Shown here piece after piece: positions 1-49,566 of a DNA stretch of 49,566 nucleotides (its first letter is position 1; each line of letters begins with the position of its first letter). Both the position numbers and the translations under genes were made by a program. The notes below the pieces were generated by a model. That model did not search any database. It was not told the origin of the DNA and worked only from the letters and a program-made list of their open reading frames with translations. Source of the stretch: Candidatus Micrarchaeota archaeon (GTDB lineage: Archaea; Micrarchaeota; Micrarchaeia; Burarchaeales; Fermentimicrarchaeaceae); assembly GCA_013425405.1 (NCBI GenBank), contig JACCLF010000023.1, positions 1-49,566 on the forward strand. The letters run 5' to 3'.

Positions 1-1272
1 GGTGAGGTCGGAAGGAACTGTATACTGGTTGAGGATGGAAGGGCAAATCTTCTGCTTGATGCTGGCGTGAAGCTGGGGGAAACTGACGAATACCCGCTCA
101 TACGCGACGATGAGGTAAGGAAACTGCAAAGGATAGCCATAAGTCATACCCATCTTGACCACATGGGTTATTTGCCTTTTATGTATGCAAAGGGCTGCAG
201 GGCGCAGATATACTCAACCAAGCCGACGCATGACTTGAGCCAGCTGCTGCTTGCGGATTACCAGCGCATAAACAGGGGCATGAAGTTCAGCAGTAACGAC
301 ATAATAAAGGCAATGAAGATGTGGAAGATGGTTGAGTATGGGGAAGTTGTTGGCGATGGGCTGAAATTCTCCTTCCATAAATCCGGCCACATACTTGGAA
401 GCTCCATGGTGCTTGTGCAGGGCGACAGCAGGCTGCTCTTCAGCTCTGATGTCAATGACAGGGAGACAAAGTTGCTGGACCCTGCTGAGAAGAACCTGGT
501 TGCCGAGAACCTTATAATTGAGAGCACCTACGGGGCTCCGGGAGATGAGCATCCGACCCTTAAGAATGCTTCAAAGATGCTGTGCGACAGCATAAACAGG
601 ACAATAAAGAAAGGAGGGAAAGTCATCATACCGAGTTTTGCTGTAGGGAGGGCGCAGGACATACTTTTCGTCCTTGAGAGCTACATGAGCTCTGGAGTTC
701 TTGAACATGTGCCTATATTTGTTGACGGGATGATACTGAAGGCGAACAGGATATACCGGCAGAATGTGATATATGCAAGAGATGAGATACAGAAGAGAAT
801 ACTGATGAGCGATGACGACCCGTTCAAAAGCAGATTCTTCCATACCCCCCACACAAAGGACAGGAGCGATGTGATTGAGAGCGGGAGCGCAATAATTGTA
901 TCCACCTCGGGAATGCTCACTGGAGGTCCTGTGCTGCACTACATGGAGAAGCTTGCAGGAGACAACAGGAACCTTCTCATCTTTGTTGGCTACCAGGCGG
1001 AGGGGACACTGGGGAGGAAGCTGGTTGAGGGGCAGAAGCACATGACAATAGATGGCAAGGAAATTGAGATTAAAATGGGTGTTGAGCAGCTGTCTTTCAG
1101 CGCCCATGCAGACTATAAGGGCTTGCTGGATATGGTGAGGAGCACAAAGAAGCTGAAGAGGGTTTTTGTGATACACGGGGAGGAGGACAAGCCCAGGGAG
1201 CTTGGAGAGGCAATAGGCAAGATGGGTTATGAAGTTATCATCCCAAAGAATGAGGAGAGCTTCAGGATTTAA
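1..1272 (+). CDS. MBL-fold beta-CASP ribonuclease (aCPSF/Ysh1-like), 5' end outside window
   Basis: Frame open from base 1 (GEVGRNCILVED...LLLDAG); SHTHLDH, GHILGS, ESTYG, FSAHAD, VIHGE motifs. Confidence 0.9.
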   Translation, partial: GEVGRNCILVEDGRANLLLDAGVKLGETDEYPLIRDDEVRKLQRIAISHTHLDHMGYLPFMYAKGCRAQIYSTKPTHDLSQLLLADYQRINRGMKFSSNDIIKAMKMWKMVEYGEVVGDGLKFSFHKSGHILGSSMVLVQGDSRLLFSSDVNDRETKLLDPAEKNLVAENLIIESTYGAPGDEHPTLKNASKMLCDSINRTIKKGGKVIIPSFAVGRAQDILFVLESYMSSGVLEHVPIFVDGMILKANRIYRQNVIYARDEIQKRILMSDDDPFKSRFFHTPHTKDRSDVIESGSAIIVSTSGMLTGGPVLHYMEKLAGDNRNLLIFVGYQAEGTLGRKLVEGQKHMTIDGKEIEIKMGVEQLSFSAHADYKGLLDMVRSTKKLKRVFVIHGEEDKPRELGEAIGKMGYEVIIPKNEESFRI

Positions 1273-1302
1273 TATTTAAATTAGAGACGCCATTCTAATT
1301 GT

Positions 1303-2619
1303 ATGGAATCTGAGTTCATTGAGAGGTGCCAGGAAGTCAGAAAATGCATAGAGAGCTTCAGCAAGCCCCTTATTGTGCACCACTACGATGCAGATGGAAT
1401 GGCTGCAGGCGCTCTTGTTGCAAAGGCACTGAGAAAGAGGGGAATCGCATATAATATGCTGACTCTGCGCAGGCTGGAAGCGAGAAGTGAAATAAAGGAG
1501 GCAAAAGAGCTGATTTTTGTTGATTTTGGCGGAGTTGAGGAGGCACTGGGGGGAGTGCTGGAAGGAAAGGATGTTGTTATAATAGACCACCACCAGGGCA
1601 AGGAAGGTAAGTTTCTGCAGGCGAATCCGCACCTCTCTGGATTTGACGGGGGGAGCGACATAAGCTCATCCGGCACAGCTTACCTTGTGTTTGGAGATGC
1701 CGAGCTTGTAGACTTGGCTCTTGTGGGCGCTGTGGGAGACATGCAATTCCCGCTCAAGAGCCTAAACAGGGAGATTCTCAAGGAGGGAATAAAGAATGGA
1801 ATTGCCAGGTGCGATATTGATTTGGGCATCTTCGGGAGGATGAGCCGGCCCCTTGTGTGGTTCCTCTCCTACTGCACAGAGCCTTTCCTGCCAGGCCTCA
1901 CTGGGAATGAGAAGAACTGCCACAAGTTTCTCAAAGAGGCAGGTATAGAAGTTAAGCAGGAGAACAAATGGAGAAGGTATTTTGAGCTCAGTATGGAGGA
2001 GAGGGTGCAGCTCATCTCGGCTCTTGTTTCATACCTCTACTCAAAAGGGATTGGGGAGGTTGCCAACGAGCTCATTGGAGAGGTGTATATCCTTGCAAAA
2101 CAGCCAGAGGGGAGCGAGCTGAGCGATGCCAAGGAATACAGCACTCTTCTGAATGCGTGCGGGAGGCATGACCGGCCGGACATAGGAATAAGGGTGTGCC
2201 TAGAGGAGGAGGGAGCTCTGGAGGAAGCCAGAAAGCTTCTTTATGAACACAGGAGGCAGCTGAGGGAAGGGATGTTCTACGCAATTTCCAAGTATGAAGA
2301 TTACGGGAAGTTTTATTTCCTTGACGGGAGGGGCCACATAGAAGACGGCGTTATAGGAATTATCGCAGGCATGCTCTACGGGGGGGCTCTTGCCAGCGAC
2401 AAGCCGATAGTTGGAATTGCAACTGATGAGGAAGGCAGGGTAAAAATCTCTGCAAGGGCAACCAAGAAGCTTGTTGAGAGAGGAGTGAATTTGGGTGAAG
2501 CCCTTGGCAATGCATGCAGAGGAATAGGAGCGGGGGGAGGGCATAACATAGCTGCAGGCGCAACCATAGAAAGCAATAAGCTCAATGAATTCCTCATAAA
2601 CTTCGCAAAAGAACTATAG
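1303..2619 (+). CDS. DHH/DHHA1 phosphoesterase, archaeal RecJ/GAN-like nuclease
   Basis: HYDADG, FVDFG, IIDHH, GAVGD, LLNACGR and C-terminal GGGHNIAAG motifs. Confidence 0.88.
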   Translation: MESEFIERCQEVRKCIESFSKPLIVHHYDADGMAAGALVAKALRKRGIAYNMLTLRRLEARSEIKEAKELIFVDFGGVEEALGGVLEGKDVVIIDHHQGKEGKFLQANPHLSGFDGGSDISSSGTAYLVFGDAELVDLALVGAVGDMQFPLKSLNREILKEGIKNGIARCDIDLGIFGRMSRPLVWFLSYCTEPFLPGLTGNEKNCHKFLKEAGIEVKQENKWRRYFELSMEERVQLISALVSYLYSKGIGEVANELIGEVYILAKQPEGSELSDAKEYSTLLNACGRHDRPDIGIRVCLEEEGALEEARKLLYEHRRQLREGMFYAISKYEDYGKFYFLDGRGHIEDGVIGIIAGMLYGGALASDKPIVGIATDEEGRVKISARATKKLVERGVNLGEALGNACRGIGAGGGHNIAAGATIESNKLNEFLINFAKEL

Positions 2620-3495
2620 TATCCTGCAGCCTACTATTTCGAATAGAGCCATTAGAATGAACTGCGCGATAAGATTGGCCACCATGGGAAGCACAGCATT
2701 TGCACCAAAAAGTTTTAGCACTATGGCAAACGACAGCATGGCATTCTTGACGCTGGTTGCAACGAAAAAAGTTACTGCTGACTTCTTTCCGTATCTCATG
2801 CCAAATAGATAGGCCAGCACACCGCCAAGAAGGAGTATGAAGAAAATCATGACCGTCTCCTGTAGGAAGAGGTACTCGTTTCCAACTATGTTTCCATAGC
2901 TCACTCCGATAATGCTTGAGGCGAGGAGGAACATGACAACAAGCTGGCAGTCCTTGTGTTTGTTTATGCTTTCAACCAGTTTTTTGAAGAGTTTTTTTGA
3001 AATCAGTGCGGTGAGTATTGGAATTATTATAACTTCGATAAGAATTGTGAAAATTTTATTATTATCAATTGAGCCTGCAGCCCCGCCCAGCAGGTATACT
3101 GTTGTGGGAAGCGTGACTATTGAAAGAAGCGAGGCAATGAAAGAGATTGCAACCCCAAGTGCAATATCCCCTCCTAGAAATGATGAGAAGAATGCTGTTG
3201 CCGCTGCGCTTGGTGACGCCAGGGCGAAAAGCACTCCTATGAAAGTCATGGAGTCTGTAAGCTTGAAAGGCAGGGAGAGCAGCGGCATTAGAACAAAGAC
3301 AAAGAGCAGAAGAACCAACAGCTGCCTGGGGTTGGCCTTTTCCAAATCTTTCTTTTCCACCCTCAGTGCAGAGAAAAACATCAGCAGAGCAAGAAGGAAG
3401 TTCTGGTAATCTTTCCACAGCACGGTCACATTTGGAAACAGCAATCCGGAGATTATTGAAAGAAATATAACAATTGAGAAAAGGTATTTACTCAT
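2614..3495 (-). CDS. Bile acid:sodium symporter (SBF/BASS) family transporter
   Basis: Polytopic hydrophobic protein with ASPSA..., GGDIALG and VKNAMLS motifs; start chosen at MSKY. Confidence 0.8.
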   Translation of the reverse strand: MSKYLFSIVIFLSIISGLLFPNVTVLWKDYQNFLLALLMFFSALRVEKKDLEKANPRQLLVLLLFVFVLMPLLSLPFKLTDSMTFIGVLFALASPSAAATAFFSSFLGGDIALGVAISFIASLLSIVTLPTTVYLLGGAAGSIDNNKIFTILIEVIIIPILTALISKKLFKKLVESINKHKDCQLVVMFLLASSIIGVSYGNIVGNEYLFLQETVMIFFILLLGGVLAYLFGMRYGKKSAVTFFVATSVKNAMLSFAIVLKLFGANAVLPMVANLIAQFILMALFEIVGCRIL

Positions 3496-4144
3496 CTGCA
3501 TCAAACTCGCTGAGCTTTCTCTGCTTCAGTTTATCAATTGTTTCCCACTCCTCCCGTATGTACTTGTGAATTTCCGCCCTGTGGAAGTTCTTCTTTAGAA
3601 AATCTATAGTCCTGTCATCAGACGTGTAGCCGCTCCCGAAATTACATCCGAGTTCCTTCTTAATTTCCTCAATCACTGCATCCCTCTCAACCTTTGCTAT
3701 GATTGACGCGGCAGAACATATCGGATAGTTGAAGTCCGCCTTGTGCTCGCAGATAAGCTCCTCATTCCCAGAATGGTATTTCCTTATTCTTGTGCAGAAT
3801 CTTTTTGCAATGGTGTCTGGGGAGTCAATGTAAACAACCTCAGGAGGAGTTTTGAGCAGCGACAGGGCTTTCCCAAGCTCCATTGCCTCAATTTCATTCA
3901 GGCTATGCTTTTTCATCTCCTCATTTAAAGAATTTGCAGTCGTCTTCATCACCACAAACTCGCTGCATATTGAAACTATCTTACCGTAAAGGTGCTCCCT
4001 CTTTTTAGGCGTGAGCAGTTTGGAATCCTTCACCCCAATCTCCCTGAGCTCCTCCTCCCTGTCTTTTTCAACTGTTGCAAGGCATATGACAAGCGGGCCG
4101 AGCACGCACCCCCTGCCAGCCTCGTCTGCCCCTCCTATGAGTAT
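3488..4144 (-). CDS. rnhB: Ribonuclease HII (apparent ATA start)
   Basis: GADEAGRGCVLGPL lies upstream of the ORF-track start; DSK, EHKAD, SAASIIAK, GSGY motifs; PIP-box-like QRKLSEF tail. Confidence 0.93.
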   Translation of the reverse strand: MLIGGADEAGRGCVLGPLVICLATVEKDREEELREIGVKDSKLLTPKKREHLYGKIVSICSEFVVMKTTANSLNEEMKKHSLNEIEAMELGKALSLLKTPPEVVYIDSPDTIAKRFCTRIRKYHSGNEELICEHKADFNYPICSAASIIAKVERDAVIEEIKKELGCNFGSGYTSDDRTIDFLKKNFHRAEIHKYIREEWETIDKLKQRKLSEFDADE

Positions 4145-4193
4145 GGCATCACCTCTCTTAGACTAAAGAAACAGAATGAGAAGGATAAAAAAA

Positions 4194-4445
4194 TCAAAGC
4201 ACTTTTTTGTCCAGTATTATGTGGTCTGAAACGGCAAGGACTGCGGTGTACGGAATGAGGAGCATTCCTTCCTCCCTCTTCATCTTCCTCACTGTGGGGT
4301 TGTCGACGTTGGGCTCAACAATCAGCGACTCAATCCTTCCAGTGACCTCGCTGACGTAGGCGTCAACGAATTTCCCTATCTCTTCACCGTCGTTTGTTAT
4401 CAGTTTCTTGCCAGCCAGCTGTTTCGCAATAACAAATTTTCCCAT
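4194..4445 (-). CDS. PRC-barrel domain protein
   Basis: GKKLITNDGEEIG...VTGRIESL...IPYTAVLAVSDHII pattern. Confidence 0.85.
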   Translation of the reverse strand: MGKFVIAKQLAGKKLITNDGEEIGKFVDAYVSEVTGRIESLIVEPNVDNPTVRKMKREEGMLLIPYTAVLAVSDHIILDKKVL

Positions 4446-4490
4446 TAATACCACCTTTCAATTACAAGAGACTTCTTTCTTCTAGGTTAT

Positions 4491-4955
4491 TTAAATAGCT
4501 TTCGCATAGCCACGCCAGAAAAGCGGAATTAGACCTGCCATGAAAGCTAAGGCGAAGATTATTCTAACTTGTTTTTCATCGCTAATGCCGAAGTATAACA
4601 TGCCAAATACGGCTGCCAACACAATTATGAGCATTATAATCAGCTCCTTAAAAGGCGGGTACAAAATATGATGGAGAGGTGTCCTCAAGATATCACGTAT
4701 CTTTTCTGCCTCCTCCTTAGATTCTTTGATTTTTTTATCAAGTTCATTCCCTCTGTGGTATAGATATGGGAAGGCAAGTATTGCTCCAATCAGAAAAGCT
4801 ATCCAAGGATTAACATTAAAAATAACGGATAGGGTAAGTGTTATCGCAACGAAAACGAATCCTCCTACATACTGTATTTTTTTAAGCTCTTTCGCAAAAC
4901 TTTCTATTTTCCTTCTTTCTGCTTGGCTCAAACAATCACTTAGGGCTGCTCCCAC
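4491..4955 (-). CDS. Hypothetical membrane protein (~4 TM), AT-rich; start uncertain (possibly TTG at 4931)
   Basis: ORF with four hydrophobic segments and lower GC than its neighbours. Confidence 0.65.
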   Translation of the reverse strand: MGAALSDCLSQAERRKIESFAKELKKIQYVGGFVFVAITLTLSVIFNVNPWIAFLIGAILAFPYLYHRGNELDKKIKESKEEAEKIRDILRTPLHHILYPPFKELIIMLIIVLAAVFGMLYFGISDEKQVRIIFALAFMAGLIPLFWRGYAKAI

Positions 4956-6100
4956 TCTATCTCGTAATATTCGTACTTGCTTCCCGGCAGCTCTATCCTC
5001 CTCACCCGGTAGTATGTGACAGATGTCTCCCTGTCGCTTATAGCAAGAATCAAATCCAGCCCGAGCTTCTTTGCACCTTCAATTGCCTCTGCGAGCTCAG
5101 CTCCTCCTATCTGCTCCTCCTCGCTGAGTGAGAGCATCACAAAGCTAGGGTCATCCTTGCCAGGAACTTCCACCCCTCCATTCTTCCTGTGGTAGAGAAG
5201 GAAATCCAGCTTTGCCGTTGCCTTTCTCTTAGCACCTGGGATTGCGAGTATGAATGTTTTCCTCACGCTGTGCGCCACTCTTATTGCCCTTGCCCACTCA
5301 GAGATTAACATTCTGCTGCTCCTTGGGAATACATGTATAACATGCTTGGAGTGCACCCACTCCTCCCCCGTCTTTGTTGGAGAAGCCTTGGGGAAATACA
5401 CCCTGAAATGCGTCCCGAACTTGAAGCCTGTCTTGAGTATGAAACCCCTCAGCCTCCAGTTTTCATATACATCATACATGTAATGCAAATCTGGCCTGCT
5501 CTTTTTAGCATATGCCTTGACCTTCTTCTCGCTTGAATTTTTTAGATGCAGCCCGCAGTGCTCCAGCATGAAAAGAGTTTCGTACACATCCAGCTTTGAG
5601 AGCTTGCCTCTCTGCTCCGCCTTGTAGCTGCCAAACTGCCCCAGCCAGTAGTTCTCATACAGCTCTTTTCCAACCTCCGCATCATCAATAATTGTAATCA
5701 AATCATCCGGGAAGAACAAGCCTTCAATGCTGTATTTGGGGGATGTGAATTTGCCAGAGGGGTATTTCTTGATTGGGCTTTTCCCGTACCCTCCCTTTGC
5801 TTCTTCAATATTCCTTATCATGAGTCCCCTGTCCCTCCAGTCTTTATAGGTGAAATACCTTGCCATTAGCTTCTTTGAGTACAAGAAATATGAAAGGTCG
5901 TTGAACCTCAGCTCGTTGCCCTTCTCATCATAGCATTTTGCGTTCCTTATGTCCATGAGGTAGAGTGCCTCCTCGGGAAAAAGGTAGACGGCTCCTTTCT
6001 TCATCAAGCCGTAATGCCCGTTCTGCAAGGAGCTGACAGACTCGGGCTCGCTAACGATGAGCTCCCTGCTCTGCCTGTTGAACTCAATTGTCACCGGCAT
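4940..6100 (-). CDS. endA: tRNA-splicing endonuclease, three-unit epsilon2 (ARMAN) type
   Basis: KTGFKFGTHFRVY, HSKHV, RVAHSVRKTFILA catalytic unit within ~386 aa; start at MPVTIEF. Confidence 0.92.
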   Translation of the reverse strand: MPVTIEFNRQSRELIVSEPESVSSLQNGHYGLMKKGAVYLFPEEALYLMDIRNAKCYDEKGNELRFNDLSYFLYSKKLMARYFTYKDWRDRGLMIRNIEEAKGGYGKSPIKKYPSGKFTSPKYSIEGLFFPDDLITIIDDAEVGKELYENYWLGQFGSYKAEQRGKLSKLDVYETLFMLEHCGLHLKNSSEKKVKAYAKKSRPDLHYMYDVYENWRLRGFILKTGFKFGTHFRVYFPKASPTKTGEEWVHSKHVIHVFPRSSRMLISEWARAIRVAHSVRKTFILAIPGAKRKATAKLDFLLYHRKNGGVEVPGKDDPSFVMLSLSEEEQIGGAELAEAIEGAKKLGLDLILAISDRETSVTYYRVRRIELPGSKYEYYEIEWEQP

Positions 6101-6149
6101 CTCTTCACTGAATATAAATATATTCATATAAATTTAAATTGGTGCCACA

Positions 6150-7121
6150 ATGCCGTACATACCAGAAGTTCTTGCATCGCAGCTGAGGAAGCAGCAGTAT
6201 CATATAGTTGGCAGCCATTCTGCAGTGAAGAGCTGCAAATATCTGAAGGAAGGCATACTCGGTAAGAGGCTGTGCTACAAGCACACATTCTACGGAATAG
6301 ACAGCTGGAGGTGCCTGCAGTGCTCCACCATGGTGAGCTGCAACCTTTCCTGCCGCTTCTGCTGGAGGATATCGCCCGAGGATGTTGGCCTAAGCTGGAA
6401 CGAGATGAGCACGCCTGAATGGGATTCGCCTGAAGTGCTTGTTGAAGGCTTTCTTAAGGAGCAGAAGAGGATAGTTTCGGGCTACAAGGGAAACCCGGTG
6501 GTGGACAGGAAGAGATGGGAGGAGGCAAACAAGCCTGCCCATGTTGCAATAAGCCTTGTTGGAGAGGTGACAATGTACCCCTTCCTCTCGGAGCTCATTG
6601 AAATATTCCATAAAATGGGGATGAGCACCTTCATTGTGACAAACGGCACCCTTCCAGATAAACTCAGTAGCATGAAGGATCTTCCAACGCAGCTCTACAT
6701 GTCCCTTGAGGCTCCTGACGAGGAAACCTACCTCAAGACGTGCAGACCAAAGGTGAAAGGTGCATGGGAAAATGTGAATAGGACCCTTGAGCTTTTTCCC
6801 TCGCTTAAAACAAGAAAAGTCTTGAGGCTTACTCTTGTGAAGAGGTTGAACATGCACAAGCCTGAAGGGTATGCAAAGCTCATTCTCAGGGCAGAGCCGG
6901 ACTATGTTGAGCCCAAGAGCTTTGTCTTTGTAGGCGGCGCGAGATATAACAGAGGGCTGGAGCTTGGGGACATGCCAAGCCATGGCGAGATAAGGGAGTT
7001 CGCAGAGAGACTTTCCAAGGAGACGGGCTACATCATATCAGATGAGAGGACTGACAGCAGGGTTGTTCTTCTATGCAGGGATAAGGATGCCGAGAGGAAA
7101 AGAATGCTTCAGAAGAAGTAG
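6150..7121 (+). CDS. taw1: 4-demethylwyosine synthase Taw1/TYW1 (radical SAM)
   Basis: HSAVKSC, CYKHTFYGI, CNLSCRFCWR, YVEPKSF motifs. Confidence 0.93.
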   Translation: MPYIPEVLASQLRKQQYHIVGSHSAVKSCKYLKEGILGKRLCYKHTFYGIDSWRCLQCSTMVSCNLSCRFCWRISPEDVGLSWNEMSTPEWDSPEVLVEGFLKEQKRIVSGYKGNPVVDRKRWEEANKPAHVAISLVGEVTMYPFLSELIEIFHKMGMSTFIVTNGTLPDKLSSMKDLPTQLYMSLEAPDEETYLKTCRPKVKGAWENVNRTLELFPSLKTRKVLRLTLVKRLNMHKPEGYAKLILRAEPDYVEPKSFVFVGGARYNRGLELGDMPSHGEIREFAERLSKETGYIISDERTDSRVVLLCRDKDAERKRMLQKK

Positions 7122-7405
7122 GTATTTCTGTCATGCTCCTTTGCTTTTGCTTCCATGACTGCACCCCTCAGCTCATCCGAAGTTGGAACGCCGACAAAGG
7201 TCAGTCTCCCGTTTATCAATATTGCAGGCGTAGACTCCAAGCTTAATTCATCTGCCATTGCCTGCCCCTCTTCGGTTATTATGCTTGACTCGTGCACTAT
7301 TACTGGGAACTTGCATTTTGAAACAAACCTGCTGGCAATTTTCAACGCCTTCGGAGAGTGGGGGCAGTTTGGAGAAGTTATTACTTCTATGTATATAGGA
7401 TCCAT
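7109..7405 (-). CDS. Small thioredoxin/glutaredoxin-like protein with CPHS site
   Basis: IEVITSPNCPHSP, TPAILING, FVGVP. Confidence 0.8.
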   Translation of the reverse strand: MDPIYIEVITSPNCPHSPKALKIASRFVSKCKFPVIVHESSIITEEGQAMADELSLESTPAILINGRLTFVGVPTSDELRGAVMEAKAKEHDRNTYFF

Positions 7406-7449
7406 GATTATTTTTTGTTGTCAGTTGTATAAAAACCCATAACAAAAGG

Positions 7450-8157
7450 TTAGGCAGACCTTAGAAGCCCCAGTTTCCTCTCGCTCTTGAAAACCTTGAT
7501 TTTTGAATTCAACTTCACTCCGTGAATGAACTGCCCGTCTATCACAAGGTCTGCATTGCCTGCAGTGACGCTCATCTCGCACCTTGTTGAATCTTGCACC
7601 ATAACTGGCTTGAATTCCCTCCTGTAAGGCGCTATTGGCACAATTTCATATTTCCTCGCTCTTGGTTTAAGCTGCTGCGCCCCTGCGGAATAGGCATAGG
7701 CACTTGAGCCCGTTGGTGTTGAGAAGAGCACCCCATCTGCTCTGAATTTTTTACCTTTGCCATGTAATGAAAGTGAAACATCAATAACCCGGTGGTCCCT
7801 GCTCCTGATGCATATTTCATTCAGAGCATTCTCGTAAACTCTGCCAGAAATGCTGCAGCGGAGCATGCTCCTCCACTCAATTCTTGAGCTGCGCAGCAAA
7901 GCTGAAAGCATCTCCCTCCAGTTCTTGAAGTTTGACTGGCAGATGAAGCTCCTTCCGCTCCCAATTCCAAAAATAGGCTGTGTATACCTGTCCTTGTTGT
8001 AAAGCATTGTGCCATCTCCACCGATGGTTATGAGAACATCCCCCCCTCTCCTCAGCTCGACTCCTTTCTTCTCAAGGAAGCTCTCAACCTCTTTTTTAAG
8101 CTCAACGGCTATTCTTTTCTCCGGATTTGGAATGACAAATGCGCTTCTTATCCTCAT
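7450..8157 (-). CDS. nadK: NAD kinase
   Basis: GGDGT, ALNE, DGVLFSTPTGSSAY, IDGQ. Confidence 0.92.
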   Translation of the reverse strand: MRIRSAFVIPNPEKRIAVELKKEVESFLEKKGVELRRGGDVLITIGGDGTMLYNKDRYTQPIFGIGSGRSFICQSNFKNWREMLSALLRSSRIEWRSMLRCSISGRVYENALNEICIRSRDHRVIDVSLSLHGKGKKFRADGVLFSTPTGSSAYAYSAGAQQLKPRARKYEIVPIAPYRREFKPVMVQDSTRCEMSVTAGNADLVIDGQFIHGVKLNSKIKVFKSERKLGLLRSA

Positions 8158-8161
8158 CTAA

Positions 8162-8560
8162 TCACTGCGATTTGAGTATGCTCACAACTATTTCCCTGTT
8201 TGACCTTGGCCCATCAAGCTCGCAGACTATTATCCTCTGCCATGTACCAAGAGCGAGCTTGCCATCCTCTATAGGTATTGTCCTCCCGCTTCCAATCAAC
8301 CCGCTGAGCAAGTGTGAGAGCGCATTGTTGTCTATGTGGTCGTGTGCATAATCCATCTTGGGCAGCATTTTTTCAAAAACCTGCTCAAAATCACGCTGGA
8401 GGTTCGGTTCAAACTCGTTTAGGACTATTGCAACGGTTGCATGAGGCGCATGCACAACGCAGGCGCCGGACTTCACCCCGCTCCTCTCCACTGCGTATTC
8501 GATCTGGCTGGTTATGTCAACCAACTCAACCTTCTTCTTTGTTGATATGGAAAACTGCAT
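8162..8560 (-). CDS. yjbQ: YjbQ/UPF0047 family protein
   Basis: VDIT, HATVAIVLNE, NALSHL, LGTWQRI, ELDGPR. Confidence 0.9.
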   Translation of the reverse strand: MQFSISTKKKVELVDITSQIEYAVERSGVKSGACVVHAPHATVAIVLNEFEPNLQRDFEQVFEKMLPKMDYAHDHIDNNALSHLLSGLIGSGRTIPIEDGKLALGTWQRIIVCELDGPRSNREIVVSILKSQ

Positions 8561-8564
8561 TACA

Positions 8565-8915
8565 TCACCTCATCCTGCAAAGATCAGCAGTATCATTATC
8601 CTGGATGAGATTGCACACAAGTGAGCTGTTAGCCCTCAATCCCAGCACCACATGCACACACTGCTCCCTGAGAGATGTGGCATCGCTACAGTCTGCCTCG
8701 GACAGCCTTGAGATTGCTATTCTCATCACGCAGTAATCTCTCATTGTTTCATTCTGAACTTCCTTGCATTCTGTTGAATTGGCATCCCTCAAGGCAAGGG
8801 AAGAAAAGCACTTATCCTTCAAATCGGGATTTGGGGACTGCCCGCACACGGAGCGCATATCCAATCCTAGGCATCCCAGCAGCAGAACGGACAGGAAGAG
8901 AAGCTTAAATTTCAT
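8565..8915 (-). CDS. Small Cys-rich exported/lipoprotein-like hypothetical protein
   Basis: LLLGC signal followed by repeated paired-Cys units. Confidence 0.65.
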   Translation of the reverse strand: MKFKLLFLSVLLLGCLGLDMRSVCGQSPNPDLKDKCFSSLALRDANSTECKEVQNETMRDYCVMRIAISRLSEADCSDATSLREQCVHVVLGLRANSSLVCNLIQDNDTADLCRMR

Positions 8916-8941
8916 AGGAGGTATAATGCAGCTGAGTTATT

Positions 8942-9688
8942 TTAAGGACATATGAAATGCTTTAGCGCCTCCTCTTCCATGAAGTGAAGCTTGCCAGGGA
9001 TAACAAGTATGAAAGGCGGCTTTCCAAGCTTTTTTTGAAGGAGTTCTTCCGGTTTGCCGTAGGTTATCTTCTGCTCACGGCTCCCCACTCTGCTCAGCAC
9101 CACGGCATGGAATTCCCCAAGCCTCTTTTTTTCCTTCTCAATTTTCAGCAGCTGCTGGAGAGCTTCGGATGCTTCCATGCACCTCTCTTTGATATCCAGA
9201 AACACAACTGAGTGCAATCCTCTCTCCCGGTTCTCGGCTATCACATCATAGCTGCTTGTGGGCTCATAGCCCTTGCTCCAAATTGCGAGGGTGCAGGGCT
9301 TTCCAAGCTTGTATGCCTGGAGACCGCACTCCCCAATCGCTGCCGTGAGGATGGATGAGGAGTGCACAACGGCAGTTTCTATCCCGTTTTTCTCTGCAGA
9401 GAGTTTCAGTGATATATGTGTTGTCGAAATAAGAGGATCGCCAGGGACAAGAAGGGCAACCTTCTTTGAGAGAGCTTCCTTCAGTATCTTTTCCTCTCCC
9501 TCAACCTCCTCCCTCCCAAGGAGGATTATTTTCTTGCCCGCAAGCTTTTCAAGGCGCTTGAGAGAGCTCTCTTCCCTACTCCCAGTATACTGCTCAGCAA
9601 AAATAACATCGCAGTCCTTCAGCTCCTCCAGCCCTCTTAGGCTGATGTCGCTTTCATCCCATATCCCCATTCCAACGAGAAGCAACAT
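8942..9688 (-). CDS. dph5: Diphthine synthase
   Basis: LVGMG, EQYT, PGDPLISTTH, GLQAYKLG, GLHSVVFLDI, PGKLHFMEEE. Confidence 0.93.
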   Translation of the reverse strand: MLLLVGMGIWDESDISLRGLEELKDCDVIFAEQYTGSREESSLKRLEKLAGKKIILLGREEVEGEEKILKEALSKKVALLVPGDPLISTTHISLKLSAEKNGIETAVVHSSSILTAAIGECGLQAYKLGKPCTLAIWSKGYEPTSSYDVIAENRERGLHSVVFLDIKERCMEASEALQQLLKIEKEKKRLGEFHAVVLSRVGSREQKITYGKPEELLQKKLGKPPFILVIPGKLHFMEEEALKHFICP

Positions 9689-10573
9689 TTACACACCTGC
9701 AAGCAGCCTGAAGATATCCCTCACACCTGGTGCCAGGCCGAATATTATGAGCAGAAGCAGGATATAATTTTTCTCATCTCTCTTGTCTTCTGAAGTTTCA
9801 ACAACCCAAACGGCAAGGGTTGAGAAGAGAACCTTCACAACATAGAATGCAAACATCGTTCCGAAGATTGTTCCGAGCGCGCCGCCTACAACGTGCTGCT
9901 CGAAATAGGCTGTTCCGCCCATGAAGAGGTTTATTGCCACATAGGATGCAGCTCCATCAAGGGAGTGGGAGAGAACAACAATGAGCTGTGAAAGGCCTGC
10001 CTTTATTTTCATTTTTTCCAGAAGCATCTTACCGGAAACCAGGCCGAAAAATGAGAAAAGCAGGATGAGCATGACGTGGAACCAGTTTCTCATAAGTGGC
10101 AGTAATAGGATGAGGTGAGGAAGAAGCAACACCAGGGCGAACACCGGCAGCAGATCCATCCTCCTTATCCTGTTGAAGAAGATTATTGAAAGGAATGTCA
10201 GTATGCCTATTAGGACATAAATCCCGGGAGTTGCGGTGAGGAAGCCGTACTCGTATATGCGGGAGCTGCCGACAACTCCATACATGCCAAAAAGGGTTGA
10301 GCCGCCCTGCATGAATTGATTAGGAAGTTCTGCAGAGCCACTTCCTGTTGCATCGGTTACGACTCTCACAACCGAGCCGAGGAGTATGAATGGTATGACG
10401 CGTAGAATGAATTTCTCGTCCAGCTTTACTTTCTCTTTTTTGAGAATTTTGAAGAATATAAATGCAAAGAACAACGCTATGACTGCATAAACCAAGGTGT
10501 TGATTATATTGTAGCCCGTCCTATCGTAGACCGGCTTTATGAAGTATGAGTTAATGAATTCTGCAATATCCAT
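9689..10573 (-). CDS. DUF63 family membrane protein
   Basis: GYNIINTLVYA, RVVTD, TPGIY, HSLDG, YFEQH, GLAPGVRD. Confidence 0.85.
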   Translation of the reverse strand: MDIAEFINSYFIKPVYDRTGYNIINTLVYAVIALFFAFIFFKILKKEKVKLDEKFILRVIPFILLGSVVRVVTDATGSGSAELPNQFMQGGSTLFGMYGVVGSSRIYEYGFLTATPGIYVLIGILTFLSIIFFNRIRRMDLLPVFALVLLLPHLILLLPLMRNWFHVMLILLFSFFGLVSGKMLLEKMKIKAGLSQLIVVLSHSLDGAASYVAINLFMGGTAYFEQHVVGGALGTIFGTMFAFYVVKVLFSTLAVWVVETSEDKRDEKNYILLLLIIFGLAPGVRDIFRLLAGV

Positions 10574-10574
10574 A

Positions 10575-11087
10575 TCATCTCTCCCAAATTTCTATGAATC
10601 TGTCAACTATTGCATCAAGAAAGCTGGAGCGGTAGGTTATTATGACTCGTGCCATCTCATCGGGTTTAACTAGATTGTACATTACCTCCTTTCCCCTCCT
10701 TTTTTTCTTGGCAATGCCCGAATCGAGCATCTTGTCAAGATACCATGAAGTAGTTGCCGGGGAGAGCTGGAGCTCTTTCATTATGCCCTTGTGATTGAGC
10801 TCCTTGCCTATGAGAAGCATAATTGCAATATGCCTTATGGGCTTCTGCCTAAGCAGGGAGAGGAGCTTCTTCTCTCTCTCCGTGAAGAGCCCTATAGCAT
10901 AATACCTAGCATATTCGCCGTCTCTCTTCTGTATTATCGTGCCGTCATTTGAAAGATTGGTTAGGTGGTACTGCAGCGTGCCCACCGGTAGCTTCAGATG
11001 CCTCTGCATCTCCCTGAAATGGCTTCCTGGGAAACGCAGGATGTGCTCGTATATCTGCTGGCGCTGCTCCAGACCCTGGACTCTCAT
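10575..11087 (-). CDS. Double winged-HTH transcriptional regulator (COG3398-like)
   Basis: PGSHFREMQR...GTLQYHL and LSPATTSWYL helix-turn-helix units. Confidence 0.8.
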   Translation of the reverse strand: MRVQGLEQRQQIYEHILRFPGSHFREMQRHLKLPVGTLQYHLTNLSNDGTIIQKRDGEYARYYAIGLFTEREKKLLSLLRQKPIRHIAIMLLIGKELNHKGIMKELQLSPATTSWYLDKMLDSGIAKKKRRGKEVMYNLVKPDEMARVIITYRSSFLDAIVDRFIEIWER

Positions 11088-11090
11088 ATT

Positions 11091-11363
11091 CTACGCCCTC
11101 ACCACCGCAAAGAATATCAGTGCCAGCGTCAGGAAATCAAGAAAGTTTGAGAGCGATAATGTGAGGATGGACTGCTGCTCACTTGTCAGTTTTATGAGAG
11201 TCCTTGCAAAGTAGGCGACAAATGCCAGTGAGACCAGCAGGATAATCCTCCTCCTATTCTTCCTGTATGCTAGAAATGATATCAGAGCCATCCCCAAAGC
11301 AAAGATGACCGTTGACACACCCACTAGCAGGTTAAAACCAGTTATGTATTCGTCCATTTTCAT
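11091..11363 (-). CDS. Small 3-TM membrane protein, coupled to the wHTH gene
   Basis: Hydrophobic ORF with SFLAYRK and LDFLTLALIFFA; 3-nt gap to next gene. Confidence 0.7.
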   Translation of the reverse strand: MKMDEYITGFNLLVGVSTVIFALGMALISFLAYRKNRRRIILLVSLAFVAYFARTLIKLTSEQQSILTLSLSNFLDFLTLALIFFAVVRA

Positions 11364-11965
11364 CCCCCCAAGACTTTAACAATTTCCTCGCCAAACCCCT
11401 TGGCTGATGACGGCCCATCCGCCGTTACAAGCTTTCCATCCCTCTCAACAGGTTTTCCGGTGTAGACCGCGCCTGCGCGTTTCAGAGATGAGATGGTATC
11501 ATTATCTGGGAAGGATGTGACATTCCTCCCCCTCACAATATCCGCAGCCGCAAGTATCCTCGGCGCAATGCACACGGCGGCAACAACCTTTCCGGAGCTG
11601 CTCGCATCCTTTGCAAGCTTCACCACAGCGGGATTTTCCGGCAGGCCGTTTGTCTCAACTCCCTGCCCGCCAATGAAAACAACTGCGTCATACTGGGAGA
11701 GATTCGCCTGCGAGACAAGCAGGTCTGGCTTGACCCTCCCCCCAAGCATCCCCACTGCTTCATTCATACTCGTGCTTGCTATGTAAACCCTGAAGCCTGC
11801 ACTCTCAACAGCTTCCTTGCTGTGGAACAACTCCTCATCACGGAAATCCGACGGAGCTATGACGAAAAGCACCTTTCTCATCCCCTCACCCCCAGAGGCT
11901 TTTTGCCCAGCCTGTTGCGCACAGCCGAGCAGCAGAATTGCAAACATGAGAATATGAATCCTCAT
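11360..11965 (-). CDS. DJ-1/PfpI family protein with lipoprotein-like signal
   Basis: DFRDEEL, YDAVVFIGGQG, AAVCIAP, VTADGP; start MRIHILM with LLLGC. Confidence 0.88.
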   Translation of the reverse strand: MRIHILMFAILLLGCAQQAGQKASGGEGMRKVLFVIAPSDFRDEELFHSKEAVESAGFRVYIASTSMNEAVGMLGGRVKPDLLVSQANLSQYDAVVFIGGQGVETNGLPENPAVVKLAKDASSSGKVVAAVCIAPRILAAADIVRGRNVTSFPDNDTISSLKRAGAVYTGKPVERDGKLVTADGPSSAKGFGEEIVKVLGG

Positions 11966-11969
11966 CGAA

Positions 11970-13406
11970 TCACTCAAACTTCCAGCTCGCCCCCACCTTT
12001 TCATCGTTGAGAGCCACGCCCGCCTTCTTGAGCTCCGCTCGTATCTCATCAGAAGCCTTCCATTCACCTTTCTTCCTGAGCTCCTCCCTTGCCTTTATAA
12101 GAATACCCATAATGCGTTCCACAAGCTCCCCGCCTGCTTTTTTCTCCTCCGTGAGCCTGAGCCCAAGAATGCCGCCAAGCTCCTCAAACATCTTCAGGAT
12201 TTTTTCCTTCAGCTCGGGGCTCATTGAATCGCTTTTTGATGTGAAGGAATTCAGAGTTCTTGAGAAATTGAACAGTGAAGCCAGCGCACCAGGTGTGTTG
12301 AAGTCGTCGTCCATCGCCTTCTCAAACTCCTCCCTTGTCTTTTTCACCTGCTTCTCAAGCTCCTCCTCCTTTGCTCCTTTTGAAGGCGTGAGCCTCTTCA
12401 GAAGCATGATTGAATTCTTCAAGCTCTCTAAGCTCCTCCTTGCCTGCTCCAGGTTCTTCTCGCTGTAGTCTATGGGGCTCCTGTAGTGCGTTGAGGTGAA
12501 GAAGAAGCGCAGAGTGTCAGCATCATATTTCTCAAGGGCCTGCCTCAGGGTCACATAGTTACCTAAAGACTTGGCCATTTTCTCCCCGTTTATTTTGAGA
12601 AACTCCGTGTGGAGCCAGTACTTCACGAAAGGCTTCTTGCCGGTAAGAGCTTCTGCCTGCGCTATTTCATTCTCGTGGTGCGGGAACTTCAAATCCCTCC
12701 CCCCTCCGTGTATGTCGATCTGTTCGCCTATATACTTCGCAGACATCACTGAGCATTCAATATGCCAGCCTGGGAAGCCCACTCCCCACGGGCTGGGCCA
12801 TTTGAACGGGTCGCTCTCCTTGGCCTTCTTCCATAGGGCAAAATCCTCTGGGTTCCTCTTGTCTGGATGCACCTCAAACCTTGTGCCCGCAGCCATCTCC
12901 TCAGTGTTCACCTTGGAAAGTTTCCCATAATCCTTGAATTTGGAGACGTCAAAGAATACGTTTCCGTCAACCTCGTATGCATATCCCTTCTCAATGAGCT
13001 TCTGGACTGCCTGAATCATGTCAATGATGTGCCCTGTTGCCCTTGGCGAGATGTCCGGCCTGATGACCCCTAAGCTGTCCATATCCCTGAAGTACTCCCG
13101 CATATACTTTTCAACAAGCGCCATGGGCTGAATTTTCTCCTCGCTGGACTTCTTCCCTATTTTATCCTCACCGCTGTCCTCCCTCATGTGCCCTACATCA
13201 GTTATATTTTGTATATACGTAACAGAAAATCCCCTGTGCTTAAGCCAGCGCAGAATTATGTCAAACGCTATGTAGGTTCTTGCGTGCCCTAGATGCGCCC
13301 AGTCATAGACTGTCGGGCCGCACACATACATCCCAACTTTTCCTTTTTTGAGTGGTAGGAACTCGTCCAACTTTCCGCTTAGGCTGTCGTAAACTTTCAA
13401 TGACAT
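11970..13406 (-). CDS. cysS: Cysteine--tRNA ligase
   Basis: YVCGPTVYD, HLGH, PGWHIECS, DIHGGG, FPHHENE, KMAKS; start MSLKVY (ORF-track extension runs into the tRNA). Confidence 0.96.
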   Translation of the reverse strand: MSLKVYDSLSGKLDEFLPLKKGKVGMYVCGPTVYDWAHLGHARTYIAFDIILRWLKHRGFSVTYIQNITDVGHMREDSGEDKIGKKSSEEKIQPMALVEKYMREYFRDMDSLGVIRPDISPRATGHIIDMIQAVQKLIEKGYAYEVDGNVFFDVSKFKDYGKLSKVNTEEMAAGTRFEVHPDKRNPEDFALWKKAKESDPFKWPSPWGVGFPGWHIECSVMSAKYIGEQIDIHGGGRDLKFPHHENEIAQAEALTGKKPFVKYWLHTEFLKINGEKMAKSLGNYVTLRQALEKYDADTLRFFFTSTHYRSPIDYSEKNLEQARRSLESLKNSIMLLKRLTPSKGAKEEELEKQVKKTREEFEKAMDDDFNTPGALASLFNFSRTLNSFTSKSDSMSPELKEKILKMFEELGGILGLRLTEEKKAGGELVERIMGILIKAREELRKKGEWKASDEIRAELKKAGVALNDEKVGASWKFE

Positions 13407-13418
13407 CTGCTCACCCAG

Positions 13419-13489
13419 AGCCAGGAAGGGGAATCGAACCCCTCTATGCCGGTCTGCAGCCGGCCACATGGCCACTCTGTCATCCTGGC
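13419..13489 (-). tRNA. tRNA-Cys(GCA), intronless, CCA not encoded
   Basis: Acceptor GCCAGGA/TCCTGGC, anticodon arm GCCGG-CTGCAGA-CCGGC, T arm AGGGG-TTCGATT-CCCCT, U discriminator. Confidence 0.96.
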
Positions 13490-13521
13490 ACGAGATATAC
13501 TTTGATTGATTTATTATTTAA

Positions 13522-13777
13522 CACTTGCGAGCAGGGAATCCTAAGCTCTTTAGAAGTGGATGAAAGTGAATTTATAAGAGAGGGTTCAGATACCCCAATA
13601 ACAGCTTCACTGGAAAGCTACCCCTCCAAATTGTTTAAATACCTTCTTTCAGTAGATGATAGTACTACGCTGGGGCACAGCGGAAGTAACACCTGCAATT
13701 CCTTCGGGAGTGAGATGTGCAGAAGCGCGCCGTCAATGAAGCAGGAAGCTAGACCCTTACGGGTGGGAGCATGCCAC
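13522..13777 (+). mobile_element. Non-autonomous IS200/IS605 derivative (left end plus right end/omega-RNA; no tnpA or tnpB)
   Basis: Left-end-like GCGAGCAGGGAATCC...GGATGAAAG; right-end-like GAAGCAGGAAGCTAGACCCTTACGGGTGGGAGCATGCCAC; residual translation TLGHSGSNTC...SMKQEA resembles TnpB C-terminal tails. Confidence 0.68.
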
Positions 13778-13797
13778 CTACGTGCCCTCCTTCCATG
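13664..13797 (+). ncRNA. Putative TnpB omega-RNA (reRNA) scaffold plus flanking guide
   Basis: Hairpins TTCC-TTCG-GGAG and ACCC-TTAC-GGGT; TTTAAATA TATA-like box at 13634-13641; boundaries approximate. Confidence 0.5.
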
Positions 13798-15061
13798 AGC
13801 GGGCATAGCTCTCCTGCTCCTCGCTGGGCTTGGAGAGCTTTATTCCTTTTGCTTCGAGTGCAAGCTCCGCAACTTCGTCATCTATGCTTCTTGGGACGGA
13901 GATTACTTTTGCGGGAAGCTTGTTTTTCAGTATGAACTCCAAACTCAGGGCTTGAATTGCAAAGCTTCCGTCCATTATTTCTATGGGGTGGCCCTGCCCG
14001 GAAGGCCTTGCAAGGTTGACAAGCCTCCCCTCGGAGAGCAAATATAGCTTCTTTCCATTTCTCAAAGTGAAGCGCTCCACATTCTCCTTAACCCTCTCCC
14101 TCTTTGAGGAAAGCTGCTCCAGACCCTTTATGTCTATCTCATTGTTGAAATGCCCTGCATTTGCAAGTATTGCACCATCTCTCATCTTCCCGAAATGCTT
14201 TCTGCTTATAACATTGATGTTGCCAGTTGATGTTATGAAGAACTCTCCCTCCGTTGCAGCTTCATCAAGGTTCATCACCCGGAATCCGCTGTAGAGTGCT
14301 TCCAAAGCCTTGTGCTGCCCAGCAGGACCCTCCTCCCTTCCAAGCCTGCCTGAAACTTCAACAACTATCACATTTGCACCGAGGCCTCTCAGCCTCTCGC
14401 TTATACCCCTTCCGCACCACCCGAAGCCAATTACTACAATGGTTTTTCCAGCCAGGAGCTTATTCGTAGCGCGCATTATTGCGTCGATGGTGCTCTGGGC
14501 CGTGCCAAACCTGTTGTCAAAAAGGAATTTTGAGTAGGCGTCATTCACTGCAACAACAGGAAACTTCAGCCTGCCCTCTCTCTCCATTGCATGGAGGCGC
14601 GTTACTCCGGTCGTGGTTTCCTCGCAAGCGCCTCTGATACTTGGAATGAGCTCCTTCCTCTTTGTGTGCACCATGAATATCTGGTCGCACCCGTCATCAA
14701 TCAGCAAATCTGGCTTATGGTCCAGAACGCTGTTTATATTCTTATAATAATCCTTCTCATCTTCCCCAGCCCATGCATAAACATCCATCTCCTCATCGGC
14801 GAGCGCAGCTGCCACTCTGTCATCTGTCGTAAGTGGATTGCAGCTTGCCGCAGCTATGCTCGCACCTCCTTTTTTGAGGGTTTCAAGCAGCACGCCTGTT
14901 TTTTTCTCCAGATGCAGGCACACACCAATGGTTATTCCCCTGAAAGGCTTCTGCTTCTCAAACCTCTTCCCTATCATGGCAAGAAGAGGCATGTTCTCCC
15001 TGGCCCACTCCAGCTCCTCCCTGCCCTCCTTGGAAAGCTTCGCGTCTTTTATTCTGCTCAT
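13778..15061 (-). CDS. ahcY: Adenosylhomocysteinase
   Basis: CLHL..KT, CNPLTT, DDGCD, EETTTG, KFLFDNRFGT, GFGWCG, EGRLVNL, GHP. Confidence 0.96.
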   Translation of the reverse strand: MSRIKDAKLSKEGREELEWARENMPLLAMIGKRFEKQKPFRGITIGVCLHLEKKTGVLLETLKKGGASIAAASCNPLTTDDRVAAALADEEMDVYAWAGEDEKDYYKNINSVLDHKPDLLIDDGCDQIFMVHTKRKELIPSIRGACEETTTGVTRLHAMEREGRLKFPVVAVNDAYSKFLFDNRFGTAQSTIDAIMRATNKLLAGKTIVVIGFGWCGRGISERLRGLGANVIVVEVSGRLGREEGPAGQHKALEALYSGFRVMNLDEAATEGEFFITSTGNINVISRKHFGKMRDGAILANAGHFNNEIDIKGLEQLSSKRERVKENVERFTLRNGKKLYLLSEGRLVNLARPSGQGHPIEIMDGSFAIQALSLEFILKNKLPAKVISVPRSIDDEVAELALEAKGIKLSKPSEEQESYARSWKEGT

Positions 15062-15135
15062 ATTCTCACAGTATGTTTATGCACTCTATTCTAAAAACTT
15101 CTTACTGGTGTAGGTAGCAATATCTACTGGCCCAG

Positions 15136-15152
15136 ATATAACCGAGTTTTAT
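15136..15152. promoter_or_regulatory. Palindromic operator-like site ATATAACCGAGTTTTAT
   Basis: 15/17 identical to the site at 18367; adjacent to a TATA-like tract upstream of the HTH gene. Confidence 0.55.
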
Positions 15153-15189
15153 TTAAAACTATTTGTTCAAAAATAACTCAGGTGAACCC

Positions 15190-15567
15190 ATGATGATGCC
15201 ATGCGAGGTCATAGTGCGCTATTACCTGCCTGCAATGAGGTACAGGATAGCCGATGAGTTGATGAACAAGTACGGCTGGACTCAGGTCAAAGTATCTGAT
15301 AGGCTGAGGATAACGCAGGCTGCGGTAAGCAAGTATATGGGAGGGAAGCTTGATGAGAAGACAAAGAAATTCTCAGAGATGGGCGAGGTGAAAAACGCAG
15401 CCAAGAAAATTGCAAAGGAGATTGCAGAGGAAAAATGGAAGTCCGACTCCATAGCCGAGCTGTGTCTTGTATGCGGCACCCTTAGGAAAGAGGGGAAGCT
15501 TTGCAAGATGCATCTTAGCATGAAGAGGCTGAAGGAGTGCAACTGCAACATATGTCTCAGCAGGTGA
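15190..15567 (+). CDS. HTH transcriptional regulator (COG2522-like) with Cys-rich C-terminus
   Basis: PCEVIVRYYLPA, ITQAAVSKY, CLVC...CKMH...CNCNIC; GGTGA SD before 15190. Confidence 0.82.
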   Translation: MMMPCEVIVRYYLPAMRYRIADELMNKYGWTQVKVSDRLRITQAAVSKYMGGKLDEKTKKFSEMGEVKNAAKKIAKEIAEEKWKSDSIAELCLVCGTLRKEGKLCKMHLSMKRLKECNCNICLSR

Positions 15568-15571
15568 ATGG

Positions 15572-16441
15572 TTGAAACGTAAAATGCAGAGCAGCCATGT
15601 TCTTGAGTTTATATTCTACCTGTGCTTTTTCCTAGTTTCGGTATACCTCTTTCTTATAATCCTCTCTCCGTTGCTCATCCAGTCTGACAACAGAATTCTT
15701 CTGGGCATGGGTGCAGTGAGCTACATCTCAAATGTATTGATGTGCCACCAGCTCCCGGAGAGGAGCCTGGAGCTCTTCGGGCAGTACATGCCCATATGCT
15801 CAAGGGATGTGAGTTTATTCGCAGGGGTATTCGTTGCTTGCATCGCCTCATTTGCCAGTGATAAGCTCCCGAAAGTTCTAAAGAGCAGCTGGCTGGCGAT
15901 TCTTAGTGTAGTTCCTCTTGGCGTTGACGGTGTCGTGCAGCTCTTCGGCTTCTGGGAGAGCACCAATGCAAGCAGGTTTGCGACAGGTCTCTTTGCAGGC
16001 TTCTGCATATCATACTACGCAGTAAACGTCTTCGTAAGCCCACCTCGTTTGAGCAAGAGGACGCTCACTGCCCTTCTGGTGCTACTGCCCTTCCTCGCGA
16101 TTCTGCTCGGTACATCGGTCTATGTCGGCAGTGGCTACCGAACAAAATCGGAAATCTTATCTAAAGCAAAAGCAATAAATAATGATACGGACATAAAGGT
16201 ATTCTACATCGCTCCGAGAGCTTTCAGCTCCAGCATAAGGAATGATGAATACCTGAGAGATTACAACGACACTGTGCTGAGCGATGTTTCGGGAATCAGA
16301 AGCAGCTCGGGCATATATGGAGTGTGGGTTGCAGTTGCTTCGGGGGACAGCAACGGGAGGTATATTTTCGCATCTGGAAACGGCAGTAATTATTTTTATG
16401 ATGCTATGAGCGGAGAGCTTATAGCAGAATTCAAACATTGA
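15572..16441 (+). CDS. DUF2085 family membrane protein with C-terminal extension
   Basis: CHQLPERS, PICSRD, PLGVDG..Q, ESTNASRFATG. Confidence 0.82.
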   Translation: MKRKMQSSHVLEFIFYLCFFLVSVYLFLIILSPLLIQSDNRILLGMGAVSYISNVLMCHQLPERSLELFGQYMPICSRDVSLFAGVFVACIASFASDKLPKVLKSSWLAILSVVPLGVDGVVQLFGFWESTNASRFATGLFAGFCISYYAVNVFVSPPRLSKRTLTALLVLLPFLAILLGTSVYVGSGYRTKSEILSKAKAINNDTDIKVFYIAPRAFSSSIRNDEYLRDYNDTVLSDVSGIRSSSGIYGVWVAVASGDSNGRYIFASGNGSNYFYDAMSGELIAEFKH

Positions 16442-16450
16442 GGTGAAAAC

Positions 16451-18076
16451 ATGAAGTATAAGAAGGAAAAACATGCCACTAGAGGACACGCTACGACGAC
16501 TGCTCCGAAAAGTCTATTCGGAAATCCCTTGACGATTGCACTGGGTTTAATTGTGATAGTGCTATTGGCGTACATCGGCTACAACTCCATGAATATACGA
16601 CTGCCGCCACCTAACGGCAACAGCGATACGGGCATTATAGATCAAACCCCGCCCACCAAGCAGGCAAAGGCGACAATAGAGCTTTTCGTAATGAGCAAAT
16701 GCCCGTATGGGGTTCAGGCTGAGACTGCAGTGAAGAAAGTCATTGACAAGTTTGGTGGTGAGGTGAACCTGAGCCTGCACTTCATAGTGAGTGAGACAGG
16801 CACTGGAGGGTTCAGCAGCCTGCACGGAGACACTGAGGTTGCGGAGGATTTGAGACAGGTCTGCATAATTAAGCACTACCCACAGAACCTTATCAGCTAT
16901 CTCTCGTGCATAACTCCCGGCTACCCGAATTTCGAGAATGTTTGGGAGAACTGCGCAACCCAGAACCATATTGATGCTAATGTCATTAAGAGCTGCAGCA
17001 CAGGTAGTGAGGGGGCATCATTGCTGAGTGACAATATAAAGAGGACGGACGAGCTGAATGTTCAGTCTTCACCTATAATCTATCTGAACGGCAACGCGTT
17101 CGGCGGGTCGGCTACAGAGAACTCGATTACAAAAGGCATATGCGCAATTATCCCCGGAAGCGACACCTGTAAGAACCTCCCGCCCGATGTTGCTGTTGGG
17201 CTTACAATTGTGAATGATAAGAGCTGCATGATATGCGACACCAGTCAGATATTGAGCGTGCTGAACGGTCAGTTTGAGATGACCAACCTGACAGTTAGGA
17301 ATATCGAGTATTCAAGCAACGAGGGGAAGGCATTGATTAAGGAGTTCAATCTGACTGGAGTCCCTGCATACATATTCGATGCTTCAATTAAGAAGCACCA
17401 GAGCTACGACAGCATTGGCAGGTACTTACTCAATGTGAGTGATTCGTACCTCCTAAACCCGCAGGCCGTGCCACCTGTTAAACTCCTGAATGCAGTTGAG
17501 AGTAACAACACAATTGTGCTCTTTGTCATGAGCCACTGCCCCTACGGAGTGCGCGCCGAGAACAACACGAAAGCTCTGCTGGATGCGCTTCCTGATGTGA
17601 AATTTGGAGGGCTGCGCTTCATTGCAACTCAGAACCCGGATGGGAGTTTCTCAAGCATGCATGGAGCAGATGAAGTTGCGGAGGATTTGAGACAGGTCTG
17701 CATAATGAGGTACTATCCAGCAAAGATCGTGGACTATACTGTCTGCATATCTGCGGATTACGCAAACTCTGGCAACATATGGCAGAACTGCAGCAACCAA
17801 AATGGCATTGACACGAACAAGATACAGACATGCGCCACTGGTGATGAAGGAAAGACACTTCTGAAAGATAACATAGCGCTCGCAAGCTCCTTGGGAGTGG
17901 GTTCTTCACCAACTATCCTCCTGAACAACAACACTCTGCTCAGCGGCTATTACGCAGCATCTCCTGAGCTGATGAGGCAGGTGATATGCGGTTATAGTCC
18001 CACTCTAACTGGCTGCAATAAGACTTTGAGCGGCTCGGGAGTCACTACACCAGCAAGCGGTGGTGGATGCGGCTAG
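16451..18076 (+). CDS. Membrane-anchored multi-thioredoxin-fold (DsbA/GILT-like) protein with duplicated domain
   Basis: N-terminal TM; two FVMSxCPYG...HGxxEVAEDLRQVCI...SSP domains flanking a CMIC...GVP domain. Confidence 0.75.
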   Translation: MKYKKEKHATRGHATTTAPKSLFGNPLTIALGLIVIVLLAYIGYNSMNIRLPPPNGNSDTGIIDQTPPTKQAKATIELFVMSKCPYGVQAETAVKKVIDKFGGEVNLSLHFIVSETGTGGFSSLHGDTEVAEDLRQVCIIKHYPQNLISYLSCITPGYPNFENVWENCATQNHIDANVIKSCSTGSEGASLLSDNIKRTDELNVQSSPIIYLNGNAFGGSATENSITKGICAIIPGSDTCKNLPPDVAVGLTIVNDKSCMICDTSQILSVLNGQFEMTNLTVRNIEYSSNEGKALIKEFNLTGVPAYIFDASIKKHQSYDSIGRYLLNVSDSYLLNPQAVPPVKLLNAVESNNTIVLFVMSHCPYGVRAENNTKALLDALPDVKFGGLRFIATQNPDGSFSSMHGADEVAEDLRQVCIMRYYPAKIVDYTVCISADYANSGNIWQNCSNQNGIDTNKIQTCATGDEGKTLLKDNIALASSLGVGSSPTILLNNNTLLSGYYAASPELMRQVICGYSPTLTGCNKTLSGSGVTTPASGGGCG

Positions 18077-18164
18077 ACTTCCATCAAATTCTCGCGGTCT
18101 ATTTATTTTTTATTGATTTTCTCTAGAGTAAGCATTATTCCGTATGAAGTCCTCTGCGAGAATT

Positions 18165-18344
18165 CTATAAGCTTATTGCATGCACAGGGCAGTTGTCCGC
18201 CGCAGCCTTGCAATCGCATTTCTTGCATCCCGTAGGGTTGTATGCCTCAGACTTGCCGTCACTTCCAATTCGGAATACGTCTGGGCAGAGCGAGACGCAA
18301 GCTCCGCAGCCTATGCACGTATCCTTGTCAACCTTTGCTACCAT
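18165..18344 (-). CDS. Ferredoxin (59 aa, absent from ORF track)
   Basis: MVAKVDKDTCIGCGACVSLCPDVF...AADNCPVHAISL; GGAGGT SD upstream. Confidence 0.92.
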   Translation of the reverse strand: MVAKVDKDTCIGCGACVSLCPDVFRIGSDGKSEAYNPTGCKKCDCKAAADNCPVHAISL

Positions 18345-18366
18345 CTGATTACCTCCAAAGATTTAA

Positions 18367-18383
18367 ATATAACTGAGTTATAT
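18367..18383. promoter_or_regulatory. Palindrome ATATAAC-TGA-GTTATAT in the ferredoxin/iscS divergent promoter
   Basis: Perfect 7-3-7 inverted repeat; near-copy at 15136. Confidence 0.6.
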
Positions 18384-18443
18384 ATATCTAACAATATCTC
18401 TTGTGAATAAACACTTTTAAAAGCATTTGTGGGAAGTGAACAT

Positions 18444-19634
18444 ATGAAGAGGATATATCTGGATCATTCCGCGACAAGTCCTCTTGACAAGGAGGTTTTT
18501 GAGCAGATGAGGCCCTACTTCAGCTCAAAGTTTGGCAACGCATCCAGCCTGCATTCATTTGGGAGAGAGGCATATGAGGCTGTTGAGAATGCAAGGGAGA
18601 AAATTGCCAAGGTTCTGAACTGCAAACCGACAGAAGTTTTCTTCACTTCTGGGGGGACAGAGGCAGACAACTGGGCGCTGAAGGGAGTTGCACTTGCAAA
18701 GAAGGATGGCAGGCACATCATCACAAGCCCCATAGAGCACCACGCTGTGTTGCATACCTGCCAGTACCTTGAAAAGAACGGCTACAGGGTGACATATCTT
18801 CCTGTTGATAAATACGGTTTCGTGAAGCCAGCCGATGTTGAGGATGCAATAAGGAAGGACACCATTCTCATATCTGTCATGCACGCAAACAACGAGATAG
18901 GAACTATTGAGCCCATTGAGGAAATCGGCAGAATTGCCAAGGAAAAAGAAGTGTATTTCCACAGCGACGGGGTGCAGAGCTTCTGCAAGATTCCAACAGA
19001 CGTGAATAAGCTAAACGTCGACATGTTCTCAATTTCAGCACACAAGTTCTACGGCCCCAAGGGCATTGGCGCTCTCTATATACAGGAGGGCACAAAAATA
19101 GAGCCCCTGCTTCACGGGGGCGGGCATGAAAGGGGGATGCGCTCCGGCACTGAGAATGTGCCAGGCATAGTCGGGTTTGGTGCAGCTTCAGAGCTGGGCC
19201 TGAAGAGGATGGGGAAAGATTCTGAGAAGATGATTTCATTGAGGGACAGGCTCATAAGAGAGACTCTGAAGATAAAAGATTCCTGGCTCAACGGGCACCC
19301 TGTGAAAAGGCTCCCGAACAACGCTCACTTCTGCTTTGGATTGATTGAGGGGGAGTCGCTCATACTTTATTTGGATGAGAGAGGAATAGCTGCATCAACC
19401 GGCTCTGCATGCTCTTCGAAGTCATTGGAACCGAGCCACGTTCTTCTTAGAATTGGCCTGAAGCATGAGGAGGCGCACGGCTCCCTAAGAATTACACTGG
19501 GAAGGGAGAACACAAAGGAAGAAATAGAGTATGTGGTAAAGGTTCTACCGGGAGTTGTTAAGAAGCTGAGGGCAATCTCTCCATTCAAGAGCAGGAAGGA
19601 GCTGTCCTCGTTCAAATCCACGGAGGAGGATTGA
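18444..19634 (+). CDS. iscS: Cysteine desulfurase IscS/NifS
   Basis: YLDHSAT, TSGGTE, IEHHAV, SAHKFYGPKG, RSGTEN, STGSACSS. Confidence 0.95.
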   Translation: MKRIYLDHSATSPLDKEVFEQMRPYFSSKFGNASSLHSFGREAYEAVENAREKIAKVLNCKPTEVFFTSGGTEADNWALKGVALAKKDGRHIITSPIEHHAVLHTCQYLEKNGYRVTYLPVDKYGFVKPADVEDAIRKDTILISVMHANNEIGTIEPIEEIGRIAKEKEVYFHSDGVQSFCKIPTDVNKLNVDMFSISAHKFYGPKGIGALYIQEGTKIEPLLHGGGHERGMRSGTENVPGIVGFGAASELGLKRMGKDSEKMISLRDRLIRETLKIKDSWLNGHPVKRLPNNAHFCFGLIEGESLILYLDERGIAASTGSACSSKSLEPSHVLLRIGLKHEEAHGSLRITLGRENTKEEIEYVVKVLPGVVKKLRAISPFKSRKELSSFKSTEED

Positions 19635-20015
19635 ATGTATTCCGAGAAACTCATGAAGCTTTTTAGGAAGCCGCACAACTTCGGCAAGATAAAGAATCCA
19701 GATGCGGTGGGAAAGGTCGGGAACCCTCTGTGTGGTGATGTAATGTATTTATACCTGAAAATTAAGGACAACAGGATAAAGGATGTGAAGTTTGAAACCT
19801 TCGGCTGCGCGGCTGCAATCGGCACCAGCAGCATCATCACGGACATGATTAAGGGGAAGACAATTGAGGAAGCCCTCAAAGTGAGCAAAGACGACATTGC
19901 GAAGGAGATCGGGGGCCTGCCTCCGATAAAGATGCACTGCTCTGTGCTGGCAACTGAGGCGTTGAAAAAGGCGGTTGAGGATTACAGGATGAAGCAGAGG
20001 GGAAAGAAGAAATAG
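19635..20015 (+). CDS. iscU: Fe-S scaffold IscU/NifU
   Basis: GNPLCGD, FGCAAA, LPPIKMHCS. Confidence 0.95.
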   Translation: MYSEKLMKLFRKPHNFGKIKNPDAVGKVGNPLCGDVMYLYLKIKDNRIKDVKFETFGCAAAIGTSSIITDMIKGKTIEEALKVSKDDIAKEIGGLPPIKMHCSVLATEALKKAVEDYRMKQRGKKK

Positions 20016-20167
20016 ATCACAGGTAAATCCGCAGAAAGCCTAGCAAAATCCGGTTTTTCAGGTGTTTTAAATTACTACTGGAGATACCCGGCTTGCGGAA
20101 TAATGGCACCAGTGTGGACAGGACATTTATTTAAATACAGAAAATGAGCAATTCTAGTGGTGGGATT

Positions 20168-20929
20168 ATGGCCAATAAAGCAGACGAGTTCATTAAGGAA
20201 TTGGAAGCAGGCGATGTCTTTTATTATGAAATGCCACCGAAAGAAAGAAAGAAAATCCTGGAATTGTTAACTTCGCCGGAAAACAAAAAGAAAGCCCTCG
20301 ATTCGCTGGTTGCTGCAGCTAAGGGCAAGCCTATTACTGCAAGAGAAGCGGCTGCAGATTTGATTGATGCAATTAGGGATGAGGGTGCAATAAAAGAAGT
20401 CGCAAAGTTCTGGATGCCATTTCTTGACACCGAGTATGGTGAAAAAGTGACTGGTGATTATCCGTTTTCTCAGTATGAGAGATTTAACAGAAGACAGGCA
20501 GTGGAAATCTTCGAGAGGATGAGGTGGCCACCTGCCGCAGACCATGAAGCCCTGCTTATTAAAAATGGGGGATTGAAAGACCTTGACTTCATCCAAGTCG
20601 GAGCTATCTTTAATGTAATAGAAAAATGCGGCAGCGAAAAGCATGAGGATGTTGTCCTAAAGGCAACAAAAGAGGCCATAGCGGCAAACGATGATGTGAA
20701 TCTCTCCTTTGGTACACTAAGGGCGATTGGGACTGGAAAGTCAAAAGCGGTGCTGAATGAATTCATAGACAAAAACAAAAACAACCAGGATCCGTATGTT
20801 AGAGTATACGTTGAGGAGGCCCGCGAAGCAGTAAAGAAGATTGAAAGTAGAATTGGGGTTTCTGCAAAGCCAGCCGAGAAGACGCTCAAGGATGCAATGA
20901 AAAGGGGAGAGAAAAAGGTGCCTGCTTAA
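20168..20929 (+). CDS. Hypothetical helical (HEAT-like) protein
   Basis: Long ORF; AREAAADLI, TLRAIG, DPYVRVYVEEA resemble HEAT-repeat helices. Confidence 0.65.
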   Translation: MANKADEFIKELEAGDVFYYEMPPKERKKILELLTSPENKKKALDSLVAAAKGKPITAREAAADLIDAIRDEGAIKEVAKFWMPFLDTEYGEKVTGDYPFSQYERFNRRQAVEIFERMRWPPAADHEALLIKNGGLKDLDFIQVGAIFNVIEKCGSEKHEDVVLKATKEAIAANDDVNLSFGTLRAIGTGKSKAVLNEFIDKNKNNQDPYVRVYVEEAREAVKKIESRIGVSAKPAEKTLKDAMKRGEKKVPA

Positions 20930-20974
20930 ACTGATTTAAAGACCAGTTTCACTCGGGTATGATTTACGTAATCG

Positions 20975-21019
20975 TCATATCCTTTCATACCCCACTCCGA
21001 GCTCCTTCAGAAACCCAAT
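20975..21019 (-). pseudogene. Stranded alternative 3' end of dtdA (IGFLKELGVGYERI*)
   Basis: Aligns without gaps to the dtdA terminus IGFLKETSLDYRKI* (21588-21632). Confidence 0.7.
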
Positions 21020-21030
21020 TTTACTTTGAT

Positions 21031-21552
21031 TTATGTTACCAATACTATTTTCTTTGCGGTGGCCAATGGTGGAACTTTCGCGACTATTTGATCATAATCT
21101 AGTTCAGATGTGCAATTGGCTCCCAGTATTTCTTCAATCTGAGCGCAGTCGTAGACTGTAAGCTCGTAGATGTAGGTTCCTGGAGTTGTGAAGTTTCCTG
21201 GCACGCAAAACGCACCTCTCTCTGTTATTTCGCACGGCACGAAATAACCACCCGTAGTACTGCCAGCTAATTGAGTACCAATTGATGTACTTTTGCAATC
21301 CGTTTTATAACCTTCCCTTCTGCAAATCATCACTTTATAGGCTTTGAAAGGAGAGCCGTAGTTTTCAACTATGTATTTTGCTTTAAGGATTTCACCAACA
21401 GTGAAAGATTTTTTTGTGATATTTATAGTTAAATTAAGTCTAGTTGTGATTCCTTGCTTCGTCACATTTTCCTCTGGTTTTTCAGATTGCTGGACACAAC
21501 CACTAAATAACAAAATAGTTATAATTAGAATGACTTTAGATGTAAGTTTCAT
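21031..21552 (-). CDS. Hypothetical lipoprotein-like exported protein, AT-rich
   Basis: LLFSGC signal; beta-rich Ig-like body with paired Cys. Confidence 0.7.
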   Translation of the reverse strand: MKLTSKVILIITILLFSGCVQQSEKPEENVTKQGITTRLNLTINITKKSFTVGEILKAKYIVENYGSPFKAYKVMICRREGYKTDCKSTSIGTQLAGSTTGGYFVPCEITERGAFCVPGNFTTPGTYIYELTVYDCAQIEEILGANCTSELDYDQIVAKVPPLATAKKIVLVT

Positions 21553-21587
21553 GTCCCTGATTTATAATTTTTGGTTTATAATTGTTG

Positions 21588-22361
21588 TTATATCTTTCTG
21601 TAATCTAGACTCGTCTCTTTCAAGAAACCAATAATCTTCTCCCTCTGCTGCTTGTTCATCCCCTTCCAGTCCAGCAGGGCAATTTCTATTTTCTCCGCAG
21701 ACTTCTCTACTCCCTGCCTGAAGCACTCAAAATCAATCTCATCAATGTAATACTTCGGGAGCATATGCCCCACTGCATACCTGCCTTCGAGAATCGCTTT
21801 TGTGAATGAAGGTGCATAGTGCCCCCCGCCGATGCCGAAAGCAGCAGGAAAAGTTTCCTTTGACTCAAGTATTTTCATCACGGAGCGCGCGACTATTTCT
21901 GCAGCCCTTTCATTCTTCCACTCCTTTTCAGAGCTGCCTATCTCCACGAAAATTGAGGGTGCATTTGTCAAGGGGCCATGGTGGTCAACTTCTGCACACA
22001 CCTGCCAGCCCAGATCATTCAATGAATTCATCTCCTTCAGCACAACTTTCAGTTTGCTGGGCCAGCAGATGCACAGTGTTTTTGGTTTTCCCCCAAGCTC
22101 CGCCTTCCCCCAGTTGCCCTGCGTGTGCGCAGTGAGGCACGACTTCCCAGTCTCGCTCCTGTGCTTGCTTATGAAAACAAGAAAGTCCGTCTCCTTGTCA
22201 TAAAGATGCTCTGCATCGACAATCTTTGTTTCAACCTGAATAAGCTCCAGCTCTCCTTTCACCCATTTATCTCCTTTCTTCTCAAAGCCGAACAACTTTA
22301 TCAGCTTGTCCGCTATATTTTTACCAGCCACATCCAGTGACGAGAAAACAATTATTGGCAT
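21588..22361 (-). CDS. dtdA: D-aminoacyl-tRNA deacylase (DTD2/DtdA)
   Basis: SKHRS, LTAH..GN, EVDHHGP, FVEIGS, GIGGGHYAP, LDWKG. Confidence 0.92.
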   Translation of the reverse strand: MPIIVFSSLDVAGKNIADKLIKLFGFEKKGDKWVKGELELIQVETKIVDAEHLYDKETDFLVFISKHRSETGKSCLTAHTQGNWGKAELGGKPKTLCICWPSKLKVVLKEMNSLNDLGWQVCAEVDHHGPLTNAPSIFVEIGSSEKEWKNERAAEIVARSVMKILESKETFPAAFGIGGGHYAPSFTKAILEGRYAVGHMLPKYYIDEIDFECFRQGVEKSAEKIEIALLDWKGMNKQQREKIIGFLKETSLDYRKI

Positions 22362-22483
22362 TCAAACTCACACCACATAGGCAAATTTTTTCTTGTTGTA
22401 CTCTTCCAGCCTTTCGCTTCCGCAATTGCCCGAGGGATTGTTACAAGCAGTTGCCCGGTCTTGAGCTCCTGGATTTTCACCAT
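22352..22483 (-). pseudogene. Truncated AbrB/MazE-like gene
   Basis: MVKIQELKTGQLLVTIPRAIAEAKGWK, after which similarity to the 23196-23366 paralog breaks off. Confidence 0.6.
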
Positions 22484-22540
22484 AATACCACAACCTATAA
22501 AAAGAATAATGAGATTAATAATAACTAAGGATTCGGAAAC
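22474..22540 (+). repeat. Leader repeat, copy 1 (direct repeat of ~23357-23423)
   Basis: TTTTCACCATAATACCACAACCTATAAAAAGAATAATGA shared, followed by similar sequence to TCGGAAA. Confidence 0.85.
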
Positions 22541-22703
22541 TCCGAATATTCATTACGCAATAACATTTTCTTGGGCTTTGTAGCTTCGGAGCTACTATAA
22601 TGCTATATAGAACTAGGAAGCTGATAAATTCTGCTGATGCTGTTTATATTTACTTCTAAACTTTCAATCGATTACTTCCTGCAGCTCGCCGTAAAATCAT
22701 GGG

Positions 22704-23156
22704 CTAGGGCTGGCAGGTTCCAACCAACGGTTTTTCACCACTGAGGACGGAGATAGTTCTGTAGGTTACATCCTTGTACGTTATCACAGTCGTCAGTACG
22801 TATGACTGGCCAGGTGTGCAACTCGGCACGTTTGTCAGGGTTATATTGGTTGAAGAGGCTGGAGACAGCAGAGTTGGAGTGCTGAATACCTCGGTACCGC
22901 CAAATTTTATGCTTGTGACGTTTAGCGGGACTACTCTATTGTTCCTTATGACCAACACGCTAGTGCCTGGCGTGGCGGATATGAAATACCATACTATGCC
23001 GATATCAGCACTAGTCCAGTAGCTTGCCGAATCCCGCTCAGTCACACCTCTCGTCATGCCTGGGAATCCACCAATGACGCTTATGACTATGAGAGCGATT
23101 ATGATGACCGCTGCCAATATGACCAGATACTCAATTGCGGACTGTCCTTTTCTCAT
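22704..23156 (-). CDS. Archaeal type IV pilin-like protein with class III signal peptide
   Basis: MRKG|QSAIEYL followed by a hydrophobic helix. Confidence 0.85.
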   Translation of the reverse strand: MRKGQSAIEYLVILAAVIIIALIVISVIGGFPGMTRGVTERDSASYWTSADIGIVWYFISATPGTSVLVIRNNRVVPLNVTSIKFGGTEVFSTPTLLSPASSTNITLTNVPSCTPGQSYVLTTVITYKDVTYRTISVLSGEKPLVGTCQP

Positions 23157-23195
23157 TCAAACCACCTTATTATATGTTTAATATTCCGGGGTATA

Positions 23196-23366
23196 TTAAC
23201 CTTTCTTTGGTCTCAGAAGCAGATTCCCCAAGTTATCAATCACATACTCAAGTTCCATGCCTTTCTTGAATCCCTTTGCTTGCGCTATTGCTGAGGGGAG
23301 GGTTATGAAAAGCTGGTTTTTTGTTTGCTGTATTTTCACCATTTTTGTTTGCTGTATTTTCACCAT
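23196..23366 (-). CDS. AbrB/MazE/SpoVT-like DNA-binding protein (56 aa, absent from ORF track)
   Basis: MVKIQQTKMVKIQQTKNQLFITLPSAIAQAKGFKKGMELEYVIDNLGNLLLRPKKG; 24-nt tandem duplication at the start. Confidence 0.75.
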   Translation of the reverse strand: MVKIQQTKMVKIQQTKNQLFITLPSAIAQAKGFKKGMELEYVIDNLGNLLLRPKKG

Positions 23367-23423
23367 AATACCACAACCTATAAAAAGAATAATGAAATTA
23401 ATAATAATTAGGGAATCGGAAAT
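23357..23423 (+). repeat. Leader repeat, copy 2
   Basis: Near-identical to 22474-22540. Confidence 0.85.
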
Positions 23424-23452
23424 ACAATCAACCCGAGTAAGATTTACATTCT

Positions 23453-25090
23453 TTAAATTTTCCTTATTGTGAGATTGCCAACTACAACTTTTGACTCACT
23501 GCTTCCTTGAATTGAGTAGTTGAGATAGAGTTTCGTATCAAAGTATGTGTAAGTCACCTGCACGGTTCCGCCTGCCTCGTCATAGCATGGCGAAGTCAGC
23601 ATCATAGACGAGTTTGACTGCAGTATTATTGGCTGGGCCAGCTGGAAGGATGCTTTTGAGGCGTTTGCTTGGGAGGAGCATCCAAACCCATTCAGCACAA
23701 CATTCTTGCCGGTATTCTGCGTGAGGTTGAGCTGCAGTGTTGCATTGCTGAGATCGTATGAGAGGCAGCCGAAGTTGTCCGGCAGCTCGCATCTCTGCTG
23801 GTGCAGCAGGCTGAGAATGCTCACCCACATCCTCTCCTCCCCGGAGTAGTTGAGAGAGTAGCACAAGTCGAGAGCCTTCTCCTCAACGCCTATTGTCAGC
23901 CCCCCAGTTTTTGGGGTTGAGAGGCATGCGATGGCGTAGTTTCCAACTTTTCTCTGCACTGCCGCCCAGGTTGAGTTGATTGGAGGCGCCTCGCAAGTCT
24001 GCATTGAACTCCGGTTGAGTATTCTTCCGAAGCAGGTATTGTTGCGCGGCGTGTACTGCTCTTTTGTGGTGTAGAACACATAGAACCCTTCCACATCATC
24101 AAATGCAGCTCCGTAATCGGACTTGCTTGTGTTTGTGAGGTTTGCGATGTGGAGAGTTGCCCCGAGAAGAGTTGAGTTGAATGGAGGTGTTCTTGCGAAC
24201 TCGTTTCCGATGCTGAGGGGCTCCTCTGCGTAGGATGGATCATACTTTCCAAACGTGTCATAGCACGTATCGAGAGTTATTGCGTCTATATAGGAAGTCA
24301 GCTTCAGCCAGCCGTTCTCCCTCCAGATGCACACAGGGGCAGGCAGTCCGTCACTGTTTATTATATAAACCAGAGTACGATTTATTGTTTTATTCTGCAC
24401 AGTAGAGTCCTGGTCGGTTTCCAGCTTTGTAAGACCTGCAAGCGCTCCGGACATCTGCTCAACAGATACCGGGCCCTTGATGAAAATAACTACTGCATTG
24501 CGCCCATTTGCATAATCCAAAGTCCCTATATGCACTTCTTTTAAATTCCTCAGGTAAGGCCTTAGGAAAGCAGCATACGTTGGGTTTAAAATATCCGGCA
24601 TCGTCGGCAGGTATGTATATAGAGAACTTATGCCCTTGTTTGTTGCATTTATTATGGCGACATTCTGCAATTTTCCCGCAGGAACTGCTGAGAATATGCT
24701 CTCCTCCACAGCTGGGAGAACTGAGATGCGAATCCTGCTCTCCTTATCCGCCGATGCATCCGATACAAGATTGCCCGAATCGACTCTTGCGATAACGTCA
24801 TAATCTCCTCCCGAGTAGGGGAACCATGAGATGGAAATTGTCTGGTTTGAGTTTGGCTGCAGTGTCAGGACATCAGTTTTCAGTGAAACATTTCCGACGA
24901 GTACTTCCACCCTGAACTCCTTTGCCTCAACTGAAGCTGTGTTCGCAACGTTAACGCTGAGCGTCACCTCATCACCCTCATGAAGCTGGATAGATGAGGC
25001 CGGAAGAAATGATATGGAAAGATGCGACTTGCTGCCCGTGCAGCCGAAAAGCAACAGCAGCAGTATGAGTGGAATGAAATACCTCTTCAT
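23453..25090 (-). CDS. Exported lipoprotein-like protein with CARDB-like Ig domain and C-terminal pilin-like domain
   Basis: LLFGC signal; VTLSVNVAN...YDVIARVDSGN; C-terminal CELPDNFGC...LTQNTG...GFGCS. Confidence 0.7.
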   Translation of the reverse strand: MKRYFIPLILLLLLFGCTGSKSHLSISFLPASSIQLHEGDEVTLSVNVANTASVEAKEFRVEVLVGNVSLKTDVLTLQPNSNQTISISWFPYSGGDYDVIARVDSGNLVSDASADKESRIRISVLPAVEESIFSAVPAGKLQNVAIINATNKGISSLYTYLPTMPDILNPTYAAFLRPYLRNLKEVHIGTLDYANGRNAVVIFIKGPVSVEQMSGALAGLTKLETDQDSTVQNKTINRTLVYIINSDGLPAPVCIWRENGWLKLTSYIDAITLDTCYDTFGKYDPSYAEEPLSIGNEFARTPPFNSTLLGATLHIANLTNTSKSDYGAAFDDVEGFYVFYTTKEQYTPRNNTCFGRILNRSSMQTCEAPPINSTWAAVQRKVGNYAIACLSTPKTGGLTIGVEEKALDLCYSLNYSGEERMWVSILSLLHQQRCELPDNFGCLSYDLSNATLQLNLTQNTGKNVVLNGFGCSSQANASKASFQLAQPIILQSNSSMMLTSPCYDEAGGTVQVTYTYFDTKLYLNYSIQGSSESKVVVGNLTIRKI

Positions 25091-25128
25091 GGTAGCACCT
25101 CACATTAGATTTGCAACAGAAATAATAA

Positions 25129-25605
25129 CTACTTTTGCCTGTGCATCTTCCGCAGGCTGTTCAGCGCCTCCTGTATTTTTGAGAAAGCCGCGTCAGACCT
25201 GCTCTTGTAGTTGTATTCAATGGAACTTGCCACATCACCTTTCTCTGAGTAGGGCGAAACTGAGAATGAGTATCTGCTCTTCTCCCTCCTCACCAAACCT
25301 GCATTCTTCAACTGGAGCAGGTGGTAGAGTATTGTTTTCTCGCTCACATTTGCACTCTCATTGCTCTTCCTCATCTGTTCGGCGAGCTCATGCACATCTG
25401 GGTCCCTGTTCTCGGAAAACTGGAAATAGAAAAGAGCCTCGAGCAAATCAAGGATGCTCTTCCTGCTCTCATTTGGAGAGATGAGCCCGAGTGCCAGGGC
25501 GAGCCATCTTACGAGGGACTTTTTCGTCATTCTCACCTCCTTGGTGAGCTGCATGTCCCTTATGACGAACTCTCTCTCAATCAATGCCGCTTCAGGAATC
25601 TGCAT
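25129..25605 (-). CDS. Winged-HTH (ArsR-like) regulator
   Basis: SEKTILYHLLQLKNAGLVRR. Confidence 0.7.
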   Translation of the reverse strand: MQIPEAALIEREFVIRDMQLTKEVRMTKKSLVRWLALALGLISPNESRKSILDLLEALFYFQFSENRDPDVHELAEQMRKSNESANVSEKTILYHLLQLKNAGLVRREKSRYSFSVSPYSEKGDVASSIEYNYKSRSDAAFSKIQEALNSLRKMHRQK

Positions 25606-25682
25606 ATTCTCACTTTAAGTTTGAGTGCAACGCTTATATTTAAATAGCGGAGAGTAAATTATAATTTGTTCGGGGTGATTTA

Positions 25683-26384
25683 ATGGAAGATAGAGTTATG
25701 ACGGGCATACCGGGTCTTGATGGGCTCATAGAAGGCGGCTTCAGGAGAGGCCAGGTAATAAGCGTCAGCGGAACAAGCGGCTCTGGCAAAACAACTTTTG
25801 CCGTCCAATTCCTAGTCAACGGAGCGATAATGTATAACGAACCGGGCTTGTACATAACTCTCGGTGAGCAGAAGAAGCAGATTTTCGCAAACATGCTGAG
25901 GTACGGCTGGGATTTGAAGAAGCTTGAGGAGGATAAGAAAATTCTGTTTGTGGAGTACCCTCCCTACGAGATTGAGGTCTTTCTCTCCCAGGAAGTTGTG
26001 ATACGAGACTCCGTGGAGATGGTGGGAGTTAAGAGGCTTGTCATAGATCCCGTGAGCTCACTACTCATGGGCTATGGGGACGAGCAGAAGAGGAGGGAGA
26101 GGCTTCTGAGGCTGCTGGAGAGGCTGAGGTCGCTTGGCTGCACTTCTCTCATGACTTCTGAGAGCGGCGGGATTGACGCCGAAGTTCCCCTGGGCAAGTT
26201 TGAAGTTGAGCTTTTCTCTGACGGAATTTTATACCTCTATAATATGAGGAAGGACCTAAAGGATACAAGGAGGCAGAGGGGGTTTGAGGTCATAAAATTA
26301 AGAGGAACAAAGCACGACAACAAAATATGCCCGATTGAATTCACAGACCATGGAATAGAAGTTTATCCAAACAAAGAATTTTGA
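25683..26384 (+). CDS. Single-domain KaiC/RAD55-like RecA-superfamily ATPase
   Basis: TGIPGLD, GTSGSGKT, LVIDP, TSE, VIKLRGTKH. Confidence 0.9.
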   Translation: MEDRVMTGIPGLDGLIEGGFRRGQVISVSGTSGSGKTTFAVQFLVNGAIMYNEPGLYITLGEQKKQIFANMLRYGWDLKKLEEDKKILFVEYPPYEIEVFLSQEVVIRDSVEMVGVKRLVIDPVSSLLMGYGDEQKRRERLLRLLERLRSLGCTSLMTSESGGIDAEVPLGKFEVELFSDGILYLYNMRKDLKDTRRQRGFEVIKLRGTKHDNKICPIEFTDHGIEVYPNKEF

Positions 26385-26396
26385 GAGTAGAGAAAC

Positions 26397-26762
26397 ATGG
26401 CAACATACCGGATTTCTACAAAGTTCTACCCTATAAGATTAAATGCATTCATGAGGAACGAGGTAGAACTAACTATAGAGATTGAGAACACCGGCAATGA
26501 GCCGCTCTGGACGCAGTGTGAGGTCGTGGTTCCCCCTACAGTGTCTCTTGCAGCAGACAAGGAAGTAGAGCGCGGCAGAATAAACGTCGGCATAATCAAC
26601 CCGAACGAGATAATGACGAAGAAATGCAAAATATTCGGGAGCGCGAAGAGCTACCCTGATTTGTACCAGATAAAGCTCACTGTATTCGGCTTTGGAAAGG
26701 ATGCTGCAATAGTTGCAAGGGAGGACAAGACTGCAGAGCTTCGATGTGAGAGGATAAGGTAG
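26397..26762 (+). CDS. Hypothetical Ig-like beta protein (paralog of 48949-49365)
   Basis: Shared FxPxRLNA...GxIxPxE...IxG...YxIxxT pattern. Confidence 0.7.
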   Translation: MATYRISTKFYPIRLNAFMRNEVELTIEIENTGNEPLWTQCEVVVPPTVSLAADKEVERGRINVGIINPNEIMTKKCKIFGSAKSYPDLYQIKLTVFGFGKDAAIVAREDKTAELRCERIR

Positions 26763-26856
26763 CTATTCCTTCTTCCTGTCCCTTCTTTTCAACTCCTCGC
26801 GGATTAATTTTAGCTTTCCCACTAAACATCCGCACGGGGAGCTTTTTAAATAAAAA

Positions 26857-27933
26857 ATGCGTAATCTATGCATGAATAAAATTGCAGTGAAGGAAGAGAA
26901 GCCAGCAATGCCCGGAATACTGAAAGAAGATGATTTGCTCGAGAGAATCATGGCACCCAAAGCTGGCGAGGGAACGCTGTTTCAGAATTTTAAAAAGGAG
27001 ATAGCGGAAAACCTGCACATCAACTCAGGCTGCATGGCATTTGCAAGAAAAATGTGCGATGACCCCGACTTCTACAAATTTGTAGAAGGTGCATTGCTTG
27101 AAAGGGAGAAAAAAGGGTATAAGTACCAGGTTGGGAAAGATATCTACAGTTTTATGGAGACTGAGGTGTTCAACCTGCGCTCAGTTTTGTCTGAGATTTC
27201 TGGGAAAGGAGAATTCAGGTACGACAACCTGCCGTCAAGGATTTTGAGCAGCAAGGCGGGTTATTCTGACCTAAAGAAATGGACAGAAACCGACTACGAA
27301 GTAAAGCAGGAGTATTCGGCTCTTAATGAACTTTATGCCAAGCATTGCGAGAAGTTCAGGGAGGCGCTCGAAACCTGGACTCTGCATGGATATGTGCCGG
27401 ACCACAAGGCAGCCAAGTTTATGATAAGCCTTTTGAGAACTATGTGGGAGAAAAAGCTGTACGAGGGGGAATTCAAGTTTGCAGACATAGGAACTGGCTC
27501 TGGCGAGTTTTCTGACAAGTTCATATCTTTCATAGGGGAGAGATTCAATGGCTATAAAATCGTGAGAACGAACCCTGTGGAGCTCGAGATAAAAAGCCAG
27601 AAAGACCTGAGCGTGACGATTCATGATATAAGCAAGGAGTCACTTGGCGAGAAATTCAACCTTATACTGATTAAGGATGTTATGAAATTCTTTGAGAGAG
27701 GAGAAGCCCGAGGTAGAATTTGGGAGAATGTGAGGCAAAGCGCCTCTGAGGGGAGCATCGTCATATCAGGTGGAGGGGGGCAAGCGTTCAGGCCGCATGT
27801 TCTGTACAACAATGAGCTTATTGGGGTCGAACCAGAAGCATTTTTGGGGCAGTTGAAGAAAGTTAAGAATTATGCGGAGTATCTCAAAAATTTAAAAGAG
27901 ATAGTTAAGAATAGTGAATCCCATATTGTATAG
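26857..27933 (+). CDS. Hypothetical protein with C-terminal class I SAM-methyltransferase-like (CheR-like) domain
   Basis: FADIGTGSG, IHDI, LILIKDVMKFF, EGSIVISG. Confidence 0.6.
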   Translation: MRNLCMNKIAVKEEKPAMPGILKEDDLLERIMAPKAGEGTLFQNFKKEIAENLHINSGCMAFARKMCDDPDFYKFVEGALLEREKKGYKYQVGKDIYSFMETEVFNLRSVLSEISGKGEFRYDNLPSRILSSKAGYSDLKKWTETDYEVKQEYSALNELYAKHCEKFREALETWTLHGYVPDHKAAKFMISLLRTMWEKKLYEGEFKFADIGTGSGEFSDKFISFIGERFNGYKIVRTNPVELEIKSQKDLSVTIHDISKESLGEKFNLILIKDVMKFFERGEARGRIWENVRQSASEGSIVISGGGGQAFRPHVLYNNELIGVEPEAFLGQLKKVKNYAEYLKNLKEIVKNSESHIV

Positions 27934-27997
27934 GATATAATAGTTCGCAAAGATGGGTTTTTAATCCTTGGAACAGAAATAGTATCGAGGTGCTAGG

Positions 27998-28897
27998 ATG
28001 GACAGAATTGTGGAGTGCATACCCAACTTCAGTGAGGGAAAGAGGAAGGAAGTCATAGACAAAATTGCGGGTGAAATAAAGAAAGTAAAAGGAGTGAAGC
28101 TTCTTGATGTTGAGAGTGATGCGGACCACAACAGGAGCGTTGTCACATTCATCGGCGAGCCCGAGGCTGTTGCAGAGGCGGCATTTCTCGCAACGAAGAA
28201 GGCATCTGAATTGATCGACTTGAATCTCCACAGGGGGGAGCATCCTCGTATTGGCGCAACTGACGTCATCCCATTCGTTCCGATTTCGAATATCACGATG
28301 AATGAGTGCGTTGAGCTTGCAAGAAACGTTGGAAAGAGGATTGCAAGCGAATTGGGAATACCTGTTTACTTATATGAAGCAGCCGCGCTGAAGCCCGAAT
28401 GCACAAACCTTGCGGACATAAGGAAGGGGGAGTACGAATGCCTGAAGAATGAAATTGAGATGAACCCTAAGCGGAAGCCGGACTACGGGCCGGCAAAGCT
28501 CCACCCAACTGCGGGCGCAACAGTTGTGGGAGCGAGGGAGCCACTCATTGCATTCAACGTCAACCTTGCAACGAATGACATAGAGATTGCAAAGAAAATT
28601 GCGAATGCTGTGAGGTTCAGCTCCGGAGGCTTGAAGTGCGTTAAGGCAAAGGGGTTTGAAATCAAGAACAGGGGCATCGTTCAGGTTTCAATGAACCTAA
28701 CAAACTACAAGGAAACTCCTATTTTCAAGGCCTATGAAATGGTGAAAAATGAGGCCGAGAAGTGCGGTGTTAAAATAATAGGATGCGAGATAATAGGTTT
28801 GGTTCCCCTTGACGCAATCGCCGATGTTGCGAACTTCTACCTCAAGCTTGAGAACTTCAAGAATGAGCAGATACTTGAAAAAAGATTGTGGGAGTGA
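27998..28897 (+). CDS. ftcD: Glutamate formiminotransferase
   Basis: ECIPNFSEG, DHNRSV, HPRIGATDVIPF, HPTAGA, QVSMNL. Confidence 0.93.
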   Translation: MDRIVECIPNFSEGKRKEVIDKIAGEIKKVKGVKLLDVESDADHNRSVVTFIGEPEAVAEAAFLATKKASELIDLNLHRGEHPRIGATDVIPFVPISNITMNECVELARNVGKRIASELGIPVYLYEAAALKPECTNLADIRKGEYECLKNEIEMNPKRKPDYGPAKLHPTAGATVVGAREPLIAFNVNLATNDIEIAKKIANAVRFSSGGLKCVKAKGFEIKNRGIVQVSMNLTNYKETPIFKAYEMVKNEAEKCGVKIIGCEIIGLVPLDAIADVANFYLKLENFKNEQILEKRLWE

Positions 28898-28901
28898 TTG
28901 A

Positions 28902-29519
28902 ATGCTGAATGATATGAAAATGTATGAATTCCTTGATGAACTGGCCTCCTCCTCGCCTACGCCGGGGGGAGGGAGCGCATCCGCGCTGCTCTGCTCCATT
29001 GGAGCTTCACTGCTGTGCATGGTGTGCAGGCTGACCATTGGAAAGAAAGATTATGAGGAGAGCGAGGCGGAACTTAAGAAAGTTCTTGCAGAAGCAGAAA
29101 TTCTAAGGAAAAGAGCTGAGGGGCTTATTGATGAGGATGCAAGAGTTTTCAACGAGGTGATGGCAGCTTACCAAACTCCAAGGGACAACCCTCTGAGGCC
29201 CAACATAATTCAGGATGCGTTGAAGAATGCAAACTCCGTTCCTCTTCAAGTTGCCGAGATAGGGATACGAGTTCTGGAACTGTCCAAAGTTGTTGCATTC
29301 AAGGGGAATGTGAAATCGATAAGCGATGCAGGCGTCGCCGCTCTCGCTGCAGACGGTGGGGTGCGGGGCTCCATACTGAATGTGAGGATAAACATGCAAT
29401 CAATGAAGGAGGATATGTCGAAAGGGGAGTTGCTCACCAGGGTAAAGGGAATGGAAGAAAGAGCCAAGATTCTTTTCGATGAGGTGAACGGAGTCATCTC
29501 ATTCAAGCTTAGAAACTAG
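28902..29519 (+). CDS. Formiminotetrahydrofolate cyclodeaminase family protein
   Basis: PTPGGGSASA, LIDED, GNVKSISDAGV, NVRIN. Confidence 0.9.
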   Translation: MLNDMKMYEFLDELASSSPTPGGGSASALLCSIGASLLCMVCRLTIGKKDYEESEAELKKVLAEAEILRKRAEGLIDEDARVFNEVMAAYQTPRDNPLRPNIIQDALKNANSVPLQVAEIGIRVLELSKVVAFKGNVKSISDAGVAALAADGGVRGSILNVRINMQSMKEDMSKGELLTRVKGMEERAKILFDEVNGVISFKLRN

Positions 29520-30080
29520 CTGGTCCACCTGCTTTTTAATACTCTCTGCCTGCCTAGCGAAGGCAGATGCCTCTTCCAGCTCGCGTGAGAACAACTCTAT
29601 CTTCTCCAGCCTCTCTTTTGTGAATGCACAGCGGCATATCTCCATGTGCTCTGCCTTCACAAACTCCTGCGCTCTTTTCGCCTGCTCAATGGTCAGCCAG
29701 CCAAAGCTATTTACTTTTACATCGTATTTCATGAAGCGCCTCACATCCTCGCCAGTCATCCCTTGGATGAGAATTTCATCTCCTACCTTCCTAAGATTCG
29801 CCTTAAGCAGCGCCTTGAATGTATCTTCATTCGGGGAAAAGAAGTCCTTGCCTTTCTGGCTGGCAGTGATCTGTACTACACCGCCTCCCTCGTATTCCGC
29901 CCTCAAAGCGAATTTGTCCTCGCCGACTTTTCTGCTACTTTCCAGTACGATGAAGTGCTTGCTTATGGTTATGTCTGCCTCCCCGAGTTTCCCTCTAAAA
30001 AGCTTGTCCTTTTCATCAAAATTCAAAGTGACGGGTTTTTCGTCAACCATCAACTCGAATTTCTTTTTTGTAGTTGGCAT
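29499..30080 (-). CDS. Hypothetical protein (paralog of 30085-30705)
   Basis: Long ORF similar to the adjacent gene. Confidence 0.65.
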   Translation of the reverse strand: MPTTKKKFELMVDEKPVTLNFDEKDKLFRGKLGEADITISKHFIVLESSRKVGEDKFALRAEYEGGGVVQITASQKGKDFFSPNEDTFKALLKANLRKVGDEILIQGMTGEDVRRFMKYDVKVNSFGWLTIEQAKRAQEFVKAEHMEICRCAFTKERLEKIELFSRELEEASAFARQAESIKKQVDQLVSKLE

Positions 30081-30084
30081 GCTC

Positions 30085-30705
30085 TCAACCCAAACGTCTC
30101 CTCTGCAGCTCTAGGTTTTTAAGGTCCTCGGCTATAACTGGGTTGTTGGGGAGTGTTACGGCTTCGTTGAAAACCCTGCCTGCCCGCATTATCGCTTTCT
30201 CAAAAATCAATATATGCGTCAATTGCTCCTTTGAATCATCTTCAATTTTAATTTCACCGGCAGCTGCGGAATCAGCCGCTTTTTTTATATGGCTTAGATT
30301 CAAAAAACCATTTCCGTCGACTTCAATCCTGCTAGCGAGTTTCCCCATATCTGTTTTGTCAATTTTTGCTGAAACAAAAAAGTTTTTGCCATGCACACTT
30401 ACGCTCTTGGATATTATCAAATGGGGGAACCTGCCTCTCAAACTTGCCTTTGACACCGACATATCCATTTCGAAAGTTTCTGCATCTGCGGGCTTGCATT
30501 TCATTGTCCATTCTGCCTTCTTTATCCCTACATTATCCAGGTTGGTTTTTCCTTTCACAATTACCATATGCTTGGCAACAAACACCTTCAATTCCCCAGC
30601 CTTATACTCGAAACAGTTTTCGTGCTTATAGACTTTCTTCAGATTCTCCCCGTCAAGTACTGGTTGTTCTTCCTTCCTCATTTTGAACATGATGGTATTT
30701 TGCAA
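30085..30705 (-). CDS. Hypothetical protein (start uncertain)
   Basis: Long ORF, 4-nt gap to the downstream paralog. Confidence 0.65.
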   Translation of the reverse strand: MQNTIMFKMRKEEQPVLDGENLKKVYKHENCFEYKAGELKVFVAKHMVIVKGKTNLDNVGIKKAEWTMKCKPADAETFEMDMSVSKASLRGRFPHLIISKSVSVHGKNFFVSAKIDKTDMGKLASRIEVDGNGFLNLSHIKKAADSAAAGEIKIEDDSKEQLTHILIFEKAIMRAGRVFNEAVTLPNNPVIAEDLKNLELQRRRLG

Positions 30706-30770
30706 AATCCCTTTAATAATTCTAACCTTCTTAAATTATCTTAGAATTTCTAATAAAGTTTTAGATTATA

Positions 30771-31230
30771 TCAAAACATCCCGAGCTTTGACCTTTTCCT
30801 TATCGACTCCAGCAAATCCCTAGGTTCAAGCAGGCTGACCTCTGTTTCCCATCTATCCATCTGGGTGTTACGCCATTCCCTCCTCTTGGGAGCCGCCTCA
30901 TCATGAAACGCACTTTCAATTTTCTCATTGCCTGCCCTTCTCCCGATAACCCACGCTGCCTTTATGAGCTGCTGAGAGATTTTATAGCCTTCCTCGTTTT
31001 TCAGCCAGGGAGTGTTTTCAAGAACTGCTGTTTTCTTTCTGAATTCTGGCTCCACATAGAGCCATCCCATACGCGGCGGCTGGGTTAAATCCAATCTGAT
31101 GAATCCCATTGGTTTGTCATCGGAAAGAGCTAATATGACTAACCGAGATTGCCTCTATAACTGCCCCTTTCTCCTCCAAAGTGACATCCGATGTCCCCAG
31201 GACATATATTGGGATGGGCTTCTCTTCCAT
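30771..31230 (-). pseudogene. GNAT-like gene with disrupted 5' end
   Basis: LYVEPEFRKK motif-A-like segment; frame closed by TAG at 31155-31157; out-of-frame ATG at 31230. Confidence 0.4.
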
Positions 31231-31300
31231 GCTATAATTGCTCAAAGACGGTTATTAAGCAATAGTTACCATTTAATATTTCCAGTGAGATAAATTACAC

Positions 31301-31702
31301 GTGAGAAAGGAGAAGCAGAAGTCCATTGAAGTATCAGTCGAAAGTGCCAGCCAGGAGGATATGCCGACTGTCATCCATCTTTATAACAGTAAAAAACATA
31401 CCGCAGATACTTGCGGAGTGGGTCCTGCCAATACGTATATTGCGGAAACCGTAAATGGCACAATAGCGGGGGCCTTGTCGGTTTTCACAAGGGGAGGAGT
31501 GCCTATTATCAAAAACTTGGCGGTTGATAGTGAATTTGAGGGAATGGGTGTGGGAAGGCAGCTTTTTGAGCATGTTATTGATGAACTCAAAAAACAGGGC
31601 TACCATTACATAATCGTGGCCCATAAAAATATGAATCAGGGATTCTATTCAAAATTTGGTTTCAAGGAACTGAATCCTTCTGAAATGGTGCTTGCGGTAT
31701 GA
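31301..31702 (+). CDS. GNAT family N-acetyltransferase
   Basis: LAVDSEFEGMGVGRQL, FYSKFGF. Confidence 0.85.
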   Translation: MRKEKQKSIEVSVESASQEDMPTVIHLYNSKKHTADTCGVGPANTYIAETVNGTIAGALSVFTRGGVPIIKNLAVDSEFEGMGVGRQLFEHVIDELKKQGYHYIIVAHKNMNQGFYSKFGFKELNPSEMVLAV

Positions 31703-31993
31703 ATGCAAAAAATCAGAGTTTATTGGAATTAAGAGGGATCAGCGGGAAATTGTAATGAGAACGCATATTTAGGAGTTTGAAATTTCCCCCCGAATTTCAA
31801 GCCAAATTTCAAACCTTTTTCCAGCAGCCTGAAAAACCATTTTCACAAACCAATTTGTTTCATAAACATGGAATTTGATGCTCATGGGTGAAGCAAGCCA
31901 GCTTCCAAGGCAAAAGAGGGGTGAAAAAAGCGATTACGACGGGGAGGTTGATTATGGATTTGTATATAACATTTTTATATAGGAAGTAACTAA

Positions 31994-32389
31994 ATGAATT
32001 ACATGGTTGTGAGAACTGAGAAGCCAAAGGGTATTATTTCAAAGATATTAGAAGTTTCTATCTCACCAGAGAAGATGGAGAAACCAATCGAAATTCGTAA
32101 TGAGAAGACACAACTATTCCTTAATATTTTTTTTATTATTCTCCTCTCTCTTATTTTGTTGGGCGGGGCGTATTACCTCACCCAAAACTGGTTGATTGCC
32201 GTGATTATGGTGCCGCTGCTCATTCTTGTTATTACAATATTTCGTAAAGTAAAGCATATGTCTCTGAGTAAAGCAGTTGGCACAGCAGCAGTTTTAATCT
32301 TGGTACTGTTGTTAGGGGTGATTGCATGGTACCTCACCATAATCGCACTAATTGCTCTATTGTGGTATGCGGGAAAAGGTAGCTCATGA
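31994..32389 (+). CDS. Hypothetical membrane protein
   Basis: Several hydrophobic helices. Confidence 0.6.
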   Translation: MNYMVVRTEKPKGIISKILEVSISPEKMEKPIEIRNEKTQLFLNIFFIILLSLILLGGAYYLTQNWLIAVIMVPLLILVITIFRKVKHMSLSKAVGTAAVLILVLLLGVIAWYLTIIALIALLWYAGKGSS

Positions 32390-32407
32390 AATAAATTAGG
32401 TGGTTGA

Positions 32408-32596
32408 ATGAAAGAAAAAGAAACCCAAATCTACAAATTCGGGAGAGGGGGCTCATGCATCTACATCCCCATGGACATTTTCAAGGACAGCGCATTCCCC
32501 TTTGAAATAAACGAGAAGGTGAGGATGAGGATTGATGGAAGGAAGTTGATTATTGAGAAGCTGAAGGAAGAGGTGAAAGAAACTCAAACCCCGTAG
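32408..32596 (+). CDS. AbrB/MazE-like small protein
   Basis: SCIYIP...FPFEINEKVRMRIDGRKLIIEK. Confidence 0.7.
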   Translation: MKEKETQIYKFGRGGSCIYIPMDIFKDSAFPFEINEKVRMRIDGRKLIIEKLKEEVKETQTP

Positions 32597-34501
32597 TCAT
32601 TTCTCTTCATATGCGCTCCTTTCGAGTATTCCATCCAGTTTATTCAAATAATCGCCGTAATCCTCAACTTTTACGCATTCTTCTAGGAATTTTTTAAAGT
32701 CAACCTTCACAAGCTCTCCGTTATGCATCACATGGGCCTTGTAAGCTGACTCGTGCGGGACGAAAAGTGTGCTTCCGGAAACAATCACGCCGCCCTCTGC
32801 AAGCGCCGAGGTTACATTACCCCAGATGGTTCCTTTTGAATCAGTATCAAAGAATTTCATAACATCTTTTGTTATAATCAGTTGGCATTTCCCCCCAAGG
32901 TTGACCATCTCTCCCAGAGGGCCTCTTGTGGCATCATAGATGGCGACGAATTTCTTTAGCCCTTCTTCAATTTCGATTTCAGATGGGTTTGTGAGTATTA
33001 CTTTGGGGTTCTTGAAATTCTCATTTATATAATCAACAAAGCACTTTGAGAATAATCCTGAGGAAGTCCCCACATCAACAAACATGAATTGCCATTGGAA
33101 GAGATGTTTTTCTTTCGCAATTTCCAGGAAGGAGTTTATGAATTCCGTAGCCTCATCTGCTCGTATATTCTTGGTTTGGGTCAGGGTTTCGATTCTTCTT
33201 CCGAACTGCCCTTTGTATTCCGCCCAGATTGCATCTAGAGCAGACGACTCCCCAACCACCTCCTGGCGGGATTCTGCAACTTTCTTCAGGTCTAGGTATC
33301 TTATCATGGTGACATTCGCAAGCTCTGGGAAGCCGCCTGATTTTTCTGCAATATCCGGAGCATAGTATGGGATGGGAGGCTTGTTTTCAGAAGCTCTGAA
33401 ATCATTGAGCATCTTAATTGGGTCCAGCAACAATTCCGCGTGGGAGAACAGGTCGTAATAGCCCTTGCTTCTCCTCTCAGAGACTGAGCTTTCGATAAGA
33501 AGACAGAATCCCTCATCCTCCGACATCTTTTTGGCGAATGCAACAGCACCGGCATGCCAGCTAAGATTGGAGCTAACCTCAATTTTGAAGTTTCGGTATG
33601 GTTCTGAGCCACTCTCAGGGGACAGAGCTTTCTGGAATGGGTCGCTTTTCCTCTCAAAATCCTTTAGGTATTTTATGAATTCATCTACTGTGTCTTTTGG
33701 TGCCACTTCGTAATTGGTTTCAAGGAGGAGCTGTTTTAATTTATCGGAGATTGTTTTGAGCGTCCATTCGGGCTTGTCATAGACGAAAAGCTTCTTATCA
33801 CTTGGCAAACCTATAGAGAAATCAGGTGCCTCAACCTCATCATACTTAGTTTCAAGATTGGGCAGAATTTTTGATAGATCATTAACAATTGTAGTGAATT
33901 GTTCCTTACTGGGCGGGTGTTCTTTCTTGTTCATTAGCACTACAAATATTTCAAAGAGATGCTCGGGGTTTATTCCTCTTTCAACACAAACCTTGCCCAA
34001 TTCCACACATTGCGCAAGTCCATCCCCAACAGCATTTGCAAGTTCTGCCGTGACCTTGATTACATTGTCTTCATTAATTCTCACCGAGGGGGTGAACGCC
34101 CTCCTATTCCAGTTGTTAAGTCTCTCAATAAGGGGGAGGGATTTAAGGAGTTGTTCGGGTGAGGTGGTTCGTGATAATTTTTCAGTATTCTTAAGAAGCC
34201 ACTGATCTGGAGATTTTTCCAGCTCTTCCACGATTCTGTTAAGAGTCTCCTCCTCGCCTTTGTGCTTGGAGAGATTTGCTATGATTAACACTGCATCTGA
34301 CGGATTTTCCTTTTTTGCCGAGATGCGCTCGCATATCAATGCAGCCCTCTCAAGAAGTTTTTCATCCATCCCCCTGCATGCTTCGCTCACTTCCTTAGAA
34401 GTGAAACTCTCCACTCGTGTGAGGAGCATGTCATTCTTGCTCTTTATAACATCGAGCGGGTTTTCCTTTTGCGGTTTCTGAGCTATGTCGCCCATATTCA
34501 C
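32597..34501 (-). CDS. Hypothetical protein: helical N-terminus plus SAM-methyltransferase-like C-terminus (paralog of 26857-27933)
   Basis: FVDVGTSSG, IITKDVMKFF, EGGVIVSG. Confidence 0.6.
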   Translation of the reverse strand: MNMGDIAQKPQKENPLDVIKSKNDMLLTRVESFTSKEVSEACRGMDEKLLERAALICERISAKKENPSDAVLIIANLSKHKGEEETLNRIVEELEKSPDQWLLKNTEKLSRTTSPEQLLKSLPLIERLNNWNRRAFTPSVRINEDNVIKVTAELANAVGDGLAQCVELGKVCVERGINPEHLFEIFVVLMNKKEHPPSKEQFTTIVNDLSKILPNLETKYDEVEAPDFSIGLPSDKKLFVYDKPEWTLKTISDKLKQLLLETNYEVAPKDTVDEFIKYLKDFERKSDPFQKALSPESGSEPYRNFKIEVSSNLSWHAGAVAFAKKMSEDEGFCLLIESSVSERRSKGYYDLFSHAELLLDPIKMLNDFRASENKPPIPYYAPDIAEKSGGFPELANVTMIRYLDLKKVAESRQEVVGESSALDAIWAEYKGQFGRRIETLTQTKNIRADEATEFINSFLEIAKEKHLFQWQFMFVDVGTSSGLFSKCFVDYINENFKNPKVILTNPSEIEIEEGLKKFVAIYDATRGPLGEMVNLGGKCQLIITKDVMKFFDTDSKGTIWGNVTSALAEGGVIVSGSTLFVPHESAYKAHVMHNGELVKVDFKKFLEECVKVEDYGDYLNKLDGILERSAYEEK

Positions 34502-34552
34502 CAGTTAAATTACGAGTTTATAGTATATTAAAGTTTTGAGAAGAAATTCTTT

Positions 34553-34650
34553 TATAATCTAAAACTATATTGGAATTTCTAAAACTATTTATGCTATGGA
34601 TGGTTCGGCAGGGGGAGAATTGATGATTTCTAATATAGTTTTAGTATTTC
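34553..34650. repeat. AT-rich inverted/direct repeat cluster (CTAAAACTATATTRGAA)
   Basis: Inverted pair at ~34559 and ~34629; related copy at 30741-30770. Confidence 0.5.
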
Positions 34651-34698
34651 TAAAAGATATTTGGAATAACGGGAAGGGCCCCTCTGAGCCCTATGCGT

Positions 34699-35898
34699 CT
34701 ATTCCTCTTCCTTCTTCTTTCGAACCTTTTTCTCCTCTGGAAGCTTCTCCTGCAGGAGAATGTTGGGGACTCTCTTGCTCCTCCTTGTGTATTCGCCGGC
34801 TGCAACTGCCAGAATGCCCGGTATGAGGAGCAGGAGTAGCTCGTAAAGCCACTTTAAGGTTGGATTGTTGCTGTAGAGGAAGTCGTTGAATCCTATGAGG
34901 AATACTCCAACGGCAGGAGCGAGCAGCACAACCCCGCATAGGAACATTGATGTGGTGAAGCCTGTTGTCTCTTCCCCATCCTTGCTTGCGAGATTATCGC
35001 CAATGAGGGAGAATGCAATTCCAAGAACTGCGTACACTGCAGATTCAATAAACCAGTTTATGCTCTTTGTTCCGTAGTCTCTGTATATCCAGTCAAAGGA
35101 ATAGAAGATGTACACTCCGAGCATCATGAGCAGGAAAACCACTCCGAGAGAAGCTGTGGGGAAGGAGAAAATTGATTTCGTCACTCCTTCTTCCCTCTTT
35201 ATCTTCTCGCTCGTTTTGAGGAGGAAGTAGGCCATGAAGCCGAAGATGAATGTCTCAATGAGCCAGGCAAGACTCTGCCGGTAGTCTGTATAGTTTGTCA
35301 AATATAGGAATGAGTGGAAGCCGGATACAAAGAGAAGGAAAGTTGAGAGCAGCAGAAAAACTCCGAGAGGAGTTGTTGCAGAGGGAATTGTTGAGTGCGT
35401 TTCATTGGCCTCCTTTCTAGTGTACTCCGCACCGTACATCAGGCCGAGCCCAATTATGCCGTATACAACGAACTGAATCAGCCAGCCGTACTGCTGCCCG
35501 AAGGTTGGTGGCTTAGTGGTTTCGTATGTTGTGAATGTGAGCAGGTCATGCAAGCCCATCACAAGGCTGTAGAGGCTCATGAAGAGAAAGATTATTCCGA
35601 CAATTGCAAGGATAGTTGGGATGTTTGCCTTTATTTTCTCTCTCAAATCACTAAGAGACCAGAGGAATATGATGATTCCAATGATGAAGGAAACAAGAAA
35701 ACCTGCCGATGCAAGCGGGTTGTATACATGGTAGCGGCCGCCTGCTGCGATATTCCCAGCCATTTCAGTCCCACCACCCGTTCCTCCAGCAGGCGTCATT
35801 TCTGCAGGGCTGAGAACCCCGAGGTAGAAGAAACTCATACCGAAAAACGCCACGAAAACTAAAGCAACAACTACCAACCATATGGGTTTGTTTTCCAT
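34699..35898 (-). CDS. Polytopic membrane protein with four internal repeats
   Basis: Start MENKPIW; repeated TM-hairpin units with a W(L/F)I(E/Q)-type motif. Confidence 0.75.
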   Translation of the reverse strand: MENKPIWLVVVALVFVAFFGMSFFYLGVLSPAEMTPAGGTGGGTEMAGNIAAGGRYHVYNPLASAGFLVSFIIGIIIFLWSLSDLREKIKANIPTILAIVGIIFLFMSLYSLVMGLHDLLTFTTYETTKPPTFGQQYGWLIQFVVYGIIGLGLMYGAEYTRKEANETHSTIPSATTPLGVFLLLSTFLLFVSGFHSFLYLTNYTDYRQSLAWLIETFIFGFMAYFLLKTSEKIKREEGVTKSIFSFPTASLGVVFLLMMLGVYIFYSFDWIYRDYGTKSINWFIESAVYAVLGIAFSLIGDNLASKDGEETTGFTTSMFLCGVVLLAPAVGVFLIGFNDFLYSNNPTLKWLYELLLLLIPGILAVAAGEYTRRSKRVPNILLQEKLPEEKKVRKKKEEE

Positions 35899-35948
35899 TG
35901 GAACCACCAAGTAGGTATACAGAAATGTAGTTATTATTCCTTTCCGTT

Positions 35949-36137
35949 TCATTCGGTCTTTCTCTTGAAATGGATGGCGCCATGAGGGCAGTTGAGTGCG
36001 CATACCTTGCAGCCTGTGCATGCTGAGGGTTTTACAATTGTCGGGTTGTCCAAAGTGAGTTCAAAAACTCCTGCCGGGCAGGCTGAGACGCACGCGCCGC
36101 ATGATGCACAGCGTCTTTTTTCAATGTTTGGGAGCAT
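35949..36137 (-). CDS. 2x[4Fe-4S] ferredoxin
   Basis: CASCGACVSACP and CTGCKVCALNCP. Confidence 0.9.
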   Translation of the reverse strand: MLPNIEKRRCASCGACVSACPAGVFELTLDNPTIVKPSACTGCKVCALNCPHGAIHFKRKTE

Positions 36138-36239
36138 GAGGTGTTTTTTGTTGAGCAGGTATTTATGCATTTGTCAGTAATGCTTATATAATCCAAGAAA
36201 ATAAAATTTCTGGGTGAACTTGTTTACGGAGGTGGGCAC

Positions 36240-36749
36240 TTGTTATATCTTTACACCGGGGAAGGAGGCGGCAAGACGACTGCTGCCCTGGGGCTTGCTC
36301 TGAGGTCTGTGGGGCACGGGCACAAGGTTGTGGTGATTCAGTTCATGAAAGGCAGGAAGGATATTGGGGAGTACAAAATAGCGAGGAGGCTGCACCCAAA
36401 TTACGAGATTCACCAGTTCGGCAGGGAGGAATTTGTAGATTTGAAGAATCCTGCAAAGGAGGACAGGGAGCTTGCTGAGAATGGTTTGAAGTTTGTAAGA
36501 GAGGTTTTGGGGAGAAGACCAAACCTGCTTGTGCTTGACGAGCTGAACCTTGCGGTCGCCGCGGGGCTTGTGAAAATTGAGGATGTGATGAAACTGCTTG
36601 ATGAGGCTCCAAAGGACATGGTGATAGCAATAACCGGGAGGCAGGCTCCAAAGGAGCTCATCTAGATGGCGGATTTTGTGAATGAGGTGAAGGATATAAA
36701 GCATCCTTACGGGAAGGGCATTCCCGCGCAGGAGGGCATACAGTACTGA
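36240..36749 (+). pseudogene. cobO: Cob(I)alamin adenosyltransferase CobO/BtuR interrupted by in-frame TAG (36663-36665)
   Basis: YTGEGGGKTTAALG, IQFMKG, LDE, ITGR; conserved tail MADFVNEV...KHPY..G...QEGIQY continues after the TAG. Confidence 0.85.
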
Positions 36750-36758
36750 GGTGGAAGA

Positions 36759-37223
36759 ATGAGATGCCCCTACTGCTCTAATGCAAAAACAAATGTGATA
36801 GATTCGCGCGATGTGGGCGAGCTAGAGATTACCAGGAGGAGGAGGCAGTGCAGGAAATGCAAGAAGAGGTTCACTACGTATGAGCGAGTGGAAACAATTG
36901 ATTTGGTTGTGATAAAGAAGGATGGGAGGAGGGAGAAGTTTTACAGGGATAAGCTGCTCGCTGGCGTGCAGAAGGCATGCGAGAAGAGGCCCATAAGTCA
37001 GGAGAAAATTGAGAGTTCGGTTGAGGAAGTTGAAAGGGAGCTCAGAAACATGGAGACACTGGAAGTGGAGAGCAGCAAGATTGGGGGGCTGGTCATGAAG
37101 AAGCTGAAGAGGCTTGATAAGGTTGCTTACATAAGGTTTGCCTCGGTGTATCGCTCCTTTGCGGATATTGAATCGTTTGAGAATGAGCTAAGGGCGATGA
37201 GAAGAAAGCTGAAAAGAAGGTAA
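36759..37223 (+). CDS. nrdR: Transcriptional repressor NrdR
   Basis: MRCPYC, VIDSR, RRRRQC..C..RFTTYE, ATP-cone, VAYIRFASVY. Confidence 0.96.
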   Translation: MRCPYCSNAKTNVIDSRDVGELEITRRRRQCRKCKKRFTTYERVETIDLVVIKKDGRREKFYRDKLLAGVQKACEKRPISQEKIESSVEEVERELRNMETLEVESSKIGGLVMKKLKRLDKVAYIRFASVYRSFADIESFENELRAMRRKLKRR

Positions 37224-37240
37224 ATCCTGAAAACGCAAGG

Positions 37241-37298
37241 TTTAAATAAATCACGATATATAGTATTTAGGCTTCTATTGAACTACTATAGGTTGTGT
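37241..37298 (+). promoter_or_regulatory. nrdJ promoter: TATA box plus two NrdR boxes
   Basis: TTTAAATA 37241-37248; TCACGATATATAGTAT 37251-37266; CTACTATAGGTTGTGT 37283-37298 (32-bp period). Confidence 0.75.
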
Positions 37299-37324
37299 TG
37301 AGCGTATATTATGAAGGTGATGGG

Positions 37325-40300
37325 ATGGAGGGAAAGGCGACGGTTACTCAGATTAAAAAAAGGGAAGGGAAGATTGTTGAGTTTGACAAGAGCAAAATAA
37401 CAAACGCTATTTTCAAGGCTGCAGTCGCAGTTGGAGGGGAGGACAGGGAGACTGCAGAGAAGCTTGCGGATAAGGTTGTTGAAATTGTGAATGAGAATTT
37501 TGCAGGAAAGGTTCCGACAGTTGAGGATGTGCAGGATACTGTTGAGAAGGTGCTCATTGAGAACGGGCACGCCAAAACTGCAAAAGCGTATATTCTCTAC
37601 AGGCAGAAGCGAGCTATTCTCAGGGAGCTGAAGGCCGAGCTGCTCAATGTTCCCGTGGATGAGGTGGACAACAAACTCACTGTGAATGCAATAAAAGTTT
37701 TAGAGAGAAGGTATTTGAAGAAGGATAAGAACGGGAATGTGGTTGAGACTCCCAAGCAGATGTTCAGGAGGGTCGCAAAGGCTATTGCGCTTGTTGATAT
37801 GTTCTACGACAAGAACGTTGACACACTGCAGATGGAGGAGGAGTTTTATAATGCTATGATTAACCTGGAGTTCCTTCCCAATTCTCCAACTCTGATGAAT
37901 GCTGGCACGGAAATAGGACAGCTCTCTGCATGCTTCGTGCTTCCCATTGATGATTCCATCGAGAGCATATTCAATGCGGTGAAAAATACTGCATTGATTC
38001 ACCAGAGTGGAGGGGGCTGCATTTCGGAAGGCTCAAAAGTTTTCACAACGATGTGCGGTATAGAAAATATAGAAATTGTATACGGAAAATGCGCTAAGGA
38101 AAGGCAGCCTTTGAAGGATAAGTCATGCGAATGGATAGATATATCTGATAAAAATATTCATACTCTTGCGTTTAATCCAAACAACAATACATTCTACAAT
38201 GATAAAATAACCAGGATATGGAAATACCTGAAAGTCAATCCTGCATGTAACATTGAGACATCGGGACCGCAGATAATTACAAGCCCATGGCACCCCTTCT
38301 TTGTCTTAACCCCTGAAGGTCTTATTAAAGAGAAAAGGGCTGATGAGTTGCAGGTTCAAGATATTGTTGTTAGAGCTAACGATACCATTCTTCCTGCTTG
38401 GCCATTTGAATCTTATAATAGCATATCTGGCATAAATGTAGATGAAGATATTGCATGGTTGTTGGGCTTCTGGACTGGGGATGGCTCTGTTGGGAATTCG
38501 AAAAATGGTCTACGTTTCCGCTTATTTGACGGTAGAACAGATTGCCTAAAAAAAGCTCAAAGAATATTGGATAAGAAATTTGGGATAAATGTAAAAATCC
38601 AAAAGGATAGCAGAGGCGAGGCGTACAGCTTAACCACAACGAATAAAGATTTCGTCAATAACTGGCTTAGTCTCAATAATGGAATTGTTGGTTCAAAAGA
38701 GGGCAAACTAACTATACCTTCCTTCATTATAAAATCTCCATTGAAGGTTGTTTGCTCATACTTGGCTGGACTCATAGATTCTGATGGTTATGTTGATAAC
38801 AGAAATTCAAGAGTCTCTTTTGCCACTACATCCTATGCGCTAGCAGAGCAGCTTATTTACATCTTGTCTTTACTAACCCTAGACCCAAAAGTTCGAAGAA
38901 GGCTTCCGTATGGGAACGGTAAACGCATTGTTTACGATGTCACCTTTTCAACATGCGAGAGAGCGGGCAAGCTAAAGGAACTTTTATTGCCCTATATGTA
39001 TGATAGTTTTAAGAAGGAAAGACTTACCAATCAAAAAATTTCAAAGGTTGGAAAAGCAAGTTGCCTGCCAATAAAATTTGAGTTCATCGAGCAGTTCCTT
39101 AATGAGCTTGAGATAGGAACTCATTCAACAGCCATACATAAAAAACCCGTGCATATTAGCAATAAAAAGTTCTGGTTACATCGCTTAAGATGGGGGCTTG
39201 GTATTAACAGATTGTATCTCCTTAGAGTCTTGCAAGAACTCTATAAAGTAAGTAAAAACAAGGATAGTAAGGAAAAAATTGCTAATTTAATAAAGGTAGT
39301 GCAAACTTGTGTTGTTGTTAAAAAAATCACGAAGGTTGCTACAACTCGGCCGTTCTATGATTTCACAGTTGAGAAGCATCAGAACTATCTTGCCGGCATA
39401 AATGGATTTTCCGTAGTTCACAACACGGGCTTCTCTTTCTCAAAACTGAGGCCGAAGGGGGATGTGGTGAAGTCAACCGGAGGAATTGCCAGCGGCCCTG
39501 TCTCTTTTATGAGGGTGTTTGATGTTTCAACTGATGTAATAAAGCAAGGGGGAAAAAGGAGAGGAGCCAACATGGGGATGCTCAGAGTGGATCATCCGGA
39601 TATATTGGAGTTTATAACTGCCAAGAGCAGCACACACGCATTGAACAATTTCAACATATCCGTTGCAGTGACTGATAAATTCATGGATGCCGTGGAGAAG
39701 GATGAGGATTATGACTTATTGAATCCCAGGAGTGGAACGCCGGTTGACAAGCTGTCTGCAAAAAAAGTTTTCAAGCTAATAGTGCAGCAGGCATGGAAGA
39801 ACGGCGAGCCCGGGGTGGTTTTCATAGACAAGATAAATGCTGCAAACCCGACTCCTTCCCTGGGGCAGATTGAGAGCACTAATCCATGTATAGCTGGTGA
39901 TTCTCTCGTATCAACTGCAAATGGAATGGAGAGAATGGAAGAACTAGCCAGTGCGGGAGAAGCGGAAGTGTGTGTGGATAACCGAATGCTTGCAATGAGT
40001 GCTGTTTCTAGCGATGGTGAAAGGGCAGTCAGCAGAACAGGAACCTCGCTGAGCCATGTCAGTCGGATATGGATGAGCGGCATGAAAAATACTATGAAGT
40101 TTGTCACAAGGAGCGGTTTGAGTATTGTCGCAACACCAGATCACAGAGTAATGACTACGGAAGGGTGGGTGGAGCTGGGGAAGCTGGTGCCTGGGAGACA
40201 TGGGGTGTTTGTGCAGGGTGGCGGGCTTGACGAAGTTGCAGAAGTCTCGCCGTTTGGAGTGATTCCTGTTTACGACTTGACAGAGCCGAGAACACATTCA

Positions 40301-41344
40301 TTCATAGCAAATGGGATAGTGATTTCAAATTGCGGTGAGCAGCCTCTGCTCTCCTATGAGTCATGCAATCTGGGTTCAATAAACCTCTCAAAAATGGTGA
40401 AAGAGGATGGGGAGATTGAGTGGGAGGGGCTGAGAAAGGTTGTGTGGACCGCAGTGCATTTCCTGGATAATGTGATTGACGCGAACAAGTACCCGATTCC
40501 TGAAATTGAGAAGATGAGCAGGGGGAACAGGAAGATTGGGCTGGGCGTGATGGGATTTGCGGATATGCTTTTCCAGATGGGAATTGCCTACAATTCTGAG
40601 AAGGCTGTTGAAGTTGCTGGGAGTGTCATGAGGTTCATAAACGACGAGAGCAAGAAGGCATCGGAAAAGCTTGCCGAGAAGAGAGGGGCATTCCCGAATT
40701 TTGAGAGAAGCGTTTACAACAAGCCCGGCGCACCCATGCTGAGGAATGCCACAACGACGACAATTGCCCCTACAGGAACATTGAGTATTATTGCTGGATG
40801 CTCCAGCGGTATTGAGCCTCTGTTTGCAATTGCCTATGTGAGAAGGGTGATGGACAACACGGAGCTGCTGGAGGTTCATCCAGTGTTTGAGAGAATTGCA
40901 AGAAAAGATGGGTTTTACAGCCTGGAGCTCATAAGGAAAATTGCCAAGAGCGGGGGAGTGCAGGGTGTTGAGGAAGTTCCCGATAAATGGAAGGAAGTTT
41001 TCGTAATAGCCTATGGGGTTTTGCCTGAGTGGCATGTGAAAATTCAGGCGGCGTTCCAGGAGTACGTAGACAACGCGGTTTCAAAGACGATAAACTTCCC
41101 GGTGGATGCAACCCCTGAGGATGTTGAGAAGGTGTACCTGCTTGCTTACAAGCTCGGGTGCAAGGGCGTAACAGTATACAGGGACAAGAGCAGGGAAGGG
41201 CAAGTGTTGAGCATAGAGGCTTTCAAGGGAGGGAAGAAGAAGGAAATTATTGAGGAAGGGGCTGTGGCGCACCCCAACGGAGTTGATGAAAACGGGGTGA
41301 TTGCTGCTGATTATGCCGGCGGGTGCGAGACCTGCCATGCCTAG
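37325..41344 (+). CDS. nrdJ: Class II (AdoCbl-dependent) ribonucleotide reductase with ATP-cone and two inteins
   Basis: IKKREG ATP-cone, PNSPTLMNAG, LSACF, TNP|CGEQ, TIAPTG, KGVTVYRD, C-terminal CETC; AGGTGA SD. Confidence 0.95.
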   Translation: MEGKATVTQIKKREGKIVEFDKSKITNAIFKAAVAVGGEDRETAEKLADKVVEIVNENFAGKVPTVEDVQDTVEKVLIENGHAKTAKAYILYRQKRAILRELKAELLNVPVDEVDNKLTVNAIKVLERRYLKKDKNGNVVETPKQMFRRVAKAIALVDMFYDKNVDTLQMEEEFYNAMINLEFLPNSPTLMNAGTEIGQLSACFVLPIDDSIESIFNAVKNTALIHQSGGGCISEGSKVFTTMCGIENIEIVYGKCAKERQPLKDKSCEWIDISDKNIHTLAFNPNNNTFYNDKITRIWKYLKVNPACNIETSGPQIITSPWHPFFVLTPEGLIKEKRADELQVQDIVVRANDTILPAWPFESYNSISGINVDEDIAWLLGFWTGDGSVGNSKNGLRFRLFDGRTDCLKKAQRILDKKFGINVKIQKDSRGEAYSLTTTNKDFVNNWLSLNNGIVGSKEGKLTIPSFIIKSPLKVVCSYLAGLIDSDGYVDNRNSRVSFATTSYALAEQLIYILSLLTLDPKVRRRLPYGNGKRIVYDVTFSTCERAGKLKELLLPYMYDSFKKERLTNQKISKVGKASCLPIKFEFIEQFLNELEIGTHSTAIHKKPVHISNKKFWLHRLRWGLGINRLYLLRVLQELYKVSKNKDSKEKIANLIKVVQTCVVVKKITKVATTRPFYDFTVEKHQNYLAGINGFSVVHNTGFSFSKLRPKGDVVKSTGGIASGPVSFMRVFDVSTDVIKQGGKRRGANMGMLRVDHPDILEFITAKSSTHALNNFNISVAVTDKFMDAVEKDEDYDLLNPRSGTPVDKLSAKKVFKLIVQQAWKNGEPGVVFIDKINAANPTPSLGQIESTNPCIAGDSLVSTANGMERMEELASAGEAEVCVDNRMLAMSAVSSDGERAVSRTGTSLSHVSRIWMSGMKNTMKFVTRSGLSIVATPDHRVMTTEGWVELGKLVPGRHGVFVQGGGLDEVAEVSPFGVIPVYDLTEPRTHSFIANGIVISNCGEQPLLSYESCNLGSINLSKMVKEDGEIEWEGLRKVVWTAVHFLDNVIDANKYPIPEIEKMSRGNRKIGLGVMGFADMLFQMGIAYNSEKAVEVAGSVMRFINDESKKASEKLAEKRGAFPNFERSVYNKPGAPMLRNATTTTIAPTGTLSIIAGCSSGIEPLFAIAYVRRVMDNTELLEVHPVFERIARKDGFYSLELIRKIAKSGGVQGVEEVPDKWKEVFVIAYGVLPEWHVKIQAAFQEYVDNAVSKTINFPVDATPEDVEKVYLLAYKLGCKGVTVYRDKSREGQVLSIEAFKGGKKKEIIEEGAVAHPNGVDENGVIAADYAGGCETCHA
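38018..39424 (+). mobile_element. Intein with LAGLIDADG homing endonuclease (469 aa) at the GGG|T site
   Basis: Starts CISEG, ends VVHN before T; LLGFWTGDG and LAGLIDSDG; AT-richer than the extein. Confidence 0.93.
39887..40330 (+). mobile_element. Mini-intein (148 aa) at the NP|C catalytic site
   Basis: Starts CIAGDS, block B TPDH, VYDLT, ends ISN before C. Confidence 0.93.
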
Positions 41345-41352
41345 GTTTTGCG

Positions 41353-42009
41353 ATGGGAACTGAAACTCTTTTCTGGAAAGATCCTTATATGAAGGAGTTT
41401 GAGGCAGGGGTTGTTTCAGCTAATGGGAGGGAGGTTGTGCTTGACAGGACGTGCTTCTTCCCGCAGGGAGGGGGGCAGGTTGGGGATAGTGGTTTTTTGA
41501 ATGATGAGAAGGTTGTTGACACAAGAAAGGATGAAAATTATAATGTAACGCACTTCCTTGAGAGGGAAAGCTCATTCAAAGTTGGAGAGGCTGTAAAAGG
41601 AAAGATAGACTGGGAGAGGAGGTACAGGATAATGAAGCTGCATTCTGCCGCGCATGTTGTGTATTATATTTTGATGGATGTGTTTGGTGAAAAATGCAAA
41701 CTTGCCTCCTCTGGAATTGTGAACGAGAAGAAGGATATAACAGATTACCTTACCGATTCTTCTTTTGAAAGGGAGAAGCTGAAAGTTATTGGGGGCAAGG
41801 CGAACGAGTTGATTAAGAAGGGAGGGGAGATAAGGACTTGGAGCGATGAGCAGAAGCCAAATTACAGGTTCTGGGAGATTGACGGCTTTCCAAAGATGCC
41901 ATGCGGTGGGACGCACCCAAGGAGGCTGGAGGAAATTGGGGAGATAATGGTGCAGAGGGGGAAGAAGCCGGGCGCGGGTAAAGAGAGAATAGAAATTCTG
42001 TTGCGCTAG
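41353..42009 (+). CDS. alaX: AlaX-M type alanyl-tRNA editing protein
   Basis: FFPQGGGQVGD, HSAAH, CGGTH. Confidence 0.9.
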   Translation: MGTETLFWKDPYMKEFEAGVVSANGREVVLDRTCFFPQGGGQVGDSGFLNDEKVVDTRKDENYNVTHFLERESSFKVGEAVKGKIDWERRYRIMKLHSAAHVVYYILMDVFGEKCKLASSGIVNEKKDITDYLTDSSFEREKLKVIGGKANELIKKGGEIRTWSDEQKPNYRFWEIDGFPKMPCGGTHPRRLEEIGEIMVQRGKKPGAGKERIEILLR

Positions 42010-42098
42010 GGATTAAACTTACTAAATTTTATACATTAGCGTCTTACTTTTACCAATTTTTACGGTTTCGTGAGATATATTAAGCCTCCTTTCCCCCC

Positions 42099-42350
42099 TT
42101 ACACATTCCTGTAAACCTCATCCCTTTTTCTAACTCTTTTGAAGTAGATTTTATCGCCTTCGATAAAATAGATAACCCTGAAAATTCCAAATCTCACTCT
42201 GAAGAAGTTGGAGTAGCCCTTAAGCCTTTTGCCAACATAGGGGTTTTGCTTTATTTTAAGTATTATTTTTCTGAGCTGCTCTCTTACGCTCTTGTCCAGT
42301 CTGTCAACATCTTTGCTGAAGTCTGCATCGAAAAAAAGCTCATATGGCAT
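42099..42350 (-). CDS. RelE/ParE family toxin
   Basis: F.KDV..LD...NPYVGKRLKG...RVRFGIFRVIY. Confidence 0.85.
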   Translation of the reverse strand: MPYELFFDADFSKDVDRLDKSVREQLRKIILKIKQNPYVGKRLKGYSNFFRVRFGIFRVIYFIEGDKIYFKRVRKRDEVYRNV

Positions 42351-42354
42351 CGGA

Positions 42355-42615
42355 TCACTTCAGCATTGCCAGCATCTTTTTTTCGCTGATAAGCTTTGCT
42401 TTTCCTTTTTTGACAGCACTTCTCATCTCTTCGAGCTCTTTTGTATCCTGCATATCCTCAATCTCCTCTGCTCTACGCTCCAGTAGGTGGTATCTGTTGT
42501 TCAATTCCAGCACTCCAAGCCTCAGCGCCTCTGTTTTTGTCTTTGCTATCCCTCTCCGCTTTGCTTCCTCTAGAATCTCCTCCATAAGCCCTTTGAACTG
42601 CACGTTCACGTTCAT
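42355..42615 (-). CDS. RHH-like antitoxin
   Basis: Directly upstream of the toxin; GIAKTKTEALRLG; paralog of 44962-45219. Confidence 0.75.
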   Translation of the reverse strand: MNVNVQFKGLMEEILEEAKRRGIAKTKTEALRLGVLELNNRYHLLERRAEEIEDMQDTKELEEMRSAVKKGKAKLISEKKMLAMLK

Positions 42616-42752
42616 ACATACACCTTTTATGTTTTTTATAACTATATTTATGATACTTATAGTATAAAAACGTTTGCATGCCGAATTTTATACGTTCTTT
42701 TACTAATTTTGCAGCTTAGTTAGCGAGATTCAAGATTGCGTTGGCTTAGCAA

Positions 42753-43016
42753 CTATCCGTAAACCTTGTCGTGATGCTCATAGTCAAGCAGCACAACTGT
42801 CTTGCTTGCTTCTTCAATTTTATATGTAAGTACGAAGGAGCCTATCTGGACGCGCCTCAAGCCCTGCATTGGAAATCTAAGCGGCTTGAACTGGTGGGGA
42901 TTCTCAAGAATCTGCTCAACCTTCTTAGCTACCGCCTCAAATGCAACCTTGTCTTTCTTGGTGAGCTTCTTGAACTTCTTGTGAATAGTGGTAGAAAGCT
43001 CCTGCTTGTAGCTCAT
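42753..43016 (-). CDS. RelE/YafQ family toxin
   Basis: ILENP..FKPLR..MQGLRRVQIGSFVL...YEHHDKVY. Confidence 0.85.
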   Translation of the reverse strand: MSYKQELSTTIHKKFKKLTKKDKVAFEAVAKKVEQILENPHQFKPLRFPMQGLRRVQIGSFVLTYKIEEASKTVVLLDYEHHDKVYG

Positions 43017-43249
43017 GCTTTCAACCCGAAGTGCTTTCTGAAGTTGCTCACCCTAATGCGGGGTTCCTTTTCAATCCTCTTCAGTTTTTCCACATACTCT
43101 GGCCTCAGGGCAGGCTCCAGCACCTTCTCCTCATACTCCCTGGCCATAAGCTCTATTGCTTGGGACTTATCGTTTAAGCCATGCTTAGCCTTGACTATCG
43201 CCAGCACCCGATTAGCATGCTCGGAGATGTCTATAACTGCCTGTACCAT
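43013..43249 (-). CDS. DUF2683-like antitoxin
   Basis: MVQAVIDISEHANRVLAIVKAKHGL.DKSQAI...LRPEY; ATGA overlap with the toxin. Confidence 0.8.
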   Translation of the reverse strand: MVQAVIDISEHANRVLAIVKAKHGLNDKSQAIELMAREYEEKVLEPALRPEYVEKLKRIEKEPRIRVSNFRKHFGLKA

Positions 43250-43450
43250 CCAAAACCACCTCACAGGACTTTAACGGTATATATACGAAGGGTTTATATA
43301 TAAATATATACGGTATTAATACGGGATATATACGGCACCTTGAGCTATACCTGCATACCACCGAAAAAAGTCCTATCTAGTTCAGGATTGCCCAAAAGAG
43401 GAACCTCGCGGTTCCCTCCATCCTCCCCTTGCTTCGGCGTGAGAATTAAA

Positions 43451-43957
43451 TTAAGACTCATATCTCGCTGACAAAGTCCCGCTTATAGTTCTTGTTATGT
43501 TTGTATCAAGTTCAGTATATCTCATATATATCCTTCTGTTATAAAACGTTCCAATGCTCCTCTCATTCGGTAGATTACCATCAGCGGTAGTGCAGCTTAT
43601 GCTAAGCCATGGTTTTGTTGTATCATTTGGGTACGATATAACGGCCACCTCGCCGGAGTACATTGTGACGTTATTCCCGTTCCCATACAAGATAATATGC
43701 TCTTTGGCGAAGTCCGGGCTATCGTTCTGTGTGCAACTTACTCCTCTAATGGATATATTATGCCCCGTTCCCTGCCCCAGTTTAAAATGGAGCTTGCCTG
43801 TGCTTGCGCTAAGCTTGGTTCTAATGCATACGAATCCCGGCTTCTGGAAGCTGCATTGAGTTATTGGTCTTGTGGGAGGAGCTTCAAGATAAAAGAGTAG
43901 CAGAAAGCCTATTACTATTATAATGATCATTGCCGCAAGAATTGCCAGATTCTCCAT
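43451..43957 (-). CDS. Pilin-like membrane-anchored protein lacking a class III signal peptide
   Basis: TM helix then CSFQKPGFVC...LGQGTG...GVSCT. Confidence 0.65.
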   Translation of the reverse strand: MENLAILAAMIIIIVIGFLLLFYLEAPPTRPITQCSFQKPGFVCIRTKLSASTGKLHFKLGQGTGHNISIRGVSCTQNDSPDFAKEHIILYGNGNNVTMYSGEVAVISYPNDTTKPWLSISCTTADGNLPNERSIGTFYNRRIYMRYTELDTNITRTISGTLSARYES

Positions 43958-44151
43958 TTTTCGTTCAACGCCCTGCTCAATTCTAATCCTATAGCTCCTG
44001 ACAGAAGTACAATCAAACTTATAAGAATTACTCCAAAAACAAACTCAGTTGTGAACAATATATGTGCAAAGAAATACTGGTAGCCATAACTAACCACAAA
44101 TGGCGCTTTGCTTTTTGCATTTACTGAGGATAGATTTAAGTGCTGCAGCAC
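43927..44151 (-). pseudogene. Hydrophobic gene fragment, possibly the frameshifted 5' part of the pilin-like gene
   Basis: TM segment; one extra A in the A5 run at 43957-43961 would fuse the two frames. Confidence 0.3.
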
Positions 44152-44155
44152 ACGC

Positions 44156-44473
44156 TTATAATTCCGTGTGAATTACTTTGAGGAGCAGACCATCCTTTAT
44201 TTTCTCAAATAGTACAAGGTCCTTATCATGGATTTTCTCCTCTTTAACCAATTTTTCTGGCAATGTGACCACTTTTGAATGACCGACCACCCTTACTCTC
44301 CTGGCTAATGATTTCCTTCTGCCAGTCAGGACTTCCCACCTCAGCATTTCGCTTGAGGGAAAGAAAGTCTCCGAACAATTCTGGCACTTCCATCCTCTAA
44401 TCTTGACCCCCTCGCTTACTTTCACATGTCTTTTTAACTGGCCTTTGCAAATTGCGCATCTTTCCATAAACAT
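44156..44473 (-). CDS. Putative antitoxin: CxxC...CxxC zinc finger fused to an AbrB-like domain
   Basis: CAIC...CQNCSE; RVRVVGHSKVVTLP...DKDLV; TGATG coupling to the upstream gene. Confidence 0.7.
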   Translation of the reverse strand: MFMERCAICKGQLKRHVKVSEGVKIRGWKCQNCSETFFPSSEMLRWEVLTGRRKSLARRVRVVGHSKVVTLPEKLVKEEKIHDKDLVLFEKIKDGLLLKVIHTEL

Positions 44474-44727
44474 CACCTCACAAGTTTTAGATGAATCAAT
44501 ACAATCTCCTTATCAGTTTCAACATAAACCAACTCCCAAACTCCCTTTTTTGTTTTCTTCTCAACTCTTACTTTCTCCTTCGATTCTTTTTCATGTTCTC
44601 CTTTTTCCAAAATCTCTAGAACAAAATCCAAATTTTTTCCATATATGTTGTAAAGTTCATTCTTGAAATGCCCGGTTTCAATCAAATCTTTGTTCTTAAA
44701 TCTCATCTCTTCAGGCATATATCTCAA
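44473..44727 (-). CDS. Putative toxin (DUF4258/BrnT-like RNase fold); start uncertain
   Basis: Small gene preceding the Zn-finger antitoxin; TGHF...ILEKG...ELVYVE...IVLIH. Confidence 0.55.
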   Translation of the reverse strand: MRYMPEEMRFKNKDLIETGHFKNELYNIYGKNLDFVLEILEKGEHEKESKEKVRVEKKTKKGVWELVYVETDKEIVLIHLKLVR

Positions 44728-44733
44728 CTGACT

Positions 44734-44747
44734 AAAGTATATACTTT
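44734..44747. promoter_or_regulatory. Palindrome AAAGTATATACTTT, likely TA operator
   Basis: Perfect 14-bp palindrome just upstream of the toxin-antitoxin pair. Confidence 0.5.
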
Positions 44748-44961
44748 TAGGTATTTATATATCTTTCTATAATTGGCGTACTAAGCGCCTCTAAAGGACA
44801 ACAAAGTCTGTTCCATCTTGGTTTCTTGGACTTCCGACTTCCATAAGAACCTCCTGCGAGTTCTTATCATCTCCTGCAAACATCGCTTCTTTTCAGGAAA
44901 AGTAGCGGAACCGCCGAAAAGCATAAATATATCATTTTGGTATAATTTTGTGGTGATTTAA

Positions 44962-45219
44962 GTGGAAACCGTGGTAAGACTGGAAGGAGTTGTGGAGAAT
45001 GTCCTAGAGCGCCTCATAGAAGAGGGGTATTACAAGACGAAGGCAGAGGCGATACGTGCAGGAATTCTGGAGCTGGGAAGGGAATACGCGCTCATTGGAG
45101 GAAGAGAAGCGAGCCTCGTGTCCAGAAGAATAGAAGAGATGGAGGAAGCGCTGAAGACAGGTAAGAAGAAACTAATTCCCGTAGAAGAAGTTGCAAAAAA
45201 GTCAGGCGTGAAGATATGA
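44962..45219 (+). CDS. RHH-like antitoxin
   Basis: LIEEGYYKTKAEAIRAG; ATGA overlap with the toxin. Confidence 0.78.
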   Translation: METVVRLEGVVENVLERLIEEGYYKTKAEAIRAGILELGREYALIGGREASLVSRRIEEMEEALKTGKKKLIPVEEVAKKSGVKI

Positions 45220-45476
45220 GCTTTGAAGTCCTGCTGCACGAGGATGCAGCCGCCAGGCTCCTCAAAATGGATGCATCAACGCGCGAACGCATAATAAAGA
45301 GGATTGCACGTATGCGCGATGAGCCAGCAGGAAGGCATCTGAAATACGGGTTGGATTTCTTCGTTATCGTGGTTGGTCAATACAGGATAGTTTACACATG
45401 CGAAGGGAAAAGAAAGACGATCTACTTTGTTGGCACTCATAAGGAGTATGAGAAATGGTATTCAGCCAAGCATTAA
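45216..45476 (+). CDS. RelE/ParE family toxin
   Basis: RERIIKRI...RHLKYG...VGQYRIVY...FVGTHKEYEKWY. Confidence 0.82.
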   Translation: MSFEVLLHEDAAARLLKMDASTRERIIKRIARMRDEPAGRHLKYGLDFFVIVVGQYRIVYTCEGKRKTIYFVGTHKEYEKWYSAKH

Positions 45477-45594
45477 AGCAGTCTACCCTCTATTAAATTT
45501 TGCCCCTTTCTACGAGGATCGATTTAAATAATATCAAAGTTAGTAATATCCACGGGATTGAAAAACAATCAGCCCAAGATTTGTTGACAAAGTG

Positions 45595-46134
45595 TTAACT
45601 AAACTTTTCAAAATGCAGAATTTCTTTCAGCGGCTTTCTTTCCTTTGGTTTTGGCTTCTCATCAGGATAGCCGAGGGCAACTATGCCGATTATTTCATAG
45701 TTTGAGGGTATTTTGAAAAGCTCCCTCAGTTCATTGAGGGTTTTCTCAACTCTGAGAGGCCTGCACATCCAAACACTTCCCAAGCCAAGGGCAGTTGCCG
45801 CAAGGAGCATGTTCTCAACCGCTGCGGATGTGGAGAATTGATGCAGCACATTACCAGTGTCTGAGAGCACTATGATGAGCGTTGCATTCTCAACAAACTC
45901 AGTATCCTGCTTGTACAACCCGCTTGTGCTGGAAGCCTCATCGTATATCTCTCTTACCCTCTTTTTGAGCTCCTTATCCCTCACAAGTATGAATGCCCAA
46001 GGCTGTGTGTTTACCGCAGAGGGGGCCCAGGTACCTGCTTCAATGACTTTCACGAGAAGTTTGAGGGGAACTTCCTTCCTCTTGAGCTTCCTCACAGCCC
46101 TCCTTCCTTTCACAACAGCGAAGAAATCAGGCAT
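45595..46134 (-). CDS. Nitroreductase family protein
   Basis: RRAVRK, APSAVNTQPW, ENMLLAATALGLGSVW, LGYP. Confidence 0.9.
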   Translation of the reverse strand: MPDFFAVVKGRRAVRKLKRKEVPLKLLVKVIEAGTWAPSAVNTQPWAFILVRDKELKKRVREIYDEASSTSGLYKQDTEFVENATLIIVLSDTGNVLHQFSTSAAVENMLLAATALGLGSVWMCRPLRVEKTLNELRELFKIPSNYEIIGIVALGYPDEKPKPKERKPLKEILHFEKFS

Positions 46135-46166
46135 AGTTTTATTTTTATAAGCCTAATTTAAATATT

Positions 46167-46535
46167 ATGAGAATAATTGGGGGCTGGTTGAACTTCCTGC
46201 TCGATGTTTTTCTTTTTGCAGCATTCCTTGCAGGAGTGTTCATACAGCTGAACAGAGATTTTTACCTAGGAACCGGGATAGTGCTTATAACTCTGGGAAT
46301 TGAGTTTGCAAAAGAGGTTTCAAGGACTGAAAAGAAGAGGAAGATGCGCTGGAGGAATGTTATTGGCCTGGGCTTCGGCACATTGACGTCAATGGCTGGG
46401 CTGTTTCTCTCCTTGCTGCTTGCTTTGGTTTTGAAGGATAAAGCATTTTACATACTGCTTCTTGACAGCTCATTTTCAACAATGGTTTTTCTTTCCAGTT
46501 CCTTCCTGAGGTTCTGGAAGTATTTGAAGAGATGA
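46167..46535 (+). CDS. Hypothetical membrane protein (~4 TM)
   Basis: Hydrophobic ORF upstream of the GTPase gene. Confidence 0.6.
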   Translation: MRIIGGWLNFLLDVFLFAAFLAGVFIQLNRDFYLGTGIVLITLGIEFAKEVSRTEKKRKMRWRNVIGLGFGTLTSMAGLFLSLLLALVLKDKAFYILLLDSSFSTMVFLSSSFLRFWKYLKR

Positions 46536-46547
46536 GAAGGAGTTTGC

Positions 46548-47360
46548 ATGGGAGTTGAGGAGAAGATAAAGACTATTGAGGATGAAATGGCGAGAACCCA
46601 GTATCACAAGGGCACTGAACATCATTTCGGAAAACTCAGGGCAAGGCTTTCGCAACTCAGAAAGCTGGCCGGGCAGCACAAGAAAGGCAGGGTGAGATTC
46701 TCTGTGAGGAAAGGTGGGGATGCCACTGTGATACTCATAGGCGAGTCATTCGTAGGTAAATCCAGCATATTCAACAGGCTCACTGGGGCGCATTCAAAAA
46801 TTGGAGATCATCCATTCACAACGCAGAAGATGATTCCTGGCATCATGAATTATAAAGGTGTCCAAATACAGGTGCTGGATACGCCTGCGCTGGAGCTTAG
46901 CGAGGCTGAGATACTTTCTTTTGCAAGCATAGCGGATTTGGTTGTCATTGTATGCGACTCTTCAAAAGGAAATCTGTCTAATGTGATGGAGGGCTTGGAG
47001 AGGGCGAAGGTAAGCGGGGTGCCCTTTGTTGTGATTAATAAATGCGATGTGGAGTGGGGAGGGGGTTTCTGCGTCTCTGCCCTGAGCGGGGAGGGAATTG
47101 AGGGGTTGAAAGAGGACATATACAGCAGGCTGAGGCTTTTAAGAGTTTACCTGAAGCCGAAGAGGGGAGAAGCAGACAGGAACAGACCTCTAGTTGTGAA
47201 AGAGGGTGCTGCAGTGAAGGATGTTTGGGAGAAGCTTAGGCTGAAGGGGGAGATGGGGTATGCGCTTGTGTGGGGCAACTCTGCAAAATTTCCAGGGCAG
47301 AAGGTGGGGGCGGATCATGCTCTTAAGGATGGGGACGTACTAACAATCGTGATGAGGTAG
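46548..47360 (+). CDS. Shortened DRG/OBG-family GTPase with TGS domain
   Basis: TQYHKGTEHH, VGKSS, PFTT, NKCD, VWG.SAKFPGQKVG..H.L.DGD. Confidence 0.85.
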   Translation: MGVEEKIKTIEDEMARTQYHKGTEHHFGKLRARLSQLRKLAGQHKKGRVRFSVRKGGDATVILIGESFVGKSSIFNRLTGAHSKIGDHPFTTQKMIPGIMNYKGVQIQVLDTPALELSEAEILSFASIADLVVIVCDSSKGNLSNVMEGLERAKVSGVPFVVINKCDVEWGGGFCVSALSGEGIEGLKEDIYSRLRLLRVYLKPKRGEADRNRPLVVKEGAAVKDVWEKLRLKGEMGYALVWGNSAKFPGQKVGADHALKDGDVLTIVMR

Positions 47361-47364
47361 TTGC

Positions 47365-47814
47365 ATGGTTTCTCTGAAATACTGGGAATGGGAGGATGCG
47401 GTGCTGAAGGAGAAGCTCAAGCACATTTCGGTGAAGGAGATAGCAAGAGCTTATTTTGACAATGAGACGCAGGCTTATAGGTTTGCCTCTGCCCTGCTGC
47501 TTGTGAAGAGGAGGGGGTTTTTGAAGCTGAGGGAATGCCCAGAGGAACTGCCTGCTGCAACTTGGAAGAGATATTTGGATTTTGGGGTGCAGGTGGGCAT
47601 ACTGAAGCATGAGGATGAAGTTTATTCTTTCACTGACAGGTTTACAAAGCCGTTGAAGAACTTCGGGGAGTATGTGAAAGTATGGGTGAAGGAAGGAGAT
47701 GCAAATGAGGATTTGGGCTTGACTTTCGCACTTGCAAAAAGAGGGAAGGAGAAGAAGAGAGGAGGCAAGTCTACCTCTTACTCATCGCAGCAAGTACCCT
47801 CTCCTTCGCTATAG
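47365..47814 (+). CDS. Hypothetical protein, possible winged-helix
   Basis: ATWKRYLDFGVQVGIL; 4-nt gap after the GTPase gene. Confidence 0.6.
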   Translation: MVSLKYWEWEDAVLKEKLKHISVKEIARAYFDNETQAYRFASALLLVKRRGFLKLRECPEELPAATWKRYLDFGVQVGILKHEDEVYSFTDRFTKPLKNFGEYVKVWVKEGDANEDLGLTFALAKRGKEKKRGGKSTSYSSQQVPSPSL

Positions 47815-48868
47815 CCATGGCTGCATCCCTTGTCGGAGTTGAGTCATTCTTTGCTTTCTCAAGGACCATTCTTGTGTTTTTCTTAACCCTCTCGGTTATG
47901 GTGGAGAATGCCTGCTCCTTGGTGCCGCCTATGCTTTCGGTATATGAGAGTATTACTCCTCCGGCATTGGCAATGAGGTCTGGAACAATCAGCACGCCTC
48001 TCTTGGAGAGAATGTTCTCGCTTTCAAGCTTCACGGGCAGGTTGGCAGCCTCCACGAGTATCTTCGCCTTGATATTGTTGACATTCTTCTCGTTTATGAC
48101 ATCGGGCCTTGCTCCGGGTATTAGTATTGCAACGTCAAGCCCGAAGAGGTCTGCAGTTGGGAGCTGCTTGCCGGAAGGGTAGCCAAGCACTGTCCCTTTC
48201 TCCTTCTTGGTTTTCATAAGTTCTTCATAGTTCAAGCCGTTGGGATCGTAAATTGTCCCTTTTGAATCTGAGACTGCCACTACTTTCGCGCCTTTCTCAG
48301 AAAGGAATTTCATTGTGAATGTCCCCACATTTCCGAACCCCTCAATTGCAACAGTGGTTCCGTTGAGGCCGATGCCGGCAAACTCTGCAGCAACTTCAGT
48401 TGATTCGACAACACTGAAGCCCGTGGAGCCGAGCTCATGCGGTAAGCCGCCCATGTCTGTTGGCTTGCCTGTTGCGGCCTTGGGGTTTCCTGCGCCATCA
48501 ACGAATATTCTCATCTCCTCTGCGCCGGTATTCATATCGGGGCCTGCCAGGTACTCGCCGGGGCAGAGCAATTTTAGAGCCCTGCCGAAAGCACGCATCA
48601 TGGAAGCCTTGTCACCGCGGGGGTCTCCCTTTATTCCGCTCTTCCCGCCTCCGAAAGGAAGCTCCGCGAGGGCGTTCTTCCATGTCATCACTCTTGCAAG
48701 CCTGAAAACTTCCGTCACGGTGAGGTCTGGCACGAGCCGTATGCCTCCCTTGCCAGGTCCGAGAGCAGAGTTGTCTATGACAACAATTCCCTTAGTTTTC
48801 GTCTTCTGGTCGTAGATTATGATAATTTTCTCCGGTCCCCACTCATCTATAAATCCATTCGCTTCCAT
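47771..48868 (-). CDS. gdhA: Glu/Leu/Phe/Val dehydrogenase (glutamate dehydrogenase-like)
   Basis: GPGKGGIR, MTWKNA, GGGKSG, GPDMNT, GFGNVG, EAAN, PDLIANAGGV; start MEANG. Confidence 0.88.
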   Translation of the reverse strand: MEANGFIDEWGPEKIIIIYDQKTKTKGIVVIDNSALGPGKGGIRLVPDLTVTEVFRLARVMTWKNALAELPFGGGKSGIKGDPRGDKASMMRAFGRALKLLCPGEYLAGPDMNTGAEEMRIFVDGAGNPKAATGKPTDMGGLPHELGSTGFSVVESTEVAAEFAGIGLNGTTVAIEGFGNVGTFTMKFLSEKGAKVVAVSDSKGTIYDPNGLNYEELMKTKKEKGTVLGYPSGKQLPTADLFGLDVAILIPGARPDVINEKNVNNIKAKILVEAANLPVKLESENILSKRGVLIVPDLIANAGGVILSYTESIGGTKEQAFSTITERVKKNTRMVLEKAKNDSTPTRDAAMAIAKERVLAAMSKR

Positions 48869-48948
48869 TTCAAATACCTCTAGGAGTAGACATTTAATTA
48901 AGTAAAGAATAAAAAGGGTGTGGGGCAATAAGCATAACATAAGGTGAT

Positions 48949-49365
48949 ATGGTGGGTCTGCTTGATATTTTTGGCAAGAAGAATGTGGGTGAGGAACTTG
49001 TCAGAAAAGTCCCCTACGGGATGAAGCTTACGTTCCATCCCTATAGATTGAATGCTAATAAGGTGGAGAGCGTGCTTTTGATTGTTGATCTGAAGAACCT
49101 GAAGGAGGAGGTGCTGCTCACTTCAGTCGTTGTGAAGCTCCCGAAGAATTTGGGGTTTGACCAGATGGCCCTATCCAACGCCAGGGAGATAAGGCTGGGG
49201 GAGATAAAGCCTGGTGAGGATAAGGTTGTGAAGGTTGAGGTGTGGGGCAACCCGAGGACGGACCTCGGGGATTACCCGATTGAAGTTACGGCAATATGCC
49301 ACTACAGGAATTATGGGTATATGCTTAATGCCGAGAAAAAAGAGATAGTGCTGAGGGCTGTTTAG
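48949..49365 (+). CDS. Hypothetical Ig-like beta protein (paralog of 26397-26762)
   Basis: FHPYRLNA...LGEIKPGE...VWG...YPIEVT. Confidence 0.7.
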   Translation: MVGLLDIFGKKNVGEELVRKVPYGMKLTFHPYRLNANKVESVLLIVDLKNLKEEVLLTSVVVKLPKNLGFDQMALSNAREIRLGEIKPGEDKVVKVEVWGNPRTDLGDYPIEVTAICHYRNYGYMLNAEKKEIVLRAV

Positions 49366-49566
49366 CTACTCCTTGAACTCCTTCTTTTCTGCTTCCTTCT
49401 CCTCGAGCTTGGGCATTAGTTCACTGATTGCAGAGGCGAGCTGCATCCCCTTGTCAGTGAGCTTCACCTTCTTAACCCTGCCCTTGGGCTCGAATGCGAT
49501 GAGGTTGGATTTCTTGAATTCCTTGAGGAGCTTTGTTGTGTGGACATAGGTGGCTCCGCAGCTGGC
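49366..49566 (-). CDS. MarR-like winged-HTH regulator, 3' part only
   Basis: ATYVHTTKLLKEF...KGRVKKVKLTDKG; open to the window end. Confidence 0.75.
   Translation of the reverse strand, partial: ASCGATYVHTTKLLKEFKKSNLIAFEPKGRVKKVKLTDKGMQLASAISELMPKLEEKEAEKKEFKE

Follow-up and report, generated by a model that had tools for sequence, protein, structure and literature searches.

The window, a stretch of 49,566 nucleotides from a single contig of a tiny symbiotic archaeon (Candidatus Micrarchaeota), carries the gene for the archaeal D-aminoacyl-tRNA deacylase, dtdA, whose product matches PF04414 over residues 56-253 with 228.6 bits (curated cut-off 33.6). Downstream of dtdA lies a small lipoprotein gene, and behind it an orphan piece of sequence that resembles the end of dtdA. 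Two convergent genes, one of them NifU/IscU-like, complete the locus (Table 1).

Table 1. Features of the dtdA locus, in window coordinates
Feature	Position	Strand	Remarks
dtdA (D-aminoacyl-tRNA deacylase, archaeal type)	21588-22361	minus	257 aa; PF04414, E=6.9e-68
Native dtdA body, codons 1-243	21633-22361	minus	97.4% nt identity to same-species contig L041
Apparent replacement dtdA tail in use, IGFLKETSLDYRKI + stop	21588-21632	minus	AT-rich; left insert end
Spacer, 35 nt, with two ATTATAAA boxes, the first at 21575-21582	21553-21587	minus	sequence reading
Cargo: lipoprotein gene, 173 aa	21031-21552	minus	no Pfam family
Right insert end, 11 nt, from cargo stop codon to orphan	21020-21030	minus	sequence reading
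Orphan, very probably the displaced native dtdA end, IGFLKELGVGYERI + stop	20975-21019	minus	
Flank, from orphan stop to convergent 261-aa gene	20930-20974		homologous to relatives' flanks
261-aa gene, older part of strain-variable block	20144-20929	plus	no Pfam family
NifU/IscU-like gene, convergent neighbour	19635-20015	plus	PF01592, E=1.2e-45
Block missing from same-species empty allele	20000-21617		BLAST ends; near-identity really stops at about 21636

The orphan stands at an offset of 613 nt from the tail that dtdA now uses, in the same frame and with its stop codon in the same register. An earlier note, made from the sequence alone, had singled out this pair, and on recomputation the coordinates and sequences of both tails were as it gave them. 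The two are equal in length, both open with ATTGG, and agree at 27/45 nt and 8/14 residues; five of the eight common residues (G, F, L, K and Y) are written with different synonymous codons. The tail in use is also the AT-richer one, as claimed, with a GC content of 31.1% vs 46.7% in the orphan. Joined to the orphan, the dtdA body yields a 257-aa protein, a length seen in relatives.

The resemblance stands out against genome-wide controls. When the last 14 aa of 1417 ORFs (at least 100 aa long) were compared with all stop-terminated 14-mers up to 3 kb downstream, the dtdA/orphan pair was joint top with a score of 42. All other pairs scoring at least 35 were reciprocal tandem-paralog pairs, with a single exception at 38, which involves an HTH regulator gene on contig C21 of the same genome. 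An upstream control with 1384 ORFs gave no non-paralog match of 35 or more. Similarly, the final 93 nt of dtdA from 15 relatives, the window left out, were made into a DNA profile; run over about 200 kb of loci, it ranked the orphan as its best non-genic match (profile positions 49-91 on 21019-20977, E=0.034), followed by a match with an E-value of 0.28. An independent assembly of the likely source run produced a 1572-nt contig that spans 20931-22502 with 0 differences, and the arrangement of tail, cargo and orphan is therefore no binning or assembly artefact.

Relatives retain the locus in its earlier states. On the same-species contig L041, 97.4% identical over 5080 nt, the site is empty and dtdA abuts the NifU-like gene; BLAST pairs L041 1-5043 with window 26693-21618 and L041 5073-5343 with window 19999-19731. 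A contig from run X3 is likewise empty, joining 19994 to 21629 with 48 other letters between them. The NifU-like gene abuts or overlaps the dtdA stop in C1, which with C39 represents a second haplotype of the region in the same bin, as well as in G003, G005, L041, L048, L050 and L051. Across the dtdA body only 16/726 nt (21636-22361) differ from L041, and divergence jumps at the tail border, from 13/200 nt just before it to 27/48 of the last nt. The ending TSLDYRKI is found at 0/31 loci of relatives (30 relatives and, on C1, the second copy in the bin) and in 0/120 database homologs, and a degenerate-pattern search for KETSLDYRKI followed by a stop hit 1/401 class genomes, the window's own (G000). 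The earlier note had named orthologs ending in TSLDYRKI, together with an orphan no better than controls, as the outcome that would speak against it; these counts, and an orphan that beats its controls, show the opposite. Its suggestion that such a tail might occur in other settings led nowhere beyond the window's own genome among those 401. Since the tail in use was found in no other dtdA gene, has a GC content of 31% vs 47% and coincides with the jump in divergence from L041, it is, judged by its sequence, foreign.

What lies behind the orphan completes the picture. The 261-aa gene also belongs to the strain-variable block, a point missed by the earlier note, and is absent from L041; homologs occupy the same place in L042 and L049 (81%), G004 (69%) and G001 (36%). 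L042 is an intermediate, with the 261-aa gene and without the lipoprotein gene, and the flank after its real dtdA stop is like that behind the window's orphan. In the window the orphan stop is followed by GATTACGTAAATCATAC, in G001 and L042 the real dtdA stop by the similar GATTGCGTAAATCGCAT, and the part of the window's flank ending in CTCGGGTATGATTTACGT matches what lies behind the 261-aa gene in L042, L049 and G004. Relatives, in other words, place the real dtdA stop and its flank where the window has the orphan. The orphan matches 9/14 residues of the sister species' tail in use and, by eye, about 27/33 nt of the orphan that G004 has of its own. Because of the empty site, the position of the relatives' flank and the lack of TSLDYRKI in any other dtdA found, the 613-nt AT-rich block, consisting of a new tail, a TATA-box spacer and one gene, evidently entered dtdA at one point. 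We have little doubt that this history is correct and that the orphan is the former dtdA end; the insertion, its borders and the foreign nature of the tail can be read directly from the compared loci, as can the empty and intermediate alleles. The earlier note had proposed just this, with lipoprotein gene and tail in use as an insertion into the 3' end of dtdA and the orphan as the displaced native end. Both parts are upheld.

The cargo encodes a protein with a signal peptide, a lipobox-like cysteine (...FSGC), six conserved cysteines and a beta-sandwich. In alignment A3, G18-C19 and six further cysteines are conserved. An AlphaFold2 model has a mean pLDDT of 80.1, mostly at least 85 from residue 41 onwards (block means), and its structural matches are generic FnIII/Ig-like domains at a TM-score of about 0.4. 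With a GC content of 37.9% and a GC3 of 32.8%, the gene falls at the 1.4th percentile of 651 ORFs of at least 200 aa in the genome. Homologs exist in 7/401 class genomes and the genomic ones sit away from dtdA, for example behind rlmH in G021, where no orphan tail follows, and near purM in G002. A search of 5.8 billion proteins returned the window's own protein and one 61% homolog (P0122, encoded on a metagenome contig of 2,429 nt) only, and alignment A3 run over all GTDB species representatives retrieved only two that were already known. No relative of the lipoprotein was found on viral contigs, the cassette was found nowhere else in 29 genomes of the order or 401 of the class, and no donor lineage was found in which dtdA is directly followed by the lipoprotein gene. 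Upstream of the cargo, the first ATTATAAA box begins at -30 from the lipoprotein ATG, within a spacer that carries a tandem 14-nt repeat (D8). Genome-wide, TATA-like hexamers occur at -30 to -28 at 8-9% per position vs 1-3% elsewhere (524 long ORFs), which suggests that the boxes are the putative promoter of a leaderless lipoprotein transcript.

Two further cassettes share this anatomy of a tail, 5-35 nt, one small membrane or secreted ORF, 1-11 nt and an orphan, so that the recurrence, too, is seen directly. In the sister species (G004), dtdA contains a 301-nt insert with a DUF2061 gene. Its tail in use, ending KELNIGYKKI, and its orphan, ending KEGGVGYEKI, agree at 21/33 nt and have GC contents of 30% vs 48.5%; beyond the orphan, the flank agrees at 135/151 nt with the one that follows the real stop in L043. 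On contig C21 of the window's genome, the HTH regulator gene has received a 510-nt insert with a 157-aa Zn-ribbon/TM ORF. Here the tail in use (...LMKLIEERGG) and the orphan (...LMKLIEERGA) agree at 22/33 nt, the orphan is by eye identical to the real tail of G005 at 31/33 nt, and the cargo is absent from the loci of 13 relatives and from C39. Both inserts hold a single ORF. TATA-like boxes lie at -30 in the window (in the spacer), at -29 in C21 and at -25 in G004, the last two inside the tail, and the orphans are by eye free of them; in these two cases the recoded tail thus appears to hold the promoter of the inserted gene. The box at -25 in G004 is off the genomic peak of -30 to -28. The DUF2061 cargo, described as not AT-poor at third positions, has a GC3 of 0.62.

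The junctions of the three cassettes all differ. The repeats begin with ATTGG in the window, with AAGGAG in G004 and in the region of ATGAA in C21, where the longest exact runs are 5, 6 and 5 nt; the two in dtdA are 4-5 codons apart, and the ends of the three cassettes have no common motif. From three different junctions and the failure to find an integrase or resolvase gene, we favour a displacement of the 3' end over short homology by foreign orthologous DNA. Differing junctions without an end motif fit homology-guided recombination at least as well as they fit an integrative element. Foreign DNA would have been taken up by the resident gene where the two sequences correspond, at codon -14, between ATT and ATTGG. 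It would have comprised the final 14 codons of dtdA from a diverged source, a short spacer with the promoter, and the small lipoprotein gene next to them. From then on dtdA would read into a foreign, AT-rich and partly synonymous tail and stay whole, and the native tail would lie dead 613 nt downstream. The tail would travel with the cargo because in these compact genomes a promoter lies within, or immediately after, the end of the preceding gene, and the same conserved gene end would provide the short homology that guides insertion. Joining would be the work of host recombination or repair acting on this homology, with no need for an integrase encoded by the element; it may have proceeded through one crossover with a fragment that had become circular, or through a template switch that later returned.

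Displacement of this kind resembles what has been described for Rhs, CdiA and T6SS effector-immunity loci, where C-terminal displacement is proposed to proceed via homology-facilitated illegitimate recombination (PMC5361080). There, a new 3' end and the gene following it arrive together and the old end is orphaned downstream, without a dedicated recombinase and with a conserved anchor upstream. The tips of those systems, polymorphic toxin domains paired with immunity genes, change in function, whereas here the targets are housekeeping genes (dtdA and the HTH regulator) and the protein end is conserved. Moreover, the cargo here is an unrelated small protein of the membrane or cell surface, only one orphan is present rather than an array, and there is no sign of a long donor tract ahead of the tail. 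In Rhs proteins the tips have a higher AT content than the cores. Upstream of the window's tail there is no sign of a highly diverged donor tract (13/200 nt vs L041, which may differ from the true recipient allele), and over the last 85 nt of the dtdA body the window's bases that differ from L041 occur, by eye, in other relatives.

Several observations weigh against a mechanism without integrase, among them the unsuccessful search for a donor lineage, the incompleteness of the genome, the box at -25 and the GC3 of the DUF2061 cargo in G004, and the rarity of such events. Furthermore, the right junction equals the left one in 3/3 cases, which is natural for attP x attB and would be a coincidence under ordinary homology-facilitated illegitimate recombination. 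In addition, the identity at the junctions is 5-6 nt, with 60-67% over 33-45 nt, a poor substrate of the RadA type. Taking both sides together, we give an integrase-free, homology-guided displacement of the 3' end an even chance of being what happened.

These coinciding junctions are what the chief alternative would explain, namely a minimal or decayed integrative element whose recombinase was lost or acts in trans and whose attP mimics the last 14 codons of dtdA, the 613-nt block being a non-autonomous cassette or the remnant of an island. The model for it is e14 in E. coli icd, where the insert brings a substitute 3' end that keeps the housekeeping gene intact, the native C-terminal fragment (icdC) persists as a pseudogene beyond the insert, and most differences between the two ends are conservative (PMC13626634). 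The window shows several features of this type: 45-nt repeats of the target's 3' end including the stop (21588-21632 and 20975-21019), an intact gene and an empty site in a relative. However, e14 is a prophage of 15 kb that encodes an integrase and excises upon SOS induction, and here the insert has 613 nt, one cargo gene and no recombinase found in it or in the genome; the host, unlike that of e14, is a DPANN archaeon, the repeats are 60% identical and exact identity at the junction is limited to 5 nt. Phage 21 acts at icd as e14 does.

The architecture itself, with its likeness to attL and attR, speaks for an integrative element: the repeat has a sharp start and extends as far as the stop codon, dtdA has been made whole again, and its native end sits orphaned on the far side. 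So does the purity of the one-point insertion in 3/3 cases, as does the fact that dtdA was hit twice independently by different cargo, and both the cargo and the tail have a higher AT content than the genome, which is common in mobile DNA. There is archaeal precedent as well, since in a survey of thaumarchaeal elements 14/68 were integrated at the extreme 3' end of conserved protein genes, with sites verified by a relative's empty site (PMC6563490). They share with our case the archaeal host, the 3'-end target in a conserved protein gene and the empty-site check; yet they are multigene elements with an integrase or casposase and short exact att or TSD repeats, in contrast to single-gene blocks, recoded repeats of 33-45 nt and no integrase or Cas1 found.

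Several results argue against an integrative element. The earlier note had taken the insert to lack an integrase, and rightly: it contains a single 173-aa ORF without Pfam family and no recombinase gene. The genome (G000) gave 0 matches to PF00589, PF16795, PF00239 and PF01867, with positive controls matched for the first three, and no integrase, resolvase or Cas1 gene was found in it. It is a 91% complete bin with 6.5% contamination, so that a recombinase could have escaped assembly, or a virus, a plasmid or the host archaeon could supply one in trans. With three different junctions and no common end motif, an integrative element would need three specificities, and the presumed crossover identity is just 5-6 nt, where an exact block of about 7 bp or more would be looked for. 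With 1-11 nt separating the cargo stop from the orphan, a deleted interior could not have fitted on that side. The lipoprotein was found neither on a viral contig nor with its tail in a second context. The 11-nt right end shows no homology to the stretch of dtdA that precedes the tail (p>0.9, 5000 shuffles), and the upstream extension of orphan homology expected of an attP spanning the crossover was not detected in dtdA (p=0.94-0.98) or in C21 (p=0.38-0.81; local alignments, 5000 shuffles). Precise excision would join ...GAGAAGATT to ATTGGGTTTCTG..., and a circle would join 21020-21030 to 21632; neither joint is present in the assembled contigs, but as such contigs drop rare variants, this speaks for neither side. 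The earlier note's idea of a mobile element that targets dtdA was not borne out, with no integrase, resolvase or Cas1 found, no copy of the cassette elsewhere and three differing junctions, and we regard an integrative element as possible though rather improbable.

The remaining alternatives are much weaker. A local tandem duplication of the dtdA end, as a long target-site duplication in an unrelated insertion followed by divergence in place, would account for copies equal in length and register and for the one-point insertion. This reading is already contradicted by the data and we consider it very improbable: the copy free to decay stays like the real tails of relatives (31/33 nt by eye for C21 and G005, 135/151 nt for G004 and L043, best profile match for the window's orphan), and the copy under selection holds all the change, 11-18 nt per tail and AT-biased, where drift predicts the opposite; nor do the insert ends have terminal inverted repeats. 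A chance resemblance, or an assembly chimera of co-occurring strains, is hardly credible, even with a second haplotype in the bin (C1, C39) and several relatives in the sample, given the genome-wide and profile controls, the independent 1572-nt contig across orphan, cargo and dtdA, an intact cargo ORF that fits exactly between the tails, and a tail in use that occurs in no relative.

Other known mechanisms were considered and set aside. A transposon or casposon insertion is at odds with the lack of inverted repeats pairing the two insert ends, with flanking repeats that are 60% identical rather than an exact duplication, and with the failure to find Cas1 in the genome. An integron gene cassette does not agree with the mere 11 nt between cargo stop and orphan or with the absence of a PF00589 match. 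In a diversity-generating retroelement, differences would be confined to adenines, and here they fall on G, C and T positions of the orphan (GGG to GGT, CTC to ACG). Inverted repeats at the block borders (19993-20007 with 21635-21649) are no longer than background pairs of the region, and the same is true of the match between the NifU-like C-terminus LKKAVEDYRM and the tail's LKETSLDYRK (71% over 31 nt). An older nested relic beside the NifU-like stop (20017-20060, ...ILLGFLRIYL) went undetected in the profile search.

DPANN archaea have genomes of about 1 Mb with few recognisable mobile elements, and yet membrane and surface proteins vary between their strains. By what means such genes are gained without breaking packed essential ones is poorly understood, and three cases with before and after states point to one route, by which one gene comes in together with a new end for the gene before it. 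If this route is free of integrases, it offers a general and checkable rule for gene gain in compact genomes, and annotators obtain a signature (recoded tail, one ORF, orphan tail) to date and delimit recent acquisitions. If the blocks are instead mini integrative cassettes served in trans, they represent a new kind of archaeal mobile element. Extending the displacement reading beyond these cases, we tentatively propose that archaea with ultrasmall genomes may gain single genes without an integrase, each gene travelling with the last 9-15 codons of its upstream neighbour and the promoter embedded in them. The conserved end would be a portable address that pairs with the ortholog, leaving the gene unbroken and an orphan behind, and a hot spot of the process would lie between dtdA and the NifU-like gene; this generalization is speculative, and we would not be surprised to see it fail.

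Such events are infrequent among the genomes covered. Orphans of any kind accompany 2/45 dtdA loci, by eye none surround 10 DUF2061 loci, and scans of the whole chromosomes of two relatives (G001, 1.14 Mb; G006, 0.54 Mb) revealed no further case, so the process is rare. The word length of the scan matters: 14-mers miss the orphan of G004 when relatives are scanned, 11-mers and 9-mers detect it, and with 9-mers one control reaches 29, the two genuine pairs scoring 32 and 30. Both replacement tails of dtdA have some resemblance to tails of a distant dtdA clade (P0110, KELNIEIKK; P0120, KTTSLEIKK), which was noted by eye only and judged unsupported or due to chance. In some strains, the junction between dtdA and the NifU-like gene also adjoins an intein with a homing endonuclease.

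The dtdA gene of the window ends in IGFLKETSLDYRKI*, and a second version of this end, the orphan, stands downstream beyond a small lipoprotein gene (table). At 27 of their 45 nt and at 8 of their 14 residues the two tails are identical; five of these eight residues are written in different synonymous codons, and GC content is 31% for the tail in use and 47% for the orphan. Tail, 35-nt spacer between the dtdA stop and the lipoprotein ORF, and lipoprotein gene make up an insert of 613 nt with 36% GC. Coordinates, residues and codons were re-read and bear out the recoded tail and its orphan as the earlier note had described them; controls against chance and artefact were likewise passed.

Features at the dtdA locus and intein positions in the neighboring gene
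Feature	Position	Strand	Remarks
dtdA	21588-22361	minus	257 aa; PF04414, E=6.9e-68
Lipoprotein ORF (cargo)	21031-21552	minus	173 aa; signal peptide, Cys after ...LFSG; no Pfam family
Orphan	20975-21019	minus	reads IGFLKELGVGYERI*; begins 11 nt 3' of the lipoprotein ORF stop
Intein of NifU/IscU-like gene	window site 19731-19734 (without intein); L032 6038-7558; L041 5343-6483; L035 about 10287-11427		

As a control against chance, the last 14 residues of 1417 ORFs of the genome were compared with all stop-terminated peptides up to 3 kb downstream. The dtdA pair scored 42, joint top of the scan; one other pair besides reciprocal tandem paralogs reached at least 35, and no non-paralog match did so in an upstream control of 1384 ORFs. 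From 15 relatives, the window not included, a profile was made of the final 93 nt of dtdA; in about 200 kb its top non-genic match was the orphan (E=0.034, matching profile positions 49-91 colinearly), and the next match stood at 0.28. Among contigs assembled independently from a run holding 97% of the sampled words, one of 1572 nt spans 20931-22502 with 0 differences to the window. Adjoining the NifU-like stop, a further frame (20017-20060, minus strand) reads ...NRILLGFLRIYL*, where TGCTAGGCTTTCTG is like TGCTCGGCTTCCTG of the dtdA tails. This peptide may be a tail displaced far earlier; the profile search with the relatives' dtdA ends did not detect it.

Comparison with relatives reveals the earlier states of the locus. 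dtdA is present in 56 of 61 related genomes and meets a convergent NifU-like gene (PF01592) stop to stop in C1, a contig of the same bin, and in G003, G005, L041, L048, L050 and L051. L041, from the same species, matches the window at 97.4% over the 5080 nt that end at 21618, resumes at 97% from 19999 leftwards, and lacks the entire 1.6-kb block 20000-21617; a contig from a second run has the same empty joint with 48 other letters between. In L042, L049, G004 and G001 a homolog of the 261-aa gene (20144-20929) occupies the site without the lipoprotein, and the flank after the real dtdA stop in G001 and L042 (GATTGCGTAAATCGCAT) resembles that after the window's orphan stop (GATTACGTAAATCATAC). 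Gap content correlates with tail type: dtdA has IEFLxxLKLxYExI-type ends where the gap is empty and L[GN]FLEVLG[VL]RYEKI-type ends where it is occupied. Judged by these alleles and matching flanks, the orphan is the former dtdA end, from an allele with the 261-aa gene alone. With its body joined to the orphan, dtdA again encodes a protein of the usual 257 aa, so the 613-nt insert entered at one point. The empty allele of L041 and the flanks of L042 and G001 support the proposed insertion into the dtdA 3' end that supplies a recoded C-terminus. The TSLDYRKI-type end itself is absent from the relatives: it occurs in none of 31 relatives' loci and none of 120 database homologs of dtdA, and a degenerate pattern for KETSLDYRKI* matched solely the window's genome among 401 genomes of the class. 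A contig from the source run tracks the window to 20969 and then continues as the L049/G004 flank (GAAAATCGGTAAAATCGGT...), so an allele that has the 261-aa gene but lacks the window's orphan junction is present in the same sample too.

The earlier note had also suggested looking for other duplicated C-terminal peptides downstream of core genes, and the second non-paralog match of the genome-wide scan is such a case. It lies on C21, a contig of the same bin (17743-19140; locus L057 4744-6141), about 6 kb past the window's end in G001 gene order, a putative linkage since the bin has two haplotypes in this region. Here a 295-aa HTH regulator (PF01381) ends in ...ARELMKLIEERGG* and is followed after 5 nt by a 157-aa ORF of no Pfam family, with CxxC pairs (Zn-ribbon) and a C-terminal hydrophobic transmembrane helix by eye. 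The orphan, ...LMKLIEERGA*, comes 1 nt after the stop of this ORF. Tail in use and orphan share 22 of 33 nt, nearly all codons differ synonymously, and GC is 33% versus 48.5%. The regulators of C39, another contig of the bin, and of 13 relatives' loci all terminate in an LMKLIEERG-type motif and lack the cargo; the orphan matches the real tail of G005 at 31 of 33 nt (by eye), and the flank beyond it continues like that of the relatives. The bin (0.95 Mb, 91% complete, 6.5% contaminated), which includes the window as contig C14 and belongs to the Micrarchaeota going by the database names of close homologs, carries second, diverged copies of both genes, dtdA on C1 (14895-15656, 82% identical to the window's copy) and the regulator on C39 (12445-13326, 93% identical to that of C21), with normal tails and without cassettes. 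As they fall on the same G001 interval as the window and C21, two related populations have been co-binned.

A third case was found with an 11-mer scan in dtdA of the sister species G004 (its contig C15; L031 10276-10609), where a 14-mer scan of relatives had missed the orphan. The tail in use, KELNIGYKKI*, precedes a gene for a DUF2061 membrane protein of 83 aa (PF09834, E=1.8e-13), and the orphan KEGGVGYEKI* stands 6 nt past its stop and 301 nt downstream of the tail in use; the two share 21 of 33 nt, at 30% and 48.5% GC. In the 151 nt after this orphan, 135 positions are identical to the flank after the real dtdA stop of L043, which together with L047 and L049 represents the pre-insertion type. 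Overall, an orphan is present in 2 of 45 dtdA loci, those of the window and G004 (scores 32 and 30; control maximum 29), and scans of G001 (1.14 Mb) and G006 (0.54 Mb) gave no additional case.

All three inserts follow a common layout of replacement tail (27-45 nt) and stop, 5-35 nt, a single short ORF encoding a membrane or secreted protein, 1-11 nt, and orphan. In the window's genome, 8-9% of 524 long ORFs have a TATA-like hexamer beginning at each position from -30 to -28 before the ATG, compared with 1-3% at other positions, a peak suggesting mostly leaderless transcripts. The inserts carry such boxes at -30 within the spacer (window, ATTATAAA), at -29 within the replacement tail (C21, AAATTAATA) and at -25, somewhat off the genomic peak, again within the tail (G004, TATAAAAA); by eye, the orphans have none. 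As the putative cargo promoter sits in or just behind the end of the upstream gene, tail and cargo gene probably form one functional unit, an arrangement that would account for the joint movement of tail and gene as well as for the tail's high AT content and synonymous recoding. In the window's spacer, a tandem 14-nt repeat (21558-21585; TGATTTATAATTTT / TGGTTTATAATTGT, plus strand) is the source of two TATA-like boxes.

Searches with the lipoprotein found relatives in 3 of 29 order genomes and 7 of 401 class genomes (best 39%), together with one 61% relative among 5.8 billion proteins, and none on viral contigs. Six cysteines are conserved in the alignment. The predicted model is a beta-sandwich (mean pLDDT 80.1, block means mostly at least 85 from residue 41) with generic FnIII/Ig-like structure matches alone (TM about 0.4), and a role in surface binding or adhesion is a guess.

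The nearest known parallel is the e14 element of E. coli, which sits in icd and has icdC as its orphan (PMC13626634). Of 68 integrated thaumarchaeal elements, 14 are described as lying in the distal 3' portion of protein genes (PMC6563490). Rhs, CdiA and T6SS loci are described as undergoing integrase-free C-terminal displacement that leaves orphan ends, for which homology-facilitated illegitimate recombination was proposed (PMC5361080). Unlike these systems, the present cases are single-gene units of 0.3-0.6 kb in housekeeping genes of a DPANN archaeon, their new tails conserve the protein end, and two of the three tails appear to contain the cargo promoter.

How did the inserts arise? The earlier note had proposed an integrase-less cassette or a decayed element at dtdA. 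The integrase-less part stands; for the rest we favor, at roughly an even chance, host-mediated displacement of the 3' end by DNA of a diverged relative in which the cargo comes after the ortholog. Joining would occur on short homology, through one crossover involving a circularised fragment or through template switch and return, both of which would yield a one-point insertion. We prefer this reading because the inserts lack a recombinase, their junctions differ and identity is short. Against it, the homology is short and 60-67% identical, and the donor arrangement was not found in 401 class genomes, among all GTDB species representatives or with the KETSLDYRKI* pattern. Homology-facilitated illegitimate recombination in its classical form, with a long anchor, seems a poor fit, since comparison with L041 gave no sign of a highly diverged donor tract ahead of the tail in use.

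A mini integrative cassette inserted site-specifically by a recombinase acting in trans is a more doubtful, though possible, origin. The architecture resembles attL/attR and all three inserts are pure one-point insertions, but none has a recombinase, and PF00589, PF16795 and PF00239 have no match in the 91%-complete bin. Moreover, the three junction sequences differ, the two in dtdA lying 4-5 codons from each other; a common end motif was not seen, exact identity at the junctions is 5-6 nt, and the cargo stop abuts the orphan. Drift after local duplication is rejected, as the neutral copies, the orphans, are the conserved ones; so are a DGR, as changes are not at adenines, and a transposon or casposon, with no terminal inverted repeats, inexact repeats and no Cas1. 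The same 0.95-Mb genome, in which Cas1 and tyrosine and serine recombinases had no match, carries nine TnpB/Cas12f-like genes on contigs C8, C9, C15, C20, C48 and C56 (ORFs of 136-400 aa, with PF07282 scores above cut-off).

Positions 20844-20864 and 21008-21027 form an inverted repeat some 20 nt long, with one mismatch and one gap. One arm, AAAGTAGAATTGGGGTTTCTG, is inside the 261-aa gene towards its 3' end; the complement crosses the junction of insert end and orphan. Because homologs of the 261-aa gene natively carry a similar sequence, the repeat may be a coincidence or joining microhomology.

The gap between dtdA and the NifU-like gene holds different genes in each relative: in G001 a 106-aa ORF resembling, by eye, half a TATA-binding protein (L032 8876-9196) and a 344-aa ORF related to the window's 261-aa gene, and in G006 a 197-aa multi-pass membrane ORF of no Pfam family (L033 9442-10035). 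In G001, G005 and L041 the NifU/IscU-like gene contains, at about residue 33, an intein of ~1.1-1.4 kb with a LAGLIDADG homing endonuclease (LAGLIDADG_3 in G001, E=2.1e-17), from which the window's gene is free. In the empty allele, this endonuclease polymorphism is a few hundred nt away from where dtdA ends and could make recombination there more frequent.
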